Shown here piece after piece: positions 1 through 64,000 of a stretch of DNA of 64,000 nt. Below the pieces are notes generated by a model. The model searched no databases, was not told the origin of the DNA, and saw only the letters and a list, made by a program, of their open reading frames with translations. The translations under genes and the position numbers were made by a program. Positions within the stretch are counted from its first letter, which is position 1. The number at the start of each line of letters is the position of its first letter. The stretch is from an uncultured bacterium (lineage in GTDB: Bacteria > Actinomycetota > Coriobacteriia > Coriobacteriales > Atopobiaceae). Location of the stretch: contig CAJMPT010000001.1 of the NCBI GenBank assembly GCA_905215465.1, forward strand, positions 37,684 to 101,683. Reading direction: 5' to 3'.

Positions 1-600
1 GTTCTTGGTGCGGCGGCTGAGCACCTGGATGGTGCGGCGGATCTCCTCGACGCGGCCGATGACCGGGTCGAGCTTGCCCTGACGCGCCATGTCGGTCACG
101 TTGCGGCCGTACTTGGAGAGCGCTTCGAACTCCGGCTTGGAGTCCTGGCTGGTCACGCGCTCGTCGCCGCGCAGGTTGTCATACGCCTCCTGAACGCGCT
201 TGCCCGTGACGCCCGCGGACTTGAGGATGCTGCCAGCGTCCGTCTTGTCATCGGCGAGGGCGCAGAGCAGATGCTCGGAGGTCACGTAGGAGTCGCCGAG
301 CTTGGTGGCGAGCTTCTCCGCGGCGTCGCCCACGCGCACGAGGGCCTGGCCGACGCCCATCTGGCTGGCATCGCCCGTGACCTGCGGCGCGCGAGCGATG
401 GCGTCGTCCACCTGGGACTCAACGGAGGCGGGGTCCGCGCCCACGCGCTCGATGATGGCACGCAGGTTGCGCTCGCCGGAGCTGAGCAGCGCCTTCAGCA
501 GGTGGATGGGCTCCACCTGGCCGGCGTTGGCGTCCGTGGCAATGCCGATGGCGGCCTGCAGGGCCTCCTGGGCCGTCACTGCCCACTTATCAAACCTCAT
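1..600 (-). CDS. clpB: ClpB-type AAA+ disaggregase, N-terminal part only (gene runs off the left edge)
   Basis: Manual reverse translation from the ATG at 600-598 gives [60 protein letters not shown]..., a Clp_N repeat domain. It is absent from the ORF track because there is no stop in the window. It lies in a heat-shock neighbourhood. Confidence 0.8.
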
Positions 601-672
601 ACTGGTCACCCCTTTTGGGTCTTCTTGTTTATCAAGACCTATTGTTCCCAGGCACGTGTGGCGATAAACGCA

Positions 673-702
673 AATCTAAGTCTGTTCATATTAGATTTTG
701 AG
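673..702 (-). promoter_or_regulatory. Conserved box upstream of clpB, shared with the dnaK promoter region (putative HspR operator)
   Basis: AATCTAAGTCTGTTCATATTAGATTTTGAG lies 73 nt upstream of the clpB ATG. 17 of its first 19 nt are identical to 5168-5186 upstream of dnaK. It contains the inverted repeat AATCTAA-N11-TTAGATT. Confidence 0.5.
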
Positions 703-852
703 AGAGGTAGGAGGGGTGCGGGCAGCGCTAGCGTACATAAACACAAAGCCCCGCATCGCCAACTGGGGCGATGCGGGACTTGAAAGGTGCCGGTTCATGT
801 AAATGTACACTGTGCGGCAAGAAGCGCCTGCGGGCAGCGCGGCCCGCGCATC

Positions 853-1278
853 CTACTCCCTACTGCTCCCATTGAGCAGCAAACGGTGCATGACCTGCTC
901 GGGGTTGGCGCCGTCGTAGCGCGCGAGGGCCGTGATCTTCTCCTGGACGTGGTACTCGCGGACCTCCTCCTCAAGGGAGCGCACGCGGACGCGCAGGGTC
1001 TCGAGCTCGCGCTCAAGCTCCAGCTCGCGCTCGCGCATGTCCAGGATGCGGATGACGCCGGCCAGGTTGATGCCCTCGTCCGTGAGCTTGGAGATGAGGT
1101 TCAGGCGGTCAATGTCGCTCTGGGAGTACAGGCGCGTGTTTCCGCGCGAGCGCCCTGGCGTGACCAGGCCCTTCTGCTCGTAGACGCGCAGGGTCTGCGG
1201 GTGCATGCCCGTGAGCTCGGCGGCCACGCTGATCATGTAGAGCGGCTTGTCTCGCCCCTCGCCCTCGCTACGCGCCAT
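853..1278 (-). CDS. hspR: MerR-family heat-shock repressor HspR
   Basis: MerR HTH ([46 protein letters not shown]) and a coiled-coil tail. It is the last gene of a dnaK-grpE-dnaJ-hspR operon. The ATG at 1278 was chosen because GAGAGG lies 9 nt upstream; ATG 1287 is also possible. Confidence 0.85.
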
Positions 1279-2224
1279 TGTGGCCATCCTCTCTGTAGCT
1301 GCGCCCGTCCGCCGCCCGAAGCGACTCAAGCGCCTCGCGCTCCTTCTTGGAGAGCATCGTGGGCACCTTGACCTGCACCGTCACGTACACAGAGCCGATC
1401 TTGCCCTTGTTCTTGATGTCCGGGGCGCCCTTATCGGGAATGCGGAAGGTGCGTCCGGGCTGGGTGCCGGCCGGGATGGAAAGCCTGACCTCGGTGCCGT
1501 CCGGCATGGGGACGCTGGCCTTGGTGCCCAGCGCGGCCTCGTACATGCTCACGGGGAAGTCCATGCGCACGTCCGCGCCGTCGCGCTTGAAGACGGGGTG
1601 GTTGGCCACGTTGGTGGTGATGACCAGGTCTCCGCGCGGGCCGCCGTTGGCGCCCACCTCGCCACGACCGCGATAGCGCAGCTTGCCGCCAGAGACGGCT
1701 CCCGCGGGAATCTTGACCGTGATGTTGTGCTCTTCTCCCGTGGAGGGCACGCGGTAGCTCACCTTGCGCTGGGCGCCGTGGAAGGCCTCGTCAAACGTCA
1801 CGTCGATGGACATGGTGAGGTCGCTGCCCTTGGCGGGCCTGCTCTGCGCGCGGGCGCCGGCCGCCCCGCCAAAGATGGACGAGAAGTCAAAGCCTCCCTG
1901 CCCACCGCCAAAGCCGCCGAAGATGTCCGACCAGTCGCCGCCCATGTTGGTGGTGTAGGTGTAGCCGCCGCGGTTGCGCCCGCCCGAGCCGCCAAAGTCG
2001 GCGCCCGGAATGCCGCCGAACATCAGCAGCTGGTCGTACTCGCGACGCTTCTTTGGGTCGGACAGCGTCGTGTAGGCCTCGCTGATCTCGGCGAACTTCT
2101 TCTCGTCGCCGCCGGCGTCCGGGTGGTTCTTGGCCGCCAGCTTGCGGAAGGCCTTCTTGATCTCGTCATCGGTGGCGTCGCGCTTCACGCCCAGAACGTC
2201 GTAGTAGTTCCTCTTGCCTGCCAT
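1268..2224 (-). CDS. dnaJ: J-domain co-chaperone DnaJ/CbpA type (no Cys-rich zinc-finger domain)
   Basis: J domain YYDVLGV...HPD, a long G/F-rich linker and C-terminal substrate-binding domains. No CxxCxGxG repeats are present in its 318 aa. Confidence 0.9.
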
Positions 2225-2290
2225 GGTCTCTGCACGAGCCCCCTCTCAAAGGCGGCGCCCAGGTCACGTGGCCCGGGCGCCGATAAAACG

Positions 2291-3067
2291 TTACTGCTTG
2301 CTGGCGTCGGCGTTCGCGGCGTCGCCCTCGGCCGCAGGCTCCTCGGCAGGGCGCTTGGGGCCGCCGAAGGTCACGGTCACCATTGCGGTGCGAATGACCT
2401 TCTCGCCCATCTTGTAGCCCTTCTGGTAGACCTGGGCCACCGTCTCGTCGTAGGCGTCCTTGTCCTCGACGCGGCCAACAGCCTGGTGCGAGAGAGGCTC
2501 GAAGGCCTGGCCGGCGGGGTCGATGGGCTCGACGCCCTCCTTTGCCAGAATGTCGAGCATCTTGTCGTGCACGGCGGAGACGCCGTCGACAAAGCTCTGC
2601 ATCTGGTCGTCGCCGTCGGCGTTGCCGGCGTGGTCCAGCGCACGCTCCATGTCGTCCAGCACGGGGAGAAGCGCGCAGACCAGCTTCTCTGCCGCGCGCT
2701 CCTTCTCGGCCAGGCGCTCCGTCGCCGTGCGGCGGCGGTAGTTGTCCCAGTCGGCCTGCAGGCGGACCAGGCGCTCGGAGGCGTCCGCGGCCTGCTTCTT
2801 TGCCGCCTCGATCTGGTCCTCGACGTCGGCGAGCTTCTTCTGCAGCTCGTCGCGCTCGGCACGGATCTTGCTCGCGTCGGCGGCGAGCTCCTTCTCGGCA
2901 GCCTCCTCGCCCGCGCGCGTTGCCGCGTCGATAAGTGCCTGCTCGTCGTCGGGGTCAACGTCCCGAGCGGCATCCTGCTCGGCGACGTCCTGCTCGGCCG
3001 CAGCCTGCGTGGCCTGCTCGTCCTTATCCATGGGCTCCTCGCCCTCAACCTCGATGGGCACCTTCAC
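2291..3067 (-). CDS. grpE: Nucleotide exchange factor GrpE
   Basis: Acidic N-terminus, coiled coil and the GrpE C-terminal motif (FEPLSHQAVG...GYKMGEKVIRTAMVTV). GTG start with GAGGAGGG 4 nt upstream. Located between dnaK and dnaJ. Confidence 0.85.
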   Translation of the reverse strand: MKVPIEVEGEEPMDKDEQATQAAAEQDVAEQDAARDVDPDDEQALIDAATRAGEEAAEKELAADASKIRAERDELQKKLADVEDQIEAAKKQAADASERLVRLQADWDNYRRRTATERLAEKERAAEKLVCALLPVLDDMERALDHAGNADGDDQMQSFVDGVSAVHDKMLDILAKEGVEPIDPAGQAFEPLSHQAVGRVEDKDAYDETVAQVYQKGYKMGEKVIRTAMVTVTFGGPKRPAEEPAAEGDAANADASKQ

Positions 3068-3161
3068 GTCACCCTCCTCGTAGAAGTGAGGGGCGGCCCT
3101 GCGGCCGCCCCAAGAAGTTCAGTCGCAGACCGGCGCGGGGCCGGCCTCACGGCAGCTGGTC

Positions 3162-5159
<1,998 letters not shown>

Positions 5160-5167
5160 CTATACAT

Positions 5168-5199
5168 AATCTAAGTCTCTTCACATGAGGTTTTTTGAG
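5168..5199 (-). promoter_or_regulatory. Conserved box upstream of dnaK, shared with clpB (putative HspR operator overlapping the promoter)
   Basis: AATCTAAGTCTCTTCACATGAGGTTTTTTGAG lies 108 nt upstream of the dnaK ATG. On the coding strand it is followed by TATAGAAT, a -10-like element. Confidence 0.5.
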
Positions 5200-5246
5200 G
5201 GCATGGTTTTAGGGACAGGGATGACGCCGAACTCGAACCCCGATCT

Positions 5247-5500
5247 TGCACAGAAGTCCCCTTGGTGTGAGCATTTTCGGCGGCGGCGTGCAGAAGTAGC
5301 CTTCGTGTGAGCCCGTTATTTGATCCTGCCGCAATTATCAAAATATCAATGAATACCATTGGGCTGAAACAGCAGGTCGGCGAAGGTCCGGCTGCATAAA
5401 CTGCTCCGGTCCGCTCCGGAGACGCCGGAGAGGGACTCACACGAAGGCCACTTCCGCGCAAAGTTGCGCCGCAGACTCACACCAAGGCCACTTCTGCGCA
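5247..5500. repeat. Family-A composite palindromic element, copy 1
   Basis: Forward modules end at 5272 and 5312 (TGCACAGAAGTCCCCTTGGTGTGAGC, GTGCAGAAGTAGCCTTCGTGTGAGC). Reverse modules start at 5436 and 5476 (CTCACACGAAGGCCACTTCCGCGCA, CTCACACCAAGGCCACTTCTGCGCA). Both pairs have an exact 40-bp period. Confidence 0.85.
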
Positions 5501-5722
5501 GCTCCTGGACACTCATCCGCCCGACGAACGCCCCAACGGCCTGCACGTTATGCCCATGGCCTCCAAATGTCGCAATTCACCCCTCACCTGCGGCTCGCAA
5601 CCGCCGGGCGCCCTCCGGTTTCCCAAAAAGCAGCCCGCGATTGGTGGAGTGGAGTCCCCGGCTACCATAGTCTGGGAGTTGCCGGCGCACCCAAACCACC
5701 CGCAGCCCCAGGAAGGCACGTC

Positions 5723-6751
5723 ATGAGCTTCCGCGACAACCTCCAGCACCTGCGCGCCACGCGCAACATGACCCAAGAGCAGCTCGCCATGCTGCTAGGC
5801 GTTTCTCGCCAGTCGGTCACAAAATGGGAGGCCGAGAAGAGCTACCCAGAGATGGACAAGCTCATCAAGATTTGCCAGCTCTTTGACTGCACGCTTGACG
5901 ACCTCGTGACCGGCGACCTCACCCAGCGCCCCTCCGAGGAGCCCTCCATACCCGGCGGCCCGGCGGCCGACGTCTGCGGCTACGACGAGCATGCGCGGGA
6001 CTTTGCGACCCGCATCTCCACCGGCACCGCGCTCTGCGTCCTGTCTGTCGTGCCAACCGTCCTCTTGGGCGGACAGGTCAACGTCTCGTTCGGCGTCCTG
6101 AGCATCTCATACTCCGACGCGCTGGGAATCCTGCTGCTGTTTGCGCTCATTGCTGCCGGATGCGCTTTTCTGATTCCAGCCGGCCTCTCGCACGCAGCCT
6201 TCAAGCGCGAGCATCCCTACATTGAGGATTTCTACACCGCCGAGGACCGCCACAAGACCAGGGAGCTCCTGAGCGGCTGCGTGACGTTCGGCGTCATCCT
6301 TGTGCTCGCGGGCGTCGGGCTGATAGCGCTCCTCAGCGAGACTTGGGGAGAAGGGCCCGCATGCGGCGCGTTCCTTGCGCTCGTGGCCATCGCCACCTGG
6401 CTCTTTGTGTGGGGCGGCATGACCTACTCGCGCCTAGACATAGACGCCTACAACAACGGGGCCGCCGAGGATCTTTCTGACCAGGAGATCGACGCCCTCT
6501 CACTGAGCGAGGAGGAGCGCATCCGCCTGCGCCAGAGCCGCGACCAGAGCAGACGCATCGGCCGCGCCTGCGAGATCATCATGCTGGTGGCGACCATCGT
6601 TGGCCTTGCGTGGCTCTTTTTGGGGCGCGCCCTCACGCCAGCCGATGACGACCCCGCAGCCGTCAGCCTCGCAAGCTACTTCTGGCTGAGCTGGGTCTTC
6701 GGCGGCATCGCCTGCGCCATTGCGGTCATCGTCCTCAATCCCCGCCCATAG
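5723..6751 (+). CDS. XRE-family HTH protein fused to a polytopic membrane domain
   Basis: HTH_3 motif (LRATRNMTQEQLAMLLGVSRQSVTKWEAEKSYPEMDKLIKICQLFDCTLDDL) followed by about 6 hydrophobic segments. ATG 5723 is preceded by GGAAGG. The upstream part of the ORF (5567-5722) is non-coding-like. Confidence 0.8.
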   Translation: MSFRDNLQHLRATRNMTQEQLAMLLGVSRQSVTKWEAEKSYPEMDKLIKICQLFDCTLDDLVTGDLTQRPSEEPSIPGGPAADVCGYDEHARDFATRISTGTALCVLSVVPTVLLGGQVNVSFGVLSISYSDALGILLLFALIAAGCAFLIPAGLSHAAFKREHPYIEDFYTAEDRHKTRELLSGCVTFGVILVLAGVGLIALLSETWGEGPACGAFLALVAIATWLFVWGGMTYSRLDIDAYNNGAAEDLSDQEIDALSLSEEERIRLRQSRDQSRRIGRACEIIMLVATIVGLAWLFLGRALTPADDDPAAVSLASYFWLSWVFGGIACAIAVIVLNPRP

Positions 6752-6762
6752 CGACACACAAA

Positions 6763-6806
6763 TTGGGGACGTGTTCATATTTGCGCAAAAATGAACACGT
6801 CCCCAA
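6763..6806. terminator. Bidirectional hairpin between convergent genes
   Basis: Perfect 16-bp stem TTGGGGACGTGTTCAT / ATGAACACGTCCCCAA with a 12-nt loop, lying exactly between the stops at 6751 (+) and 6815 (-). Confidence 0.75.
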
Positions 6807-6814
6807 CTTGTGAG

Positions 6815-7366
6815 CTACTCGCCGAGGATGCGGTGGGAGAAGACGCCGTTCTCGTAGACGCCAAAGCTGTGGGTGCCGTCCTTGGGAATGCCCACCGAGC
6901 CGGGGTTGAAGACGGTGATGCCCGGGTGCCCCTCGACCTCCTGCAGGACCTTCTTGTGCGTGTGGCCATAGACCAGCGCCGAGCCAGCGGGCAGCGCGGG
7001 CCACTTGTCCACGCTGTTGTGGAGGCCGGGGCCGTAGACGTGGCCGTGCGTGAAGAAAAGGGTCTTGCTGCCGGCGGCGGGGTCAATCAGCGCGTTGTGA
7101 TCAGCCATGCAGGGGAAGGAGAGGACCATCTGGTCAACCTCGGCCTCGCAGTTGCCGCGCACGGCAATGACCTGGTCGGCAATGGAGTTGAGCATCTCGA
7201 TGACACGCTTGGGCGCGTAGTCGGCCGGCAGGTCGTTTCGCGGGCCGTGGTAGAGAAGGTCTCCCAGCAGGACCACGCGGTCGGGGTTCAGCTCCTCGAC
7301 CTGGGCCATCAGGCGCTCGCACCACTCGGCGGCACCGTGGATGTCAGACGCAATGACGAGCTTCAT
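6815..7366 (-). CDS. YfcE/MJ0936-family metallophosphoesterase
   Basis: Motifs ASDIHG, LGDLLYHGPRN, VRGNCE, FTHGH and YGHTH. ATG 7366 has GAGGAC upstream. Confidence 0.85.
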   Translation of the reverse strand: MKLVIASDIHGAAEWCERLMAQVEELNPDRVVLLGDLLYHGPRNDLPADYAPKRVIEMLNSIADQVIAVRGNCEAEVDQMVLSFPCMADHNALIDPAAGSKTLFFTHGHVYGPGLHNSVDKWPALPAGSALVYGHTHKKVLQEVEGHPGITVFNPGSVGIPKDGTHSFGVYENGVFSHRILGE

Positions 7367-7445
7367 GTGATGTCCTCTCAAAGGGGCAGATTGGGCTTGC
7401 ACGAACTACTTTAGCCGCCTCACATCACGCCGCGCAGAGAAGAGC

Positions 7446-7485
7446 AAAAGAAAGGCCCGCCCGCGCCGAGAAGCGCAGACGGGCC
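7446..7485 (-). terminator. Probable intrinsic terminator downstream of the lipoprotein gene
   Basis: GGCCCG...CGGGCC outer stem with an inner GCGC/GCGC stem, followed on the minus strand by TTTCTTTT. Confidence 0.45.
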
Positions 7486-7506
7486 AAAGCGAGGTGCAAG
7501 GGCGCG

Positions 7507-8004
7507 TTACTGGGCGACCGCGAGGAGCCTCTGGTTCACGCGGGTCTGGACCTCAATGTAGTAGGCGTCATCCTCGGCAGAGAGCGAGCCCTCGTCGATG
7601 GCGTCGAACTTTGCCATGACGTCGGCGTACTTGGTCATCATCTCGCCGTACTTGCCCAGCATGGTCGCGGGGCTTCCCTGGGCCTTGTAGTCCTCCATGA
7701 AGTCGCAGTACTCGTTCATGAAGGACTCGTAGGCGTCAAGGGCCTCACGGACGCTCGAGGAAGAGCTGGACGCTGCGGGGGCCTCGGCGGCAGGGGCCTC
7801 TGCGGCAGGAGCGGTGGCCTCGCTCTTCTCCTCGGCCTTGGGCGTGGAGTCGGCGGCGGCAGGAGCCTCGGTCTTTGTGGTGGACGAGGTCTCGGTCGTC
7901 GAGGAGGTCTTGTTCCCCGAGCAGCCAGCCATGCCCAGCGAGAGGGCAAGCGCGGCGGCAGCGACACCTGCGACAACGCCAATCTTGTTCTTCTTAATCA
8001 TCAT
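7507..8004 (-). CDS. Secreted lipoprotein, function unknown
   Basis: MMIKKNKIGVVAGVAAAALALSLGMAGCSG is a signal peptide with a lipobox-like MAGC, followed by a low-complexity S/T/A/E linker and a small helical domain. GGAAGGGGA RBS. Confidence 0.75.
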   Translation of the reverse strand: MMIKKNKIGVVAGVAAAALALSLGMAGCSGNKTSSTTETSSTTKTEAPAAADSTPKAEEKSEATAPAAEAPAAEAPAASSSSSSVREALDAYESFMNEYCDFMEDYKAQGSPATMLGKYGEMMTKYADVMAKFDAIDEGSLSAEDDAYYIEVQTRVNQRLLAVAQ

Positions 8005-8127
8005 GAAGTCCCCTTCCAAAGCAGAAAGCAAACTGAACGTGACCCTCATTCTGAGAAGGCCGTCGTTTGGTTACCTCAGTTGGGAACTGAATTCTGTCAG
8101 CGGCGGGTCGCAGGCCGTCGGACGCCC

Positions 8128-9816
8128 CTAATTCTCACCGGCGTAGATCTCGTAGGTGGCATAGTCCACGGAGGAGCAGCGGATCTCAAACGGCACCGAG
8201 GTGCCCTCGGCGGAGTCGTACACAAAGTCAGTCCCTCCACCGACGATGTCGCCTGAGGCATCCCTAAAGACAACGCTCACATAGATGGACGGCGATCCGT
8301 AAGCGCGACCAATGGTGCCGGCGCGCTCAAGAGCGACTTCTCCGGCAACGGAGAAGTCGCCCCTATCGTTTCTGACATTGACGCCGCTGGTAGAAACCAC
8401 GGTGGCATCGTCAGCCTTGGCTTCTTTCAAATCGAGGTCCGTGGGCTTGTCGACTGTCACATCAACAGACGCAGTATCCGCAGCCGAGCCTACGGGGCAG
8501 ATCCTGCGTTGCGTCTGTCCCGGATACAAATACGAGACGTAGTCGTTTGCGGTCGCAAGGACAGAGCCGTCTTCCGAGCGGGCCGCAAGAGTCACAAAGG
8601 CTCCGAGTATGCACAGGGAGTCGCTGGTGTTGGCAATCTCGTAAACGTCATAGACACCCAGGCCGTCCCTATACCACCCCAGGTTCTTGATCTGCAGAAT
8701 GTTCTCGCCTGAGTCGGCCGTCGTTGGGGACTTGGCAGATGAGGACGACGGCGCAGTCGCCGAGGAATCCGCCTTCGGGGTTGTCGTCGTCGAGGCAGAG
8801 CTCGAGCTCGAAGCCGACGCCGCAGCCGCATCCGCCGAGGACGCGGCCGCATCCTCGCGAATCGCCTGCAGAAGGGGCCTGCCCAGGGCCATGTAGAGCG
8901 CCATCACTGCTGTAATCAGGACCAGAACCTCGATGGCCACCAAGTACGCCCGCCCCTCTCGGCGAGAAGAGCGTCCGCCCCTGGCCTTCTTGCCAGAGCC
9001 AGCGCCCGCCAGCCCGGCAGTCGCCGCAGACACGGGAGCCTCCGTGGGCTTCTCGCCAGAAAGAGCTGCGGAGAGGTCCGCCGCGCTTTGGTATCGGCTG
9101 CTCGGCTCAAAGCTGCAGGCCCTCTGAATGATGCCCCTCATCTGCGCGGACACGTGGCTCTCGTCCGCCAGGGCCTCCTGGTAGCCATCATCGTTGGGAA
9201 CGAGGCCCGTCAGCAGGTAGCCCAGCACGCAGCCGATGGAGTACACGTCGGAGCGGGCGTCGGTCTGCTCGAAGCCGTACTGCTCGGGCGCGGCAAAACC
9301 GTAGGTGCCCAGGGCGTTGGTGTCCTTGACGGCGCCCTCCACGCGCAGGCGGGCTATGCCCAGGTCGATGAGGTGCGCCCCGTCGGCGCTCTCCACGATG
9401 TTCCTAGGAGAGATGTCTCGGTGGATGATTCCCAGCTCATGCAGGGCGCCCGCAGCCTCGCAGACTTCGCAGGCAATCCGGACGGCCTCGGCTTCCGGGA
9501 GCAAGCCATTCTCCCTGACCAGGGACTCCGCGGTCTTGCCGGGCACAAAGTCGTACACCACCACAAACTGGTCAGGCAGCTCGTAGGTTGCCTCGACGTG
9601 GGGAAGCCTCGCACAAGAGCACCGACCCAGCGCGGACCACACGTTACGGCGCGCCATGTCGGTATTGATCTTCTTGCGCACAAAGGGGCCGGCGCCCTCG
9701 ATGCTCACCAGCTCGGTGATCTCCTGGGGGCCGCGAGCAAGAACGCTCTGGACGTGGTACATGTCGTCAAGGGCCATGGCATGCATGACCTGCGCATCGT
9801 TCAAGCTCTCCCCCAT
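8128..9816 (-). CDS. Membrane Ser/Thr protein kinase with an atypical catalytic loop and an unknown extracellular domain
   Basis: Hanks-kinase motifs are present but deviant: HRDISPRN (Lys replaced by Ser), DLG for DFG, and APE present. One TM segment (YLVAIEVLVLITAVMALYMAL), an S/A-rich linker and a roughly 200-aa C-terminal domain. Confidence 0.8.
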   Translation of the reverse strand: MGESLNDAQVMHAMALDDMYHVQSVLARGPQEITELVSIEGAGPFVRKKINTDMARRNVWSALGRCSCARLPHVEATYELPDQFVVVYDFVPGKTAESLVRENGLLPEAEAVRIACEVCEAAGALHELGIIHRDISPRNIVESADGAHLIDLGIARLRVEGAVKDTNALGTYGFAAPEQYGFEQTDARSDVYSIGCVLGYLLTGLVPNDDGYQEALADESHVSAQMRGIIQRACSFEPSSRYQSAADLSAALSGEKPTEAPVSAATAGLAGAGSGKKARGGRSSRREGRAYLVAIEVLVLITAVMALYMALGRPLLQAIREDAAASSADAAAASASSSSSASTTTTPKADSSATAPSSSSAKSPTTADSGENILQIKNLGWYRDGLGVYDVYEIANTSDSLCILGAFVTLAARSEDGSVLATANDYVSYLYPGQTQRRICPVGSAADTASVDVTVDKPTDLDLKEAKADDATVVSTSGVNVRNDRGDFSVAGEVALERAGTIGRAYGSPSIYVSVVFRDASGDIVGGGTDFVYDSAEGTSVPFEIRCSSVDYATYEIYAGEN

Positions 9817-9909
9817 CCTGCGTAACCACGGGCCGCAAGGCGGCTAACTTCAAATCGTAGTCACCTTACCAGCAGGATTCCTCAGTTGGCAGCTGAATGG
9901 GCCAGAGGC

Positions 9910-10413
9910 CTACCTCAGGCGGTCAGTGCCCAGCAGGGTCTTCTCGCCAAGGCGGAAGAGCTCGTCGTCGGCCTCCTCGCGGGTGAGGCCGTTCTCCATG
10001 CACCAGATGAGAATTGCGTCGCGCCGTTGCTTGCACCACAACTCGGAGACGCCGGCCAGCCTCAGCAGACGCTGGGCCTGGCGCAGGTCGCAGCGCAGGC
10101 CAAACGCCAGCATGATGGCGTGGTCGCGGCCGGGCCGGCTCTTGCCGGCAAAGATGTCGTAGACCACGGTGGGGTTGATGCCCGAGCCGCGGATCACGTC
10201 CGCACGCTTGAGGCCCGTCGCATCAAGGCGTTCCTGCAGGTAGTCGATGAGCTCGCGGGTGCCCACGCCCTCGGCGTCCAAGTATTCCTCCGGGCGCGAG
10301 GCCGCAAGCAGCCGCTCGAGCAGGTCCTCCGTCAGGCGCTCCTCGCCCTCGGCGGGCATAACGACCTCCTCGGGCCGCGACGCTGCCTCCGCTGGCACGC
10401 TCTTCTCGTCCAT
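9910..10413 (-). CDS. Small HTH (XRE-like) protein of unknown function
   Basis: Acidic N-terminus, then TGLKRADVIRGSGINPTVVYDIFAGKSRPGRDHAIMLAFGL. The ATG lies 8 nt after the metA stop (a GTG at 10422 is also possible). Co-oriented with metA and the kinase. Confidence 0.6.
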   Translation of the reverse strand: MDEKSVPAEAASRPEEVVMPAEGEERLTEDLLERLLAASRPEEYLDAEGVGTRELIDYLQERLDATGLKRADVIRGSGINPTVVYDIFAGKSRPGRDHAIMLAFGLRCDLRQAQRLLRLAGVSELWCKQRRDAILIWCMENGLTREEADDELFRLGEKTLLGTDRLR

Positions 10414-10421
10414 GGCGGGCA

Positions 10422-11387
10422 CTAGAACTTGTCCACGAGGCCGTTGGCGCGGCCGCGCAGGTCGGCGATGGCCTCCGGGATCTTCTCCACCTCATAGGGC
10501 GTCATCTGGTAGATCCAGTTGAGCCAGTTGCGGTAGAGCAGGTTGGCGTGCGCGCGCCAGGTGAAGAGCGGCTGCTTCTCGGGGTCGTCCTCGGGGAAGT
10601 AGTTCTCGGGCACGCGGATGGGCAGGCCCTTGTGGAAGTCGCGCCAGAACTCGTCGGCCAGGGTGTCGCGGCCGTACTCAAAGTGACCAGTCACGTAGAC
10701 CTCGCGGAAGTCGCGCGTGGCCAGGATGGCCGGGCCGCTGGTGAAGCCCTCGGAGAGAACGTGCAGCTCGGGGTGGTTGGCCAGCTCGGTGGTGTCAATG
10801 GCGGCGTGGCGGGAGTGCGGCATGTAGTGCACCTCGTCAAAGCCGTTGGTGAGGAAGTTGTACTCGTCGCAGAGCCTCTGCTGGAAGACGCCAAAGAGCT
10901 TGGAGCCCAGCGGGCGCTTGGGAATCTGGTAGAGGTGCCACAGGGCGCCGAGCGCGCCCCAGCACAGGTACATGGTGGAGAAGACGTGCGTCTGGCTCCA
11001 GTCCACAATCTTGCAGAACTCGTCCCAGTAGTCCACGTCCTCAAAGGCCATGTGCTCCACGGGGGCGCCGGTGATGATGAGGCCGTCGTAATACTTGTCC
11101 TGGAAGGACTCGAAGGTGTCATAGAACTTCACCAGGTGGTCGGCCGAGACGTGCGTGGACTCGTGGCTGGAGACGCGCATGAAGTCGCAGCTAACCTGCA
11201 GCGGGGACTTTGAGATGAGGCGCAGGATCTGGGTCTCGGTCTCCACCTTCTTGGGCATGAGGTTCAGGATGGCGACGCGAAGCGGGCGGATCTGCTGGGT
11301 CTCGGCGACCTCCTCCTCCAGGGCAAAGATGCGCTCCTGGTGCAGAATCTGCTTGGCGGGGAGTCCGTCGGGGATGTTGATGGGCAT
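10422..11387 (-). CDS. metA: Homoserine O-acyltransferase (MetA family)
   Basis: MPINIPDGLPA..., RVAILNLMPKK, GLIITGAPVE, LCWGA. The 39 codons upstream in the ORF track are Arg-rich and not part of the family. Confidence 0.9.
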   Translation of the reverse strand: MPINIPDGLPAKQILHQERIFALEEEVAETQQIRPLRVAILNLMPKKVETETQILRLISKSPLQVSCDFMRVSSHESTHVSADHLVKFYDTFESFQDKYYDGLIITGAPVEHMAFEDVDYWDEFCKIVDWSQTHVFSTMYLCWGALGALWHLYQIPKRPLGSKLFGVFQQRLCDEYNFLTNGFDEVHYMPHSRHAAIDTTELANHPELHVLSEGFTSGPAILATRDFREVYVTGHFEYGRDTLADEFWRDFHKGLPIRVPENYFPEDDPEKQPLFTWRAHANLLYRNWLNWIYQMTPYEVEKIPEAIADLRGRANGLVDKF

Positions 11388-11540
11388 GGTGCGGGGTACC
11401 TTTCCGGGGCCGCAAGCGAGGCAAATGGGGCCACGCCGCCGCCCGATGCGCCGGTCGGTCCTCCGCCGGCATTGAGCTATAGCCTTTCTAGTATAGCGGG
11501 CCACATGGCGCGGACGTGGCCCGTCGCGGGGATTTGCGCG

Positions 11541-11558
11541 GCGAGAAGCCCTTCTCGC
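11541..11558 (+). promoter_or_regulatory. Perfect hairpin in the helicase 5' region built from an inverted GCGAGAAG pair
   Basis: GCGAGAAG-CC-CTTCTCGC, 36 nt upstream of the helicase ATG. Confidence 0.4.
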
Positions 11559-11593
11559 GTGCAGGAGCTGCGGATTTGTTGGATACTGCAGCT

Positions 11594-12856
11594 ATGACTA
11601 CTTCATTTGCCGAGCTCGGGCTAAACGAGCAGATCCTGGCCGGGGTTGACGCCCTTGGCTTCTCAACGCCAACGCCGGTGCAGGCCGGCGCCATCCCCGA
11701 GGTCCTGGCGGGCAGGGACGTCGTTGCCTCCGCCCAGACCGGAACGGGCAAGACCGCCGCATTTGCCCTGCCCACGCTGCAGCGCATTGCCGACAAGTCC
11801 GGCCACGGCCCCCACGCGCTGGTGGTAACCCCCACGCGCGAGCTTGCCGCGCAGATTGACGACGTGGTGAAGGTCGTCTGCCAGAAGACCGGGCAGCGCG
11901 CCGTCATCGTCATGGGCGGCGCCAAGTTCGACAAGCAGATCGCCGCGCTGGAGAAGGGCTGCGACCTGCTGGTCGCCACCCCCGGCCGTCTGCTTGACCT
12001 CATGGAGCACAACCACGTGAGCCTGGCTGGCGTGGAGGTCCTCGTCCTGGACGAGGCCGACCGCATGCTGGACATGGGCTTCTGGCCCTCCGTGCGCCGC
12101 ATCATGCACGCGCTCCCCGCGCAGCACCAGACGCTGCTCTTCTCGGCCACCATCCCGCCCTCCATCAAGAGCACCATCGACGCCATGCTGCACGAGCCCG
12201 CCGTGGTGGAGATCTCGCGCGTGGGCGAGACGGCCGACACGGTGGAGGAGCACCTCTGCCCCGTGACCCAGGCGCAGAAGCCCGAGCTGCTGCGCGCGCT
12301 GCTGGACACCGGCGGAGCCTCCGGGCAGCGCCCCGAGCGCGTCCTGGTCTTCTGCCGCACCAAGCACCGCGTTGACGACGTGAGTGCCATGCTCAAGAAT
12401 GCCCAGGTCAAGGTTGACGTCATGCACGCTGACCGCCCACAGCAGGCCCGTGCCCGCGCGCTGGAGCGCTTCCGCGAGGGCAAGGTCCAGGTGCTCGTGG
12501 CCACCGACGTCATGAGCCGTGGCATCGACGTAGCCGGAGTGGACGCGGTCGTCAACTTTGACGTGCCCATGGACCCCGAGGACTACGTGCACCGCATCGG
12601 CCGCACGGGCCGCGCCGGCGCAACCGGTCACGCCTACACCTTCGTGGCTCCTGACGAGATCAGCCCGCTCAGGGAGATCGAGTACTTCACCAAGAAGCTC
12701 GTCCCCGTCTGGGACCTGCCCGGATTCTCCTACGACGCCGGCCGCATCGTGCCGCAGGAGGGCCGCTCCACCAAGAAGCCCAGCCGCACCATGTTCAGCG
12801 GCTCGCGCTCGCGCGGGCGCGGCATCAGCGGCGGCCGCTACGGCAGGCACTACTAG
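11594..12856 (+). CDS. DEAD-box ATP-dependent RNA helicase
   Basis: Q motif (GFSTPTPVQ), AQTGTGKT, VLDEADRML, SAT, HRIGRTGRAG and an Arg/Gly/Ser-rich tail. Confidence 0.95.
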   Translation: MTTSFAELGLNEQILAGVDALGFSTPTPVQAGAIPEVLAGRDVVASAQTGTGKTAAFALPTLQRIADKSGHGPHALVVTPTRELAAQIDDVVKVVCQKTGQRAVIVMGGAKFDKQIAALEKGCDLLVATPGRLLDLMEHNHVSLAGVEVLVLDEADRMLDMGFWPSVRRIMHALPAQHQTLLFSATIPPSIKSTIDAMLHEPAVVEISRVGETADTVEEHLCPVTQAQKPELLRALLDTGGASGQRPERVLVFCRTKHRVDDVSAMLKNAQVKVDVMHADRPQQARARALERFREGKVQVLVATDVMSRGIDVAGVDAVVNFDVPMDPEDYVHRIGRTGRAGATGHAYTFVAPDEISPLREIEYFTKKLVPVWDLPGFSYDAGRIVPQEGRSTKKPSRTMFSGSRSRGRGISGGRYGRHY

Positions 12857-12878
12857 CAAGCAGCGGCCCGTCGCGGGT

Positions 12879-13131
12879 CCCAAAATACGTTTTGGGTTCG
12901 GCGTTTGAGCCGCAGTCGCAAGACCAAAACACAAAACCGCAGGCAGAGAGCTTGGCGCTTCTCGAAGAACCCGCAAACCTCTGGAAGCCCGAACCCAAAT
13001 CCATATTGGAATTGGGTTCGGGCTTCTTTCGAATTGCGCATGTTGAGAAGAGCCGCTCGCCGTCTACCTGCGCTTTTGAGCAAACGTATACTAGGGTCCG
13101 TCAAAACCGCGAACCCAAAACGTATTTTGGG
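12879..13131. repeat. Family-C MITE-like element with perfect 22-bp terminal inverted repeats
   Basis: CCCAAAATACGTTTTGGGTTCG (12879-12900) is the exact reverse complement of CGAACCCAAAACGTATTTTGGG (13110-13131). A central 35-nt near-palindrome at 12988-13022 has the same GAACCCAAA core. Confidence 0.8.
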
Positions 13132-13203
13132 CGATTTTTGGGCGTCTCTTGGGCGCCATTTGCCCCCGCAAGTCCCCGCAAGCCACCGAAGGAGAGTCAG
13201 ATC

Positions 13204-14490
13204 GTGAAGCAGGCGCGTCCGTATCCCCAGGTCGTCATCAGTAGAAAGGCCGCCCGCTCGCTCAAGGCCGGCCACCCGTGGGTCTTTGAGGGCGAGATCG
13301 TGCGCACAGAGCCGGCCGCGGACGGCACGCCCGTCGCAAACGGCGGCGTAGTGGACCTCTTTGAGGAGAATGGCACCTGGCAGGGAGCCGGTCTCATCTC
13401 CCAGAACAGCAAGATCCGCGTGCGCATGGTGACGAGAAACGCAAACGACCGCATCGACGAGGCCTTCTGGGCCCGCCGCGTGGCCTGGGCCTGGCAGCAC
13501 CGCCGCGTGGCCATGGGCGGTCGCGCGCTGCCCGGCTGCGAGCCGGACACCAACTGCTGCCGCGTGCTCTTCTCCGAGGCGGACAGCATGCCCGGCCTCA
13601 TCGTGGACCGCTACGAGCACGTGCTGGTCACACAGGTGGGAACCGTGGGCATGGAGCTGCTGCGCCCCGTCATCTACCCGCTGCTTCTCAAGACGCTGCG
13701 GGAGGACGGCCAGGACGTCCGCGCCATCTACGAGCGCAACGACTCCCCGTCCCGCGCCAAGGAGGGCCTGTCCCAGTACAAGGGCTGGTGGGAGGGCCAG
13801 GGCGCCGAGGTGCCCGAGACCCCGCGCATCATGGTGGTTGAGAACGGCCTCAAGTTTGGCCTGGACATAGAGAACAGCCAGAAGACCGGCTTCTTCCTTG
13901 ATCAGAAGTACAACCGCCGCGCCGTGCGCGAGCTGGCCGGCGGCCGTCGCGTGCTGGACTGCTTCTGCCACGTGGGACCCTTCGGCCTCAACGCGGCTGC
14001 GGGCGGGGCGGAGTTCGTCCGCTGCGTGGACGTGAGCCAGACGGCCATAGACCTGGCCGCCGACAACGCCCGCCTGAACGGCCTTGAGGCAACCATGGAC
14101 TTCACCTGCGCAAACGTCCTCGAGTACCTGCCCGAGCTGGCGCGAGACCGCAAGCGCCTCCGCGAGGAGGGCGGCCCCTTCGACCTCATCGTGCTCGACC
14201 CGCCGGCCTTCACCAAGAGCCGCGGCACCGTGGAGCACGCCAGCAAGGGCTACCGCGAGATCAACTACGCGGCCATGAGGCTGCTCCCGCGTGGCGGATA
14301 CCTAGCCACGTGCAGCTGCAGCCACTTCATGACCACCGAGCTGCTCAAGCGCGCCATCGCCGACGCCGCCCACCAGGCAAACGTGCAGCTCAAGCAGATC
14401 GAGGAGCGCCAGCAGGCGCCGGACCACCCCATCCTCTGGGGCGCGCCTGAGACCCACTACCTGGACTTCCTCACCTTCCAGGTGGTCTAG
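13204..14490 (+). CDS. rlmI: SAM-dependent rRNA (cytosine-C5) methyltransferase, RlmI/COG1092 type
   Basis: PUA-like N-terminus (KAGHPWVFEGEI) and methyltransferase motifs VLDCFCHVGPFG and LDPPAFTKS. GTG 13204 lies 7 nt after GAAGGAGAG. The upstream 104 codons of the ORF cross the repeat element. Confidence 0.8.
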   Translation: MKQARPYPQVVISRKAARSLKAGHPWVFEGEIVRTEPAADGTPVANGGVVDLFEENGTWQGAGLISQNSKIRVRMVTRNANDRIDEAFWARRVAWAWQHRRVAMGGRALPGCEPDTNCCRVLFSEADSMPGLIVDRYEHVLVTQVGTVGMELLRPVIYPLLLKTLREDGQDVRAIYERNDSPSRAKEGLSQYKGWWEGQGAEVPETPRIMVVENGLKFGLDIENSQKTGFFLDQKYNRRAVRELAGGRRVLDCFCHVGPFGLNAAAGGAEFVRCVDVSQTAIDLAADNARLNGLEATMDFTCANVLEYLPELARDRKRLREEGGPFDLIVLDPPAFTKSRGTVEHASKGYREINYAAMRLLPRGGYLATCSCSHFMTTELLKRAIADAAHQANVQLKQIEERQQAPDHPILWGAPETHYLDFLTFQVV

Positions 14491-14501
14491 CTTTCCCTCG
14501 G

Positions 14502-14663
14502 GGGGCGGCCGCCGGCTCCATCGGCGCCGACAGCACCTGGCTCGTAGCCGCAAACTCCCTGGGCACCAGCGCTGGCAAGATGCTGAGCCCGCAGAACATC
14601 GCCATCGGCTGCGCCATCGCCATGGCCGTCCTGGTCCTTGTGGGCTCCATCGCCCTGGGGTAG
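14502..14663 (+). pseudogene. C-terminal fragment of an L-lactate/glycolate permease (LctP family) gene
   Basis: Manual translation gives ...GSIGADSTWLVAANSLGTSAGKMLSPQNIAIGCAIAMAVLVLVGSIALG*. The AANS.G...GKM(I/L)SPQ(S/N)IA block is the LctP signature. There is no upstream body, since the frame starts right after the rlmI stop. Confidence 0.5.
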
Positions 14664-14681
14664 GAGCCGCGGCAAGAGGCA

Positions 14682-14833
14682 CTTCTCGCCTGGCGGGGCT
14701 GCGGGTTCCTTGCTGTGAACGTCTGGCACGTCAGTTCAGCCGTTCAGTGAATGTCTGTCTTCAATTCAGGCGTTCACTGAACGGCTGTTTTGCTATCTAA
14801 GGCGTTCACGGCAAGAGGAACCGCGGCGAGAAG
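14682..14833. repeat. Family-B palindromic element, copy 1 (inverted relative to copies 2 and 3), with outer CTTCTCGCC/GGCGAGAAG arms
   Basis: The core at 14715-14809 is GTGAACG...CGTTCAGTGAA...CGTTCACTGAACG...CGTTCAC. The outer arms GCACTTCTCGCC...GGTTCCT and AGGAACC..GGCGAGAAGTGC are mutually complementary. Confidence 0.85.
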
Positions 14834-14932
14834 TGCCCGCCGCCCGTACTCCCTCCCCACCAAAAAGGGCGCGCCGGTCGCACTGACCGACGCGCCCCAT
14901 TCCAGGCGAGAAGAGCCTCCGGCGGAAGCCCC

Positions 14933-15484
14933 CTAGAACTTGACCTGCGGGGCCTGGCGGACGGCCGGGTCCTCCACGGTGAAGCCGGTGCGCGGCTTGT
15001 ACTTGCTGCCGGCCACGAGCGTGCCCGGGAAGGTCTGGATGGCGTCGTTGTAGTCCAGGACCATGTCGTTGTAGCTCATGCGGGCGTAGCTAATCTTGTT
15101 CTCGGTGTCGGTGAGGTCAGTCTGAAGCTGCGCAAAGTTGGCGTTGGCCTTGAGGTCCGGGTAGGCCTCGGACACGGCGAGAAGCCCACGCAGGGCCTGG
15201 GTCAGCTGGCCAGAGGCCTCCATCTTGGCCTCAGGCGTGGTGGCGGTGGCCACGGCGTTGCGCGCGGCGGTGACGGCCTCGAGGGTGCCGGACTCGTGAG
15301 CGGCGTAGCCCTTGACGGTCTCGACCAGGTTGGGGATGAGGTCGTTCCTGCGCTGGAGCTGCGCGTCGATGGTCTGCCAGGCGGCGTCGCACTTGTTGTT
15401 CTTCTGGACGATGCCGTTGTTGATGCTCATCCAGATGAAGAACAGAACCAAAAGCAGGGCGGCAATAACAAGAGCAACGATCAT
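14933..15484 (-). CDS. lemA: LemA family membrane protein
   Basis: N-terminal TM then NNGIVQKNNKCDAAWQTIDAQLQRRNDLIPNLVETVKGYAAHE. AAGGAGGA RBS before ATG 15484. The longer ORF runs through the tRNA gene. Confidence 0.9.
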   Translation of the reverse strand: MIVALVIAALLLVLFFIWMSINNGIVQKNNKCDAAWQTIDAQLQRRNDLIPNLVETVKGYAAHESGTLEAVTAARNAVATATTPEAKMEASGQLTQALRGLLAVSEAYPDLKANANFAQLQTDLTDTENKISYARMSYNDMVLDYNDAIQTFPGTLVAGSKYKPRTGFTVEDPAVRQAPQVKF

Positions 15485-15545
15485 GGTGGTCCTCCTTAGG
15501 ACGGCCACGGCCCGCAAGCCCAATGGCCCGGCAACAGGGGCTCTA

Positions 15546-15636
15546 TGGCGGAGGAGGAGGGATTCGAACCCTCGGAACGGGGTTACCGCTCGACGGTTTT
15601 CAAGACCGCTGCATTCAACCACTCTGCCACTCCTCC
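15546..15636 (-). tRNA. tRNA-Ser (anticodon UGA)
   Basis: GGAGGAG acceptor stem paired with CTCCTCC-G-CCA, anticodon loop CUUGAAA, long variable arm, T-loop GGTTCGAATCC. Confidence 0.9.
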
Positions 15637-15708
15637 GTGGTTTGAGCGGTACTATCGTACCCCATGGCAGAGCGTTTGAACCCCAAGAGACCCCGAGGAG
15701 CCCAACAC

Positions 15709-16257
15709 ATGTCCGACGACGAGAAGTACATGCGCCTGGCCCTCGCTGAGGCGGACGCCGCGGCGGCCGAGGGCGAGGTACCCATCGGTGCCGTGGTGGT
15801 CTGCGACGGCCAGGTGGTCGCGCGCGCTCACAACCGCCGCGAGCTGGACCTTGACCCCTCGGCCCACGCGGAGTTCAGCGCCATGGTGGCCGCCTCGCGC
15901 GCGCTCGGCCGCTGGCGGCTCTCCGGATGCACCGTCTACGTCACGCTGGAGCCCTGTCTCATGTGCGCTGGCCTCATGGTCAACGCCCGCATAGACCGCT
16001 GCGTCTTTGGCGCCGCAGACCCCAAGGGCGGCGCGCTGGGCACCCTCTACGACGTCAGCCATGACCCGCGGCTCAACCACGAGTTCGAGGTCACCCCCGG
16101 CGTCCTCGCCGACGAGGCGGCCGAGCAGCTCCGCAGCTTCTTCCGCGCGCGGCGAGAAGCCCACAAGTCCGCAAAGGCCCAGGCCGGCGCTGGCGAGGTG
16201 CCCGGCGCCAGCGCTGCCTGCGGTGCCGAGACTCCCGCGGCCACCCCAAAGGCCTAG
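15709..16257 (+). CDS. tadA: tRNA-specific adenosine deaminase TadA
   Basis: CDA zinc motifs HAEFSAM and LEPCLMCAG. Adjacent to a tRNA gene. Ala/Gly-rich C-terminal tail. Confidence 0.9.
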   Translation: MSDDEKYMRLALAEADAAAAEGEVPIGAVVVCDGQVVARAHNRRELDLDPSAHAEFSAMVAASRALGRWRLSGCTVYVTLEPCLMCAGLMVNARIDRCVFGAADPKGGALGTLYDVSHDPRLNHEFEVTPGVLADEAAEQLRSFFRARREAHKSAKAQAGAGEVPGASAACGAETPAATPKA

Positions 16258-16260
16258 TCC

Positions 16261-19200
16261 CTACTCCCGCGCGTCCTTCTCGCCAGATCTGGAGCCACGG
16301 GCGCGGCGGCGCTGCCAGACGCCGCGGACCCACCTGATGACGGCAAGGGCGCAGACGAGGTCGGCCCAGGCAAGGGCCACGCTCACGTACTGGACGCCAG
16401 GCACCTTGACGGGGCGCACGAGCTGGGCGGAGCCGTCGAGCGCGGCCTCCTGGTTGTAGGCCAGGTTGGTTGCCCGCGCGTTCAGCCACGCATAGAGCAC
16501 GTCCTTGGTCGCTCGGCGCAGGTTGCCGGCAAACGCCACGGCCTCGTTGGCCTGCTGGCCGCCAGCTGCCGCAGCCGACGAGAGCTCGCTCTGCGTGAAG
16601 CCAAACTCAAAGGCGCCGTTGCGGAAGACGCCATCCATGAAGAGGTCGCCTCCGGCGGCGAGCATCTGGTCGGCGTTCATGTACGCATGGTGGTCTGCGT
16701 AGTCGGTGATGACGCAGCCGGCAAAGCCCCACTCGCCGCGCAGCACGCCCGTGATGAGGCCGGCGTTGCCGCCCGCCCATGTTGCGCCCAGTCGGTTGTA
16801 CGAGGTCATGATGCCTGTGGCACCGCTGCGCGCGAGCATGCGGAAGGCGGGCAGGTAGACCTCGCGCAGGGCCTGCTCGGTCATCCACTCATAGAGGGAG
16901 TCGCGGTAGGTGTCCTGGCTGTTTGCCACGAGGTGCTTCACAAAGCAGTACGTGCCGGCCTCCTTGGAGCCCGCCACCACCTGCGAGGCCATGGCGCCAG
17001 AGACCAGCGGGTCCTCGGAGTAGTACTCGTAGTTGCGGCCTCCCAGCGGCGTGCGGTGCACGTTCACGCTCGGCGCATACCAGCCGTCGACGCCAATGGT
17101 CGCGCACTCAAGCCCCACCTGGCGGCCGTATTCGCGGGCCAGCTCCTTGCTCCAGGTCTGCGCCAGCACCGTGGCGCCCGGGTAGGCCACGCCCATGCTC
17201 AGCTGGTTGAACGAACCAACCTGCGAGGGGCCGTCCACCTCCTTGGTGCGGGGCTTGCCAATCCCGTCGATCTTTCCGGTGGAGATGTAGCCGTGAAGCA
17301 CGACGCGTTCCATGTCGGCAACGGAGAGCTGGTCGAGAAGGTCGTCCCACGCCTCGTCGGAGTAGCTCATGCCCAGCTGGCGCCCCAGCTCCGTAAGCTC
17401 GCCGTCGTCGGAGAGCAGGTGGCTCTCGCCGGAGGTAGTGGCCAGCGGGTAGGCCACCTTCGCGGAGTCCGTCGACGCCACGTAGGACTCGGCCGCCACA
17501 GCCGCCTGATCATCGTCATAGAGGTTGCGCGCCGCCACGTTGCCCGCCATCTCGCGGTCGGCGTCCCCACGGCGCGGGAAGGTCCCCGCAAAGTCCGCGC
17601 GCGAGAGCCAGGTGATGCCCGCTTCGGAGTTGGAGCCATCAATGGAGACGCCGTCCCAGGCGGAGTCCCCCGTGAAGCGGTTCTCCACGGTGGCGCCGGT
17701 CTTGATGTCGTCGGGGCACTGGATGGTGCGCGGAATCCACAGCATGGTGCTGGCAAACTCGCAGTCGGCCACCGTGCGCGCATCTCGACGCAGCTCCACC
17801 ATGTACTCGCCACGCTCTAGCTCGTAGCCGGCAAAGCCGTCCCCGTCCGCGTCGCTGTAGTCGTAGGAGGCCACGTCGTCCATAGAGAACGAAAGCGATA
17901 TCTCCTGGGTCTCGCCGGGCTTGAGCAGGCGGGTCTTCTCGTAGGCCACAAGGACCGCCGCGCTCTTCTCGATGCCGCCCTTGGTGTAGGGCGGGGCGCA
18001 GTAGAGCTGGACCACGTCACGTCCGGCCACGGTGCCCGTGTTGGTGACCTTCACGCGGATGCTGAAGTCGGTCTTGCGGCCCACCGTGGTGCCCTGACCG
18101 GGAGAGCGGCCCGTGACCTCCCACTTGAAGCTGGTGTAGCTGAGGCCGTAGCCAAACGGGTACTGGACCACGCCTTCGTAGCCCTGGCCGTGCTGGTTGC
18201 TCACGCCGTCCCAGAAGCCCTCGGCGTCGGCCGTCTCGTACCAGCGATAGCCCACGTAGATGCCCTCGGCGTAGTCGCAGAAGCGCACGGCGTCGTAGGG
18301 CTCGGCCACGCCAACGTTGGAGTTCATGGTGCCGTCGGCCGGGTAGAGCCCCTGGCCGTTGGTGTAGATGCCCTCGCCCATGGCGCCGGAGTTTTCCCAG
18401 CTGGCGGCCGTGGAGAGGTCATAGGCGTAGGTGTCGGTCGTGCGGCCGGATGGGTTGGTGCGCCCCCAGAGGGCGTCCGCCACGGCGCGCGTGCCCTCGC
18501 CGCCCGTCGTACCCACCAGCATGCAGGCGTCGATGCCGGGCGTGGTCTCAAGCTCGCCCAGCTCCATGGCGTTTGTAGAGTTGACCAGCACCACCACGTG
18601 CTCGTAGTTCTTGCCCACGTAGCGCAGCAGGTCCTCTTCCTCCTGAGAGAGCTCCAGGTAGCTGCGGGTGACGTCGATGTCCACCACGCCGCCGCGGGCG
18701 TCCACCTTGTACTGGGCGCGCGGGCAGTCGATGCTCTCGCCCGCCGTGCGCGAGATGACCACCAGCGCCGTGTCCGAGTACTTCTCCGCGTTGGCGAGAA
18801 GGTCGTCTGAGTAGCAGCTCTTGTCGTAGATGGAGGGCTCGTACAGGCGGCAGAACTCCGAGGCGCGGCTGGAGAGGGCGCCCACGCTCTTGTACGGGCG
18901 CTCGCCGCAGAAGCTGCGGTACATGTCCGTGAGCTGGGTGTTGTACGAGACGCCCTCGTCGGAAAGGGCCGTCAGCAGGCCCGTGGTCTGGCCGGAAACC
19001 TGGCCGGAGCCGGAGCCGGAGGCCACCCACTGCGTGGACGCCCAGCCAAAGACGTTGACCTGCGTGCAGCCCTCCGGCAGGGGCAGGGCCTCGTCGTCGT
19101 TCTTGAGAAGGACCAGCCCCTCGCCCTCGATGCGCTGGGCAAGCTGGGCGCCCGCCTGCATGGTGGCGTCCTTCTCCTCGGCCGTGACCTGGATCTTGTC

Positions 19201-19416
19201 GCCACCCAGGTAGGACTCGACGGTGTCTCCCATGAGGGCCATGGCCACGTTGGCCGCCACCACGCCGGCGACGGCCGCAACGGCAAGCACGCGCGAGCCT
19301 ACGTGTAGCGCACGGCGGCCAAGGGCCCGACGCCCTTCCCGCACCTGGTCCCGCTGGCCAGCGTCCCGCCGCTCCGTGCCCTTCTCTGCGTCCGCGTCCC
19401 TCTTGCTCCTGAGCAA
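16261..19416 (-). CDS. Glycoside hydrolase family 3 (beta-glucosidase/xylosidase-like) with N- and C-terminal membrane anchors
   Basis: GH3 motifs (RTPLGGRNYEYYSEDP, WGFAGCVITDY), a GH3 C-domain and an Fn3-like domain. Hydrophobic segments occur at both ends. The start is uncertain: TTG 19416 lies 7 nt after AGGAGG, and the track ORF begins at TTG 19434. Confidence 0.85.
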   Translation of the reverse strand: MLRSKRDADAEKGTERRDAGQRDQVREGRRALGRRALHVGSRVLAVAAVAGVVAANVAMALMGDTVESYLGGDKIQVTAEEKDATMQAGAQLAQRIEGEGLVLLKNDDEALPLPEGCTQVNVFGWASTQWVASGSGSGQVSGQTTGLLTALSDEGVSYNTQLTDMYRSFCGERPYKSVGALSSRASEFCRLYEPSIYDKSCYSDDLLANAEKYSDTALVVISRTAGESIDCPRAQYKVDARGGVVDIDVTRSYLELSQEEEDLLRYVGKNYEHVVVLVNSTNAMELGELETTPGIDACMLVGTTGGEGTRAVADALWGRTNPSGRTTDTYAYDLSTAASWENSGAMGEGIYTNGQGLYPADGTMNSNVGVAEPYDAVRFCDYAEGIYVGYRWYETADAEGFWDGVSNQHGQGYEGVVQYPFGYGLSYTSFKWEVTGRSPGQGTTVGRKTDFSIRVKVTNTGTVAGRDVVQLYCAPPYTKGGIEKSAAVLVAYEKTRLLKPGETQEISLSFSMDDVASYDYSDADGDGFAGYELERGEYMVELRRDARTVADCEFASTMLWIPRTIQCPDDIKTGATVENRFTGDSAWDGVSIDGSNSEAGITWLSRADFAGTFPRRGDADREMAGNVAARNLYDDDQAAVAAESYVASTDSAKVAYPLATTSGESHLLSDDGELTELGRQLGMSYSDEAWDDLLDQLSVADMERVVLHGYISTGKIDGIGKPRTKEVDGPSQVGSFNQLSMGVAYPGATVLAQTWSKELAREYGRQVGLECATIGVDGWYAPSVNVHRTPLGGRNYEYYSEDPLVSGAMASQVVAGSKEAGTYCFVKHLVANSQDTYRDSLYEWMTEQALREVYLPAFRMLARSGATGIMTSYNRLGATWAGGNAGLITGVLRGEWGFAGCVITDYADHHAYMNADQMLAAGGDLFMDGVFRNGAFEFGFTQSELSSAAAAGGQQANEAVAFAGNLRRATKDVLYAWLNARATNLAYNQEAALDGSAQLVRPVKVPGVQYVSVALAWADLVCALAVIRWVRGVWQRRRARGSRSGEKDARE

Positions 19417-19746
19417 ACCACGACCTCCTGACAACTAACGTGAGGTAATGATAGTACCCGCGTCAGCGCCGCAGGCAGGTGCGCGTATTGACTCTGTAAA
19501 GGCATGGTGACGCGGGACCGCCGCGGCGCGCCTCGTGTAAAATAGCCTGCGGTCGGCGTACCGTGCGCCGCCATCAAGCCTGCAAAGAGAAGGGTCCGCA
19601 TGAAACCTCGACCTGCCAGTCGATGACCCAAGCGGTGTGCTCCCCCGAGGTCACGCCGTGAGGGTGTGATTTGCGCGCCAACGGGCACGTCCCGCACGCG
19701 CGACGCCAACGACCCGGCCCCGTGCCGGAAACCGTTAGGAGCACAG

Positions 19747-21612
19747 ATGATCTACCTGTCCCAGCTCATGGGAAACCCGGTCTACGCAGCGGATGGCGAG
19801 AAGATCGGTACCGTCTCTGACCTCGGCATTGCCACGGGCGAGGTCTTTCCGCGCGTCACGAGCCTTGCCTTCAAGGGTCCGGGCCGCACCCCCTTCATGA
19901 TCTCCTGGCGCAAGTACGTTGACACGTACGACGAGAAGGAGATCCACCTCAAGGTGCCTGCCGTGGAGATTCGCTTCTCCTACCTGCAGCCCGACGAGGT
20001 CCTCATTGCCAGGGACATCCTCAACAAGCAGATCGTGGACACTCGCGGCATGCGCGTCGTCCGCGTGAACGATCTCAAGCTCTCCGACACCAGCTCAACC
20101 CAGCTGCGCCTGCTTGGCGCCGAGGTGGGCGCCCGCGGCATCCTGCGCTCGCTCTCGCCCGCGCTCGAGCGCGTGGCCCTCAAGGTGGCCCGCACCTTTG
20201 GCCACCCCATCCCCGAGCGCATCATTGCCTGGAGCTACATGGACCTGGTCGAGCGCGACCTCTCCAACGTCAAGCTCTCCGTCTCGCACAAGACGCTCGA
20301 CGACATGCACCCGGCAGACATCGCGGACATCATCGAGCGGCTTGACCCGCGCCTGCGCGGCCAGGTCTTTGCCCAGCTCGACGACGAGCAGCGCGCCGGG
20401 GCCATGGCCGAGTTCGACGACGACGCAATGGCCGCCGAGCTCATGGGCGGCATGAACGAGCGCGAGGCCTCCCGCATGCTGTCCGAGATGGACCCGGACG
20501 ACGCCGCCGAGCTCGTGAGCGAGCTTGACTACGACAAGGCCGAGAAGCTCCTGCGCCTCATGGGCGTCCAGGAGCAGCGCGCCATCCGCCAGCTGCTGGG
20601 CTACCGCGAGGACACCGCGGGCCGCATCATGACCTCCGAGTTTGCCGCTCTCTCCGAGGACAAGACCGCCGCCGATGCCGTCGAGCTGCTGCGCGGCCTG
20701 GACGAGGACTTCGAGAGCGTGCGCTACGTGTACCTCTTTGACGAGGACAACAAGCTCTCCGGCGTGGTCACGCTCAACAGCCTCATCGTGGCCGAGCCGG
20801 CAACCCCGCTCGCGGACATCTGCACGCGCGAGGTCATCACCGCCAGCCCCGAGGACGACCAGGAGGACGTGGCCGAGGACATCGCCAAGTACAACCTGCT
20901 GGCCATGCCCGTCGTGGCCGATGACGGCCACCTGCTGGGCATCGTCACCGTCGACGACGCGCTCGACGTCCTTGAGGAGGAACACGCCGAGGACCTGCAG
21001 ATCGCAGGCGGCATTGCCTCTGACGACGAGAGCGCCCACGGCGGCGACCTGTTGTGGCTGCTGCGCCGCAACGCCTGGTTCTTCATCTGGATGGTGGCGG
21101 CGGGGCTCTTCCTCGCGCTCTCCCACCTGACGCCGGCCTTCCAGGCACCCCTGCACGAGGTGCTTCTTGTCTGCGCGGCGCTTCCCATCGCGCTGGTGCT
21201 GGCGGACGACTCGGTGAGCTACGTCACCAACTTCTTCCTCGAGAACGACCCGGACGACGAGGACTCCCCCTCCATGCTGGGCTTCACCATCAAGAGCCTG
21301 GCTTTGGGCGTGGCCTTTGCCGCGCTGGTGGTCCTGGTCGAGATGGCCCTGGACAGCGTCGCGACGGCCGCCGCGGGCACCCCGCTTCCCACGCCGCTGC
21401 AGGCCGGGTTCATTGCCGCGGCCATTGCGGTGCTGGTCGCCTTTGTGCTTTGCCCCGTCTGGCTGCTGGTCCTGCGCAAGCGTGACGAGAAGAACGAGGA
21501 CACCTCGGGCTTTACGCTCTCCGTCACGGCCATGGTCGTGGCCTGCCTGGTCTTCTGCCTTGCCGCGTGCAAGCTCGCCGCCGTCATGGGCATCGCTGGG
21601 GTGCTTGCGTAG
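19747..21612 (+). CDS. PRC-barrel x2 / MgtE_N / CBS-pair protein with a divergent MgtE-like membrane domain
   Basis: Two PRC-barrel-like repeats (LMGNPVYAADGEKIGTVSDL; ILNKQIVDTRGMRVVRVNDL), an MgtE N-domain (DIADIIERLDP...), a CBS pair and about 5 TM segments. I did not find the usual MgtE pore motif (GN.G.Q). AGGAG RBS. Confidence 0.75.
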   Translation: MIYLSQLMGNPVYAADGEKIGTVSDLGIATGEVFPRVTSLAFKGPGRTPFMISWRKYVDTYDEKEIHLKVPAVEIRFSYLQPDEVLIARDILNKQIVDTRGMRVVRVNDLKLSDTSSTQLRLLGAEVGARGILRSLSPALERVALKVARTFGHPIPERIIAWSYMDLVERDLSNVKLSVSHKTLDDMHPADIADIIERLDPRLRGQVFAQLDDEQRAGAMAEFDDDAMAAELMGGMNEREASRMLSEMDPDDAAELVSELDYDKAEKLLRLMGVQEQRAIRQLLGYREDTAGRIMTSEFAALSEDKTAADAVELLRGLDEDFESVRYVYLFDEDNKLSGVVTLNSLIVAEPATPLADICTREVITASPEDDQEDVAEDIAKYNLLAMPVVADDGHLLGIVTVDDALDVLEEEHAEDLQIAGGIASDDESAHGGDLLWLLRRNAWFFIWMVAAGLFLALSHLTPAFQAPLHEVLLVCAALPIALVLADDSVSYVTNFFLENDPDDEDSPSMLGFTIKSLALGVAFAALVVLVEMALDSVATAAAGTPLPTPLQAGFIAAAIAVLVAFVLCPVWLLVLRKRDEKNEDTSGFTLSVTAMVVACLVFCLAACKLAAVMGIAGVLA

Positions 21613-21629
21613 TGGCACGCCAAGAAGAG

Positions 21630-22919
21630 ATGGAGCCGCAGGTCAAGGCCGCTACGGCCGAGTCCGTCAACGCCAACGGCGGCAAGCGGGGGTACGGGCA
21701 CCTTGACCCCAAGCGCGTGCTCGCGGCCATGGGCCCGGGCATGGTAGCGGCCCTTGCCGGCGCGGACGCCGGCGGCGTGGCAACCTACTCGAGCGCCGGC
21801 GCCCTCTTTGGCTATGGCCAGCTCTGGACCGTGCCGGTCATGTGTCTCCTGCTCATCGTGGCGCAGGAGACCGCCGCCCGCATGGGCTGCGTCACCGGCA
21901 AGGGCTTTGCCTCGCTCATCCGCGAGCAGTTCGGCGTGCGCATGAGCACGCTGGCAATGCTTGCGCTTCTTATCTCCAACACCACGGTCACGCTCTCTGA
22001 GTTCGCGGGCATTGCCTCGGGCTTTGCCCTCTTTGGCATCCCCGCCTACGTCAGCGTGCCCATTGCGGCGGTGGCCATCTGGGCGCTCACCATGAGCGGC
22101 TCCTACCACCGCATCGAGAAGATCTTGCTTCTCATCAGCTGTGCCTTCGTGACCTACGTGGTTGCCGGCGTCATGGTGGGCCCCGACTGGGGAGACGCCC
22201 TCAACGCCACGCTCATCCCGCGCTTCTCCACCGACCCGCAGTACTTCAGCGTGCTGGTGGCAAACATCGGCACCACCATCGCGCCCTGGATGATTTTCCT
22301 GGCCCAAAGCAACGTCGTCGAGAAGAACGCGCGCGCAGAGGACCTGCCCTACCAGCGCATTGACACCGTGACCGGCTCCGTTGTGGCCAGCGCCATCTCC
22401 TGGTTCATCATCCTCACCACCGGCGCCGTGCTCTTCCCCGCCGGCATTGCGGTCAACGGCGCCGAGGACGCGGCCAGCGCCCTGGCGCCGCTCGTGGGCC
22501 CCTACGCCGAGGCGCTCTTTGGCGCCGGCCTTGTGGGCGCGAGCTTCCTGGCCGCCTGCGTGCTGCCGGGCATCACGTCCAGCGCCATCTGCGAGGCCTT
22601 TGGCTGGGAGCGCGGCGCGGACCGCAGCTGGCAGGAGGCCCCGGTCTACCGCGGCATCATCACCGTAATCATCTTCCTGTCCGCCGTCATCGTCATCATC
22701 CCCGACGTCAACCTCTTTGGCATCATGATGCTGGCCCAGGTCATCAACGGCGTGCTGCTGCCGGTACTTTTGGTCTTCATGGTGCTCATCGCCGGTGACC
22801 GCCACGTCATGGGCGCCTTTGCCAACGGCCGCATCTGGAACGGCCTCACCTGGTTCACCATCATCGCCGTCGTCATCCTGACCATCGTGATGTTTGTCCT
22901 TCAGGCGATGGGGCTTTAG
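21630..22919 (+). CDS. SLC11/NRAMP-family transporter with substituted metal site (NRMT-like, probable Mg2+/Mn2+ transporter)
   Basis: NRAMP fold throughout. TM1 reads GADAGGVATY instead of DPGN, and TM6 reads TTIAPWMIF instead of (A)xxMPH. The start lies 17 nt after the mgtE-like stop. Confidence 0.8.
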   Translation: MEPQVKAATAESVNANGGKRGYGHLDPKRVLAAMGPGMVAALAGADAGGVATYSSAGALFGYGQLWTVPVMCLLLIVAQETAARMGCVTGKGFASLIREQFGVRMSTLAMLALLISNTTVTLSEFAGIASGFALFGIPAYVSVPIAAVAIWALTMSGSYHRIEKILLLISCAFVTYVVAGVMVGPDWGDALNATLIPRFSTDPQYFSVLVANIGTTIAPWMIFLAQSNVVEKNARAEDLPYQRIDTVTGSVVASAISWFIILTTGAVLFPAGIAVNGAEDAASALAPLVGPYAEALFGAGLVGASFLAACVLPGITSSAICEAFGWERGADRSWQEAPVYRGIITVIIFLSAVIVIIPDVNLFGIMMLAQVINGVLLPVLLVFMVLIAGDRHVMGAFANGRIWNGLTWFTIIAVVILTIVMFVLQAMGL

Positions 22920-22978
22920 GGCAGAACGGAACCGCGGCCGCGCAAGGCCACCCGCACCCACGCGAGCAACGCAAAGAT

Positions 22979-23015
22979 CGGGCCGAACCTCCAAGCGGAA
23001 GTCCGGCCCGTTTTT
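22979..23015 (+). terminator. Intrinsic terminator after the NRAMP-like gene
   Basis: CGGGCCG...CGGCCCG stem followed by TTTTT. Confidence 0.65.
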
Positions 23016-23058
23016 GCTTGAACCCGCGAAGCGTCCGATTGGAGCCGAGCCCCGTGGC

Positions 23059-24138
23059 CTACTTGCTGGCCTTGTCGAACTCCTCCTTGAAGGAGCCGAA
23101 CATCTTGCCCATGCGGCCAAGCCCCTTGCCCACCATGCGGGCGGCATCGGCGCTGGCCTGGGCGGCCTTCTTCTTTGCAGCGGCCTTCTGGGCCTCCGTC
23201 GGCTTCTTGGCCTTGGGCTTTGCTGCGGAGGAAGGCGCCTTGGCCTTGGGGTCGGCAGGCTGCTGCGCCGCGGGCTTCTGAGCTGCCGGGACGTAGGTCA
23301 CAGGCTCGCCAGCGGCGGCGCGGTCCTCCTCGGAGGCAGGCAGGGTCTCCACGGGAGCAGAGACGCTCACGTTGGCGGCGGGAATCTCTGCCGGGTCCGC
23401 CGGCTGGGGTTCCTCGGCGGTGGCGTCGGAGATGGCACGCTTGGCCTTGCCCAAGGCGCGGCCGAGGGCAAAGGAGCCCTTGTCCACGGCCTCGGACGCG
23501 GCGGCGCCGGCCTTGTGGCCCATCTCGGCGCCCTTGACCTTGGCGCTTGCCCAGGCCTCGCCCGCCTTGGCAGCGGCACCGCCGTCCACGGCGAGCTTCT
23601 CGGCCTCGTCGGAGACCACCATGAACTGGTCTTTTGGCGAGTAGCCAATGACCATCTCGGCGGGAATCTCAAAGCTACCAACCAGCATGCGAGAAGCGCC
23701 GCCATCTCCCACAAAGAAGGTCTTGGCGCGACCGGTCTTGGCGTCGAACTCCACGTCGTTGACGTAGCCCATGACCTTGCCGGAGCGGGTGCGGGCATCC
23801 ATGCCCGCCCACATGATGCACTTGTCCCAGTCAAGGCCAAGGCGCTTGCGGGCGGCGTCGTCAAGGCCGTCCTCCGGACGGGTCACCTTGACGCCGCGCT
23901 CGCAGGGCTCAAACGAATCCCAGGCCAAAAAGGCGTCCTCGCGCTTGACCATGCCCGCAACGTCAGGGCGAACCACCATAAAGCCAACCAGCTGGCGGCC
24001 GTTGGGCGCAAAGACCGCCATGTGGATCTTGCCCAGCTTGCTGAGCTTCTCGGCGGGAGCGTCCGGGTTCTTCTTGTCCTTGCGGGCCTTCTTGGCGAGA
24101 AAGACCTTCACACCCTGGTAGGAGTCGATCTTTGCCAC
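23059..24138 (-). CDS. PRC-barrel domain protein with Lys/Ala-rich tail
   Basis: Two PRC-barrel-like modules (VFAPNGRQLVGFMVVRPD; ARTRSGKVMGYVNDVEFD), then a long A/K/P-rich low-complexity C-terminus. Confidence 0.7.
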   Translation of the reverse strand: MAKIDSYQGVKVFLAKKARKDKKNPDAPAEKLSKLGKIHMAVFAPNGRQLVGFMVVRPDVAGMVKREDAFLAWDSFEPCERGVKVTRPEDGLDDAARKRLGLDWDKCIMWAGMDARTRSGKVMGYVNDVEFDAKTGRAKTFFVGDGGASRMLVGSFEIPAEMVIGYSPKDQFMVVSDEAEKLAVDGGAAAKAGEAWASAKVKGAEMGHKAGAAASEAVDKGSFALGRALGKAKRAISDATAEEPQPADPAEIPAANVSVSAPVETLPASEEDRAAAGEPVTYVPAAQKPAAQQPADPKAKAPSSAAKPKAKKPTEAQKAAAKKKAAQASADAARMVGKGLGRMGKMFGSFKEEFDKASK

Positions 24139-24141
24139 GGG

Positions 24142-24597
24142 CTAGGCCTCGGTGTCGGACTCGGGAGCCTCGGCGTCAACGACCTCGACGCGGACGGCCT
24201 CGGCGGGCGTCTCGGCGGCAGGGGCGGCCTCGGCGGCAGCGGCAACCTGGTCGGCGACGGCGTTGACGGCATCCTGGACCTGGGCGGAGGTGGTGCTCAC
24301 CACGTCAGAGAGGGAGTCACGCAGCTGGTCCATGCGCTCGCGGGCGAGGTCGACCTTGGCGCGCAGCTCGTCGGTCTTGGCGTCGACGACGGGGCGGACG
24401 CCGCTGAACTTGTCGGCAGCAGCCTCGGCGCCGCGCTCGTAGGTGTCAACAGCGGAGTCCCAGGCGTCGTTCATGGCATCGGCGGCCATGGCGCGGCTCT
24501 CGGCGCCGGAGCGCGGAGCCAGCAGGATGCCGGCAACGATGCCAGAGGCGGTGCCAAAGAGAGTGCCGAGGGTGAAGTAGAGTGCCTTCTTGCTCAT
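24142..24597 (-). CDS. YtxH-domain (general stress) protein
   Basis: N-terminal amphipathic/TM helix LGTLFGTASGIVAGILLAPRSG followed by helical repeats. Its start lies 3 nt beyond the stop of the preceding gene. Confidence 0.75.
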   Translation of the reverse strand: MSKKALYFTLGTLFGTASGIVAGILLAPRSGAESRAMAADAMNDAWDSAVDTYERGAEAAADKFSGVRPVVDAKTDELRAKVDLARERMDQLRDSLSDVVSTTSAQVQDAVNAVADQVAAAAEAAPAAETPAEAVRVEVVDAEAPESDTEA

Positions 24598-24679
24598 GAT
24601 TTCCTCCTTGTTTGGTCCTACGCAAGTTGCGCTGCGCGCGGTCTTTCAAACTCCACGCGACCCCGCGGGGCCGCGAGTG

Positions 24680-25435
24680 CTACCTGACTGACTTGGGACG
24701 GGGGCCGCTGTAGGCACCCCAGCCATCCTGTGGCTGCTCGGGAGCAGGCCGCTCGGACTGGGGCTCAAAGGCGGCCGCCGGCGAGAGGGGCTCCTCCTCG
24801 GGGACAACCTCCGGGGCGGGCTCGACAGGGGCGGGCTCGACAGGGACGGCCTCGACAGGGACAGCCTCGGCCTCGGGCTCCTCCTGAACGGGCTCCTCGG
24901 CAGGCTGCTCCTCGACGGAGACGGGCGCCTCCTCGGCAGCCGGCTCGTCCTCGGCAGGCTCCTGCTCGCTCACGCTTGCCACGAGGTCCACGAGGCCGCT
25001 TGCGATGGCGTCCACGTCGGGCTTGGGGTCGCCGCCGCCGGAGTAGGCCCACTGCATGATCCAGACGGCGCTGGAGAGGGCGCCCGCCACCAGCACGTCG
25101 TCCGGGCAGGAGAGCTCGACCTCAAAGCTGCGCTCGCCGGTCTGGACCGTGCGCCCCGTGGAGATGTCGCCGGCAATGTCCGTGCGGGCGAGAAGCTCCA
25201 CGGTCACGTGCTCGAGCAGGTGGGCGAGCTCGGTCTGCTCGACGACCTCGCCAAAGTGGGGGCCGGCGTCGCCCAGGCAGACGTGGTCCGCAATCTGGGG
25301 CATGAGCTCGACCATGAGGCGCGTGCCCTCGGGGTCATCGCTCGTGAGCAGCGGCGCATTGGGCGCCACCTCGACCTCGGCCGCAAGGGTGCGCGGGCCG
25401 ACGGTGACTTTCTTGATGTCAAACAGCTGAGCCAT
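24680..25435 (-). CDS. Hypothetical protein with a globular N-domain and acidic P/E/A-rich tail
   Basis: ATG 25435 with a GAAGGAAAGG RBS. The first roughly 165 aa have coding-like composition. I recognise no family. Confidence 0.6.
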   Translation of the reverse strand: MAQLFDIKKVTVGPRTLAAEVEVAPNAPLLTSDDPEGTRLMVELMPQIADHVCLGDAGPHFGEVVEQTELAHLLEHVTVELLARTDIAGDISTGRTVQTGERSFEVELSCPDDVLVAGALSSAVWIMQWAYSGGGDPKPDVDAIASGLVDLVASVSEQEPAEDEPAAEEAPVSVEEQPAEEPVQEEPEAEAVPVEAVPVEPAPVEPAPEVVPEEEPLSPAAAFEPQSERPAPEQPQDGWGAYSGPRPKSVR

Positions 25436-25517
25436 GCGGCGGCTGCCTTTCCTTCTGGCCCGTATCGCGGGCATTCGTTTCGTTCAAACCATTGTAGCGA
25501 CCCGGCGGCGAGGGGCG

Positions 25518-26882
25518 CTAATTGCTCGCAGGCTCCACGTCCTTCTCGCCCCCAACGGAGGGCGCTTGGCCGGGAGCGGTCTGGTCGGAGTCCGCAGGCG
25601 GCTCGGGGGCGGTCACGCGCAGCATGGCGATGCGGCGGCCGCGCATGGACTGGACGAGGAAGCGGTACCCGTCCTTCTCCACGACGTCGCCGGGACGCGG
25701 GAGCTTGTCGGCGCGCTCGATGACGAAGCCGGCGACGGTCTCGTACTCCTCGTTGTCCTCGATGGGCCAGCCGAGGTCGATGGCGTCGTCCAGGGGGAAG
25801 CGCCCGTCGACGAGCCACTCGCGGTCTGAGAGCTGCGTGATGTACTTGTTGTCGGGGTCAAACTCATCCTCAATCTCTCCGACGACCTCCTCCACGATGT
25901 CCTCGATGGTGATGACGCCGGCGGTGCCGCCGTACTCGTCCACCACGATGACCATCTGGTCGTGGCTGGTCTGCATCTCGGAGAGCAGCGGGATGATGTC
26001 CTTGGTGTCGGGCACGTAGTCGGGCGTGCGCATGTGGCCCGAGATGGCCGCGGCGCCCTCGCCGTCGTCCAGGATGGGAGAGATGATGTCCTTGATGTGC
26101 GCGATGCCCACGATGCGGTCAACGGAGCCGCGGTAGATGGGGATGCGGCTGTAGCCGGTGCGCCGCATGGTGGCCAGGACCTCGGAGAGCGTCGAGGTGT
26201 CCTCCATGGCGGTCATGTCAACGCGGGGGACCATGACCTCGCGGGCGATGGTGTCGCCCAGGTCAATGACCTCGTGGATCATGGACTTCTCTTGGTCGGA
26301 CAGCTCCTCGGCGTCCGTGACCATGTACTTGAGCTCCTCCTCGGAGACGTTCTGACGCTCGTCGGCGGACTTGATGCCCATGACCTTGGAAAGGCCGTCG
26401 GCAGACTTGGAGGTGAGCCAGACCAGCGGGGCCGCGACGCGCATGAACGCGCGGATGGGACCGGCGACGGACTTGGAGACGCGCTCGGCGTCGGAGAGGG
26501 CGATGCGCTTGGGAACCAGCTCGCCCACCACCGTGGAGAAGTAGGCCACGACAAGCGTGATGATGACGGGCGCAAGCGTGGCGGCAATGCCCGCGGGCAT
26601 GCCGAGGCTCACGAACCAGGAGCCGAGCGGGTCGGACAGGCTCGTTGCGGCAAAGGCCGAGGAGGCAAAGCCCACGAGCGTGATGGCAACCTGGATGGTG
26701 GCCAGGAACTGGCCGGAGTCGGAGGAGAGGTCCAGGGCGCTCTTGGCGCGCTTGTCCCCCTCGTCTGCCTCGGGTTCTAGTACGGCCCTCTTGGCATTGA
26801 CCACGGCCATCTCCGAGGCAGAGAAGTAGCCGTTGACGAGGGTGAGCAGAAACGTGACGACAATGCTAATTGCTACGTCCAT
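25518..26882 (-). CDS. CNNM/TlyC-family protein (DUF21 + CBS pair + CorC_HlyC)
   Basis: DUF21 TM region (YFSASEMAVVN), a CBS pair and a CorC/HlyC transporter-associated C-domain (GGTAGVITIEDIVEEVVGEIEDEFD). Confidence 0.9.
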   Translation of the reverse strand: MDVAISIVVTFLLTLVNGYFSASEMAVVNAKRAVLEPEADEGDKRAKSALDLSSDSGQFLATIQVAITLVGFASSAFAATSLSDPLGSWFVSLGMPAGIAATLAPVIITLVVAYFSTVVGELVPKRIALSDAERVSKSVAGPIRAFMRVAAPLVWLTSKSADGLSKVMGIKSADERQNVSEEELKYMVTDAEELSDQEKSMIHEVIDLGDTIAREVMVPRVDMTAMEDTSTLSEVLATMRRTGYSRIPIYRGSVDRIVGIAHIKDIISPILDDGEGAAAISGHMRTPDYVPDTKDIIPLLSEMQTSHDQMVIVVDEYGGTAGVITIEDIVEEVVGEIEDEFDPDNKYITQLSDREWLVDGRFPLDDAIDLGWPIEDNEEYETVAGFVIERADKLPRPGDVVEKDGYRFLVQSMRGRRIAMLRVTAPEPPADSDQTAPGQAPSVGGEKDVEPASN

Positions 26883-27068
26883 GCGCGAATGCGCGACCTC
26901 CTTGGTCGGGTTTCCTATACGCGCCCGCGGTCGGGACGCGTGGGACCGCAGGCGTAAATATTCATTCTAGCAGCCATCCGCGCATCCCTCGTTTCTGCCG
27001 CGTTGCGCGATCGGACAGGCGCTGGGGGGCGGAAGGCCCGGGCAAGACGACTCCGGGCGCGGCGGCCC

Positions 27069-27290
27069 TGCGCAGAAGTCCCCTTCGTGTGAGCCTTCCG
27101 CCATTTTTTGTGCAGAAGTCCTCTTCGTGTGAGTCCTTTTTGGGCTTAGCCAGAGTATGCCCGATTTGCCAACTGGGCTTTTGCTGATTCGCAAAGGCGA
27201 AATCAGCCGCAAGGCCCCAATTTGGGCTCACACGAAGGGGACTTCTGCACAGACTTTTGGAAAATGCTCACACGAAGGTCAGTTCTGCAC
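27069..27290. repeat. Family-A composite palindromic element, copy 2
   Basis: Forward modules end at 27094 and 27134; reverse modules start at 27227 and 27267 (40-bp period in both pairs). The last module contains the stop codon of CDS 27279-28259. Confidence 0.85.
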
Positions 27291-28259
27291 GCCGAAGAGC
27301 CTCTCGCGCAGCTTGTCGCGGGAGTCCTGCTGCCACTTGGTCAGCGGTCGGCGCCTCAGCCCCAGCCGGCACGTCAGGTCATCGACGAAGGCATCGAGCT
27401 TGGTGCCGTCCTTGACCAGCTCGTTTGTTGCCACCATCACGGTGTAGCCCATTGCCTCGAGCACGCGACGGCGAGCCTCGTCGGACTCCTTCTTCTTGGG
27501 TGTCAGGTGATGCGCGTTGCTGTCGTACTCCACCACCAGCCTGGCGTCGGCCCACAGGAAGTCCGGCTTGACCTCGGACTGGCCGTCGAGCGCCTCCCGA
27601 TGCCTCTGGGGCACCTCGAGGCTCGCGTTCACGGCAAACCCGCCCAGGCCTGCCCCACCGAGCCTTCGCGAGAGCAGGAAGAACACGGCAAGGTCGGTCT
27701 CGCGCGGAGAGGCGGACCCATCGGTTGCCAGGTCAAGCGCCCTCACGGCCTTACCCGCGCCGCGCACGCCCACGGCCCTGGCGGACTTTGCGTACCCCAC
27801 AAGCTCGGCCCTGCTGGTCAGCGCCGTGAGGTCTGACTGGAAGCTGTCCTCCGCCCAGGGCGTGAGGCCATACGTGCCACACAACTCGCAGGCAATCTGG
27901 GCAAGGTCGACCTCGTCCATGTCCATTGCCAGCTGCACCAGCATGGGCCCCGGCTGGCACACGCTCACGTACTGGTCGACAACATGCAGGTGAGACTGGG
28001 TGAGCGGGCCGGCAAAGACGCGATCGCGAATGGCCTGACACCGCCGCCGGTCTGCGACCGAGCCCACCACGGCATCGACCGGCACGCTCGAGTTGCAGAG
28101 GTTGGCCGCAAGGGCCGCCCGCTCGTGAAGCTCGAGCGCCCGCGGCCCAAAGACCCTACCCGCATCCTCAAGCACGTGCTGCCCCTCGGAGGCAACCCGA
28201 GAGGCCCTCCAGAAGTCCAGAGCCGTTTCATATCCCATGACAAGCGCTTCGTTGCCCAA
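27279..28259 (-). CDS. DUF559/Vsr-like endonuclease-fold protein, paralogue 1
   Basis: C-terminal signature KPDFLWADARLVVEYDSNAHH...ESDEARRRVLEAMGYTVMV. The N-terminus (ETALDFWRA) aligns with paralogue 2 (RSALDYWRA). TTG 28259 has GGGAGGGGG 6 nt upstream (ATG 28238 is an alternative). Confidence 0.7.
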   Translation of the reverse strand: MGNEALVMGYETALDFWRASRVASEGQHVLEDAGRVFGPRALELHERAALAANLCNSSVPVDAVVGSVADRRRCQAIRDRVFAGPLTQSHLHVVDQYVSVCQPGPMLVQLAMDMDEVDLAQIACELCGTYGLTPWAEDSFQSDLTALTSRAELVGYAKSARAVGVRGAGKAVRALDLATDGSASPRETDLAVFFLLSRRLGGAGLGGFAVNASLEVPQRHREALDGQSEVKPDFLWADARLVVEYDSNAHHLTPKKKESDEARRRVLEAMGYTVMVATNELVKDGTKLDAFVDDLTCRLGLRRRPLTKWQQDSRDKLRERLFGVQN

Positions 28260-28294
28260 GACAGACCCCCTCCCGCAGACAGTGGGGAGACCTT

Positions 28295-28310
28295 ACAGGC
28301 AACTAGCAGA
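28295..28310 (-). promoter_or_regulatory. Upstream box shared by the two DUF559-like paralogues
   Basis: ACAGGCAACTAGCAGA lies 36 nt upstream of the start. 13 of 16 nt are identical to ACATGCAACTTGCAGC, which lies 42 nt upstream of paralogue 2. Confidence 0.4.
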
Positions 28311-28440
28311 CTCTCATATGTCGAACCGACCAATATCGGCAGGCGGCCCAAACAAGACGCCAGGCGAGAAGAGCGCCGGCGGCCCCAGGGACCACCGGCG
28401 CTCCATCAATGCGCACCGTGTTGGCTGTGCGACAGGGACG

Positions 28441-30516
28441 CTACTTCTCGCCGGCAGCACGGCGGGCGGCGTAGTCGGCCGCGAGCTTCTGCTGGATGTC
28501 GTGCGGGACCTGCTCGTAGCCAGAGAGCTCGAGCTCGAACTCGCCCGTACCGCGCGAGAGCGAACGCAGGCGCGTGGCGTAGTCCGTGACCTCGGCATAC
28601 GGGATGGTGGCCTCGACGGTGGTCTGGCCGGCGGTGACGCCGGAGCCGGCGGACATGCCCTCGACGCGGCCGCGGCTGGCGGAGACGTCGCCCATCACGG
28701 AGCCGGCGTAGCTGTCGGGCACGGTGATCTTGAGGTGGGCCATGGGCTCAAGCAGCACGGGCTCGGCCTGGTCGACGGCCTTCTGGAAGCCAATGCGAGC
28801 GGCGGTCTTGAAGGCCATCTCGTTGGAGTCGACGGGGTGATAGGAGCCCTCGTAAACGGCGACCTTCACGTCGATCATGGGGAAGCCGGCCAGGACGCCA
28901 TCGCGCATGGTCTCCTGGACGCCCTTGTCGATGGCGGGGATGAAGCCGCGCGGGATGTGGCCGCCCACGACCTCGTCAACAAACTCGTAGCCAGCACCCG
29001 GGTTGGGCTCCACGCGCAGCCAGCAGTCTCCGTACTGGCCGGCGCCGCCGGTCTGCTTCTTGTGGCGGCCCTGGGCAGAGGCCACGCGGCGGATGGTCTC
29101 GCGGTACGGAATCTTGAGCGCCACGGTGTGGGCCGTCACGCCGGCACGGGCCTCAAGGCGGTCAAGCAGCACGCTGACCTGCGCCTCGCCGATGGCGGAG
29201 ACCACGGTCTGGCCGGTGTCCTCGTCGCGCTCCACCTTGAGGGTAGGGTCGGCGTCCGCGCTCTTCTCGAGGAAGGCGTAGAGCTTGCCCTCGGTGCCGC
29301 GGGCGTCGGGCTCGATGGCAATGCGGTAGAGCGAGTTGGGGAAGCGGAAGGCCGCGGCCTCGACCTTGCCCGTGACGGAGAGGGTGTCGCCCGTCTGGGC
29401 CTCAAGCTTGGGAACCACGACGATGTCGCCCGCGGCGGCGGACTGGACGTCGGTGGTCTCCTTGCCGCACATGAGGTAGAGGTGGCCCAGGCGCTCGGAC
29501 TTGCGCGTGCGGGCGTTGGTGAGCTCCAGGCCTGGAGTCAGCGTGCCGGCCAGCACCTTGAGGAAGGACAGGCGGCCATTCTGCGGGTCGTTGAGGGACT
29601 TGAAGGCAAAGGCGACGGGGCGGTCGTCATCGGGAGAGATGTCAAGCTGCTCGCCGTTGACCAGCGGGATGCGGCCGAAGTCGGCCATGGTGGGGAACCA
29701 CGCCACGACGGCGTCCATGAAGGAGATGACGCCTTCCTCGCGCACGCAGGAGCCGGCAAAGACCGGCACAAAGATGCGCTCGGCAATGGCCTTGGCAAGA
29801 AGCCCCTCGAGCTCGTCCTGGGTGATCTCCTCGCCCTCCAGGTACTTCATCATGATCTCGTCGTCAGCCTCGGCCACAAGGTCGGTGAGCTGGACACGGG
29901 CGTCGTCGGCGGCGGCGCGGAACTCGTCGGGGATGTCCGTCACCACGGGCTTGCCGCCCTCGAGGCGGCGGGCCTTCATGTGGACGACGTCGATGACGCC
30001 GGAGAAGGCGTCGCCGGAGCCCATGGGAATGGTCACGGCGCCGAGCTTGGTGCCAAAGCGCTCCTGAAGCGTGGCGAAGGCCAGGTCATAGTCTGCGTCG
30101 GCGCGGTCCACGCGGTTGATGAACAGCGCACGAGACAGCGAGAGGTCCTCGGCGGCGTACCACAGGCGCGTGGTGATGGTGCCCGGGCCACTGGCCGCGT
30201 CGACCACGAAGAGGGCGGTCTCGCAGGCGCTCATGGCGGCGTAGGCGTCACCGACAAAGTCCGGGTAGCACGGGGCGTCCAGGACGTTGATGCGGGTGCC
30301 CTCCCACTCGACGGGGGCTATTGCCGTTGAGATGGAGAAGCCGCGCTCCCCCTCCTCGCCGTCGTAGTCCAGCGTGGGCTTTGTGCCGGCGTGGCCTCCC
30401 AGGCGGGTGGTGCGGCCCGTCAGGTGAAGCATGGCCTCGGCCAGCATGGTCTTGCCCACGCCGCCTTGGCCCACAAGGACCACGTTCTTGACCTTCTCGG
30501 TACCCTTTGCTGCCAT
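28441..30516 (-). CDS. EF-G paralogue (EF-G2/FusA2-like) with degenerate GTPase motifs
   Basis: MAAKGTEKVKNVVLVGQGGVGKT... with EF-G domains II-V recognisable. GAGGGAGG RBS before ATG 30516. The track ORF continues upstream to 31245 in a Pro/Arg/Ser-rich non-coding-like stretch. Confidence 0.85.
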   Translation of the reverse strand: MAAKGTEKVKNVVLVGQGGVGKTMLAEAMLHLTGRTTRLGGHAGTKPTLDYDGEEGERGFSISTAIAPVEWEGTRINVLDAPCYPDFVGDAYAAMSACETALFVVDAASGPGTITTRLWYAAEDLSLSRALFINRVDRADADYDLAFATLQERFGTKLGAVTIPMGSGDAFSGVIDVVHMKARRLEGGKPVVTDIPDEFRAAADDARVQLTDLVAEADDEIMMKYLEGEEITQDELEGLLAKAIAERIFVPVFAGSCVREEGVISFMDAVVAWFPTMADFGRIPLVNGEQLDISPDDDRPVAFAFKSLNDPQNGRLSFLKVLAGTLTPGLELTNARTRKSERLGHLYLMCGKETTDVQSAAAGDIVVVPKLEAQTGDTLSVTGKVEAAAFRFPNSLYRIAIEPDARGTEGKLYAFLEKSADADPTLKVERDEDTGQTVVSAIGEAQVSVLLDRLEARAGVTAHTVALKIPYRETIRRVASAQGRHKKQTGGAGQYGDCWLRVEPNPGAGYEFVDEVVGGHIPRGFIPAIDKGVQETMRDGVLAGFPMIDVKVAVYEGSYHPVDSNEMAFKTAARIGFQKAVDQAEPVLLEPMAHLKITVPDSYAGSVMGDVSASRGRVEGMSAGSGVTAGQTTVEATIPYAEVTDYATRLRSLSRGTGEFELELSGYEQVPHDIQQKLAADYAARRAAGEK

Positions 30517-30672
30517 GATGCCTCCCTCGTCGGAGTCTCTATGAAGCGTTGCAGCAACCATACCCACGCGCGGGCCAACGGTTGCGCACGCATCGGGCAG
30601 CGCGGGAGAAGTGCGTGCGGACGGTAAGGCCCCCGGCGCGGGCGGCAGCGCAGCAGCGGACGTCGCGCCACG

Positions 30673-30705
30673 AAAAAGGCCGCGGGCCCGGATGGGCTCG
30701 CGGCC
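30673..30705 (-). terminator. Intrinsic terminator after the radical-SAM gene
   Basis: GGCCGCG...CGCGGCC stem followed on the minus strand by TTTTT. Confidence 0.6.
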
Positions 30706-30745
30706 AGAGTCGCTGATGCGAGGCGCTTCTCGCCTGGTGGAGGAG

Positions 30746-32215
30746 CTACTCCTGGAGGGCCTTCTCGGCCTCGGCGTCGTGCTCGGCGATGAGCTTGGCC
30801 TTCTCGGCGATGGTGCCGTCAGAGAGCTCGTCGGCGTAGATCTTCTTGCCGGTGGGGTGCTGCTCGAGCCAGAGTTCCTCGGCGCGCTGCTCCCAGCTCT
30901 TGGCGTAGACCGAGGTGCGGGCGCAGAGGTGGTCGACGTCCTCGGGCGTGACGTACTCGGTGCACTGGGCGTCGGACTCGTGGACGATCTCGGGCAGGAT
31001 CTCCGGGTTCTCCAGCATGGGGCAGGGGCGCAGCATGTTGTCGTTCCAGGGGTAGTGCTTGCGGTAGGCCTGGAAGATGGGCTGCTGCAGGCACTCCAGC
31101 AGGGACTTCTCCTTGACGTTGGCATTGGAGTAGTGGATGAAGACGCAGGGCTCCACGTCGCCGCGGGCGTTGATGTGGCAGAACACGCGGCCGCCGGCGA
31201 TGCAGCCGCCCACGTACTCGCCGTCGTTCTGGAAGTCCATGGCAAAGATAGGCTTGCCGCCGGTCACGCCACGGACCTCGCGGATGCGGCGCAGCATGTA
31301 CTCGCGCTGCTCGACGCTGGGGCAGAGGTCGACCGTGGCGCCCTCGCCGACGGGCATGTAGTGGAAGTACCAGGCCCAGCGGCAGCCCTTGGAGATGATG
31401 GTGTCAAAGTACTCGTCGGAGCTAACCATCTCGGTGTTGGCGCGGGTGTAGGCCGTGGAGGTGCCGAAGAGCAGGCCGTTCTCGCGCATGAGGTCAAAGG
31501 CGGCCATGGCCTCCTTGTAGGAGCCGTCGCCGCGGCGGCCGTCGTTGGAGTCCTCGGTGCCCTCGAGCGAGACGCTGAAGACGATGTTGCCCACGCGCTT
31601 GACATCGTCGCAGAACGCCTGGTCGATGAGGGAGGCGTTGGTGAAGATGTTGAAGAGGCAGTCGTTGTGGGCCTCGGCCAGGCGCACGACGTCCTTCTTG
31701 CGGACGAGGGGCTCGCCGCCGGTGAGCATGTAGAGGTGACAGCCCAGCTCGGAGCCCTCGGTCACCAGGCGGTCCATCTCCTCGTAGGTGAGGTTGAGTT
31801 TGTTGCCGTAGTCGGCGGCCCAGCAGCCCACGCAGTGCTTGTTGCAGGCGCTCGTCGGGTCAAACAGGATGATCCAGGGCACGTTGCACTGGTACTTCTC
31901 GGCGCTGGCGGTGGTGTTGCGCAGGCCACGGAAGGCGGCCTCGTAGGCACCGTTCAGGATGGACGTCTTGAGCACGTGGTGATCGGTGTTGTCGATGACG
32001 TCCCAGAGGAACTGCTCCCACTTGGAGCCCGGGTACAGGCCGTTGCGAATGCCGCGAATGGCGCCGGGGGCGGTGTCCTTCAGCAGGTTGCCGGCCATGT
32101 CCAGGAGCTTGTCGAGGTTCTTCTCGCGGTCAGGGCCGCTGGCCGCCTTGATGATCTGGTCAAGCGCCAGGCCAAACGCTGCGCGCTCCGCCTTGTGGGC
32201 AATCTTGGACTGCAT
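30746..32215 (-). CDS. Radical SAM enzyme of unknown function
   Basis: The CNKHCVGC (Cx3Cx2C) cluster motif follows a roughly 110-aa N-extension. Cys-rich C-terminal half (GGCIAGG, CHINARGDVEPC, RPCPM). Confidence 0.8.
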   Translation of the reverse strand: MQSKIAHKAERAAFGLALDQIIKAASGPDREKNLDKLLDMAGNLLKDTAPGAIRGIRNGLYPGSKWEQFLWDVIDNTDHHVLKTSILNGAYEAAFRGLRNTTASAEKYQCNVPWIILFDPTSACNKHCVGCWAADYGNKLNLTYEEMDRLVTEGSELGCHLYMLTGGEPLVRKKDVVRLAEAHNDCLFNIFTNASLIDQAFCDDVKRVGNIVFSVSLEGTEDSNDGRRGDGSYKEAMAAFDLMRENGLLFGTSTAYTRANTEMVSSDEYFDTIISKGCRWAWYFHYMPVGEGATVDLCPSVEQREYMLRRIREVRGVTGGKPIFAMDFQNDGEYVGGCIAGGRVFCHINARGDVEPCVFIHYSNANVKEKSLLECLQQPIFQAYRKHYPWNDNMLRPCPMLENPEILPEIVHESDAQCTEYVTPEDVDHLCARTSVYAKSWEQRAEELWLEQHPTGKKIYADELSDGTIAEKAKLIAEHDAEAEKALQE

Positions 32216-32446
32216 GTGCGTTCCTCTCCAATCACGGGTCCTCCGCCGTCAGGTTCGACTTTTTGAACCCGTTTCAATAACGGCCCGATGTTATTCCTTA
32301 TTCCCCTTTTCAGCAATTATTTTTGTCTTCGGGTCAAAAATTATGAACGCCTGTTGAGAATAGATCTTGTACGGCCCCGACCTGCGGCTGCCGTACTCCG
32401 CCCGTCCGTGTATGCTTGAACGCACGACGTCAACGAGGGGATTCAC

Positions 32447-33622
32447 ATGGGCTTTCGCACCTACACATGCAAGATCGAGCGCAACTGCGGAGGCTGCGAG
32501 TGGCTGAGCGTGCCCTACCCCATCCAGCTGCGTCGAAAGCAGGAGCAGGTCGAGTCCCTCCTGGGAGAGATGGCTGCCAGCTGCGGCGCGCGCGTGGACA
32601 AGATCTGCGGCGTGGCGGGCGAGCCGCTGGCCTACCGCCACAAGGCGGCGACGCCCTTTGCCCCCGCCGGCCACGGCCACATTCGCTGCGGATTCTATGC
32701 CGCTGGCACCCATCGCATCATCTCTTGCGAGAAGTGCCTGGTAGAGGACCCGCGCGCACGCAAGATCCTGAACAGCGTGGCCCGCGTGGCCGAGCGGCTG
32801 CACATTCCCGCCTACGAGGAAGACCGCGGCATTGGCGTGCTGCGCCACGCGGTGGTGCGCTGCGGCTACGCAACCGACGACGTACTGCTCACACTGGTCA
32901 CCAACGTTCCCGAGTTGCGCGGACCCGACCGCGTGGTGGCCGCGCTGCGCGAGGAGTGTCCCGAGGTCACGAGCATCGTTCAGAACGTCAACATGCGCAG
33001 GACCAACGCCATCCTAGGCAAGCAGAACCGCACCCTGTGGGGCACGGGCGTCATGCACGACAAGCTGCTTGGCTGCACTTTTGAGATTGGCCCCTCGAGC
33101 TTCTACCAGACCAACCCGGCTCAGACCGAGGTCCTCTACCAGCTGGCCCTTCAGGCGGCCGGGCTCGAGAGCGGAATGAGCGTCCTGGACGCGTACTGCG
33201 GAACGGGCACCATCGGCATCTGCGCCGCGGCGGCAAACGCAGGCATCGAGGTCACGGGCGTGGAGCGTGTGGCCAGCGCCGTCAGGTGCGCCGATCGCAA
33301 CGCCCGCGCCAACGGCGTTGCCGAGCGCTGCGGTTTTGTTGCCGCCGACGCCACGGAATGGATGTCGCACAAGGCTGGCGAGAAGCACTTTGACGTGGTG
33401 CTCATGGATCCGCCGCGCGCAGGCAGCACGCCTGAGTTTCTCCACGGCGTGGCCAACCTGGCGCCCGAACGCGTGGTCTACGTCAGCTGCAACGTCCAGA
33501 CGCAGGCCCGCGACCTCGAGGTTCTTATGGGCAGGGGCTATAAGCTGCGCAGCGTTGCCCCCGTGGACATGTTCCCCCACACCAAGCACGTGGAGTCCGT
33601 GGCGGTGCTGGTGCGGAAGTAG
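32447..33622 (+). CDS. 23S rRNA (uracil-C5)-methyltransferase, RumA/TrmA family
   Basis: N-terminal Cys cluster (CKIERNCGGCEW), AYCGTGTIG, MDPPRAGS and VYVSCN motifs. Confidence 0.85.
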   Translation: MGFRTYTCKIERNCGGCEWLSVPYPIQLRRKQEQVESLLGEMAASCGARVDKICGVAGEPLAYRHKAATPFAPAGHGHIRCGFYAAGTHRIISCEKCLVEDPRARKILNSVARVAERLHIPAYEEDRGIGVLRHAVVRCGYATDDVLLTLVTNVPELRGPDRVVAALREECPEVTSIVQNVNMRRTNAILGKQNRTLWGTGVMHDKLLGCTFEIGPSSFYQTNPAQTEVLYQLALQAAGLESGMSVLDAYCGTGTIGICAAAANAGIEVTGVERVASAVRCADRNARANGVAERCGFVAADATEWMSHKAGEKHFDVVLMDPPRAGSTPEFLHGVANLAPERVVYVSCNVQTQARDLEVLMGRGYKLRSVAPVDMFPHTKHVESVAVLVRK

Positions 33623-33701
33623 GCCCGAAGACGTCACGGTGCCTTGCCAAGATCAACTTGCAAGAGAACAGGGCGGATCGGGGCCCGTCATCCCAAGAAT
33701 T

Positions 33702-33957
33702 CTGCACCGAACCCGCCTTAGTGTGAGTCTTTAGGAAACCGCTGCACCAAAGTGGCCTTAGTGCGAGCCCCTCTTTTGGGCATCGCCTTCCTCGTCAATG
33801 ATTCTATGCAATATCAAATCCACTCAACTGGACTTTCTAGTGGAAATTATTCATTTAATGATTGATATCACAGCTATGGCTGATGATTAGACTCGCACTA
33901 AGGCCACTTCAGCGCATCCGATTCAGAATCACTCACACCAGGGTGCTTTCGGTGCAG
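33702..33957. repeat. Family-A composite palindromic element, copy 3 (diverged), at the left edge of the low-G+C island
   Basis: Forward modules end at 33728 and 33768 (CTGCACCGAACCCGCCTTAGTGTGAGT, CTGCACCAAAGTGGCCTTAGTGCGAGC). Reverse modules start at 33892 and 33932. Again an exact 40-bp period. Confidence 0.75.
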
Positions 33958-34248
33958 CGGGAGGGGCGTCCCAATCGCATCAAAAGCGGTGGCGCAAGGG
34001 CCCGGCCACCTCGCCATGCCTGCCAAGACCTTCATTTGTTCCTAGATGAACAATGTCCCGCCCTCCTGGCCCCTCAATTCCCGTCACCGCCATCGTCTCA
34101 TTTTCATCGGAATAGACTCGAAACATACCTTGTGGCATTTAACATTTCACCTGTTTAAGTGGCATTTTTGTTCTTTACCTTTTTCTCTCATTTTTTAATA
34201 CCATCTCATATAATCATGAGACTAAAAGAGCGAAGAGGAGATTGCGAC

Positions 34249-35715
34249 ATGGCGCTTCCAACCAACATAGAGACCTTGCTTGATGGCCAAGTTGTGGAAT
34301 GGGCCCGAATCGAGTTCAAGGAGACCTGGGACGCACAGGCATCCTTGAAGACCATTTGCGCATTTGCAAACGACATCGATAACTGGGGAGGCGGCTACAT
34401 TGTCCTCGGCGTTAAAGAGACTGGTAGCAAAAGGGAGGCTGTTGGAGTTCCTCCCGAAAAGGTTGACGGCTGGCTCAAGGACATGCTCAACAAGTGCAAG
34501 CTCATCCAGCCTCCCTACATGCCTATCACAGAAGTCTGTTCCTACGAAGGTAAGACCTTTGTCATCGTATGGGCGCCGGGAGGTAGCCAACGTCCCTACT
34601 CATCTCCAAAGTCGATGGGTTCAAAAACAGAGCGCATCCATTGGATTAGAAAAATGGCAAGCACAATTGCCCCTTCCCACGAAGAGGAAATCGATCTGTA
34701 CAACCTGGCAAACAACGTCCCCTTCGACGATCGCATAAATCATGAGGCAGACATTTCTGACCTCAGTCTTCCTCTTATCAAAACCTATCTGAAGGAGGTT
34801 GGGAGCACTCTCTACGAGCTCGCTGATACCATGAGCTTTAGCGAGTTATGCAGAAGCATGAACATTGTTGATGGGCCATCGGAATACACCAAGCCGAAGA
34901 ACGTTGGCCTATTGTTCTTCTCACCGAATCCAGAAGCTTTCTTCCCGTTTTCGGCGCATATCGACGTGGTCGAGTTACCTGATGGCGAAGGTGGAGACCG
35001 AATTTACGAGCACACCTTTTCGGGCCCCTTGGATGCCCAGCTTCGCGATGCGCTCCGCTACCTTCGGAATTACGTAATCGAGGAAACCATCGAAAAGGTC
35101 CCAAATAAAGCAGAATCTAATAGGTATTTTAATTATCCGTATGCCGCCCTCGAGGAGGCTCTTGCAAACGCCGTCTATCACAAGGGATACGACTCGCGCG
35201 AGCCAGTCGAAGTTCGAATATTGCCCGACAGAATCGAAATCCTATCTCATCCCGGAGCCGACAGATCGATTTCCATCAGCAACCTCAGACGCTTTAGGGC
35301 ATCCAGTCGCAGGTATCGTAACCGTCGAGTTGGCGAGTTCCTTAAAGAACTACATCTAACAGAGGGGAGAAACACCGGCATTCACAAAATGCTGCGCTCG
35401 CTGTCCGAGAACGGCTCGCCCGAGCCCATCCTGGAAACGGATGAAGACAGGCTGTACTTCCTCGTCACGATTTTCGCTCGTCCGTCAGTTAGCCGTGGTT
35501 CAACATCTTCCAACAGGGAGCCAACAAAGATTGAAGGGCGCCACGAACGCATTCTTTCCTATTTGAAGGACAATCCGTCAGAAAGCCTCGCGACCGCAAG
35601 CAAGGTTCTAGGAATTAGCCCCTCCACCCTGAACAGAGACGTCGCTCAACTAAAAGCCGAGAACCGCCTAATTCGAAAAGGGCCAAAACGCGGCGGCGCA
35701 TGGCTGGTAAGTTAG
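34249..35715 (+). CDS. Schlafen-like AlbA_2 domain + HATPase_c_4-like ATP-binding domain + C-terminal winged HTH
   Basis: AlbA_2 signature EWARIEFKETWD...ICAFANDIDNWGGGYIVLGVKE. HATPase_c_4-type block ALEEALANAVYHKGYDSREPVEVRILPDRIEILSHPG. wHTH tail (ILSYLKDNPSESLATASKVLGISPSTLNRDVAQL). GAGGAG RBS 8 nt before ATG 34249. G+C is visibly lower than in the flanks. Confidence 0.8.
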   Translation: MALPTNIETLLDGQVVEWARIEFKETWDAQASLKTICAFANDIDNWGGGYIVLGVKETGSKREAVGVPPEKVDGWLKDMLNKCKLIQPPYMPITEVCSYEGKTFVIVWAPGGSQRPYSSPKSMGSKTERIHWIRKMASTIAPSHEEEIDLYNLANNVPFDDRINHEADISDLSLPLIKTYLKEVGSTLYELADTMSFSELCRSMNIVDGPSEYTKPKNVGLLFFSPNPEAFFPFSAHIDVVELPDGEGGDRIYEHTFSGPLDAQLRDALRYLRNYVIEETIEKVPNKAESNRYFNYPYAALEEALANAVYHKGYDSREPVEVRILPDRIEILSHPGADRSISISNLRRFRASSRRYRNRRVGEFLKELHLTEGRNTGIHKMLRSLSENGSPEPILETDEDRLYFLVTIFARPSVSRGSTSSNREPTKIEGRHERILSYLKDNPSESLATASKVLGISPSTLNRDVAQLKAENRLIRKGPKRGGAWLVS

Positions 35716-36006
35716 GTTTCCTTGCGCCACGCCTCGGCTGTTGCACGGGTGCCCGAGCAGTGCCTCGGTCTCCACGGCGGCCTTCGTGTGGGCGGCGGCC
35801 AGCCCGACCTCCAGGTAGCCGTCCCTCCTATCCATGAGCGTGGCCAGGCAAAGCCTGGCCACGCGGCCGGCCACGATGTCGCGGATGGACACGTCCACCG
35901 AGCGGTTGACCATGATGCCCTCGCGCTCCCACAGGGCAAGATAGTCGTACTGACCCACGGTCCCCGACGTCTGGTTTCTGCCGCAAGTGCCATTCTGTCG
36001 GAAGCC
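35668..36006 (-). pseudogene. Possible gene remnant (G+C-rich, no proper start)
   Basis: Open frame ...GTCGRNQTSGTMGQYDYLALWEREGIMVNRSVDVSIRDIVAGRVARLCLATLMDRRDGYLEVGLAAAHTKAAVE... has host-like G+C and is sandwiched between two low-G+C genes. Its 3' end overlaps the AlbA_2 gene. No RBS and no family recognised. Confidence 0.25.
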
Positions 36007-36054
36007 TCAGGCCTTTCCCCACCAAGGCCGTTGCATCAGGAATGAGAATTCAAG

Positions 36055-36387
36055 TTAGTAGAAGCTCTTCAGAACGCTGATGACATTTCGCATGAATTGT
36101 CCGTCCTCGTCTAGGTGCGCGACGACTCTCACGTTCCGGCTCTCGAGGTCATAGGCTCGCACCTGCTCGAGAGCGACCCACCCATAGCGCTCATCAATTA
36201 TCGGAAGCTCGAGATGCAGCGGAAACCCATTGTTCCTTGTGGTAATTGGGCAAACCAGCGTCATGGACGTGGAGAGATTGAAGTAGGAGGAGCTGACCAC
36301 CAGCCCAGGACGTCTTCCAGTTGGCTCGTGCCCAACCGAAGGCGCAAAGTCAAACTCAACGATATCGCCCTGGTTCAGAATGGCCAT
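36055..36387 (-). CDS. mazF: MazF/PemK-family endoribonuclease toxin
   Basis: GDIVEFDFAPSVGHEPTGRRPGLVVSS...LVCPITT is the PemK signature. Its start overlaps the antitoxin stop (TAATG). Confidence 0.9.
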   Translation of the reverse strand: MAILNQGDIVEFDFAPSVGHEPTGRRPGLVVSSSYFNLSTSMTLVCPITTRNNGFPLHLELPIIDERYGWVALEQVRAYDLESRNVRVVAHLDEDGQFMRNVISVLKSFY

Positions 36388-36623
36388 TACCAGACCTCCT
36401 TGCCAGAAGACATTCCCAGATCAATGAACTCCGGCTTTGGCCCGTCGTAGCCCCTCATCAGGCTTTGAAGCGTCATCGGCTCTTCAACTCGAGTGACAAC
36501 CAGTGAATTACCGCGCTTTTCTATATTTACGCGCTCGCCGAGATTAAAGCCGTTCTTGCGGAGCTCTTTGGGGATTGCAATTCCCACCGAATTCCCGATG
36601 CGAGTAAGTACGGCAGTGGCCAT
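36387..36623 (-). CDS. mazE: AbrB/MazE/SpoVT-family antitoxin
   Basis: TRIGNSVGIAIPKELRKNGFNLGERVNIE is a swapped-hairpin AbrB-type DNA-binding motif. It lies directly upstream of mazF. Confidence 0.85.
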   Translation of the reverse strand: MATAVLTRIGNSVGIAIPKELRKNGFNLGERVNIEKRGNSLVVTRVEEPMTLQSLMRGYDGPKPEFIDLGMSSGKEVW

Positions 36624-36657
36624 TTTGCCCTCCTCCTTTGTTGTAACGCGTACTAAC

Positions 36658-36693
36658 GATATGTTGGTTATAACATGTTATAACCAACATATC
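36658..36693. promoter_or_regulatory. Perfect 36-bp palindrome upstream of mazE (probable MazE/MazEF operator)
   Basis: GATATGTTGGTTATAAC-AT-GTTATAACCAACATATC, with 17-bp arms, beginning 35 nt upstream of the mazE ATG. Confidence 0.7.
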
Positions 36694-36704
36694 AATCCCT
36701 GACG

Positions 36705-36738
36705 AAAAAAGGCGGCCGAGCCTCACGGCCCGACCGCC
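36705..36738 (-). terminator. Intrinsic terminator after the araD-like gene
   Basis: On the minus strand: GGCGGTCGGGCC-GTGA-GGCTCGGCCGCC followed by TTTTTT. Confidence 0.75.
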
Positions 36739-36752
36739 CGAAATCGCTTCGT

Positions 36753-37457
36753 TTACCGCTGCCCGTACGTTGCGTTGGGGCCATGCTTGCGCAGGTAGTG
36801 CTTATCTTGAAGGTACTGGGGCGCCGGGCCGCAATGCGGCGAGAGGAGCTCCGTGTCGCGCGCTATCTTGGCGCACTCCTCGAGCACCGCGGCATGGTAG
36901 ACGGCCTCGTTGGCATCCTTGCCCCAGCTAAATGGCCCATGGTTGCGCACGAGAACCGCAGGCACCGCAATCGGGTCAACGTCCCTCTCCTCAAAGCCGG
37001 ACACTATGACCTTGCCGGTATTGAGCTCATATGCCTCCTCGATCTCCTCCTTGGTGAGACCCCTCATGCAAGGAACCGGGCCATAGAAGTAGTCGGCATG
37101 GGTAGTTCCGTAAGCGGGAAGGTCCCGACCGGCCTGCGCCCACGCCGTCGCCACAGAGGAATGCGTGTGAACGACGCCCTTGATTCCCCTGTCGGCCCAC
37201 GCGCGATAGATCCACGCGTGGGTGTCCGTGTCGCTTGACGGGTTCAGATCGCCCTCAACGCGCCTGCCATCAAGGTCGCACACGACCATCTTCTCGGGCG
37301 TGAGCTCGTCATATGCCACGCCAGAGGGCTTGATGACAAACAGTCCCGTCTCCGGGTCAAGCTCGGACGCGTTTCCCCAGGTGAAGATTACCAGCCCCAA
37401 CCTAGGCAGCTGCATGTTGGCCTCGTATACCTTCTCGCGCAACTCCTTGAGCAGCAT
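36753..37457 (-). CDS. araD: L-ribulose-5-phosphate 4-epimerase (AraD/SgbE/UlaF family)
   Basis: Class II aldolase fold with VVHTHS and the family-typical C-terminus QDKHYLRKHGPNATYGQ. Confidence 0.85.
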   Translation of the reverse strand: MLLKELREKVYEANMQLPRLGLVIFTWGNASELDPETGLFVIKPSGVAYDELTPEKMVVCDLDGRRVEGDLNPSSDTDTHAWIYRAWADRGIKGVVHTHSSVATAWAQAGRDLPAYGTTHADYFYGPVPCMRGLTKEEIEEAYELNTGKVIVSGFEERDVDPIAVPAVLVRNHGPFSWGKDANEAVYHAAVLEECAKIARDTELLSPHCGPAPQYLQDKHYLRKHGPNATYGQR

Positions 37458-37567
37458 ATGGACTCCCTTCCCTCGCCTCTTCTGGCGAGAAATGCAAGAA
37501 CCCGCCCGCAACGGCACGGGCCGAAGCGAACGGGTCCTCGCGTTGTATCAGGACGACGCGGACTTGC

Positions 37568-38041
37568 CTACTCCGCGCAGTACTTGATGACGGTATCAAC
37601 CATGCCCTGGGGCGTGGTCTGGGCCATGATGTCCGCAGAGGCGGCATCGTCGATGAAGATGCCCAGGAAGGCCTGGAGAACGGCGACCTGGCCCTCCTCG
37701 TGAGCCAGCAGGCCGAGGTTGACGATGAGCTGGGCGTTCACAAGGCCGGTATCGGCCATGCCGTCAAACTCGATGGGGTTCTTCGGCTTGATGATGGCGA
37801 TGTAGGGCTTGTTGAGGTGCTGCGGGTCCACGTGCGGCAGGGCAACGGAGATCGAGGTGCACTCAAGGCCGGTGGGGTAGTTCTTCTCGCGCTCGAGAAT
37901 GGCGTCAAGCCAGGAGTCCTTGACATAGCCGCCCTCCTTGAGCTTCTCGCCAAGCTTGGTGAAGAAGTCGATGCGGTCGGTGGCCTCAAAGTCAAAGAAG
38001 ACGAGCTCAGGCTTCAGAAGATCGGTCTCAATGGCAGACAT
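37568..38041 (-). CDS. PTS EIIA component (EIIA-2, mannitol/fructose/galactitol class)
   Basis: PTS_EIIA_2 architecture with the phosphorylatable His in SVALPHVD. Confidence 0.85.
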   Translation of the reverse strand: MSAIETDLLKPELVFFDFEATDRIDFFTKLGEKLKEGGYVKDSWLDAILEREKNYPTGLECTSISVALPHVDPQHLNKPYIAIIKPKNPIEFDGMADTGLVNAQLIVNLGLLAHEEGQVAVLQAFLGIFIDDAASADIMAQTTPQGMVDTVIKYCAE

Positions 38042-38100
38042 GCGTCAGTCCCTTCGGGTTGTGGTGGGCAAAGGCCTTGTGCTGGCAGGTGGCAGAATCG

Positions 38101-38982
38101 CTAAGCCACGGGGTCGGCGCCGTTGGCGAAGACCTTGATGACGGAGGTGAAGTCCTCGTAGAGGCGCTGGTAGGCTGCCATGGTCATGTCGTGCCAGTAG
38201 ACGTTGGCATCGGCGTTCTTGGACTTGAAGTCAGCAATGACCTGCTGGACGGCCTCGCCAGCGTACTTCACGCCGTAGGTGTAGTAGTTGATCTTGCGGA
38301 TGCCGGCGTCGATGGCCTTGCGGTAGTCGTCGTCGGAGACGCCGGAGCCGCCGTGCATGACCAGGGGCACGTTGTTGCGCTTGCGGATCTCGGTCAGAAC
38401 GTCGAAGTTGAGGTGCGGCTCGCCCTTGTAGATGCCGTGGACGGTGCCGAAGGAGCAGGCCAGGATGTCAAGGCCGGTCTCCTTGATGAACTCGTCGGCC
38501 TGCTCGGGGTCGGTGTAGACGGCCTCGGAGACGTGGTCGTTCTCGTGGCCGACGCCATTCTCGCGGGTGCCCATGCTGCCGAGCTCGCACTCAAGGCCGC
38601 AGTCAAAGCTGGCGCACATGTCGGCGGCACGCTGGGAGTTCTCAATGTTGACCTCATAGGGCTCCATGGAGCCGTCGTACATGGCACCGGTGAAGCCCAT
38701 CTCGAGGGCACGACGCATGTAGGAGAGGTTCTCGCAGTGGTCGAGATGCACGCAGACCATGGCGCTGGAGCGCTCGGCCAGGGCAACCATGGTCGGGCCC
38801 ATGGCGTCGAGCGGCGTAAAGGCGTCGTGGCCCTCGGCGTGGGAGAGAATGACCGGATAGCCGGTCTCCTCGGCGGCGTCCAGGGCGGCGCGGGTGGCCT
38901 CGAGGCTCGGGACGTTGAACGAGGCGATGGCCATGTTCTTCTGCTCGGCGATGGCGCAGATGTCTCGGAGGTTGACGATCAT
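38101..38982 (-). CDS. Class II ketose-bisphosphate aldolase (FbaA/GatY/KbaY family)
   Basis: Zinc-site motifs VHLDHC, GTVHG and MHGGSG. ATG 38982 (MIVNLRD...). Confidence 0.85.
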   Translation of the reverse strand: MIVNLRDICAIAEQKNMAIASFNVPSLEATRAALDAAEETGYPVILSHAEGHDAFTPLDAMGPTMVALAERSSAMVCVHLDHCENLSYMRRALEMGFTGAMYDGSMEPYEVNIENSQRAADMCASFDCGLECELGSMGTRENGVGHENDHVSEAVYTDPEQADEFIKETGLDILACSFGTVHGIYKGEPHLNFDVLTEIRKRNNVPLVMHGGSGVSDDDYRKAIDAGIRKINYYTYGVKYAGEAVQQVIADFKSKNADANVYWHDMTMAAYQRLYEDFTSVIKVFANGADPVA

Positions 38983-39071
38983 TTGGTTTCCCTTCTCATG
39001 TCCTTGCTGGCGATAAGAGCAAACGGTCCGGCTCGCCATGCCCCCGCAGGTGCGGGCCGGACCGACGCCCG

Positions 39072-39755
39072 TTAGTTGTTCTTTGCGGCCTCGGCGGCGT
39101 CACGCTCGTTGAGGGTGACCTGGCCATAGCGGTGGAAGACAGCAACGGCCTCGTCGATCTGCTCCTGCGTCATGGTTGCCATCGGCAGGCCAGTGGAAAG
39201 GGCAACCTGGATGGTCTTGCAAGCCTCCTCGAGGTAGACGCAGGCAAAGAGCGCCTGACGCAGGTCGCGGCCGACGGCGATGACGCCGTGGTGCTTGAGG
39301 ACGACGGCGAGACGGTCGCCGATTGCCTTGACGGCCTCGACGCCCATGGCGAGGTTGCCGGGGTCGCCGTAGGCAGCCACGTTGACCGGGCCCTCGGTGG
39401 CGTTGGCAAGCGTGGAGAGGTTGCAGGGAATCTCGTCCATGACCAGGCCAAGGCCGGTGGCATAGGGCTGGTGGGTGTGGATGACGGCGTTGACCTTGGG
39501 CATGTTCTTGTAGATGTAGAGAAGGGCCTCGGTGTCGACAGACGCCTTACGGGTGCCTTCGATGATGTTGCCCTCAAGGTCGACAACGAGCATGTCGTCG
39601 GCGACCATCTCGTCGTAGATCATGCCGGACGGGGTGACGATAACCTCGCCGGAGGGCATGCGCCAGCTCAGGTTGCCGCCGGACAGCGCGATGAGACCAT
39701 AGCGGTCCATCTTGAGCGCATAGTCCAGCATCTGCTGCTTTTCCTTCTCGAACAT
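39072..39755 (-). CDS. Class II aldolase/adducin-family protein (FucA-like)
   Basis: SGGNLSWR, VTPSGM and AVIHTHQPYAT motifs. Confidence 0.8.
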   Translation of the reverse strand: MFEKEKQQMLDYALKMDRYGLIALSGGNLSWRMPSGEVIVTPSGMIYDEMVADDMLVVDLEGNIIEGTRKASVDTEALLYIYKNMPKVNAVIHTHQPYATGLGLVMDEIPCNLSTLANATEGPVNVAAYGDPGNLAMGVEAVKAIGDRLAVVLKHHGVIAVGRDLRQALFACVYLEEACKTIQVALSTGLPMATMTQEQIDEAVAVFHRYGQVTLNERDAAEAAKNN

Positions 39756-40355
39756 CTACTTCTCCCTCGACTTTCTTGTGAGCGTATCGCCTTTGCCCGT
39801 AAGGACCGCCTTGAGCACGCGGCTCCTGTTCTGGGACTTCTGCTTATGACGTCCGTAGCCGAACGTCTTCACGTACTCCTCGTTGGTACGGCGCGCGCGT
39901 GCCTTGAGGGTGTCCGGGTGAATCTCGTACTCGAGGTCGCGAAGGCGACCGAAGAGCTCCTGGCCATCGGTGAAGGTCTTGGTGGAGAGCCAGAAGCGGC
40001 CATGCAGTGCGTTGTGGTCGCCAACGCGCAGGTACATCTTTCCCGACGAGGGATACTCGCGGACGCGGAACTCGTGGAGATCAGAGAGCTTGTAGCTCTG
40101 GGCTTTTCCAAAGAGCTCGAAGCTGATCTGGTCGTCGGAAAGGGTGACCGAGTGCGCATAGCAGCGTGCCACAAAGGTGTTCCACACCTGGTAGAGCGCA
40201 GCAACGGCGAAGACGACGTACAGGCCCCACATGTTGTATGCGTTGGTGTAGATCAGCCAGGCGCATGCGAAGAAGATCAGAACGCAGAAGGCTCCCTCGG
40301 CCTTCACTTCCATGGTGAAGTACGGCTCCTGGTACGTGTAGGTCTTCGACTCCAT
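39756..40355 (-). CDS. Hypothetical membrane protein (2 TM plus a basic cytoplasmic domain)
   Basis: Two hydrophobic helices near the N-terminus and a Lys/Arg-rich tail. Its stop abuts the next gene's start (39755/39756), so it is an operon member. Confidence 0.6.
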   Translation of the reverse strand: MESKTYTYQEPYFTMEVKAEGAFCVLIFFACAWLIYTNAYNMWGLYVVFAVAALYQVWNTFVARCYAHSVTLSDDQISFELFGKAQSYKLSDLHEFRVREYPSSGKMYLRVGDHNALHGRFWLSTKTFTDGQELFGRLRDLEYEIHPDTLKARARRTNEEYVKTFGYGRHKQKSQNRSRVLKAVLTGKGDTLTRKSREK

Positions 40356-40453
40356 TGTTGCCTCTCATAAATGGGGTCCGCACCAAGACTGATACGGACC
40401 CCATGCGGTTATAGCAAGTAGTGTCTATCTGTCAGAGCATGGGGAGGCTGTGC

Positions 40454-41839
40454 CTAGTTGGCGCTCTCCTCAGCAGCCTCAGCCTCGTGGAGCTCAGCGG
40501 CCTCCTTGAGGATGCGCTTGCGGTTCCAGAGGGCCAGGATGATGGCGATGACACCGGTGATGCCAAGGCCAGCGATACCCAGGAAGCTGGAAGCACGGAC
40601 GATGACCCAGGTCAGCGGGTTAGCACCGTCGCAGATGGAGGAAATCTGAGCAGCACCGCCCATGTCGAACTGCACGTTGGCAGCAGCGGTGGTGATGAGC
40701 GGAGCAAGGTCGGTAGCAATGTAGAGGCCGATGGCCAGGACAATGATGCCGATGATGATGCCGCGGAAGCCGTTGTTGTGCACGCACGGGGTGATCAGGA
40801 CGAACATCCAGGGGATGACGGCGAGGTCAGCGAAGGGCAGGACCGTGTTGCCAGGAAGCAGGACGGCCAGGAAGATGCACAGCGGGACCAGGACGAAGGA
40901 GATGGCCAGCGTAACGGGGTGGCCAACGCCGACGGCGGAGTCAAGACCGATGTAGATCTTGCCGCGGTTGGAGAAGCGCTTCTCGACGAAGTCAGAGGCA
41001 GCGTCGGAGACGGGCAGCAGGCCCTCCATGAGCAGGGAGGCCATGCGCGGGATGAGGACCAGGACGGCGCCCAGGGAGACGGCGAGCTGGAGGACACCGG
41101 TGACGTCGTAGCCGGCGAGGACGCCGATGACGAGGCCGATGACGGTGCCGATGATCATGGGCTCACCGAAGACGCCGAACTTCTCCTGAAGCATGTCGGT
41201 GTTGACGTCGATGTCGCGGATGCCGGGGATCTTATCGAGGATCCAGTTGAAGAGCATGGCGATAGGAGCGTAAGCGGTGGTGAAGCCGTGAGGCAGGGAC
41301 ACGCCGGGCATGGAGAGGGACTCCTCAACCAGCGGAGCGGTGTAGTCGCCAAGGACCATGATGATGATCATGTTGATGATGGCGGCAGCGAAGCCCATCA
41401 TGATGTTGTCGGTGACGATGGCAACGAGGGCGCCGGTGAAGGCGAAGTGCCAGTAGTCCCAGATGTCAACGTCGACGGTCTGCGTGGTGTTGGTGAGCAG
41501 CATCACGATGTTGACGACGAGGCCAAGCGGGATGATGAGCATGCCGACGTTGGAGCCCATGGCGATGGCGGCGGCGGCGGGCCAGCCGACGTCAACCGTG
41601 GTCAGGGACAGGCCGAAGCGGGCGACCATGTCGGAGGCTGCCGGGGCAAGCGTGGTGCCCAGGAGGCTGTTGATGACGAGGTTCAGGCCGATGAAGCCGA
41701 TGCCGACCGTGAGGCCAGCACGAAGGCTCTTGCCGAAGCCCGCACCAAAGCAGCAGCCAAGAATAGTCAGGAGGATCGGCATCATAACGGAGACGCCCAG
41801 GCCCTGAATGAAGGAGAAGACACTAAGGATTGCGTCCAT
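40454..41839 (-). CDS. PTS EIIC permease, galactitol (GatC) class
   Basis: 461-aa polytopic protein whose N-terminus MDAILSVFSFIQGLGVSVMMPILLTILG is typical of GatC-type EIIC. Confidence 0.85.
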   Translation of the reverse strand: MDAILSVFSFIQGLGVSVMMPILLTILGCCFGAGFGKSLRAGLTVGIGFIGLNLVINSLLGTTLAPAASDMVARFGLSLTTVDVGWPAAAAIAMGSNVGMLIIPLGLVVNIVMLLTNTTQTVDVDIWDYWHFAFTGALVAIVTDNIMMGFAAAIINMIIIMVLGDYTAPLVEESLSMPGVSLPHGFTTAYAPIAMLFNWILDKIPGIRDIDVNTDMLQEKFGVFGEPMIIGTVIGLVIGVLAGYDVTGVLQLAVSLGAVLVLIPRMASLLMEGLLPVSDAASDFVEKRFSNRGKIYIGLDSAVGVGHPVTLAISFVLVPLCIFLAVLLPGNTVLPFADLAVIPWMFVLITPCVHNNGFRGIIIGIIVLAIGLYIATDLAPLITTAAANVQFDMGGAAQISSICDGANPLTWVIVRASSFLGIAGLGITGVIAIILALWNRKRILKEAAELHEAEAAEESAN

Positions 41840-41963
41840 GTGACCTTACTTCCTTTCTTTCCTTGCTTTCCTTGTGTACGTTACGAAACTCTGAACAGCT
41901 AAAGACACTTTTTGACTCGACGGCCAGCTTTCAGCTCGCCGAGAATCCGCTGAGGTTGGATGC

Positions 41964-42263
41964 CTACTCGGCAGCCATGAGCTCCAGGATGGCCTTGTTG
42001 GGGACATCGGTGCCGCGGCCGGTGAGGTAGGGGATGCCGTTGACGTAGGGGCACTTGAGGCCGGCGGGAGCCATGGTGGTGGCCACCAGGAAGTCGTAGT
42101 TCACGGACTGAGCGGGGCACTCGGAGATCTTGTACTGAGTGATCTCGTACTGGCCCTTGTAGCCGTTCTCGTCGAGCATGGCCTCGACCTTCTTGCGGAC
42201 GGCGGTGGAGGTGCAGATGCCAGAGCCGCAAGCGAACATGATGCGCTTCTTACCGTTTGCCAT
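41964..42263 (-). CDS. PTS EIIB component (galactitol class)
   Basis: Active-site Cys loop IMFACGSGICTST. ATG 42263 lies 9 nt after AGGAGGA (the ATG at 42272 is too close to the RBS). Confidence 0.8.
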   Translation of the reverse strand: MANGKKRIMFACGSGICTSTAVRKKVEAMLDENGYKGQYEITQYKISECPAQSVNYDFLVATTMAPAGLKCPYVNGIPYLTGRGTDVPNKAILELMAAE

Positions 42264-42334
42264 TTGAATCATTCCTCCTAGTCGCGCGGACGAGCCGCGC
42301 CTTGATTTGGGACCTTGCTCATTGGCGAGAAGGT

Positions 42335-42856
42335 CTACTCTCCAACAACGATAACGCGAACCTTGCGGGTGCGCTCGCGAGTGCGGTCGTAGTCAACGAA
42401 GAAGATGCTGGCCAGCCCGTTCATCTGGAGCTTGCCGTCGGCAACCTCGAAGGTCTGGTTGCCACCGACGATGGTGGAGCGCAGGTGGGCGTCGCCGTTC
42501 CAGAGCATGGTGCGGTCGCCACCAGGCAGGTAGGACGCCGCGCTCGGCCAGGACTCGACCTCCTCGAAGTGATCCAGGCCCGGGTAGCGGTAGGTGCTCC
42601 AGTCGTGCTGCTCGGGGAAGATCTTGTTCAGGCCGTCAGAGAGGTCGGCCTGGAGGAAAGTGTCACCCGTCGGGGTGGTGTCGTGGTCATACTCCTCGGA
42701 GAAGACCGCACAGGTGGTGTGAGCGGAGATGACGGTAACGATACCCTCCTTGACGCCGGACTCGGCGACGATGTCGGCAACGCCCTTGGTCACGTCGATG
42801 TAGGTGGGCTTGCCGGCGAGGGTGTCAACGGTAATCTGACCCTTGTAGACAGTCAT
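42335..42856 (-). CDS. YjbQ/UPF0047 family protein
   Basis: VTVISAHTTCAVFSEEYDHD...GDAHLRSTIVG is characteristic of UPF0047. Confidence 0.75.
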   Translation of the reverse strand: MTVYKGQITVDTLAGKPTYIDVTKGVADIVAESGVKEGIVTVISAHTTCAVFSEEYDHDTTPTGDTFLQADLSDGLNKIFPEQHDWSTYRYPGLDHFEEVESWPSAASYLPGGDRTMLWNGDAHLRSTIVGGNQTFEVADGKLQMNGLASIFFVDYDRTRERTRKVRVIVVGE

Positions 42857-42859
42857 CTG

Positions 42860-43564
42860 CTAGTCCTCCTTGCAGAAGTCGGTGCGGGCGCGGTCCAAGG
42901 CCTCGAACATCTCGTCCAGCGTGGCGAAGGGGTCCTCGGCGGCAACGATGCCGGAGGTGCCGCCCGTGCCGTCGGCGCCGTACTTGATGGCGTCGTAGAC
43001 GTTGGCGCCGTTGTGGATGCCAGCGGCCTGCAAGACCTGGGTCTCGGGGGAGACGGCCTTGACGGCCTCGGTGGAGCCGCGCATGTAGTCCTCGCCGGCG
43101 ACCTGGCCGGTGCCGATGAGGCTGGTGAGCTCGCAGACCATCACGTCGGGGTGAAGCTCGGCGATGGCCTTGCCCTCCTCGACGGAGTCAGCGCAGACGA
43201 CGGTCAGGATGCCGACCTCGTTGGCGCGGGCGATGGTGGCGGCCAGCTCGTGAACGGTCATGGGGTTCTCGGCGTGGTTGAGGAAGGTGGCCTTGACGCC
43301 GGCGGCGGCCAGAGCCTCGGGCAGGACGTGGCCCATGCCACGGCCCGGCTTCAGGCTCTCCATGAACTGCGCGCAGGGAACGAGGTGCGGGCAGTCGGCG
43401 ATGATCTTGGGAAGGTCAATGAGCTGTGCGGTGAAGAGGCAGTCAAAGTCGTACTTCTCGCAGAGCTCGTCCGTCTTCTTGGCAAGCTTGTAGATCTCCT
43501 CGCCATACAGGTAGGACTTGGGGTTGACGACAAAGAACGGCTTCCTGAGCTTGAGCTTCTCCAT
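42860..43564 (-). CDS. Triose-phosphate isomerase family protein (non-canonical TIM paralogue)
   Basis: FVVNPKSY..., NHAEN and GTGQVAG resemble the TIM catalytic and phosphate-loop motifs. First gene of the operon. ATG 43564. Confidence 0.7.
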   Translation of the reverse strand: MEKLKLRKPFFVVNPKSYLYGEEIYKLAKKTDELCEKYDFDCLFTAQLIDLPKIIADCPHLVPCAQFMESLKPGRGMGHVLPEALAAAGVKATFLNHAENPMTVHELAATIARANEVGILTVVCADSVEEGKAIAELHPDVMVCELTSLIGTGQVAGEDYMRGSTEAVKAVSPETQVLQAAGIHNGANVYDAIKYGADGTGGTSGIVAAEDPFATLDEMFEALDRARTDFCKED

Positions 43565-43622
43565 ATGGCACCTCTTGTCTTGTGCGGCCTTTCGGCCAGC
43601 TTCCCGGCAAATCTGCACACCA

Positions 43623-43648
43623 ACTTGTTCAGTTCAGTGTGAACAAGT
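43623..43648. promoter_or_regulatory. Inverted repeat between gntR and the PTS operon (probable GntR/HutC operator)
   Basis: ACTTGTTCA-N8-TGAACAAGT, followed by further ACTTGT/ACAAGT half-sites (CTTGTATAG, GGACAAGT). Lies 59 nt upstream of the first operon gene. Confidence 0.6.
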
Positions 43649-43764
43649 ACTTGTATAGCGGTCAGTGGACAAGTTTTTGCTGGAAACGTGAAGACAAGCG
43701 GCGAACGGTATCAAACCATCCATAAACGGGAGCCCATCGTTCATTGGTGTGCCCAATCAGACGG

Positions 43765-44592
43765 CTACTCCGGCTGGTAGGCCTTGCTCACGATGGCCTG
43801 CCCCGGCGTGAGCCAGGTGCTGCTCCACTCGATGGCGACGCCGTTCTCCAGGTGGATGTTCTGCTCGAGCACCAGCACTGCGGCAGACTCTTCGCACCCC
43901 AGCATGCGGCCGTGCTCCTTGCCTGCCACGCGTGCACGATAGCGCATGTCAGAGTACCTGATCTTCTTGCCAGAGCACATCTCTACGGCATCAAACATTG
44001 ATGTAGTGGCATAGTCGACCTCGTCAAGGCCGGGACAGGCCCTGAGGTTGGACCAGCTCTCCTGACAAAGGACGGGCTCACCGTCCACCGTTCGAAGGCG
44101 GCGGAGCAGAAGGACGTTGTCGGTGGTCTCAAGGCCAAGCTCACGGGCAACGTCGGCGGGCGCCTTGGTCACGCGCCTCTCAATGACGTGCGTGACGTAG
44201 TCCTTTCCCTGCTGCCTGAGCGACTCCGCAAAGGAGAGTGGCCTCATTCCTGCAGGATGCGTTATCTCGGGCTTGGCGACAAAGGTCCCCCGCCCGTGCC
44301 TTTGGACCAGAAGGCCCTCGTCAACAAGCGACTTGATTGCCCGGCGAACGGTTCCGCGCGATACGCCAAACAGTGACATCAGGTCATGCTCTGACGGAAT
44401 ACGACTGGAGACCGCCCACTGCTTTGAGTAGATCTTCTCGCGGAGAAGGTCGGCGAGCTGGACGTGCTTTGGGGTTGCGCTCGACATGCTGAGTCCCGGC
44501 ATGAGGAGGTCAGCCGCCGTCGGGGCAAAGGGCTGACGCACGGAACTTTCGCTTGTCGCAATCTTTGTGACGTCCTCGGAAGGGGGGCACAT
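43765..44592 (-). CDS. GntR/HutC-family transcriptional regulator (wHTH + UTRA)
   Basis: SEHDLMSLFGVSRGTVRRAIKSLVDEGLLVQRHGRGTFV plus a UTRA effector domain. The start is uncertain (ATG 44592, 44502 or 44487). Confidence 0.8.
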   Translation of the reverse strand: MCPPSEDVTKIATSESSVRQPFAPTAADLLMPGLSMSSATPKHVQLADLLREKIYSKQWAVSSRIPSEHDLMSLFGVSRGTVRRAIKSLVDEGLLVQRHGRGTFVAKPEITHPAGMRPLSFAESLRQQGKDYVTHVIERRVTKAPADVARELGLETTDNVLLLRRLRTVDGEPVLCQESWSNLRACPGLDEVDYATTSMFDAVEMCSGKKIRYSDMRYRARVAGKEHGRMLGCEESAAVLVLEQNIHLENGVAIEWSSTWLTPGQAIVSKAYQPE

Positions 44593-44765
44593 GTCGTTCT
44601 TCTCACTCGCGCGGGTCTTGTACAACATAAGTTGTACTGTACATGTCCATAGACAAGTCGGCGCCATCAATTCCGCACTCCATAAGGACTGTGCGGTGGA
44701 CGGCAAAAACACCGGCCCAAGAATGGCCTGGGCCGGTGTTGCGCACAAGATGAATTGGAGTGCCC

Positions 44766-45464
44766 CTACCGCGGGTCTACCGAGACCTTGCCGTTCTCCC
44801 CTACGTGAACACGTCCGGCGGCGAGAAGACCCACCACCTCGGGGTAGAGCTCGTGCTCGATCTGGTGGATGTGGGCCTCGAGCTCGTCCACGTCCCAGCC
44901 CTCCTCCACCGCCAGTGCGCGCTGGGCGATGATGGGGCCGCAGTCGTACTTGTCGTCGGCAAAGTGGACGGTCACGCCCGTCACCTTGACGCCGTAGTCA
45001 AAGGCGTCCTGGATGGCGTGCGCGCCCTTGAAGCTGGGCAGCAGCGCCGGGTGGATGTTGACCACGCGGTTGGGAAAGCTCGCCAGCAGAGGCTCGTGCA
45101 CCATGCGCATGTAGCCGGCCATGATGACGTACTCGCAGCCATGGGCCTTGAGCTCGGTGGCAATGACCTCGTCGGCGGCAATGGGGTCCGCGTAGATCTC
45201 CTTGCTGAGCGTCAGCGTCTGGATGCCGGCCGCCTCGGCGCGCTTGAGGCCGTAGGCGCTCGGGCGCGAGCTCACCACCAGGCCAATGCGCGCGTTCAGG
45301 CTGCCGTCGGAAATGCGGTCGATAAGCGCCTGGAGGTTGGTGCCGCTTCCGCTGATGAGGACGCCGATGGTCAGGGGCTCCGCCTGGGACGCGGCGGTCT
45401 CCACGGGCTTCTCGTCATCCTCAACAAGGCGGCAGACGCCGCCCTCGCAGCTCCAGTGGCTCAT
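44766..45464 (-). CDS. purN: Phosphoribosylglycinamide formyltransferase
   Basis: ISGSGTNLQALID and NIHPALLPSF motifs. ATGA overlap with the purM stop. Confidence 0.9.
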   Translation of the reverse strand: MSHWSCEGGVCRLVEDDEKPVETAASQAEPLTIGVLISGSGTNLQALIDRISDGSLNARIGLVVSSRPSAYGLKRAEAAGIQTLTLSKEIYADPIAADEVIATELKAHGCEYVIMAGYMRMVHEPLLASFPNRVVNIHPALLPSFKGAHAIQDAFDYGVKVTGVTVHFADDKYDCGPIIAQRALAVEEGWDVDELEAHIHQIEHELYPEVVGLLAAGRVHVGENGKVSVDPR

Positions 45465-46531
45465 CGATAGGTCACCTTGCCCTCGCCCGGCACGCACTCG
45501 CCCATCACGAACGGCTTGAAGCCCTCGGCCTCGAGCTTGGCCACGACCTCGTCCTTGTCCTCCGGAGAGCAGATGATGCTCATGCCGACGCCCATGTTGA
45601 AGGTCTTGTAGGCCTCGTCCGGGGTGAGGCCGGCGGCCTTGACCATGTACGGGATGACGGGCGGCATGTCCCAGGCGGGACCGTCCTCGCCGCCGCGGTA
45701 GACCACGGCGTCAACGTCAGCCGGCAGGGCGCGGTTGAGGTTCTCGGTGATGCCGCCGCCGGTGATGTGGGCCATGGCGTGAATGGGGGCACCGGCCTTG
45801 AGCGCGCGGACAAGGCCACCCGCGTAGATGGTCGTGGGGCGCAGGACCGCATCAGCCAGGCTCTCTCCACCCAGCTCTGCCAGGGGCTCGTTGAGCTCCT
45901 CGACGGTCTTGCCCTCGATGGCGACCTTGCGCACCAGGGAGTAGCCGTTGGAGTGGATGCCGGAGCTGGGCAGGCCGAGGATGACGTCACCCGCCTTGAC
46001 CTTCTCGGGCCCGATCATCTTGGGGCGGTCGACGACGCCCACCACAAAGCCGGCCAGGTCGTAGTCATCGGGGTTCATGACGCCGGGGTGCTCGGCCATC
46101 TCTCCGCCCACCAGGGCGCAGCCGGACTTCTTGCAGCCCTCGGCAATGCCCGCCACGATCTGGGCCACGTGCTCCGCGCGCAGCTTGCCGATGGCCACGT
46201 AGTCCAGGAAGAAGAGGGGCTCGGCGCCGATGGGCACCACGTCGTCCACGCACATGGCCACAAGGTCCTCGCCCACCGTGTCGTGGCGGCCGAGCAGCTG
46301 GGCAATGGCCAGCTTGGTGCCCACGCCGTCGGTGCCAGAGACCAGCACCGGGTCCTCCATGTCCTTGAAGCCCTTCATGGAGAAGCAGCTTCCGAATCCG
46401 CCGAGGCCGCCAATGACCTCGGAGCGGTTGGTGGCCTTGACTGCGTCCTTGATGCAGTCGACAGCGCGGGCACCCTCGTCCACATCAACGCCGGCGTCGG
46501 CGTAGGTCACGTGCTTGGGCTGGTCAGCCAT
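45461..46531 (-). CDS. purM: Phosphoribosylformylglycinamidine cyclo-ligase (AIR synthetase)
   Basis: YADAGVDVDEG and SGTDGVGTK motifs. The start lies 1 nt after the purF stop. Confidence 0.9.
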   Translation of the reverse strand: MADQPKHVTYADAGVDVDEGARAVDCIKDAVKATNRSEVIGGLGGFGSCFSMKGFKDMEDPVLVSGTDGVGTKLAIAQLLGRHDTVGEDLVAMCVDDVVPIGAEPLFFLDYVAIGKLRAEHVAQIVAGIAEGCKKSGCALVGGEMAEHPGVMNPDDYDLAGFVVGVVDRPKMIGPEKVKAGDVILGLPSSGIHSNGYSLVRKVAIEGKTVEELNEPLAELGGESLADAVLRPTTIYAGGLVRALKAGAPIHAMAHITGGGITENLNRALPADVDAVVYRGGEDGPAWDMPPVIPYMVKAAGLTPDEAYKTFNMGVGMSIICSPEDKDEVVAKLEAEGFKPFVMGECVPGEGKVTYR

Positions 46532-46532
46532 G

Positions 46533-48086
46533 CTAGTTCTCCTTCTCTTCAAGGTTGAGGACGTCTTCGAGGTTCATCTTGGACTCGGCGCTCACCGGGT
46601 TCAGGTTGTTGGGCTCGTAGCCGGGGAGGAACTTCTCCTCGTAGAACGTGCGCGGGATGGCGACGGGGTACTCGCCGTTGAAGCAGGCCTTGCAGTAGCC
46701 CACCCCCTCGGGCACGCAGGCCATGAGGCCCTCCAGCGAGAGGAAGCCCACGGAGTCCGCGCCAATGTGGTCGCGGATCTCCTCCAGCGTCATGTTTGCG
46801 GCGATGAGCTGGTCCTGGTCAGCCGTGTCGATGCCGTAGAAGCACGGCCAAGTGACCATGGGGCTGGCGCTGCGCACGTGGACCTCCGTGGCGCCGGCCT
46901 CCTTGAGCAGGCGCACGATCTGCGCGGACGTGGTGCCGCGAACGATGGAGTCGTCCACCATGACCAAGCGCTTGCCGCGCACGACGTCTGCCAGCGCGTT
47001 GAGCTTGAGGCGCACGCCCATCTCGCGCAGCTCCTGCGTGGGGGCAATGAAGGTGCGGGCCACGTAGCGGTTCTTGATGAGGCCCGTGCCGTAGGGAATG
47101 CCGGACTCCTCCGCAAATCCCTCGGCCGCCGGCGTGCCGGAGTCGGGCACGGAGATGACCAGGTCGGCGTCGACGGGAGTCTCCTGCGCAAGGCGGCGGC
47201 CCATGTTGTGACGCACCAGGTAGATGGAGCTGCCGTCCTTGACGGAGTCAGGACGCGAGAAGTACACGTGCTCAAAGATGCAGTTGGCCGGAGTGCGCGG
47301 GCGGCAGCCCATCTCGGAGCGGAAGCCGTCGTCGGAGATGCGGATGATCTCACCGGGGGCAACCTCACGCACGTAGGTGGCGCCGGCGATGTCCAGCGCG
47401 CACGTCTCGCTGGCCACGACCCAGCCGGCGCCGTCGTCCAGCTTGCCCAGGACCAGCGGGCGGATGCCATGCGGGTCGCGGAAGGCATAGAGGGCGTTCT
47501 CGCGCACCAGGACCATGGCGTAGCCGCCCTCGAGCATGCGCATCGTGTGCGCGATGCCCGTACGCAGGCGGTGCCCGCGCTGGGTGAAGTAGCCGATGAG
47601 CTTGGCGGCAACCTCGGAGTCGGTGTTTGACCTGAAGGGGATGCCCATCTCGATGAGCTCGTGGCGCAGGGAGTCAAAGTTGACCAGCGTGCCGTTGTGG
47701 GCCAGGGCAATGATCACGTCGTTGATCATGGAAAGGTGCGGCTGCGCGGACTCCCAGCCCTTGGCGCCCGCCGTGCCGTAGCGGCAGTGGCCGCAGGCCA
47801 CCTTGCCAGGCATGGCGGAGAGGTCCGCGTCGGTGAAGACCTGCGTAACCAGGCCCAGGTCCTTGCGGACGAGGACGGTCTTGCCGTCGCCCACGGCGAT
47901 GCCGGCGGAGTCCTGGCCGCGGTGCTGCAGGGCCCGCAGGCCAAAGTAGGTGATGCGGGCCACGTCACGACCGGGCGCCCAGACGCCAAAGACGCCGCAC
48001 TCCTCATGGAGCTTGTCGTCGGGCTCGGGAGCGTCCTGGGCGGCCGAGGCCGACGGGCGGACGTACTTCTCGACGTTGCTTGTCAC
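46533..48086 (-). CDS. purF: Amidophosphoribosyltransferase
   Basis: Propeptide then the Ntn nucleophile CGVFGV, a PRTase motif (VMVDDSIVRGTT) and a C-terminal Cys cluster. Confidence 0.95.
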   Translation of the reverse strand: MTSNVEKYVRPSASAAQDAPEPDDKLHEECGVFGVWAPGRDVARITYFGLRALQHRGQDSAGIAVGDGKTVLVRKDLGLVTQVFTDADLSAMPGKVACGHCRYGTAGAKGWESAQPHLSMINDVIIALAHNGTLVNFDSLRHELIEMGIPFRSNTDSEVAAKLIGYFTQRGHRLRTGIAHTMRMLEGGYAMVLVRENALYAFRDPHGIRPLVLGKLDDGAGWVVASETCALDIAGATYVREVAPGEIIRISDDGFRSEMGCRPRTPANCIFEHVYFSRPDSVKDGSSIYLVRHNMGRRLAQETPVDADLVISVPDSGTPAAEGFAEESGIPYGTGLIKNRYVARTFIAPTQELREMGVRLKLNALADVVRGKRLVMVDDSIVRGTTSAQIVRLLKEAGATEVHVRSASPMVTWPCFYGIDTADQDQLIAANMTLEEIRDHIGADSVGFLSLEGLMACVPEGVGYCKACFNGEYPVAIPRTFYEEKFLPGYEPNNLNPVSAESKMNLEDVLNLEEKEN

Positions 48087-48109
48087 GAAGCTCGTTCCTC
48101 TCTTGGGGG

Positions 48110-49156
48110 CTAGTTGGACGTTGCGGCGGCGTCCGCGGCGGCGGAGGCCTTGGGCACGCAGACCAGGATGGTGCGGCCCGTCTCGTTGTTGGTGTAGTTG
48201 CAGGTGCAGAGCGTGAGAACCTTGTCCGCGCCGGCTATGAGCGCGTCGGCGTCGGAGCGCTTGGCCACGGCCTTGCCCAGAAGGCCCGCCAGGTAGGTGT
48301 GGAACTCGTCGTCGGAGGCAAAGGAGAACTGGCGGACGTTGGCGTCGTTCTCGTCCGTCTTGTAGAGCATGAGGGGCTCAAGCTCGTAGTTTGCGTCCTC
48401 CGTGACGTACCAGACGGTGTCCACGGAGTCAAAGTACTCCTGGTTCTCCATGTCAGCGATGGGCTTGAACATGGCGCCGTTGCGCAGGTGGTGGCCGTAG
48501 ATGATGGACTGGGCGTCCTGCATGCCCGGCGCGGTGTTCTCTGCGTCAAGGAAGATCTGGCCGCCCAGCGAGTAGCTGCCCTCCGCGTTGGTGTGGAGGT
48601 ACTCGTCGTTGTCCGCGCCCTGGTAGACGGGGAAGTTGACCACCGTGTTGGGAATCTGGACCCAGCCGACCACATCCTGGTTGACCGCTTTGAGGGACGC
48701 CCAGTCAACCACGGGCGCCTCGCTGCCCTTGGGGTCGATGGTGGCGTACGCGGCGAGCTTCTCGTTGATCTGGTCCTGCTCGTGGTACTGCCACTGGTTG
48801 TAGCCCCACATGCCGCCCGCCACCAGGATGAGGATGACGCCCAGCGCAAAAAGGATGCCAGAGATGATGCGGTTGCGACGACGCTTGGGGTTGTTCTCGC
48901 GCCGGCCAGAGAGGTCGTACGGATCCGTTCGCCTTCCGTGGCGAGAAGAACCCGCGTCGGCGCTGGTCGAGGTCACCGGCACAAAGCCCTGGGCTGCGCG
49001 CCCGGCGTTGGCGGCTGCGTGGGGGTTTCCAGCCGGAGCGTGGTAGGACTCGTCTCCGCCGCGATGCGCAGGCGTGCTCACCGGCGTGTGGGCGCCGGCC
49101 GCGGCGTCCCGACCGCGGCGGGGCTTCTCCTCGGGCTCCCTGAAGTGGGACGCCAT
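48110..49156 (-). CDS. srtB: Class B sortase with a long disordered cytoplasmic N-terminus
   Basis: TM anchor, then VVGWVQIPNT, IIYGHH and the catalytic LTLCTC (TLxTC) motif. Confidence 0.8.
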   Translation of the reverse strand: MASHFREPEEKPRRGRDAAAGAHTPVSTPAHRGGDESYHAPAGNPHAAANAGRAAQGFVPVTSTSADAGSSRHGRRTDPYDLSGRRENNPKRRRNRIISGILFALGVILILVAGGMWGYNQWQYHEQDQINEKLAAYATIDPKGSEAPVVDWASLKAVNQDVVGWVQIPNTVVNFPVYQGADNDEYLHTNAEGSYSLGGQIFLDAENTAPGMQDAQSIIYGHHLRNGAMFKPIADMENQEYFDSVDTVWYVTEDANYELEPLMLYKTDENDANVRQFSFASDDEFHTYLAGLLGKAVAKRSDADALIAGADKVLTLCTCNYTNNETGRTILVCVPKASAAADAAATSN

Positions 49157-49159
49157 GGG

Positions 49160-49621
49160 CTAGGCCTCGGCCATCTGCTGCTTGAAGTCCGCCATCTTCT
49201 GGCGGTACTCGGGCAGCGTGGCGCCCAGGATCTGGGTGGCGTAGATGGCCGCGTTCTTTGCGCCGTTGATGGCCACGCAGGCCACCGGGACGCCGGAGGG
49301 CATCTGGACCATGGAGAGCAGGGAGTCAAGGCCGCCCAGGTCAGAGGTCTTCATGGGCACGCCGATGATGGGCAGCGGAGTGCAGGCGGCAACGACGCCG
49401 CCCAGGTGGGCAGCCTTGCCGGCCGCGGCGATGATGACCTTCAGGCCGCGGTCCGCAGCGGTGGAGGCCCACTCGTGGACCTTCGCGGGATTGCGGTGGG
49501 CGCTGGCAATGACCAGCTCGTACGGCACGCCCAGCTCCTCGAGCTGCTTGGTGCACGCCTCCATGGTGGGCATGTCGGACTTGGAACCCATGATGATGCC
49601 AACCAGCGGCTGGTCTGCCAT
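49160..49621 (-). CDS. purE: N5-carboxyaminoimidazole ribonucleotide mutase
   Basis: VGIIMGSKSD, SAHR and the AAHLGGVVAA loop. ATG 49621. Confidence 0.9.
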   Translation of the reverse strand: MADQPLVGIIMGSKSDMPTMEACTKQLEELGVPYELVIASAHRNPAKVHEWASTAADRGLKVIIAAAGKAAHLGGVVAACTPLPIIGVPMKTSDLGGLDSLLSMVQMPSGVPVACVAINGAKNAAIYATQILGATLPEYRQKMADFKQQMAEA

Positions 49622-49832
49622 AAGACGCTCCTCCCGTTTGCGCGACGCTTTTGCGTGACGCGCGTTTATCGCCATTCGGTTTTCAGTATACGCGAGGCAA
49701 GGCTTCCGGCCAGACGGCTTGGGAACTCGTCACAGTACCGTTAACCTCGTCTTTTGTCTGCTACGCTGACCTTTTGTTAGTGAGTAGGGGCCGACGAGAG
49801 GCTCTTCTCGACCAGCATCCGGACTTCTTCCC

Positions 49833-49903
49833 TTGCCCGTGAACGCCTGAGGTAGCAAAACAGGCGTTCAGTGAATCCCTGAATTGCAGACCCAGGCGTT
49901 CAC
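49833..49903. repeat. Family-B element, copy 2 (short form)
   Basis: TTGCCCGTGAACGCCTGAGGTAGCAAAACAGGCGTTCAGTGAATCCCTGAATTGCAGACCCAGGCGTTCAC. Same orientation as copy 3. Its last half-site contains the stop codon of CDS 49900-50919. Confidence 0.85.
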
Positions 49904-50919
49904 GCCACATCGGAATAGGCCTCCTCCGGCGGCTCGTCCCCGTCAAACTCGCTCGTCGAGAAGAGCTTGACGTGCAGGGCCCTTCTCGCCTTCAGCTGCT
50001 CGGGCGACGGGGCCTGCCTGCGCACGTTCAGGCGATTCGCGATCATGAGGCCAACGGCGCTCAGCTCCTTGAGGCTCCGCGCCCGCTCGTTGTTGAGAGA
50101 GAAGGTCGTCAGCCCCTCGGCGGCCAACGCGTCCATGCGCCGGTCATCGTTGGTCCAGGTCTTCTCCGGATGGAAGCGACGGCTCTTGTACTCCCCGGCA
50201 ATTCCGGCGGCGGGCAGATAGAAGTCCGGGCGCATGTGCCCGTAGCCCAAGATGCTCCGCGCAACGGGGCCCAGCTCAAGCGTGCGATTGAGCTCGATTC
50301 CCCTGATGCCCAAGCCGCCGTCCGAGCGGCCGAGCGACAGGAACGAATAGACCTTTGATTCTGCGGGAGAGTTTGACCCGTCTTGGGCAAGACCGAGGAC
50401 GTCTCTCAGGCGGCGCGCAGCCACGGGAAGATCAGGGCTTCTTACCTCTAGCCAGGCGGAAAGCTCACCCACCGTTGCCAAGCTCTTCTTGGTGTTGACG
50501 AAGCCGGCCTCCAACGGCGGGGCCATCAAATACGTCCCGCAGAACTCAAGCGTGGCAATCAGCGCGTCTACCAGCGTCTCCCTGGCTGCAACCTGGGCAA
50601 GCGCAAGGGGAGGCCGGCACACGCCGAGATCGGGAAGGACCCACTCGACGTCCCCGCCAACGCCGACGTCTGCCCACACAAAGCAGGTGGCAAGCCTCGA
50701 GTTTCTCCTGTCGGAATCTTGCGGCGCGGCCAAGGCCATCGGAACGGGAATGCGCAGGTCAGCCGCAAGTTCGCTGAGACGGGCATACGTCACGTCACGG
50801 GCGCGGGGCGGCCTCAGCCGAGCCTGCGTCAGATGGCCATCAGCAACCTGCGGCGCGCCAGCCTCCGCCCTCCAGTAGTCAAGTGCCGAGCGTCCGCCCA
50901 AGATGATCTTTTGCGCCAT
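49900..50919 (-). CDS. DUF559/Vsr-like endonuclease-fold protein, paralogue 2
   Basis: C-terminal signature MRPDFYLPAAGIAGEYKSRRFH...NDDRRMDALAAEGLTTFSL. GGGAGGG RBS before ATG 50919. Confidence 0.7.
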   Translation of the reverse strand: MAQKIILGGRSALDYWRAEAGAPQVADGHLTQARLRPPRARDVTYARLSELAADLRIPVPMALAAPQDSDRRNSRLATCFVWADVGVGGDVEWVLPDLGVCRPPLALAQVAARETLVDALIATLEFCGTYLMAPPLEAGFVNTKKSLATVGELSAWLEVRSPDLPVAARRLRDVLGLAQDGSNSPAESKVYSFLSLGRSDGGLGIRGIELNRTLELGPVARSILGYGHMRPDFYLPAAGIAGEYKSRRFHPEKTWTNDDRRMDALAAEGLTTFSLNNERARSLKELSAVGLMIANRLNVRRQAPSPEQLKARRALHVKLFSTSEFDGDEPPEEAYSDVA

Positions 50920-50960
50920 GTGCCCTCCCTAGTCCAGCCGCTAAGGCCGCCAAGGATGAC

Positions 50961-51011
50961 ACATGCAACTTGCAGCAAGCTTTCCCTACGCATACCGCAA
51001 ACTTGCAGCAA
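50961..51011 (-). promoter_or_regulatory. Duplicated GCAACTTGCAGCAA box upstream of paralogue 2
   Basis: ACATGCAACTTGCAGCA (50961-50977) and GCAAACTTGCAGCAA (50997-51011). The core GCAACTTGC is an odd palindrome. Confidence 0.4.
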
Positions 51012-51107
51012 ATCGCATCTTCCGATGAAGACGCGCTTACCGCTGGCTGTAGTTGCACGATCTATGTCAAAAACGGCATAGGGAGTCCACAATTCGGGCC
51101 TGTGGCC

Positions 51108-51205
51108 CTTCTCGCCGGCGGTGGGGCTTCTCGCTGCGAGGGCTTCTTGCCGCCGACCGGGCTTCTCGCCCTCCGCACTTCTCGCCGCCGACCGGGCTTC
51201 TCGCC
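51108..51205. repeat. Tandem array of the CTTCTCGCC 9-mer with alternating 19/16-bp spacing (35-bp period)
   Basis: Units start at 51108, 51127 (CTTCTCGCT), 51143 (CTTCTTGCC), 51162, 51178 and 51197. Confidence 0.85.
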
Positions 51206-51207
51206 GA

Positions 51208-51306
51208 GCCCGTGAACGCCTGGCATAGCAAAACAGCCGTTCAGTGAACGACTGAATTGAAAACAGGCATTCACTGAACGGCTGAATTGAAGCCCCAGGC
51301 GTTCAC
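51208..51306. repeat. Family-B element, copy 3 (long form)
   Basis: CCCGTGAACGCCTGGCATAGCAAAACAGCCGTTCAGTGAACGACTGAATTGAAAACAGGCATTCACTGAACGGCTGAATTGAAGCCCCAGGCGTTCAC. Near-identical to the reverse complement of copy 1. Confidence 0.85.
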
Positions 51307-51359
51307 GGCGCGGACGCCGAGAAGCCCCTCCCGGCGAGAAGCCGCCGCCGGCAGCCCTC

Positions 51360-53033
51360 CTACAGGCAGAACCCCATCAGGATGGCGTGCTCGGTGGCAG
51401 GCAGGTGGGAGTACCAGGGCTCGCCAGCCTCGCTCACGCAGAGGTAGTACTGGGTGTTGAGCGGATCGATGGAGCGCAGCCACCAGTAGGAGTCGGAGCC
51501 CTGGGTGCCCAGGATGGAGTAGGTGCCGCCCCACTGGACGTCCTCGTCGAAGAAGAGCTGGTATTGGTCGCCCTCGGGCACATAGGAGTCGGAGCGCTTC
51601 ATGCCCGCAGTCAGCTTGCCCACCACCTCGGAGAACGAGGGAATCCACAGCTTGTCGTCAACGGAAGAGGCGGACGTGGCCCCAAAGCCCACCGTCTTCT
51701 TGGAGACCTCGACCACCTTGGAGGAGACCTCGTCGGGAAGCTCCGCCAGCAGGTCGTCGTTCATCCACGTGCGCAGCTCGCTGCCCTCCCAACCGGAATA
51801 GGTGCCCGCCTGAGAGACGTGCCGGCTGGCCACGGCATCCTCGGAGATCATGGTGACGCCAGCCTTGCCGGAGCCGTCGGCCCGCTCGTCCTGGCGGAAG
51901 CCCACGATGCGCATGGTCACCGTCTTGCCGTTGCTGAGCTGCAGCTTCTTGGTCTGGCTGCCGTCAAGCTTGCCGGACTCCAAGCACAGGTTGTGCTTCT
52001 TGGCAATCTCCAGCGCGACGGAATCGCTGTCCGCGGCGGCAATCTGGGCAGAGAGCTCGGAGAGCTCATCCCAGCTGTAGTCCTCGACGGCCGACCTCAC
52101 GGGGACGGAGTCCTGCGCGTCGCTGCCAGAGTCGGTAGGGTCGGAGCCGGCCTCGCCAGAGCCTCCCTTGGGCTCGCTCTGCGCCGGGGCGTCTGAGGGC
52201 CCCTGGGCCGGACGGTTCATGGCACCCACGGCCACCACGCCAACGATGGCAATGACCACCAGGGCCGCAATGGCCGCAATCGCGCGGCGAGAAGCCCCCG
52301 TCTTGCCGGCGGCGGCACCGCCAGAGCCCTGCGTTACAGGCACCCTGAGCTGCGTCGTTGCATCCAGGTCGGCCGGAGCACCGGCCGGCTCTGCGGCGGC
52401 ACCGGGCCCAGGCGTCTTCTCCGCGGCCAGGCGCTCGGCCTCCTCAGCGGCGGCGCGCTCGGCAGCCGCAGCCGCACGCTCGGCCTCACGGCGCTCGCGC
52501 TCCTCCCGCTTGGCCTGCGCGCGGCGCTCCTTGGCCTCCTTGCGGCGGCGCTGCTCCTCCTCGCGCTCGCGGCGGCGAGCGTCGCGGACGCCCACCTCGC
52601 AGGACGCAATCCCAGAGGCAGCGTTGGCCGCGGGGTACTTCTCCCAGGTCTTCTGGTCCGCGGCAAGCTCGGCCTCGTCCTCGCGCTGCTCGCGCGGAAG
52701 CTTGGGGTCAGGTGCGGGCGGAATCTGCTCGGCAAGGTCAGGCAGAGACGCGGCGCGCTTGGGCTTGCTCGTCCCCGGTTGCGCGGGCGAGAAGCCCGGG
52801 CGCGGCTCGTAGGGCCTCGGCGCCCTCATGGAGCGAGGCATCGCGCGCGGCGCGGGAGCCATGGGCACAAAGGGGACGGCACCGGCCGAGAGCGGCTGCT
52901 CAAGCGGCTTGGGGGCGGGAATGGCCTCCCCGTCCACCGAACGCGGCTCCGCGCCAGAGCCCACCGGCGCGCCGCACTTCTCGCAGAAGCGTGCCTCGTC
53001 AGAGATCTCCGCACCACAGCTGTTGCACTTCAA
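51360..53033 (-). CDS. Zinc-ribbon membrane protein with a DUF6273-like extracellular domain
   Basis: MKCNSCGAEISDEARFCEKCGAPV zinc ribbon, a highly charged R/E/A helix, one TM segment (AIAALVVIAIVGVVAV) and a C-terminal domain with GSELRTWMNDD...YWWLRS. Confidence 0.75.
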   Translation of the reverse strand: MKCNSCGAEISDEARFCEKCGAPVGSGAEPRSVDGEAIPAPKPLEQPLSAGAVPFVPMAPAPRAMPRSMRAPRPYEPRPGFSPAQPGTSKPKRAASLPDLAEQIPPAPDPKLPREQREDEAELAADQKTWEKYPAANAASGIASCEVGVRDARRREREEEQRRRKEAKERRAQAKREERERREAERAAAAAERAAAEEAERLAAEKTPGPGAAAEPAGAPADLDATTQLRVPVTQGSGGAAAGKTGASRRAIAAIAALVVIAIVGVVAVGAMNRPAQGPSDAPAQSEPKGGSGEAGSDPTDSGSDAQDSVPVRSAVEDYSWDELSELSAQIAAADSDSVALEIAKKHNLCLESGKLDGSQTKKLQLSNGKTVTMRIVGFRQDERADGSGKAGVTMISEDAVASRHVSQAGTYSGWEGSELRTWMNDDLLAELPDEVSSKVVEVSKKTVGFGATSASSVDDKLWIPSFSEVVGKLTAGMKRSDSYVPEGDQYQLFFDEDVQWGGTYSILGTQGSDSYWWLRSIDPLNTQYYLCVSEAGEPWYSHLPATEHAILMGFCL

Positions 53034-53232
53034 GGCGCTCCTCCCGTCTCCTCCCGTGCCAATTGCTCCCCATCATACTTGAAACTCCTCGCCGGTGACA
53101 CGGCCTCGCACGGCGGCGCGCGCCTGCGGCCTCGCCCCGGCTATCCACCCCCCCGGCACACAAAGAAGGACGCGAGGCAAGAAGCCCCGCGCCCTCCGCG
53201 TCTGCAATATCGGCCGTGCCCGCCTCCCGGCC

Positions 53233-54033
53233 CTACTTGCCCGTCAGAATCTGGACCGGCGTGAAGGACGTCGTGATCTGGTCGCGAATCTCGTCCTGGA
53301 TGGCGTCGTTGATGCCCGTGATGGTGCAGCCAAAGTTGACGCCGCCGTTGGCGGACTGCGTCTTGGTCCACACGAAGGTCATGTAGGACGTAACGTCGCC
53401 CGTAGGCTTGAGGAAGCCGAAGAGGCGCGTGCGCTCGATCTCGCCATCAGCGCTCATGTGGACGTTGACGTGGTAGACCACGGTGTTGATCTTGGGGTTG
53501 AGCAGGGCGTTGACGGCAAAGGCCGTGGCCTGCACCTGGGAGCCGGCAAAGCACTCGAGGGCCTTCTCGGAGCTGGTGTCCGTGACGGTGACCTCGATGC
53601 GGCCCGTGTTCTCGTCAGCCTCCTGAACGGAGAAGTCCTCAGGGAACTGCGTGAAGCCGTTGCCCCACTCCACGCCGCCGCGCAGGGCGGAGGCCACGGT
53701 GCGGACGTTGGCGTTCTCGGAGAGGTTTGCCGTGTTGGCGCGGCGGATGACGCCAAAGCCAACCTGGAAGACCACGATGCCCACCAGGAACACCAGCACA
53801 AAGCCCACGGCCGTACGGGCGATGACCTTCTCGACGTTGGAGCCGGACGGGTCGTCGCCGGCCAGGGGATCAACGTCGACGGACGTGCCCTTCTCCTTGC
53901 GGTGGCGGCGCTCGCGGCGGGCGCGCTCCTCGTCAGTGTGGCCCGTCTCGTCAACCTTCGCAAAGAGCGCCTCGGCCTCGTCGGCGTTGAGGGCGCCCCT
54001 CTGGATGCGTGCTATTTCATACTTTTTGGCCAT
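53233..54033 (-). CDS. Hypothetical single-pass membrane protein
   Basis: MAKKYEIARIQ..., a basic/acidic cytoplasmic head, a TM segment (VGFVLVFLVGIVVFQV) and a roughly 190-aa external domain. No family recognised. Confidence 0.6.
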   Translation of the reverse strand: MAKKYEIARIQRGALNADEAEALFAKVDETGHTDEERARRERRHRKEKGTSVDVDPLAGDDPSGSNVEKVIARTAVGFVLVFLVGIVVFQVGFGVIRRANTANLSENANVRTVASALRGGVEWGNGFTQFPEDFSVQEADENTGRIEVTVTDTSSEKALECFAGSQVQATAFAVNALLNPKINTVVYHVNVHMSADGEIERTRLFGFLKPTGDVTSYMTFVWTKTQSANGGVNFGCTITGINDAIQDEIRDQITTSFTPVQILTGK

Positions 54034-54132
54034 GTGCTCTCTCCCCGTCAGGCGCCAGGAGGCGCGGCGGGACCGCCCTTGCCTGTGGCGGCCCTCAACG
54101 GACATGCTGCAAGTATACGCAAGCGAGGCCGG

Positions 54133-55899
54133 CTAGCGGGCCTCGGCGTCCCCCTCCGCGAACTGCATACGGTAATAGCGCGCGTACGTCCCGTTCTTGG
54201 CGAGAAGCTCCTCGTGCGTGCCGCGCTCCGAGACCTGGCCCATCTCCATGGTCACGATCTCGTCGGCGTTCTTGATGGTGGAGAGGCGGTGCGCGATGAC
54301 CAGCGTCGTCCTGCCCTGCGCAAGCTCGGATAAAGACGCCTGCACCGCACGCTCGGACTCGTTGTCCAGGGCAGAGGTGGCCTCGTCAAAGATCAGGATC
54401 GGCGGGTTCTTGAGGAAGACGCGCGCGATGGCGATGCGCTGCTTCTGACCGCCGGAGAGACGGGCGCCGCGCTCGCCCACGCGGGTCTCGTAGCCGTCGG
54501 GCAGCCCCTCGATGAAGTCGGCGATGTTGGCCCTCCTGGCCGCGTCGCGGATCTCCTGGGCACTGGCGTCCGGCCGTCCGTAGGCAATGTTCTCGGCAAT
54601 GGTGCCGTCAAACAGGTAGACGTCCTGCTGCACCAGGCCAATGCTCTGACGCAGGCTCTTCTGCGTGACGTCGCGCACGTCCTGGCCGTCGATGGTGATT
54701 GAGCCCTCGCGCACGTCGTAGAAGCGCGGCAGCAGGCTGCAGGTGGTGGACTTGCCACCACCCGAGGGGCCCACCAGAGCGATGGTCTCGCCAGGGCGAA
54801 TGTCCAGGTCAAGCCCACGGATGACGTCTCCCTCGCCACCGGCGTAGGCAAAGCGCACGCCCTGGTAGCAGATGGCGCCCTCGCTCACGGCAAGGTCTAA
54901 CGCACCCGGCTTGTCCTCGATGTCGGGGCGGGTGTCCAGCACGTCACAGAAACGGCGGAAGCCGGCAATGGCCTTCTGGAAGGTCTCGGTGAAGTTGAGG
55001 ATGTTGGTGATGGGCGTGGTGAACATGCTGATGTAGAGGGCGTAGGTGGCCAGGTCGACGGCCTCCATCTGCCCCTTTGCAATCAGCCAGCCGCCCATGA
55101 CCAGGATGACCGTGTTGAGGCCACCCATCATGGCCGAGATCGCGGCCTGGTACTGGCCCATGGCCCGGTACATGCGCGTCTTGGAGTCAAGGTAGGCATC
55201 GTTGGAGTCGCGGAACTTGCGGCGCTCCAGGTCCTCGGCGGCAAAGCTCTTGACCACGCGGGAGCCGGCCAGGGAGTCTTCCAGGCGCGAGTTCACGCCG
55301 GAGATCTTGATGCGGTTCTCGGCAAAGACGGCCTTCATGCGCAGGTTGGCCCAGGCGTTGTAGGCAATGAGCACGGCGCAGATGACGGCCAGCACCAGCG
55401 TGAGCGTGGCATTGATGGAGCCTAGGATCACAAAGGAGCCCACGATCTCCACCACGCCGATGATGAGGAACTCAGGGCCGTGGTGGGCCGTCTCGGCAAT
55501 GTCAAAGAGGTCCGAGACCAGACGGCTCATGAGGTCGCCCGACTTGTTGCGGTCAAAGAACGAGAAGCTCATGCGCTCGTAGGCGTCAAAGAGGTCCTCG
55601 CGCATGCGGCTCTCCATGCGGGCGCCCATGACGTGGCCCCAGAAGCACACAAAGTAGCGGCAGCCAAAGCGCACCAGGTACATGAGTGCCAGGCCAATGG
55701 CCAGGTAGACAAGGGCGTCCATGATGGCGTCAGCGCCCTCGCCAAAGATGCCGCGGGTGCAGGTGCGAAGAATCTGCGGGAAGGCCAGGTCAATACCGGC
55801 CACGGCCAGCGAGCAGACGATGTCTGCCACAAACAGGCCCACCTGGCCCTTGTAGTACGAGAGGAACTTCCCCATGAGCTGGCAAGAGGTGCGTTGCAT
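54133..55899 (-). CDS. ABC exporter, fused permease/ATPase (MsbA/MdlB-like)
   Basis: Six-TM domain, Walker A GPSGGGKST, signature LSGGQKQRIAIAR and Walker B ILIFDEATSALD. AAGGAG lies 4 nt before ATG 55899. Confidence 0.9.
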   Translation of the reverse strand: MQRTSCQLMGKFLSYYKGQVGLFVADIVCSLAVAGIDLAFPQILRTCTRGIFGEGADAIMDALVYLAIGLALMYLVRFGCRYFVCFWGHVMGARMESRMREDLFDAYERMSFSFFDRNKSGDLMSRLVSDLFDIAETAHHGPEFLIIGVVEIVGSFVILGSINATLTLVLAVICAVLIAYNAWANLRMKAVFAENRIKISGVNSRLEDSLAGSRVVKSFAAEDLERRKFRDSNDAYLDSKTRMYRAMGQYQAAISAMMGGLNTVILVMGGWLIAKGQMEAVDLATYALYISMFTTPITNILNFTETFQKAIAGFRRFCDVLDTRPDIEDKPGALDLAVSEGAICYQGVRFAYAGGEGDVIRGLDLDIRPGETIALVGPSGGGKSTTCSLLPRFYDVREGSITIDGQDVRDVTQKSLRQSIGLVQQDVYLFDGTIAENIAYGRPDASAQEIRDAARRANIADFIEGLPDGYETRVGERGARLSGGQKQRIAIARVFLKNPPILIFDEATSALDNESERAVQASLSELAQGRTTLVIAHRLSTIKNADEIVTMEMGQVSERGTHEELLAKNGTYARYYRMQFAEGDAEAR

Positions 55900-55967
55900 G
55901 TAACTCCTTTGCGGTGCTTGATGCGAACGGGCCCAAAGGCCCCGGGGCGCGCGGGCTCCAAACACAA

Positions 55968-56001
55968 GGAAGCCGACCGCCGCATTCGGCCGCCGGCTTC
56001 C
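55968..56001 (-). terminator. Hairpin between serS and the ABC exporter gene
   Basis: GGAAGCCG...CGGCTTCC outer stem with a G+C-rich interior, followed on the minus strand by TTGTGTTTGG. Confidence 0.45.
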
Positions 56002-56021
56002 GGAAGATCAGGCGAGAAGGG

Positions 56022-57308
56022 CTACTCCTCGGGGGTGATGACCTCGATGCCGCCCATGTAGGGGCGCAGGGCCTCGGGCACGGTGATGGTGCCGTCGGCG
56101 TTCTGGTAGTTCTCGATGATGGCGGCCATGGTGCGGCCGACGGCCAGGCCGGAGCCGTTCAGGGTGTGCACGTAGCGGGTGCCCTTGAACTCGGACGGGT
56201 CGCGGTACTTGATGTTGGCGCGGCGGGCCTGGAAGTCCCAGCAGTTGGAGCAGCTGGAGATCTCCTTGTAGTTGTTGTAGCTGGGCAGCCAGACCTCGAT
56301 GTCGTAGCACTTGGTGGCGCTGAAGCCAATGTCGCCGGTGCAGAGGGTAACCACGTGATACGGCAGGCCCAGGGTCTGCAGGCACAGCTCGGCCTCGGCC
56401 ACCATGGACTCGAGCTGGTTCATGGAGTCCTCGGGCTTGGCGAACTTGACCATCTCGACCTTGTCGAACTCGTGGACGCGGATGATGCCGCGGGTGTCAC
56501 GGCCGGCGGAGCCCGCCTCCTCGCGGAAGCACGGGGTGAAGGCGGTGTACATGAGCGGCAGCTTGGAGCCGTCGAGCACCTCGTCGCGGTGGATGTTGGT
56601 CAGCTGGACCTCGGCCGTGGGGATGAGGTAGAGGTCAGGCTGCACGTGGTAGAGGTCCTCGTCGAACTTAGGCAGCTGGCCGGTGCCAAACAGGCTGTCG
56701 TGGTTGGTGATGACGGGAGGCCACCACTCCTTGAAGCCGGCCTTGTTGTGCATGTCGATGAAGAAGTTGATGAGCGCGCGCTCCATGCGGGCGCCCATGC
56801 CGCCCAGCAGGTAGAAGCGGGTGCCGGCGAGCTTCACGCCGCGGTCGAAGTCGATGATGCCCAGCTCGGGGCCAAGGTCCCAGTGGGCCTTGGGCTCAAA
56901 GTCAAACTCGCGCGGGGTGCCCCAGCGGCGCACCTCGGGGTTGTCGGAGTCGTCCTTGCCGTAGGGGACGTCCTCGTGCGGGATGTTGGGGATGGCGGCC
57001 ACGAGATCAAAGAGCTCCTTCTCGACGGCGGCGCGACGGTCGTCGAGCGTGGAGATGCGCTCCTTGTTGGCGGCGACCTCGGCCTTCTTGGCCTCGGCCT
57101 CCTCCTTCTTGCCCTCGCGCATCAGCTGGCCGATCTGCTTGGAGGCGCTGTTACGGGCCGCCTGCAGAGCCTCGACCTCGGCGATGACGGAGCGGCGCTC
57201 CTCGTCCAGCTCGAAGAACTTCTCGCGGTCCCAGTGAGCGTTCTGGCGGGACTCGCAGGCCTTATCCACAAGGTCGGGGTTCTCGCGAACGAACTTGATG
57301 TCGAGCAT
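56022..57308 (-). CDS. serS: Seryl-tRNA synthetase
   Basis: MLDIKFVRENPD..., an N-terminal coiled-coil arm and class II motifs (FREEAGSAGRDTRGIIRVHEF, GSGLAVGRT). Confidence 0.95.
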   Translation of the reverse strand: MLDIKFVRENPDLVDKACESRQNAHWDREKFFELDEERRSVIAEVEALQAARNSASKQIGQLMREGKKEEAEAKKAEVAANKERISTLDDRRAAVEKELFDLVAAIPNIPHEDVPYGKDDSDNPEVRRWGTPREFDFEPKAHWDLGPELGIIDFDRGVKLAGTRFYLLGGMGARMERALINFFIDMHNKAGFKEWWPPVITNHDSLFGTGQLPKFDEDLYHVQPDLYLIPTAEVQLTNIHRDEVLDGSKLPLMYTAFTPCFREEAGSAGRDTRGIIRVHEFDKVEMVKFAKPEDSMNQLESMVAEAELCLQTLGLPYHVVTLCTGDIGFSATKCYDIEVWLPSYNNYKEISSCSNCWDFQARRANIKYRDPSEFKGTRYVHTLNGSGLAVGRTMAAIIENYQNADGTITVPEALRPYMGGIEVITPEE

Positions 57309-57430
57309 CTTGACTCTCCTCAGCTCTGAGTGCTTGCTTCTGGCGCCGTGCGCCGGAGCGGCACAGCTGGGGTACAGTATATACTTGTTGGTTCAACGCG
57401 TTAGACACCCATCTCCCAGGGAGGCTGTTC

Positions 57431-57631
57431 ATGCAGGCTATCTCCGACCTCATCACGTGGCTCTTCAACGACAAGACGGGTGTCATCGTCCTGGTCATTG
57501 GCGGCATCCTGCTGTGCCTGATCATTGCCATCGTCATGGAGCGCAAGACCAAGCAGACCTACTTTGAGCACGAGAAGACCGAGAACGACTGGTCCCTCTT
57601 TGATGATGACGACGAGGACGCGGACAAATAG
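57431..57631 (+). CDS. Small membrane protein (66 aa) with an acidic tail
   Basis: GGGAGG RBS 6 nt before the ATG, one clear TM helix (GVIVLVIGGILLCLIIAIVM), and a strong terminator after the stop. Confidence 0.55.
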   Translation: MQAISDLITWLFNDKTGVIVLVIGGILLCLIIAIVMERKTKQTYFEHEKTENDWSLFDDDDEDADK

Positions 57632-57662
57632 CCGCAGCCCAAGACACATCCAAACGCACGGA

Positions 57663-57708
57663 GGCGCCCGGCGAGAAGAACACACTTCTCGCCGGGCGCC
57701 CTTTTGTT
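57663..57708 (+). terminator. Intrinsic terminator built from an inverted GGCGAGAAG pair
   Basis: Perfect 16-bp stem GGCGCCCGGCGAGAAG / CTTCTCGCCGGGCGCC, a 6-nt loop, then CTTTTGTTTG. Confidence 0.85.
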
Positions 57709-57780
57709 TGGTGGGACGGCACGCGAAGCCCTGCGCACAGAAAAAGGCCCCCGACCGAAGCCGAGGGCCTTTCAAATTCA

Positions 57781-57867
57781 TGGTGCGGGCGAAAGGACTT
57801 GAACCTTCATGAGATTGCTCTCATACGGACCTGAACCGTACGCGTCTGCCAATTCCGCCACGCCCGC
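57781..57867 (-). tRNA. tRNA-Leu (anticodon CAG)
   Basis: GCGGGCG acceptor stem paired with CGCCCGC-A-CCA, anticodon loop UUCAGGU, long variable arm, T-loop GGTTCAAGTCC. Confidence 0.9.
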
Positions 57868-57988
57868 GTGCTTTGTTAGCATACCGCAAACCTTCCTCGC
57901 GGTGCAAGACTTTTTTCTGGGATTGGGAACCTGGGGTAGAATGGCACCACCGTCACGGCCGCAACGCAGCTAAAACAAAGGAGGCGCC

Positions 57989-59752
57989 GTGAGAGACCAA
58001 CAGCTAGAGCCGGTGTCTTTGGGAGCCGCCGAGAAGCCCTCCGAGGAGGTGCTGCTCAACCGCTACCGCGTGCTTGCTCGCCGAGGGACGGGCGGCTTTG
58101 GAACGGTGTGCACCTGCTGGGACACCCGCCTGCAGCGTCGCGTGGCCATAAAGCGCATCCCCGTGCTGGAGATGGACGACGGCATCAGCGCGTCCACGGC
58201 CGAGGAGGCCCTGGGCGAGGCCCGCACCGCCTGCCTTCTGGCCCATCCCAGCATAGTGAGCGTCCTGGACTTTGAGATGGAGGGCGCCTACGCCTACCTC
58301 ATCATGGAATACGTGGACGGCCTCAACCTGGCCGAGCTTCTGGCTCGCGTTGAGGGCGGCACGCTCAGCCACGATGAGTGCGCCCACATGGTGGCCTCCG
58401 TCGGGCGGGCCCTGGCCTTTGCCCACGAGAACGGCGTCCTTCACCTGGACATCAAGCCCACCAACATAATGGTGGACCGCCGCGGCACGGTTAAGCTGGC
58501 CGACTTTGGCATGGCCACCCTGGCCTCGGCCGCCGGCTACGGCGACGCCCGCGGGGGCACCGTGGGCTACATGCCGCCCGAGCAGATCCAGGGCATGCTG
58601 GTTGACGAGCGCGCCGACGTATTCTCGCTGGCCGTCGTGACCTGGCAGGCGCTCTGCGGCGCGGACCCCTTTGCCGCCGTGCGCGCGGCTGACTCCCTCA
58701 CCAAGATCTTCCACGGGCCCAAGGACCCGCTCATCAAGCTGGACCCCACGGCTGACCTCACCACGCAGGACGCCCTCATGCGGGCCCTCGCGCCGCAGGC
58801 CTCCGAGCGCACGGCCTGCGTAGACGACCTCGTGGACGCGCTTCTCCCCGAGCTGGGAGACCCGGCCGCCGGCCAGGAGTCCCTCGAGCACCTGGTCAAC
58901 CAGAGCGAGAAGGACGACGAGGTCGAGCAGACCACCTGGCGAGAGCGCCACCTCCCCTGGAGGACGCGCTTCCCCTGGCTCTACCCCGTCCTCGAGCGCG
59001 TAGTCAGCACCGTGGCCACGCTTCTGGCCATCCGCCTTGCGCTTCCGTGCTTTCCAGGGGCAACGTCAGACTTCGTGCTGCTGGGAACGCTCGTGGCCAC
59101 CGCGGCGACGCTGGCCTGGCCGCCCATCGGCAGCGCGCTGACCCTGTCCGCGGCGGTCTTTGCCACTGCCACGTCGCACGCAACAAGCGCGTCCTTCCCG
59201 CTGGCCCTGCTCCTGGGCGTCACCGCGCTTGCCTGGTGGCTCTACGCCGGCCACGGCGAGAAGCTCGCGAGCGCGGCCGCTCTTCTCCCCTGCTGCCTGC
59301 CCTTCCCCGGGGCGGGGGCCGCCATGGCTGGCTTTGCACTCGACCCGGCGCCCGCCGCGGTGAGCGGGGCCGTGGGCTGCGCCCTCGGCCTGGCGTTTCC
59401 CGCGCTGGCGGCCACGGGTTTCTATGCGCAGCAGGCCACGCCCGAGCTTTTGGCGCTGGCGGAGTCCCCGGCCTCGTGGGTGCTTCTCGCCGGAGCCGCC
59501 GCCGCGGCCGCGGCCTCTTCCGCCATTGCCATGAAGGGGTCCGTGACTTCGGGAATCGTGGGCCAAAGCGTTGGCCTCGCGATTCTTCTGGCCGCCGAGT
59601 GCGTGGCCGCCGGAGTGGAGAATGGCGGTATATGGGGCCCGCCCAACTGGGTGCACGTGGGCGTTGCGGTACTCTTGTATGCGTTTCTGTGCATTTCGAC
59701 TGTCCTGAGAGGCCCGCTGTTCGGGGGCCAGGAAGGCGAGGACTCCCTATGA
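57989..59752 (+). CDS. Ser/Thr protein kinase (non-RD) fused to a polytopic Ala-rich membrane domain
   Basis: GTGGFGTV, VAIKRI, HLDIKPTN (Leu for Arg), DFG and PPEQ, then about 8-10 hydrophobic segments. GTG start 7 nt after AAAGGAGG. ATGA overlap with fhaA. Confidence 0.85.
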   Translation: MRDQQLEPVSLGAAEKPSEEVLLNRYRVLARRGTGGFGTVCTCWDTRLQRRVAIKRIPVLEMDDGISASTAEEALGEARTACLLAHPSIVSVLDFEMEGAYAYLIMEYVDGLNLAELLARVEGGTLSHDECAHMVASVGRALAFAHENGVLHLDIKPTNIMVDRRGTVKLADFGMATLASAAGYGDARGGTVGYMPPEQIQGMLVDERADVFSLAVVTWQALCGADPFAAVRAADSLTKIFHGPKDPLIKLDPTADLTTQDALMRALAPQASERTACVDDLVDALLPELGDPAAGQESLEHLVNQSEKDDEVEQTTWRERHLPWRTRFPWLYPVLERVVSTVATLLAIRLALPCFPGATSDFVLLGTLVATAATLAWPPIGSALTLSAAVFATATSHATSASFPLALLLGVTALAWWLYAGHGEKLASAAALLPCCLPFPGAGAAMAGFALDPAPAAVSGAVGCALGLAFPALAATGFYAQQATPELLALAESPASWVLLAGAAAAAAASSAIAMKGSVTSGIVGQSVGLAILLAAECVAAGVENGGIWGPPNWVHVGVAVLLYAFLCISTVLRGPLFGGQEGEDSL

Positions 59753-60918
59753 GCTTTCTGAATGACTTCGAGGGGCGCATCAGCTCCGTCTTTGGCGCGG
59801 CCCCCCAGGGCTACACCGAGCCCTTCTCGTTTAAGAAGCTGGCCAAGCGGGCCGCTCGCGAGATGGAGAACGAAACGTACGAGATCGACGGCGTGGACAC
59901 TGCCCCCGCCCTCTACACCGTGCTGGTCTCCCCCTCCGACGATTCCCTTATGCGCCCGCTCTACGAGCAGATCACCTATGAGACCAGCGCCTTTGTGACG
60001 GCCCAGGCCCAGAAGAAGGGCTACGCCTTTGTGGGCGAGCCCCTGGTGCGCTTCATGGTCGACCCGTCCCTCAAGTCTGGCAAGTTCGCCGTCTTCGCCG
60101 AGAACGTGGACTCCCGCACCCTCGTGCGCCTGCGCGAGGAGGAGCGCATCTTCCTGGGCGGAAACTCCAGCGTCGGCGGCGCGGCCGCCATGGTGCAGCC
60201 CCGCGCGGGCCAGCCCAAGGGCACCTACCGCCCCGGCGGCATCGACCCCACGCCGCTGGCCTCCGCCGTCCCGGCGCCCGCGACGCCCCTCTCTGGCACC
60301 GACGCCGGCCTGGACGTCATGCCCTTTGACTTTGAGACGCCCATGCCCGAGCCCGTTCCCGTGGCCTCTGCCAGCGAGTCCACGCCCATGCCCGTCGCCG
60401 GCGCGGCCGCTCCCCTGGTGACGCCGGCCGCTCAGCCCGTGGCCGTGCCCGTCCCTATGACCCAGCGCAGGAACGTCCCCCTCGTCGACCCCAACCGCGG
60501 CGTCGGCGTTGGCGCTGCCATCGGCGCCGCAAGCATGGCCGCCGCGGAGGCTGCCCAGGCCGCCCCGCAGCCCATGGCCGACCCGCTCGCCGCTCCCGCA
60601 CCCATGGCGCGCCCCGCCCAGCAGCAGGTGGCATCCTGCCTGCTCATCGACCGCCAGACCGGCCGCACCTTCACCGGCAGCGCCCCCACCGCCGTCATCG
60701 GCCGCGAGCGCAGCCAGGCACAGATTGTCCTGCGCGACCCCAACGTCTCCCGCCGCCACGCCGAGCTGCGCTTTGACGGCCGCGACTGGCGCATCGCCGA
60801 CCTCAATTCCACCAACGGAACCCTGGTCAACGACGTCGACGTCAAGGAGTGCATCCTTCGCGACGGTGACCTCATCACCGTTGGCCTCGTCAACCTCGAG
60901 TTCAGGGAGAACCGATGA
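59749..60918 (+). CDS. fhaA: FhaA-type protein (DUF3662 N-domain + C-terminal FHA)
   Basis: MSFLNDFEGRISSVFG... N-domain, a Pro/Ala-rich linker and an FHA domain (IGRERSQAQIVLRDPNVSRRHAEL...DLNSTNGTLVND). Confidence 0.9.
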   Translation: MSFLNDFEGRISSVFGAAPQGYTEPFSFKKLAKRAAREMENETYEIDGVDTAPALYTVLVSPSDDSLMRPLYEQITYETSAFVTAQAQKKGYAFVGEPLVRFMVDPSLKSGKFAVFAENVDSRTLVRLREEERIFLGGNSSVGGAAAMVQPRAGQPKGTYRPGGIDPTPLASAVPAPATPLSGTDAGLDVMPFDFETPMPEPVPVASASESTPMPVAGAAAPLVTPAAQPVAVPVPMTQRRNVPLVDPNRGVGVGAAIGAASMAAAEAAQAAPQPMADPLAAPAPMARPAQQQVASCLLIDRQTGRTFTGSAPTAVIGRERSQAQIVLRDPNVSRRHAELRFDGRDWRIADLNSTNGTLVNDVDVKECILRDGDLITVGLVNLEFRENR

Positions 60919-61328
60919 TTGACCTCGTCCTCTTTGTGGGACGCGTCCTTCTCGTCGTCGTCCTCTACATCTTCCTGTTTGCCGTCATGCGCACGGGCGT
61001 GGGCCTGGTGCGTGGCCAGCGCAGGGACTCCGCCATCTGGGCCATTGACGTCGAGAAGGGCACGAGGTCGCTGCGCGGCCTGCACGTGGACATCCTCGGC
61101 CCCGTCGTGGTGGGCCGGTCTCCCAACTCCGACATCGTTGTGGACGAGCCCTACGTCTCCTCCACCCACGCGCGCTTCACCATCCAGGGCCCGGCCCTGG
61201 TCGTCGAGGACCTCGGATCCACCAACGGAACCATGGTCAACGGTCGCCCCATCGCCCAGCCCGTCACCCTTCGCGAGAACGATGAGGTGCAGGTGGGCGA
61301 CACCATCATGAGGGTGAGCCGCGGATGA
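60915..61328 (+). CDS. fhaB: FhaB/FipA-type membrane-anchored FHA protein
   Basis: N-terminal TM helix plus an FHA domain (VGRSPNSDIVVDEPYVSSTHARF...DLGSTNGTMVNG). 4-nt overlaps on both sides. Confidence 0.9.
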   Translation: MIDLVLFVGRVLLVVVLYIFLFAVMRTGVGLVRGQRRDSAIWAIDVEKGTRSLRGLHVDILGPVVVGRSPNSDIVVDEPYVSSTHARFTIQGPALVVEDLGSTNGTMVNGRPIAQPVTLRENDEVQVGDTIMRVSRG

Positions 61329-62620
61329 CCCCCGACGAGACCATGTCGGCCCCCGTCCAAGAGCCTGGCAACGCCCCCGGCAGGGCCGAGATGCCCGTCG
61401 AGGGACGCGCCGGCGCTGACGCCGTCCAGGGTTCCAACCAGTGCCTCTCCTGGGGTTCCCGCAGTGACGTGGGCCTGGTCCGCGGCCACAACGAGGACTC
61501 CTTCCTTCTCCGTGCGCCGCTCTTCGCGGTCTGCGACGGCATGGGCGGCCACGCCGCCGGCGAGGTCGCAAGCTCCATCGCGGTGGACACCATTGCCAGA
61601 AACGCCCCCGGCACCGCCGACGACACCCTGCTGGGCGCCGCCATCGAAGCCGCCAACCTGGCCGTCATCAACGGAGCCGAGAATGGCATCGGCAAGCCCG
61701 GCATGGGCTGCACCGCCTCCGCCATCCTCATCGAGGGCAGCAAGATGGCCGTGGGCCACGTGGGAGACTCCCGCGTCTACCTGCTGCGCCGCGGCACCCT
61801 GGTGCGCGTGACGCACGACCACTCCTACGTGGAGGAGCTCGTGGACTCCGGTCAGATCACGGCCGACGAGGCCCGCGTCCACCCCTCGCGCTCCATCATC
61901 ACCCGCGCCCTGGGCTCCGACCCCGAGATGTACGCCGACCACTTCTCGCTCGAGGTGGCAAACGGCGACCGCATCATCGTGTGCTCCGACGGCCTCTCGT
62001 CCATGATCTCTGACGCGGAAATTGAATCCGTGGCCGTCTCGGCCGCGTCCGCCCAGCAGGCGGCCGACAACCTCGTGGCCGCCGCGCTCACCGCGGGCGG
62101 CTCCGACAACGTGACGGTCATTGTGGTCGACGTGCTGAACGACGGCATCGCCGCCGCCAATCATGCCAACCTGCGCAAGCGCGCGGCCATCATCACCGGC
62201 GTGCTCGCGGCCATCGTGGCCGTAGTCGCCGTGGCGGCCGCTCTCTTCGTCCGCTCAGAGTGGTACCTCGCGCCCGATGGCGAGACCGTGGGCGTCTACC
62301 AGGGCGTCAACGGGGACTTCTTGGGCATAAGCCTCTCCACCCTCGTGGGGACGAGCTCCGTGGAGGTCTCAGACCTCCCCTCCTCCGTCCAGGACCAGCT
62401 TGCGCGCGGCATCCGCATGCGCAACGAGGACCAGGCCATGGAGACCATCTCGCAGTACCGCGACCAGATTGACGCCGACAAGAGCAAGGCCGCGCAGACG
62501 GCCGAGGAGGCCCAGGCGGGCTCGGACGGCAACCCCGTTCCCGCCGACGGCGAGGCGGCCCCCACAGAGGGTGCCCCCGCCAACGCAGCCCCCGCAGAGA
62601 CCCAGAAGGGAGGAGAGTAG
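61325..62620 (+). CDS. pstP: PP2C-family Ser/Thr phosphatase with TM segment and extracellular tail
   Basis: RGHNEDSF, FAVCDGMGGHAAGEVAS and GGSDNVTVIVVDV, then the TM segment AIITGVLAAIVAVVAVAAALF. Confidence 0.9.
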   Translation: MTPDETMSAPVQEPGNAPGRAEMPVEGRAGADAVQGSNQCLSWGSRSDVGLVRGHNEDSFLLRAPLFAVCDGMGGHAAGEVASSIAVDTIARNAPGTADDTLLGAAIEAANLAVINGAENGIGKPGMGCTASAILIEGSKMAVGHVGDSRVYLLRRGTLVRVTHDHSYVEELVDSGQITADEARVHPSRSIITRALGSDPEMYADHFSLEVANGDRIIVCSDGLSSMISDAEIESVAVSAASAQQAADNLVAAALTAGGSDNVTVIVVDVLNDGIAAANHANLRKRAAIITGVLAAIVAVVAVAAALFVRSEWYLAPDGETVGVYQGVNGDFLGISLSTLVGTSSVEVSDLPSSVQDQLARGIRMRNEDQAMETISQYRDQIDADKSKAAQTAEEAQAGSDGNPVPADGEAAPTEGAPANAAPAETQKGGE

Positions 62621-62623
62621 CCC

Positions 62624-64000
62624 ATGAAGAGAAGGCACAAGGTCCTGAGCCGCGCCGAGGCCGAGGCGGCCCTCACCGCCGCCAGCGCCGCAATTGCGCC
62701 CCAGGAGGAGAAGCGCGGCAGCAACCGCCGCAGCAACGAGCTCTTCCTGCTGGTGCTGGGAGCCATCCCCGTACTTCTCCTCTACGCCCTGTACGTCATG
62801 AACGCAGGCCTTGAGGTGAGCCCCTCCACCCTGGGAGTGCCCATTGCCCTCTGCCTGGCGTTTCTTGCCGCGCACGTCTCAATCAGGTGGCTGGCGCCCG
62901 GCGCCGACCCCGCCATCCTGCCCATAGTCTTCGTCCTGTCGGGCGTGGGCATCACCATGCTCACGCGCCTGAACGAGGCCTATGCCGTCAACCAGCTCAT
63001 CTGGCTCTTCCTTTCCGTGGCGGCCATGGTGGGCGTGCTCTTTGCGGTGCGCAACCTCGACAAGCTCGCCGAGTACAAGTACACGCTGGGCATCGTGGGC
63101 GTGGCGCTGTTGCTTCTCCCCATGCTCATTGGTACCGAGAAGTACGGTTCCAAGCTGTGGGTCGGCATCGGCAGCTTCAGCTTCCAGCCCGGCGAGTTCG
63201 CCAAGATCCTCATCGTCCTCTTCCTGGCGTTCTACCTAGCCGCCAACAGGGAGGCGCTCTCCGTCTCCATGAGGCAGGTGGGCCCCTTCAGGGTGCCGCG
63301 CATCCGCATGCTGCTGCCCCTGCTCGTCATGTGGGGCATCAGCCTCCTGCTGGTGGTCTTTGAGAGGGACCTGGGCAGCGCCCTGCTGTTCTTTGTGTTC
63401 TTCGTCATCATGCTGTACGTCTCCACGGGCCGCGTGAGCTACGTCGTGGTGAGCTTCCTGCTCTTGGCCGTGGGCGGCGTCTTCTGCTACCGCTTCTTTG
63501 GCCACGTCCAGACGCGCATCAACATCTGGCTTGACCCGTGGTCAGACGCCCAGGGCGGCGGCTACCAGATCGTGCAGTCGCTCTACTCCCTGGCAGACGG
63601 TGGCCTGGTTGGCACGGGCATCGGCAAGGGCCTGCCCACCTACATCCCCGTCGTGGAGTCCGACTTCATCTTCTCGGCCATCGCCGAGGAGCTGGGCCTT
63701 CTGGGCTCCTCCGCCGTGCTTGTCTTGTTCCTGCTGCTGGGCGTGCGCGGCTTTGCCACCGCGGCGCGCGCCAAGTCGGACTCCTCCACCTTCGCGGCGG
63801 TGGGCCTCACGAGCGCCCTGTGCTTCCAGGCGTTTCTCATCGTGGGCGGCGTGACCAAGTTCCTGCCGCTCACCGGCGTCACCCTGCCCTTCATGAGCCA
63901 GGGCGGCACATCGCTTCTGGCCAGCTTCATCATCGTGGCGCTGCTGCTGCGCGCCGGCGACGAGGCAACCGGTCGCGAGGCCCTCATCGAGACCGCAGGC
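62624..64000 (+). CDS. FtsW/RodA/SpoVE (SEDS) family glycosyltransferase, 3' end beyond the window
   Basis: Manual translation from ATG 62624 (GGGAGGAGAG RBS): ...GSFSFQPGEFAKILIVLFLA..., ESDFIFSAIAEELGLLG, LPLTGVTLPFMSQGGTS. No stop before position 64000. Confidence 0.9.
   Translation, partial: MKRRHKVLSRAEAEAALTAASAAIAPQEEKRGSNRRSNELFLLVLGAIPVLLLYALYVMNAGLEVSPSTLGVPIALCLAFLAAHVSIRWLAPGADPAILPIVFVLSGVGITMLTRLNEAYAVNQLIWLFLSVAAMVGVLFAVRNLDKLAEYKYTLGIVGVALLLLPMLIGTEKYGSKLWVGIGSFSFQPGEFAKILIVLFLAFYLAANREALSVSMRQVGPFRVPRIRMLLPLLVMWGISLLLVVFERDLGSALLFFVFFVIMLYVSTGRVSYVVVSFLLLAVGGVFCYRFFGHVQTRINIWLDPWSDAQGGGYQIVQSLYSLADGGLVGTGIGKGLPTYIPVVESDFIFSAIAEELGLLGSSAVLVLFLLLGVRGFATAARAKSDSSTFAAVGLTSALCFQAFLIVGGVTKFLPLTGVTLPFMSQGGTSLLASFIIVALLLRAGDEATGREALIETAG

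Follow-up and report, generated by a model that had tools for sequence, protein, structure and literature searches.

Positions 49833-51308 of the window, by which we mean the whole 64-kb stretch of DNA analyzed here, from a gut actinobacterium of the family Atopobiaceae, hold a predicted Vsr/DUF559-fold nuclease gene with palindromic elements on both sides, and the block is a well-supported candidate for a nuclease-plus-cognate-repeat module. We give about even chances to the reading that the block is one functional module, in which the bracketing elements are the nuclease's own. What we describe looks like an enzyme-plus-repeat partnership that resembles REP/RAYT, is undescribed, and is built on a different enzyme fold. 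The gene itself is apparently inherited vertically, seemingly single-copy, and fast-evolving. A literature search found no paper tying DUF559 to repeats and no published description of such a module.

Layout of the locus and its elements

The nuclease-like gene (49900-50919, strand -) encodes a two-domain protein of 339 aa. The downstream (3') family-B element (49833-49904, strand -) is truncated, one inner arm being absent, and holds the TGA stop of the gene at 49900-49902. The upstream (5') element (51208-51308, strand -) is a full-length, REPIN-like hairpin doublet that begins 54 bp past the stop of a DUF6273 gene and lies 289 bp ahead of the nuclease start codon. The leader or promoter region within the module (50920-51104, strand -) is about 80% identical to that of lineage L018 and contains a duplicated AACTTGCAGCAA box (50967-50978 and 51000-51011); CTGCAAG-type boxes are found again in other lineages, and no match to the sigma-70 consensus was found in 50920-51104. 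Between the leader and the upstream element, CTTCTCGCC, which reads GGCGAGAAG on the other strand, recurs with a 35-bp period in an array (51105-51205, no strand assigned). The first-pass annotation had noted both the duplicated box and the array, and both are present. The array occurs only in the window's strain and is missing from L018/L019, and its motif is a 9-mer over-represented throughout the window. The array is probably a separate motif and not part of the nuclease-repeat module.

A covariance model of the element, run across the whole window with filters off, recovers exactly three copies at E<=1e-10, with the next match at E=0.035: the downstream copy (49832-49912, 59 bits, E 2.6e-13) and the upstream copy (51205-51315, 121 bits), both scoring best on strand -, and a solo copy (14706-14816, 113 bits) scoring best on strand +. 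Since both bracketing copies score best on strand -, they have the same orientation as the gene, with the proviso that in such near-palindromes the two strands differ only modestly in score. The core pattern of the element has five matches where shuffled sequences give an expectation of none, and the perfect palindrome CGTTCA-G-TGAACG reported earlier (CGTTCAGTGAACG) was located at 51238-51250. In general plan, G-N-GAA-S half-sites make up a hairpin doublet some 70-125 bp long. Overall, the elements form long hairpins in folding calculations (-24 to -40 kcal/mol, z -4 to -11): the downstream copy folds into a 77-nt hairpin (-24.1 kcal/mol, z -7.1), the upstream copy reaches -39.5 kcal/mol (z -11.3), and the solo copy (14702-14816) has a z of -8.6. 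The consensus hairpin has 34 pairs, three of them with compensatory changes. No Rfam family matched the element, sub-threshold matches to microRNA hairpins being the only ones returned. The downstream position is occupied by a full-length copy in another strain; it came to light as the one ORF (P0311) returned when peptides were used to look for ORFs called in error through elements.

In the window the coding strand ends GAT GTG GCG TGA ACG, and reading the sequence confirms that the stop codon lies inside the repeat; the ORFs of three other lineages (L094, L098 with the tail VRKASEL, and L106) likewise enter the downstream element. We do not take an element-supplied stop, in just this form, to be a conserved or designed feature: in L018/L019 the stop and the element are separated by about 24 additional bp. 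The arrangement in the window looks like the product of a deletion between GYGTGA direct repeats. We regard both the GGCGAGAAG array and the position of the stop within the repeat as incidental.

The predicted nuclease

Residues 181-320 form a Vsr/DUF559-like PD-(D/E)xK nuclease domain (E187, D232, E243-Y-K245). They follow an alpha/beta N-terminal domain (residues 1-180) with an invariant LEFCGTY motif that matches no known domain and that had been put at roughly 220 aa; the corrected length is about 180 aa. A Vsr-like PD-(D/E)xK fold for the C-terminal domain is supported by the motif, by Pfam matches of distant relatives, and by structural comparison with a predicted model. To this extent the DUF559/Vsr assignment stands; the window protein itself has no match in Pfam or NCBIfam and stays below every threshold, including those of DUF559 (PF04480) and MTES_1575 (PF18741). 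Pfam matches occur in distant members only, with DUF559 in 2 of 19 aligned proteins (best E 2.7e-7) and MTES_1575 in 3 of 19 (best E 3.5e-6), and additional relatives fall short of threshold. The AF2 model (pLDDT 87.5) retrieves Vsr, DUF559, and homing endonucleases from BFVD with Foldseek (probability 0.95-1.0, E 1e-3 to 1e-2). Against the PDB it retrieves 3r3p (TMt 0.56), the Vsr-like homing endonuclease I-Bth0305I, along with AbaSI and PvuRts1I, every E-value here exceeding 0.01. The N-terminal domain modelled by itself reached a pLDDT of 62.6, too low for a fold search.

Among the aligned members D232 and E243 are invariant, and 90% or more of them have E187. K245 is kept throughout clade I, defined as relatives with at least 38% identity to the window protein, and is replaced by D in P0024 and in the window's paralogue; classical DUF559 proteins carry D at this position. 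The intact catalytic residues expected from the first reading are thus found as a conserved E/D/ExK motif, nuclease activity being a prediction. The paralogue (27279-28259, strand -, 326 aa) lies outside clade I and is the only one that tblastn of the window returned, with 30% identity. Its stop codon falls within a repeat of the unrelated family A (27068-27290), in the terminal unit; besides family A, the window also holds hairpins as further repeat families.

With a dN/dS of about 0.2 (0.16-0.21), the gene is under purifying selection. It is far more divergent than the flanking genes, with a break in identity at the downstream element. A truncated allele of 271 aa (P0184) occurs in some strains (L109-L111), as against 347 aa for the intact allele of L094, so the gene is dispensable.

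Association of gene and repeat across lineages

Lineage-specific palindromic elements flank the gene on both sides in all nine clade-I lineages in which both flanks are visible (L103, with the upstream array alone in view, was left out), as against 1 of 112 control ORFs (Fisher p = 9e-13 for clade I and 1.3e-4 for the whole family), with the reservation that within a sub-clade bracketing is inherited by synteny and the lineages are not fully independent in these counts. Repeats common to both flanks were found in 7 of 137 ORFs in the control, and six of these seven belong to this nuclease family. The proposal that gene and repeat belong together is well borne out by this comparison. The bracketed clade-I genes occupy at least two unrelated chromosomal loci. 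Synteny at the purE locus persists down to 59% protein identity, and the asd locus is the same in several assemblies, including one with the truncated allele. That truncated members of the cluster might mark a second locus was considered and rejected, since P0184, the one such member checked, sits at the asd locus. The exact window protein is present on eight contigs, at the same locus in the three of the eight that were viewed.

The core half-site varies by lineage (GTGAAC, GTGAAG, GGAAG, or GAGAAG), and the repeat type tracks the protein tree at its main split. The GTGAAC type is found in the window, L018/L019, L015, and L016, where the gene adjoins purE; GTGAAG-S-CTTCAC in L020 and L021/L108; GTTCGGAAG-S-CTTCCGAAC in L094/L095/L110 and L098-L101, at a different locus adjoining asd; and GAGAAG-W-CTTCTC in L106. 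Outside the window's sub-clade each element consists of perfect palindromes, 11-23 bp long, in an array, and the upstream element keeps its position at about 190-300 bp before the start codon. The allele of L018/L019 is 76% identical to that of the window. Between the window and L018 the upstream element is 92% identical and the gene 78%, and the same two strains differ at 48% of the gene's synonymous sites. The conservation of the element far exceeds that of these sites and the level expected under neutrality.

Solo copies that carry the sequence of their own lineage were found in three lineages (window 14702-14816, L098 16186-16270, and L102 9408-9502), at a density of about 1 per 50 kb in the roughly 150 kb of DNA examined. 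The solo copy in the window lies between convergent gene ends in the opposite orientation and is 85% complementary to 51210-51319 across 110 nt; at 85% identity to the bracketing copy in the window, the solos are old. A LemA gene belongs to this locus at 14.7 kb. No nuclease gene or remnant was found near the solos, and no target-site duplication in the 15-nt flanks of seven family-B copies. Neither recent transposition nor polymorphism for presence or absence was seen. In reference genomes, which do not include the window's species, the core pattern gave 10 single matches in unrelated phyla, equal to the chance level.

The wider protein family comprises about 6000 clusters at 50% identity. 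Most of its distant members, at about 30% identity and spread over more than 60 loci, lack bracketing repeats, and two distant homologues, L027 and L085, are bracketed by ordinary MITEs; these MITE-bracketed members suggest that a partnership with repeats may extend more generally through the wider family. No relatives of the protein were found in viral contigs.

Possible function and comparison with known systems

If the block is one module, the protein would recognize the palindromes, either as duplex sites for a dimer or as extruded hairpins and cruciforms, and would nick or cut them. Cutting could maintain the elements and now and then copy them to new sites, which would mostly be gene 3' ends and terminator hairpins. 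The bracketing copies would then be cis-proximal or master copies, and they probably also terminate transcription around the gene or insulate it. The protein would thereby take the part that RAYT transposases play for REP/REPIN sequences, by means of an unrelated enzyme. A bolder version, which we put forward tentatively and regard as rather doubtful, is that clade I represents a second, independently evolved class of repeat-propagating enzymes, a PD-(D/E)xK nuclease that copies REPIN-like elements at GNGAAS palindromes or hairpins around Atopobiaceae chromosomes.

An alternative explanation, which we consider unlikely, is that the elements are operators and insulators without any mobilization. 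The protein or a partner would autoregulate and insulate its own potentially toxic gene, the upstream sites serving as operators, the downstream ones as a terminator or roadblock, and the solos as further binding sites of a regulon, while the nuclease serves some other purpose. The arrays of short perfect palindromes outside the window's sub-clade are what operators look like, the half-site shifts by single bases across the protein tree, the placement ahead of the start codon is conserved, and a terminator-like sub-hairpin (a hairpin plus T-run) does exist, at a single site within the upstream element on the gene's strand. However, it is unusual for operators to be placed past the promoter region and at or within an ORF's 3' end, as these sites are; the solos occur where gene ends converge instead of at promoters; and the catalytic residues are kept. 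Moreover, whole elements of 100-125 bp are repeated on both flanks and as solos, spacers included, and the copying of spacers along with the sites looks like DNA copying, not convergent evolution of sites. It is less probable still that the ordinary terminator or REP-like character of the repeats is all there is to them, so that repeats spread by other means merely persist around a dispensable, recombination-prone gene. All three copies in the window are at gene 3' ends, where a T-run hairpin oriented to match would also suit a purely structural role, the upstream copy contains the hairpin with T-run, other repeat families are present and the paralogue abuts an unrelated one, and ordinary MITEs bracket L027 and L085. 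Against such a lack of functional connection stand the bracketing in every clade-I lineage scored, at two or more loci and almost nowhere among the control genes, the way in which the repeat sequence follows the protein lineage, the conservation of the element, and the absence of a T-run from the elements of other lineages. A terminator or structural role may contribute, but it cannot account for everything observed.

It is also quite improbable that the block is a selfish, IS-like or homing cassette, with the palindromes as its ends, the PD-(D/E)xK protein as transposase or homing nuclease, and the solos as scars left where the direct copies on the two flanks recombined. In the window, L094, L098, and L106 the ORF extends into the downstream element, much as transposase genes run into a right end; the promoter is inside the unit; the clade occupies differing loci (purE, asd, and others); homing endonucleases are among the structural neighbors; and the gene diverges much more than its flanks, up to the identity break. 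Yet no genome sampled contains a second close copy, the locus is conserved over a wide range of protein identity, and alleles of several assemblies, truncated ones too, occupy the same site. The lack of target-site duplications, of relatives on viral contigs, and of nuclease remnants beside the solos also argues against a cassette. A classical IS or MITE was rejected for the absence of target-site duplications at the seven copies and of near-identical gene copies.

So far, the REP/REPIN-RAYT system has been the textbook example of short repeats that persist over the long term together with a chromosomal enzyme of their own, and the analogy drawn to it in the first-pass annotation is apt. As in that system, a gene that seems to be single-copy, syntenic, and vertically inherited is flanked by palindromic repeats of its own, hairpin doublets that also seem to be scattered outside genes, mainly near 3' ends, and a lineage-specific repeat sequence changes along with the enzyme; as with REP and the IS200 class, target-site duplications are absent. 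The differences are equally clear. RAYT is an IS200-like transposase of the HUH Y1 type, whereas here a PD-(D/E)xK domain is joined to an unplaced N-terminal domain and no HUH domain was found. The 5' tag GTAG/CGTC of REP is absent, the aligned copies inspected ending in CGTGAACGCCTG and CAGGCGTTCACG; the flanking copies are in the gene's orientation, the copy number looks low, and the host belongs to the Coriobacteriia. With the DUF559/Vsr/MTES_1575 group the C-terminal domain shares the helix-E, PDF, and E-x-K/D motifs, but the conserved N-terminal domain sets it apart, as does the lack of a partner cytosine methyltransferase or intron context; we know of no member of this group with cognate repeats. 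IS200/IS605 elements are similar in that their ends form hairpins, lack terminal inverted repeats, and are not flanked by target duplications, and in having an ORF that finishes in or at an end structure, and the true MITEs around L027 and L085 recall MITE-bracketed cassettes. Unlike both, the present locus lacks multiple identical gene copies and encodes a different enzyme class, and in contrast to IS200/IS605 each flank is a complete element on the same plan as the solos and not a half-element.

Integron attC sites resemble the elements in several ways: they are imperfect palindromes (60-120 bp), they fold in single-stranded form, and they adjoin an ORF's 3' end or overlap with it. They were rejected as an explanation: there is no integrase among the genes within +/-10 kb, and the ends GTGAACG/CGTTCAC do not fit the attC core sites RYYYAAC/GTTRRRY. 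Unlike attC cassettes, the elements flank one gene on both sides and also occur alone between ordinary genes. Rex boxes have the form GTGAA-N4-TTCAC and CRP boxes TGTGA-N6-TCACA; operators of these kinds were set aside as improbable, the palindromes here (GTGAA-N3-TTCAC) being one base shorter.

If the module is real, its unrelated nuclease fold would mean that the lifestyle of partnership with repeats evolved more than once. It would also offer a first functional lead for the large "hypothetical" DUF559-like family, and a compact protein-DNA recognition pair in which the half-sites change by single-base steps from branch to branch of the protein tree. Several contigs end within the repeats, which explains why such loci break metagenome assemblies.

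Family-B elements and the nuclease gene in the window

The window (G+C 65%) is matched by a 192-kb gut-metagenome contig, and the named homologues (Paratractidigestivibacter, Thermophilibacter and Olsenella) place its relatives in the Atopobiaceae (Coriobacteriia). The nuclease ORF (49900-50919, minus strand, 339 aa) lies between two copies of the palindromic family-B element, one downstream at 49833-49904 and one upstream at 51208-51308. Run on the window with filters off, a covariance model of eight copies recovers exactly three copies in the 64 kb, these two and a solo element at 14702-14816, and no further match in the window better than E = 0.035. The bracketing copies both score best on the gene's strand, in line with the shared orientation described in the first-pass annotation; the solo copy scores best on the opposite strand. 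Each of the three folds into a long imperfect hairpin (-24 to -40 kcal/mol, z -7 to -11), in which CGTGAACGCCTG pairs with CAGGCGTTCACG as the outer stem and two CAGNCGTTCASTGAACGNCTG arms form the inner stem. This plan is that of a REPIN-like doublet.

The best sub-threshold match of the model (E 0.035) is a hairpin between convergent genes at 6757-6812, described as perfect, with 28-bp arms (93% complementary) whose half-sites (CGTGTTCA...TGAACACG) recall family B. A 28-nt inverted repeat (12879-12906 and 13104-13131, 93% complementary) has about 200 bp between its arms. The solo element is closely preceded by a short ORF tail at 14490-14664, which by eye resembles a permease C-terminus (...SPQNIAIGCAIAMAVLVLVGSIALG) and may be what a deletion left of a gene.

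The window protein has no match among Pfam, NCBIfam or PDB sequences. A word-indexed search gave 24 homologues, and an exhaustive profile search 6076 clusters at 50% identity (2285 at E<=1e-30); the best 150 of the 6076 are nearly all full-length (about 320-340 aa), and few are named, the names given being "hypothetical protein". In the family alignment D232 (in RPDF) and E243 are invariant, E187 (in SNSPAES) is nearly so, the EYK motif ends in K245 in every member of clade I (relatives with at least 38% identity), and the N-terminal half holds an invariant LEFCGTY motif. Distant family members match the DUF559 and MTES_1575 profiles. The viral protein models nearest to the AlphaFold model (pLDDT 87.5, pTM 0.87) are Vsr, DUF559 and homing endonucleases, with probability near 1; the PDB neighbours, all weak matches, are I-Bth0305I, AbaSI, PvuRts1I and large mitoribosomal subunits, the last presumably through RAP-type proteins. 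RAP and DUF559 are considered relatives within the restriction-endonuclease-like folds (10.1101/2023.06.05.543710; PMC3424549). On the combined strength of motif residues, profile matches and structural neighbours, the predicted Vsr/DUF559-type fold proposed earlier holds, with the catalytic motif residues intact. The N-terminal 180 aa or so form a domain that is left unplaced. The gene is under purifying selection (dN/dS 0.16-0.21).

Bracketing across clade I

DNA was fetched around homologues of the nuclease gene. Family-B-like elements bracket the gene in its close alleles and orthologues (L014, L018 and L019, 76% identity to the window protein; L015, 65%; L016, 59%), the L016 element being a variant with GTTCACA-N4-TGTGAAC plus CGTTCTGAGAATG. 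L016, L018 and L019 share the window's locus between a DUF6273 gene and purE; L015 shares the purE side only, its upstream neighbour being a pilin locus, and the L014 contig is too short for locus assignment. Remoter clade-I members occupy other loci and have different bracketing palindromes. L020/L102 (45%), beside a GGDEF gene, have a 117-nt direct repeat built on GTGAAG-N-CTTCAC; L106 (42%) has GAGAAGWCTTCTC doublets on both sides; L021 and L108 (38-40%) have three or four GTGAAGCCTTCAC sites per side; and L094/L095/L110 and L098-L101 (38-40%), beside asd, carry on each side, in direct orientation, an element of about 125 bp containing GTTCGGAAGSCTTCCGAAC. L103 (46%) has an upstream GGAAGSCTTCC array, and its contig stops 147 bp past the stop codon. 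All nine clade-I lineages with both flanks visible are bracketed; in a neighbour-joining tree the bracketed lineages form one clade, within which the GTGAAC repeat type is monophyletic. The layout is also constant: the upstream element lies about 190-300 bp before the start, past a leader with CTGCAAG-type boxes, and the downstream element lies at the ORF's 3' end or inside it. The VRKASEL tail of L098 (GTT CGG AAG GCT TCC GAA CTC) is the element itself, and the ORFs of L094, L106 and the window likewise end inside the element.

The CTGCAAG/CTTGCAG-type boxes, located between upstream element and start codon, recur at 50967-51011 in the window and in the leaders of L016, L018 and L021; they may represent a conserved promoter or operator. 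At this same asd locus, some strains among the Paratractidigestivibacter assemblies L109-L111 have an allele truncated to 271 aa; the clade-I gene can therefore be dispensed with, and natural knock-outs are available. Short metagenome contigs with the gene (L014, L013, L096, L097, L105, L107) either begin or stop within the flanking repeats, which therefore break or loop assemblies. The 1381-bp L014 contig has the same 28 nt at both ends; this does not demonstrate a circular molecule and is attributed to such assembly effects.

Between the window (47500-55800) and L018, identity is 92% in the upstream element, 80% in the leader, 78% in the nuclease gene (67-87% along its length), about 89% in the upstream flank (DUF6273 gene and beyond) and 96-100% in the downstream purE-purF region. 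The most divergent segment is the nuclease gene, with differences at 48% of its synonymous sites; conservation of the element is therefore well beyond what neutrality would predict. Identity rises abruptly to 98% at the downstream element, which suggests a recombination junction at the module.

Association beyond chance and its explanation

As a control, flank-to-flank BLAST was applied to 137 ORFs (200 aa or longer) from the window and 24 representative loci. Repeats common to both flanks occur in seven, six of which belong to the nuclease family (Fisher p = 1.3e-4 for the whole family, 9e-13 for clade I). A scan for recurrent exact palindromes found xGAAGNCTTCx arrays confined to clade-I loci, beside the gene or as solos. 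That gene and repeats belong together, as the first-pass annotation supposed, is supported. An accidental build-up of terminator-like repeats could draw on the terminator-like sub-hairpin in the element and on the position of elements at gene 3' ends; the controls contradict this explanation, which we rate the least probable.

Most of the distant clusters, which have about 30% identity and cover more than 60 human-gut loci, lack bracketing repeats; for two of them, L027 and L085, the bracketing repeats are ordinary MITEs (200-260 bp). Solo copies that share the sequence of their own lineage lie at 14702-14816 in the window, at 16186-16270 in L098 (flanked by thrB and a sulfatase gene) and at 9408-9502 in L102, a density of roughly one per 50 kb of the sequence examined. 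No nuclease remnants lie near the solo copies, and no target-site duplications surround any element copy inspected.

Four facts, namely universal bracketing, recurrence at different loci, a repeat sequence that changes with the protein, and solos with lineage-specific sequence, are reconciled only by a specific and lasting link between gene clade and palindrome. We consider a partnership of nuclease and cognate repeat, after the manner of REP/RAYT, the most likely form of this link, with about even confidence; the protein would recognise GNGAAS palindromes, or the hairpins they form, and would then maintain or copy these elements. That the repeats work as operators and insulators and are not mobilised appears unlikely, and a selfish IS-like or homing cassette improbable. 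The partnership we favour is like REP/RAYT systems in anatomy, but the module lacks their defining enzyme and their sequence tags and is therefore not a member of that family. In full-text literature searches the RAYT enzymes described were all HUH, and no paper linked DUF559-type proteins to repeats, in agreement with the earlier proposal of a REP/RAYT-like arrangement with a different enzyme fold and no described equivalent.

Local repeats and allele-specific features

Two details of the first-pass annotation are present in the window but are not general. The stop TGA inside GTGAACG is specific to the window's allele (L018 and L019 have 24 more bases) and looks like the product of a deletion between GYGTGA repeats. 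The duplicated box and the 35-bp-period array both exist, but the array is absent from L018 and L019. It consists of GGCGAGAAG, the window's commonest 9-mer (38 copies on both strands versus 1.3 expected from shuffles); since this 9-mer also occurs inside genes, the array is a separate phenomenon.

The window's distant paralogue (27279-28259) terminates within the unrelated family-A repeat, whose middle copy holds its stop codon. The three copies (5247-5501, 27068-27290 and 33702-33957; about 220-250 bp each) have a MITE-like plan: one end carries two GCAGAAGTCCCCTTCGTGTGAGC-like units as direct copies, and the opposite end has two units in inverted orientation.

Copies of GGCGAGAAG (for example 57670-57693, 14682-14690 with 14825-14833, and 51105-51205) form intergenic hairpin pairs and are also found within genes, 12 times in frame as Gly-Glu-Lys and six times antisense as Leu-Leu-Ala; they often lie close to gene 3' ends. 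Per 10 kb there are 6-10 copies in the close relatives L015, L016, L018 and L019, fewer in L098, L094 and L020, and almost none (0-1.7) in those distant genomes that were sampled. The 9-mer is reminiscent of an uptake-signal or Chi sequence. Its GAGAAG core is the half-site of the L106 palindrome.
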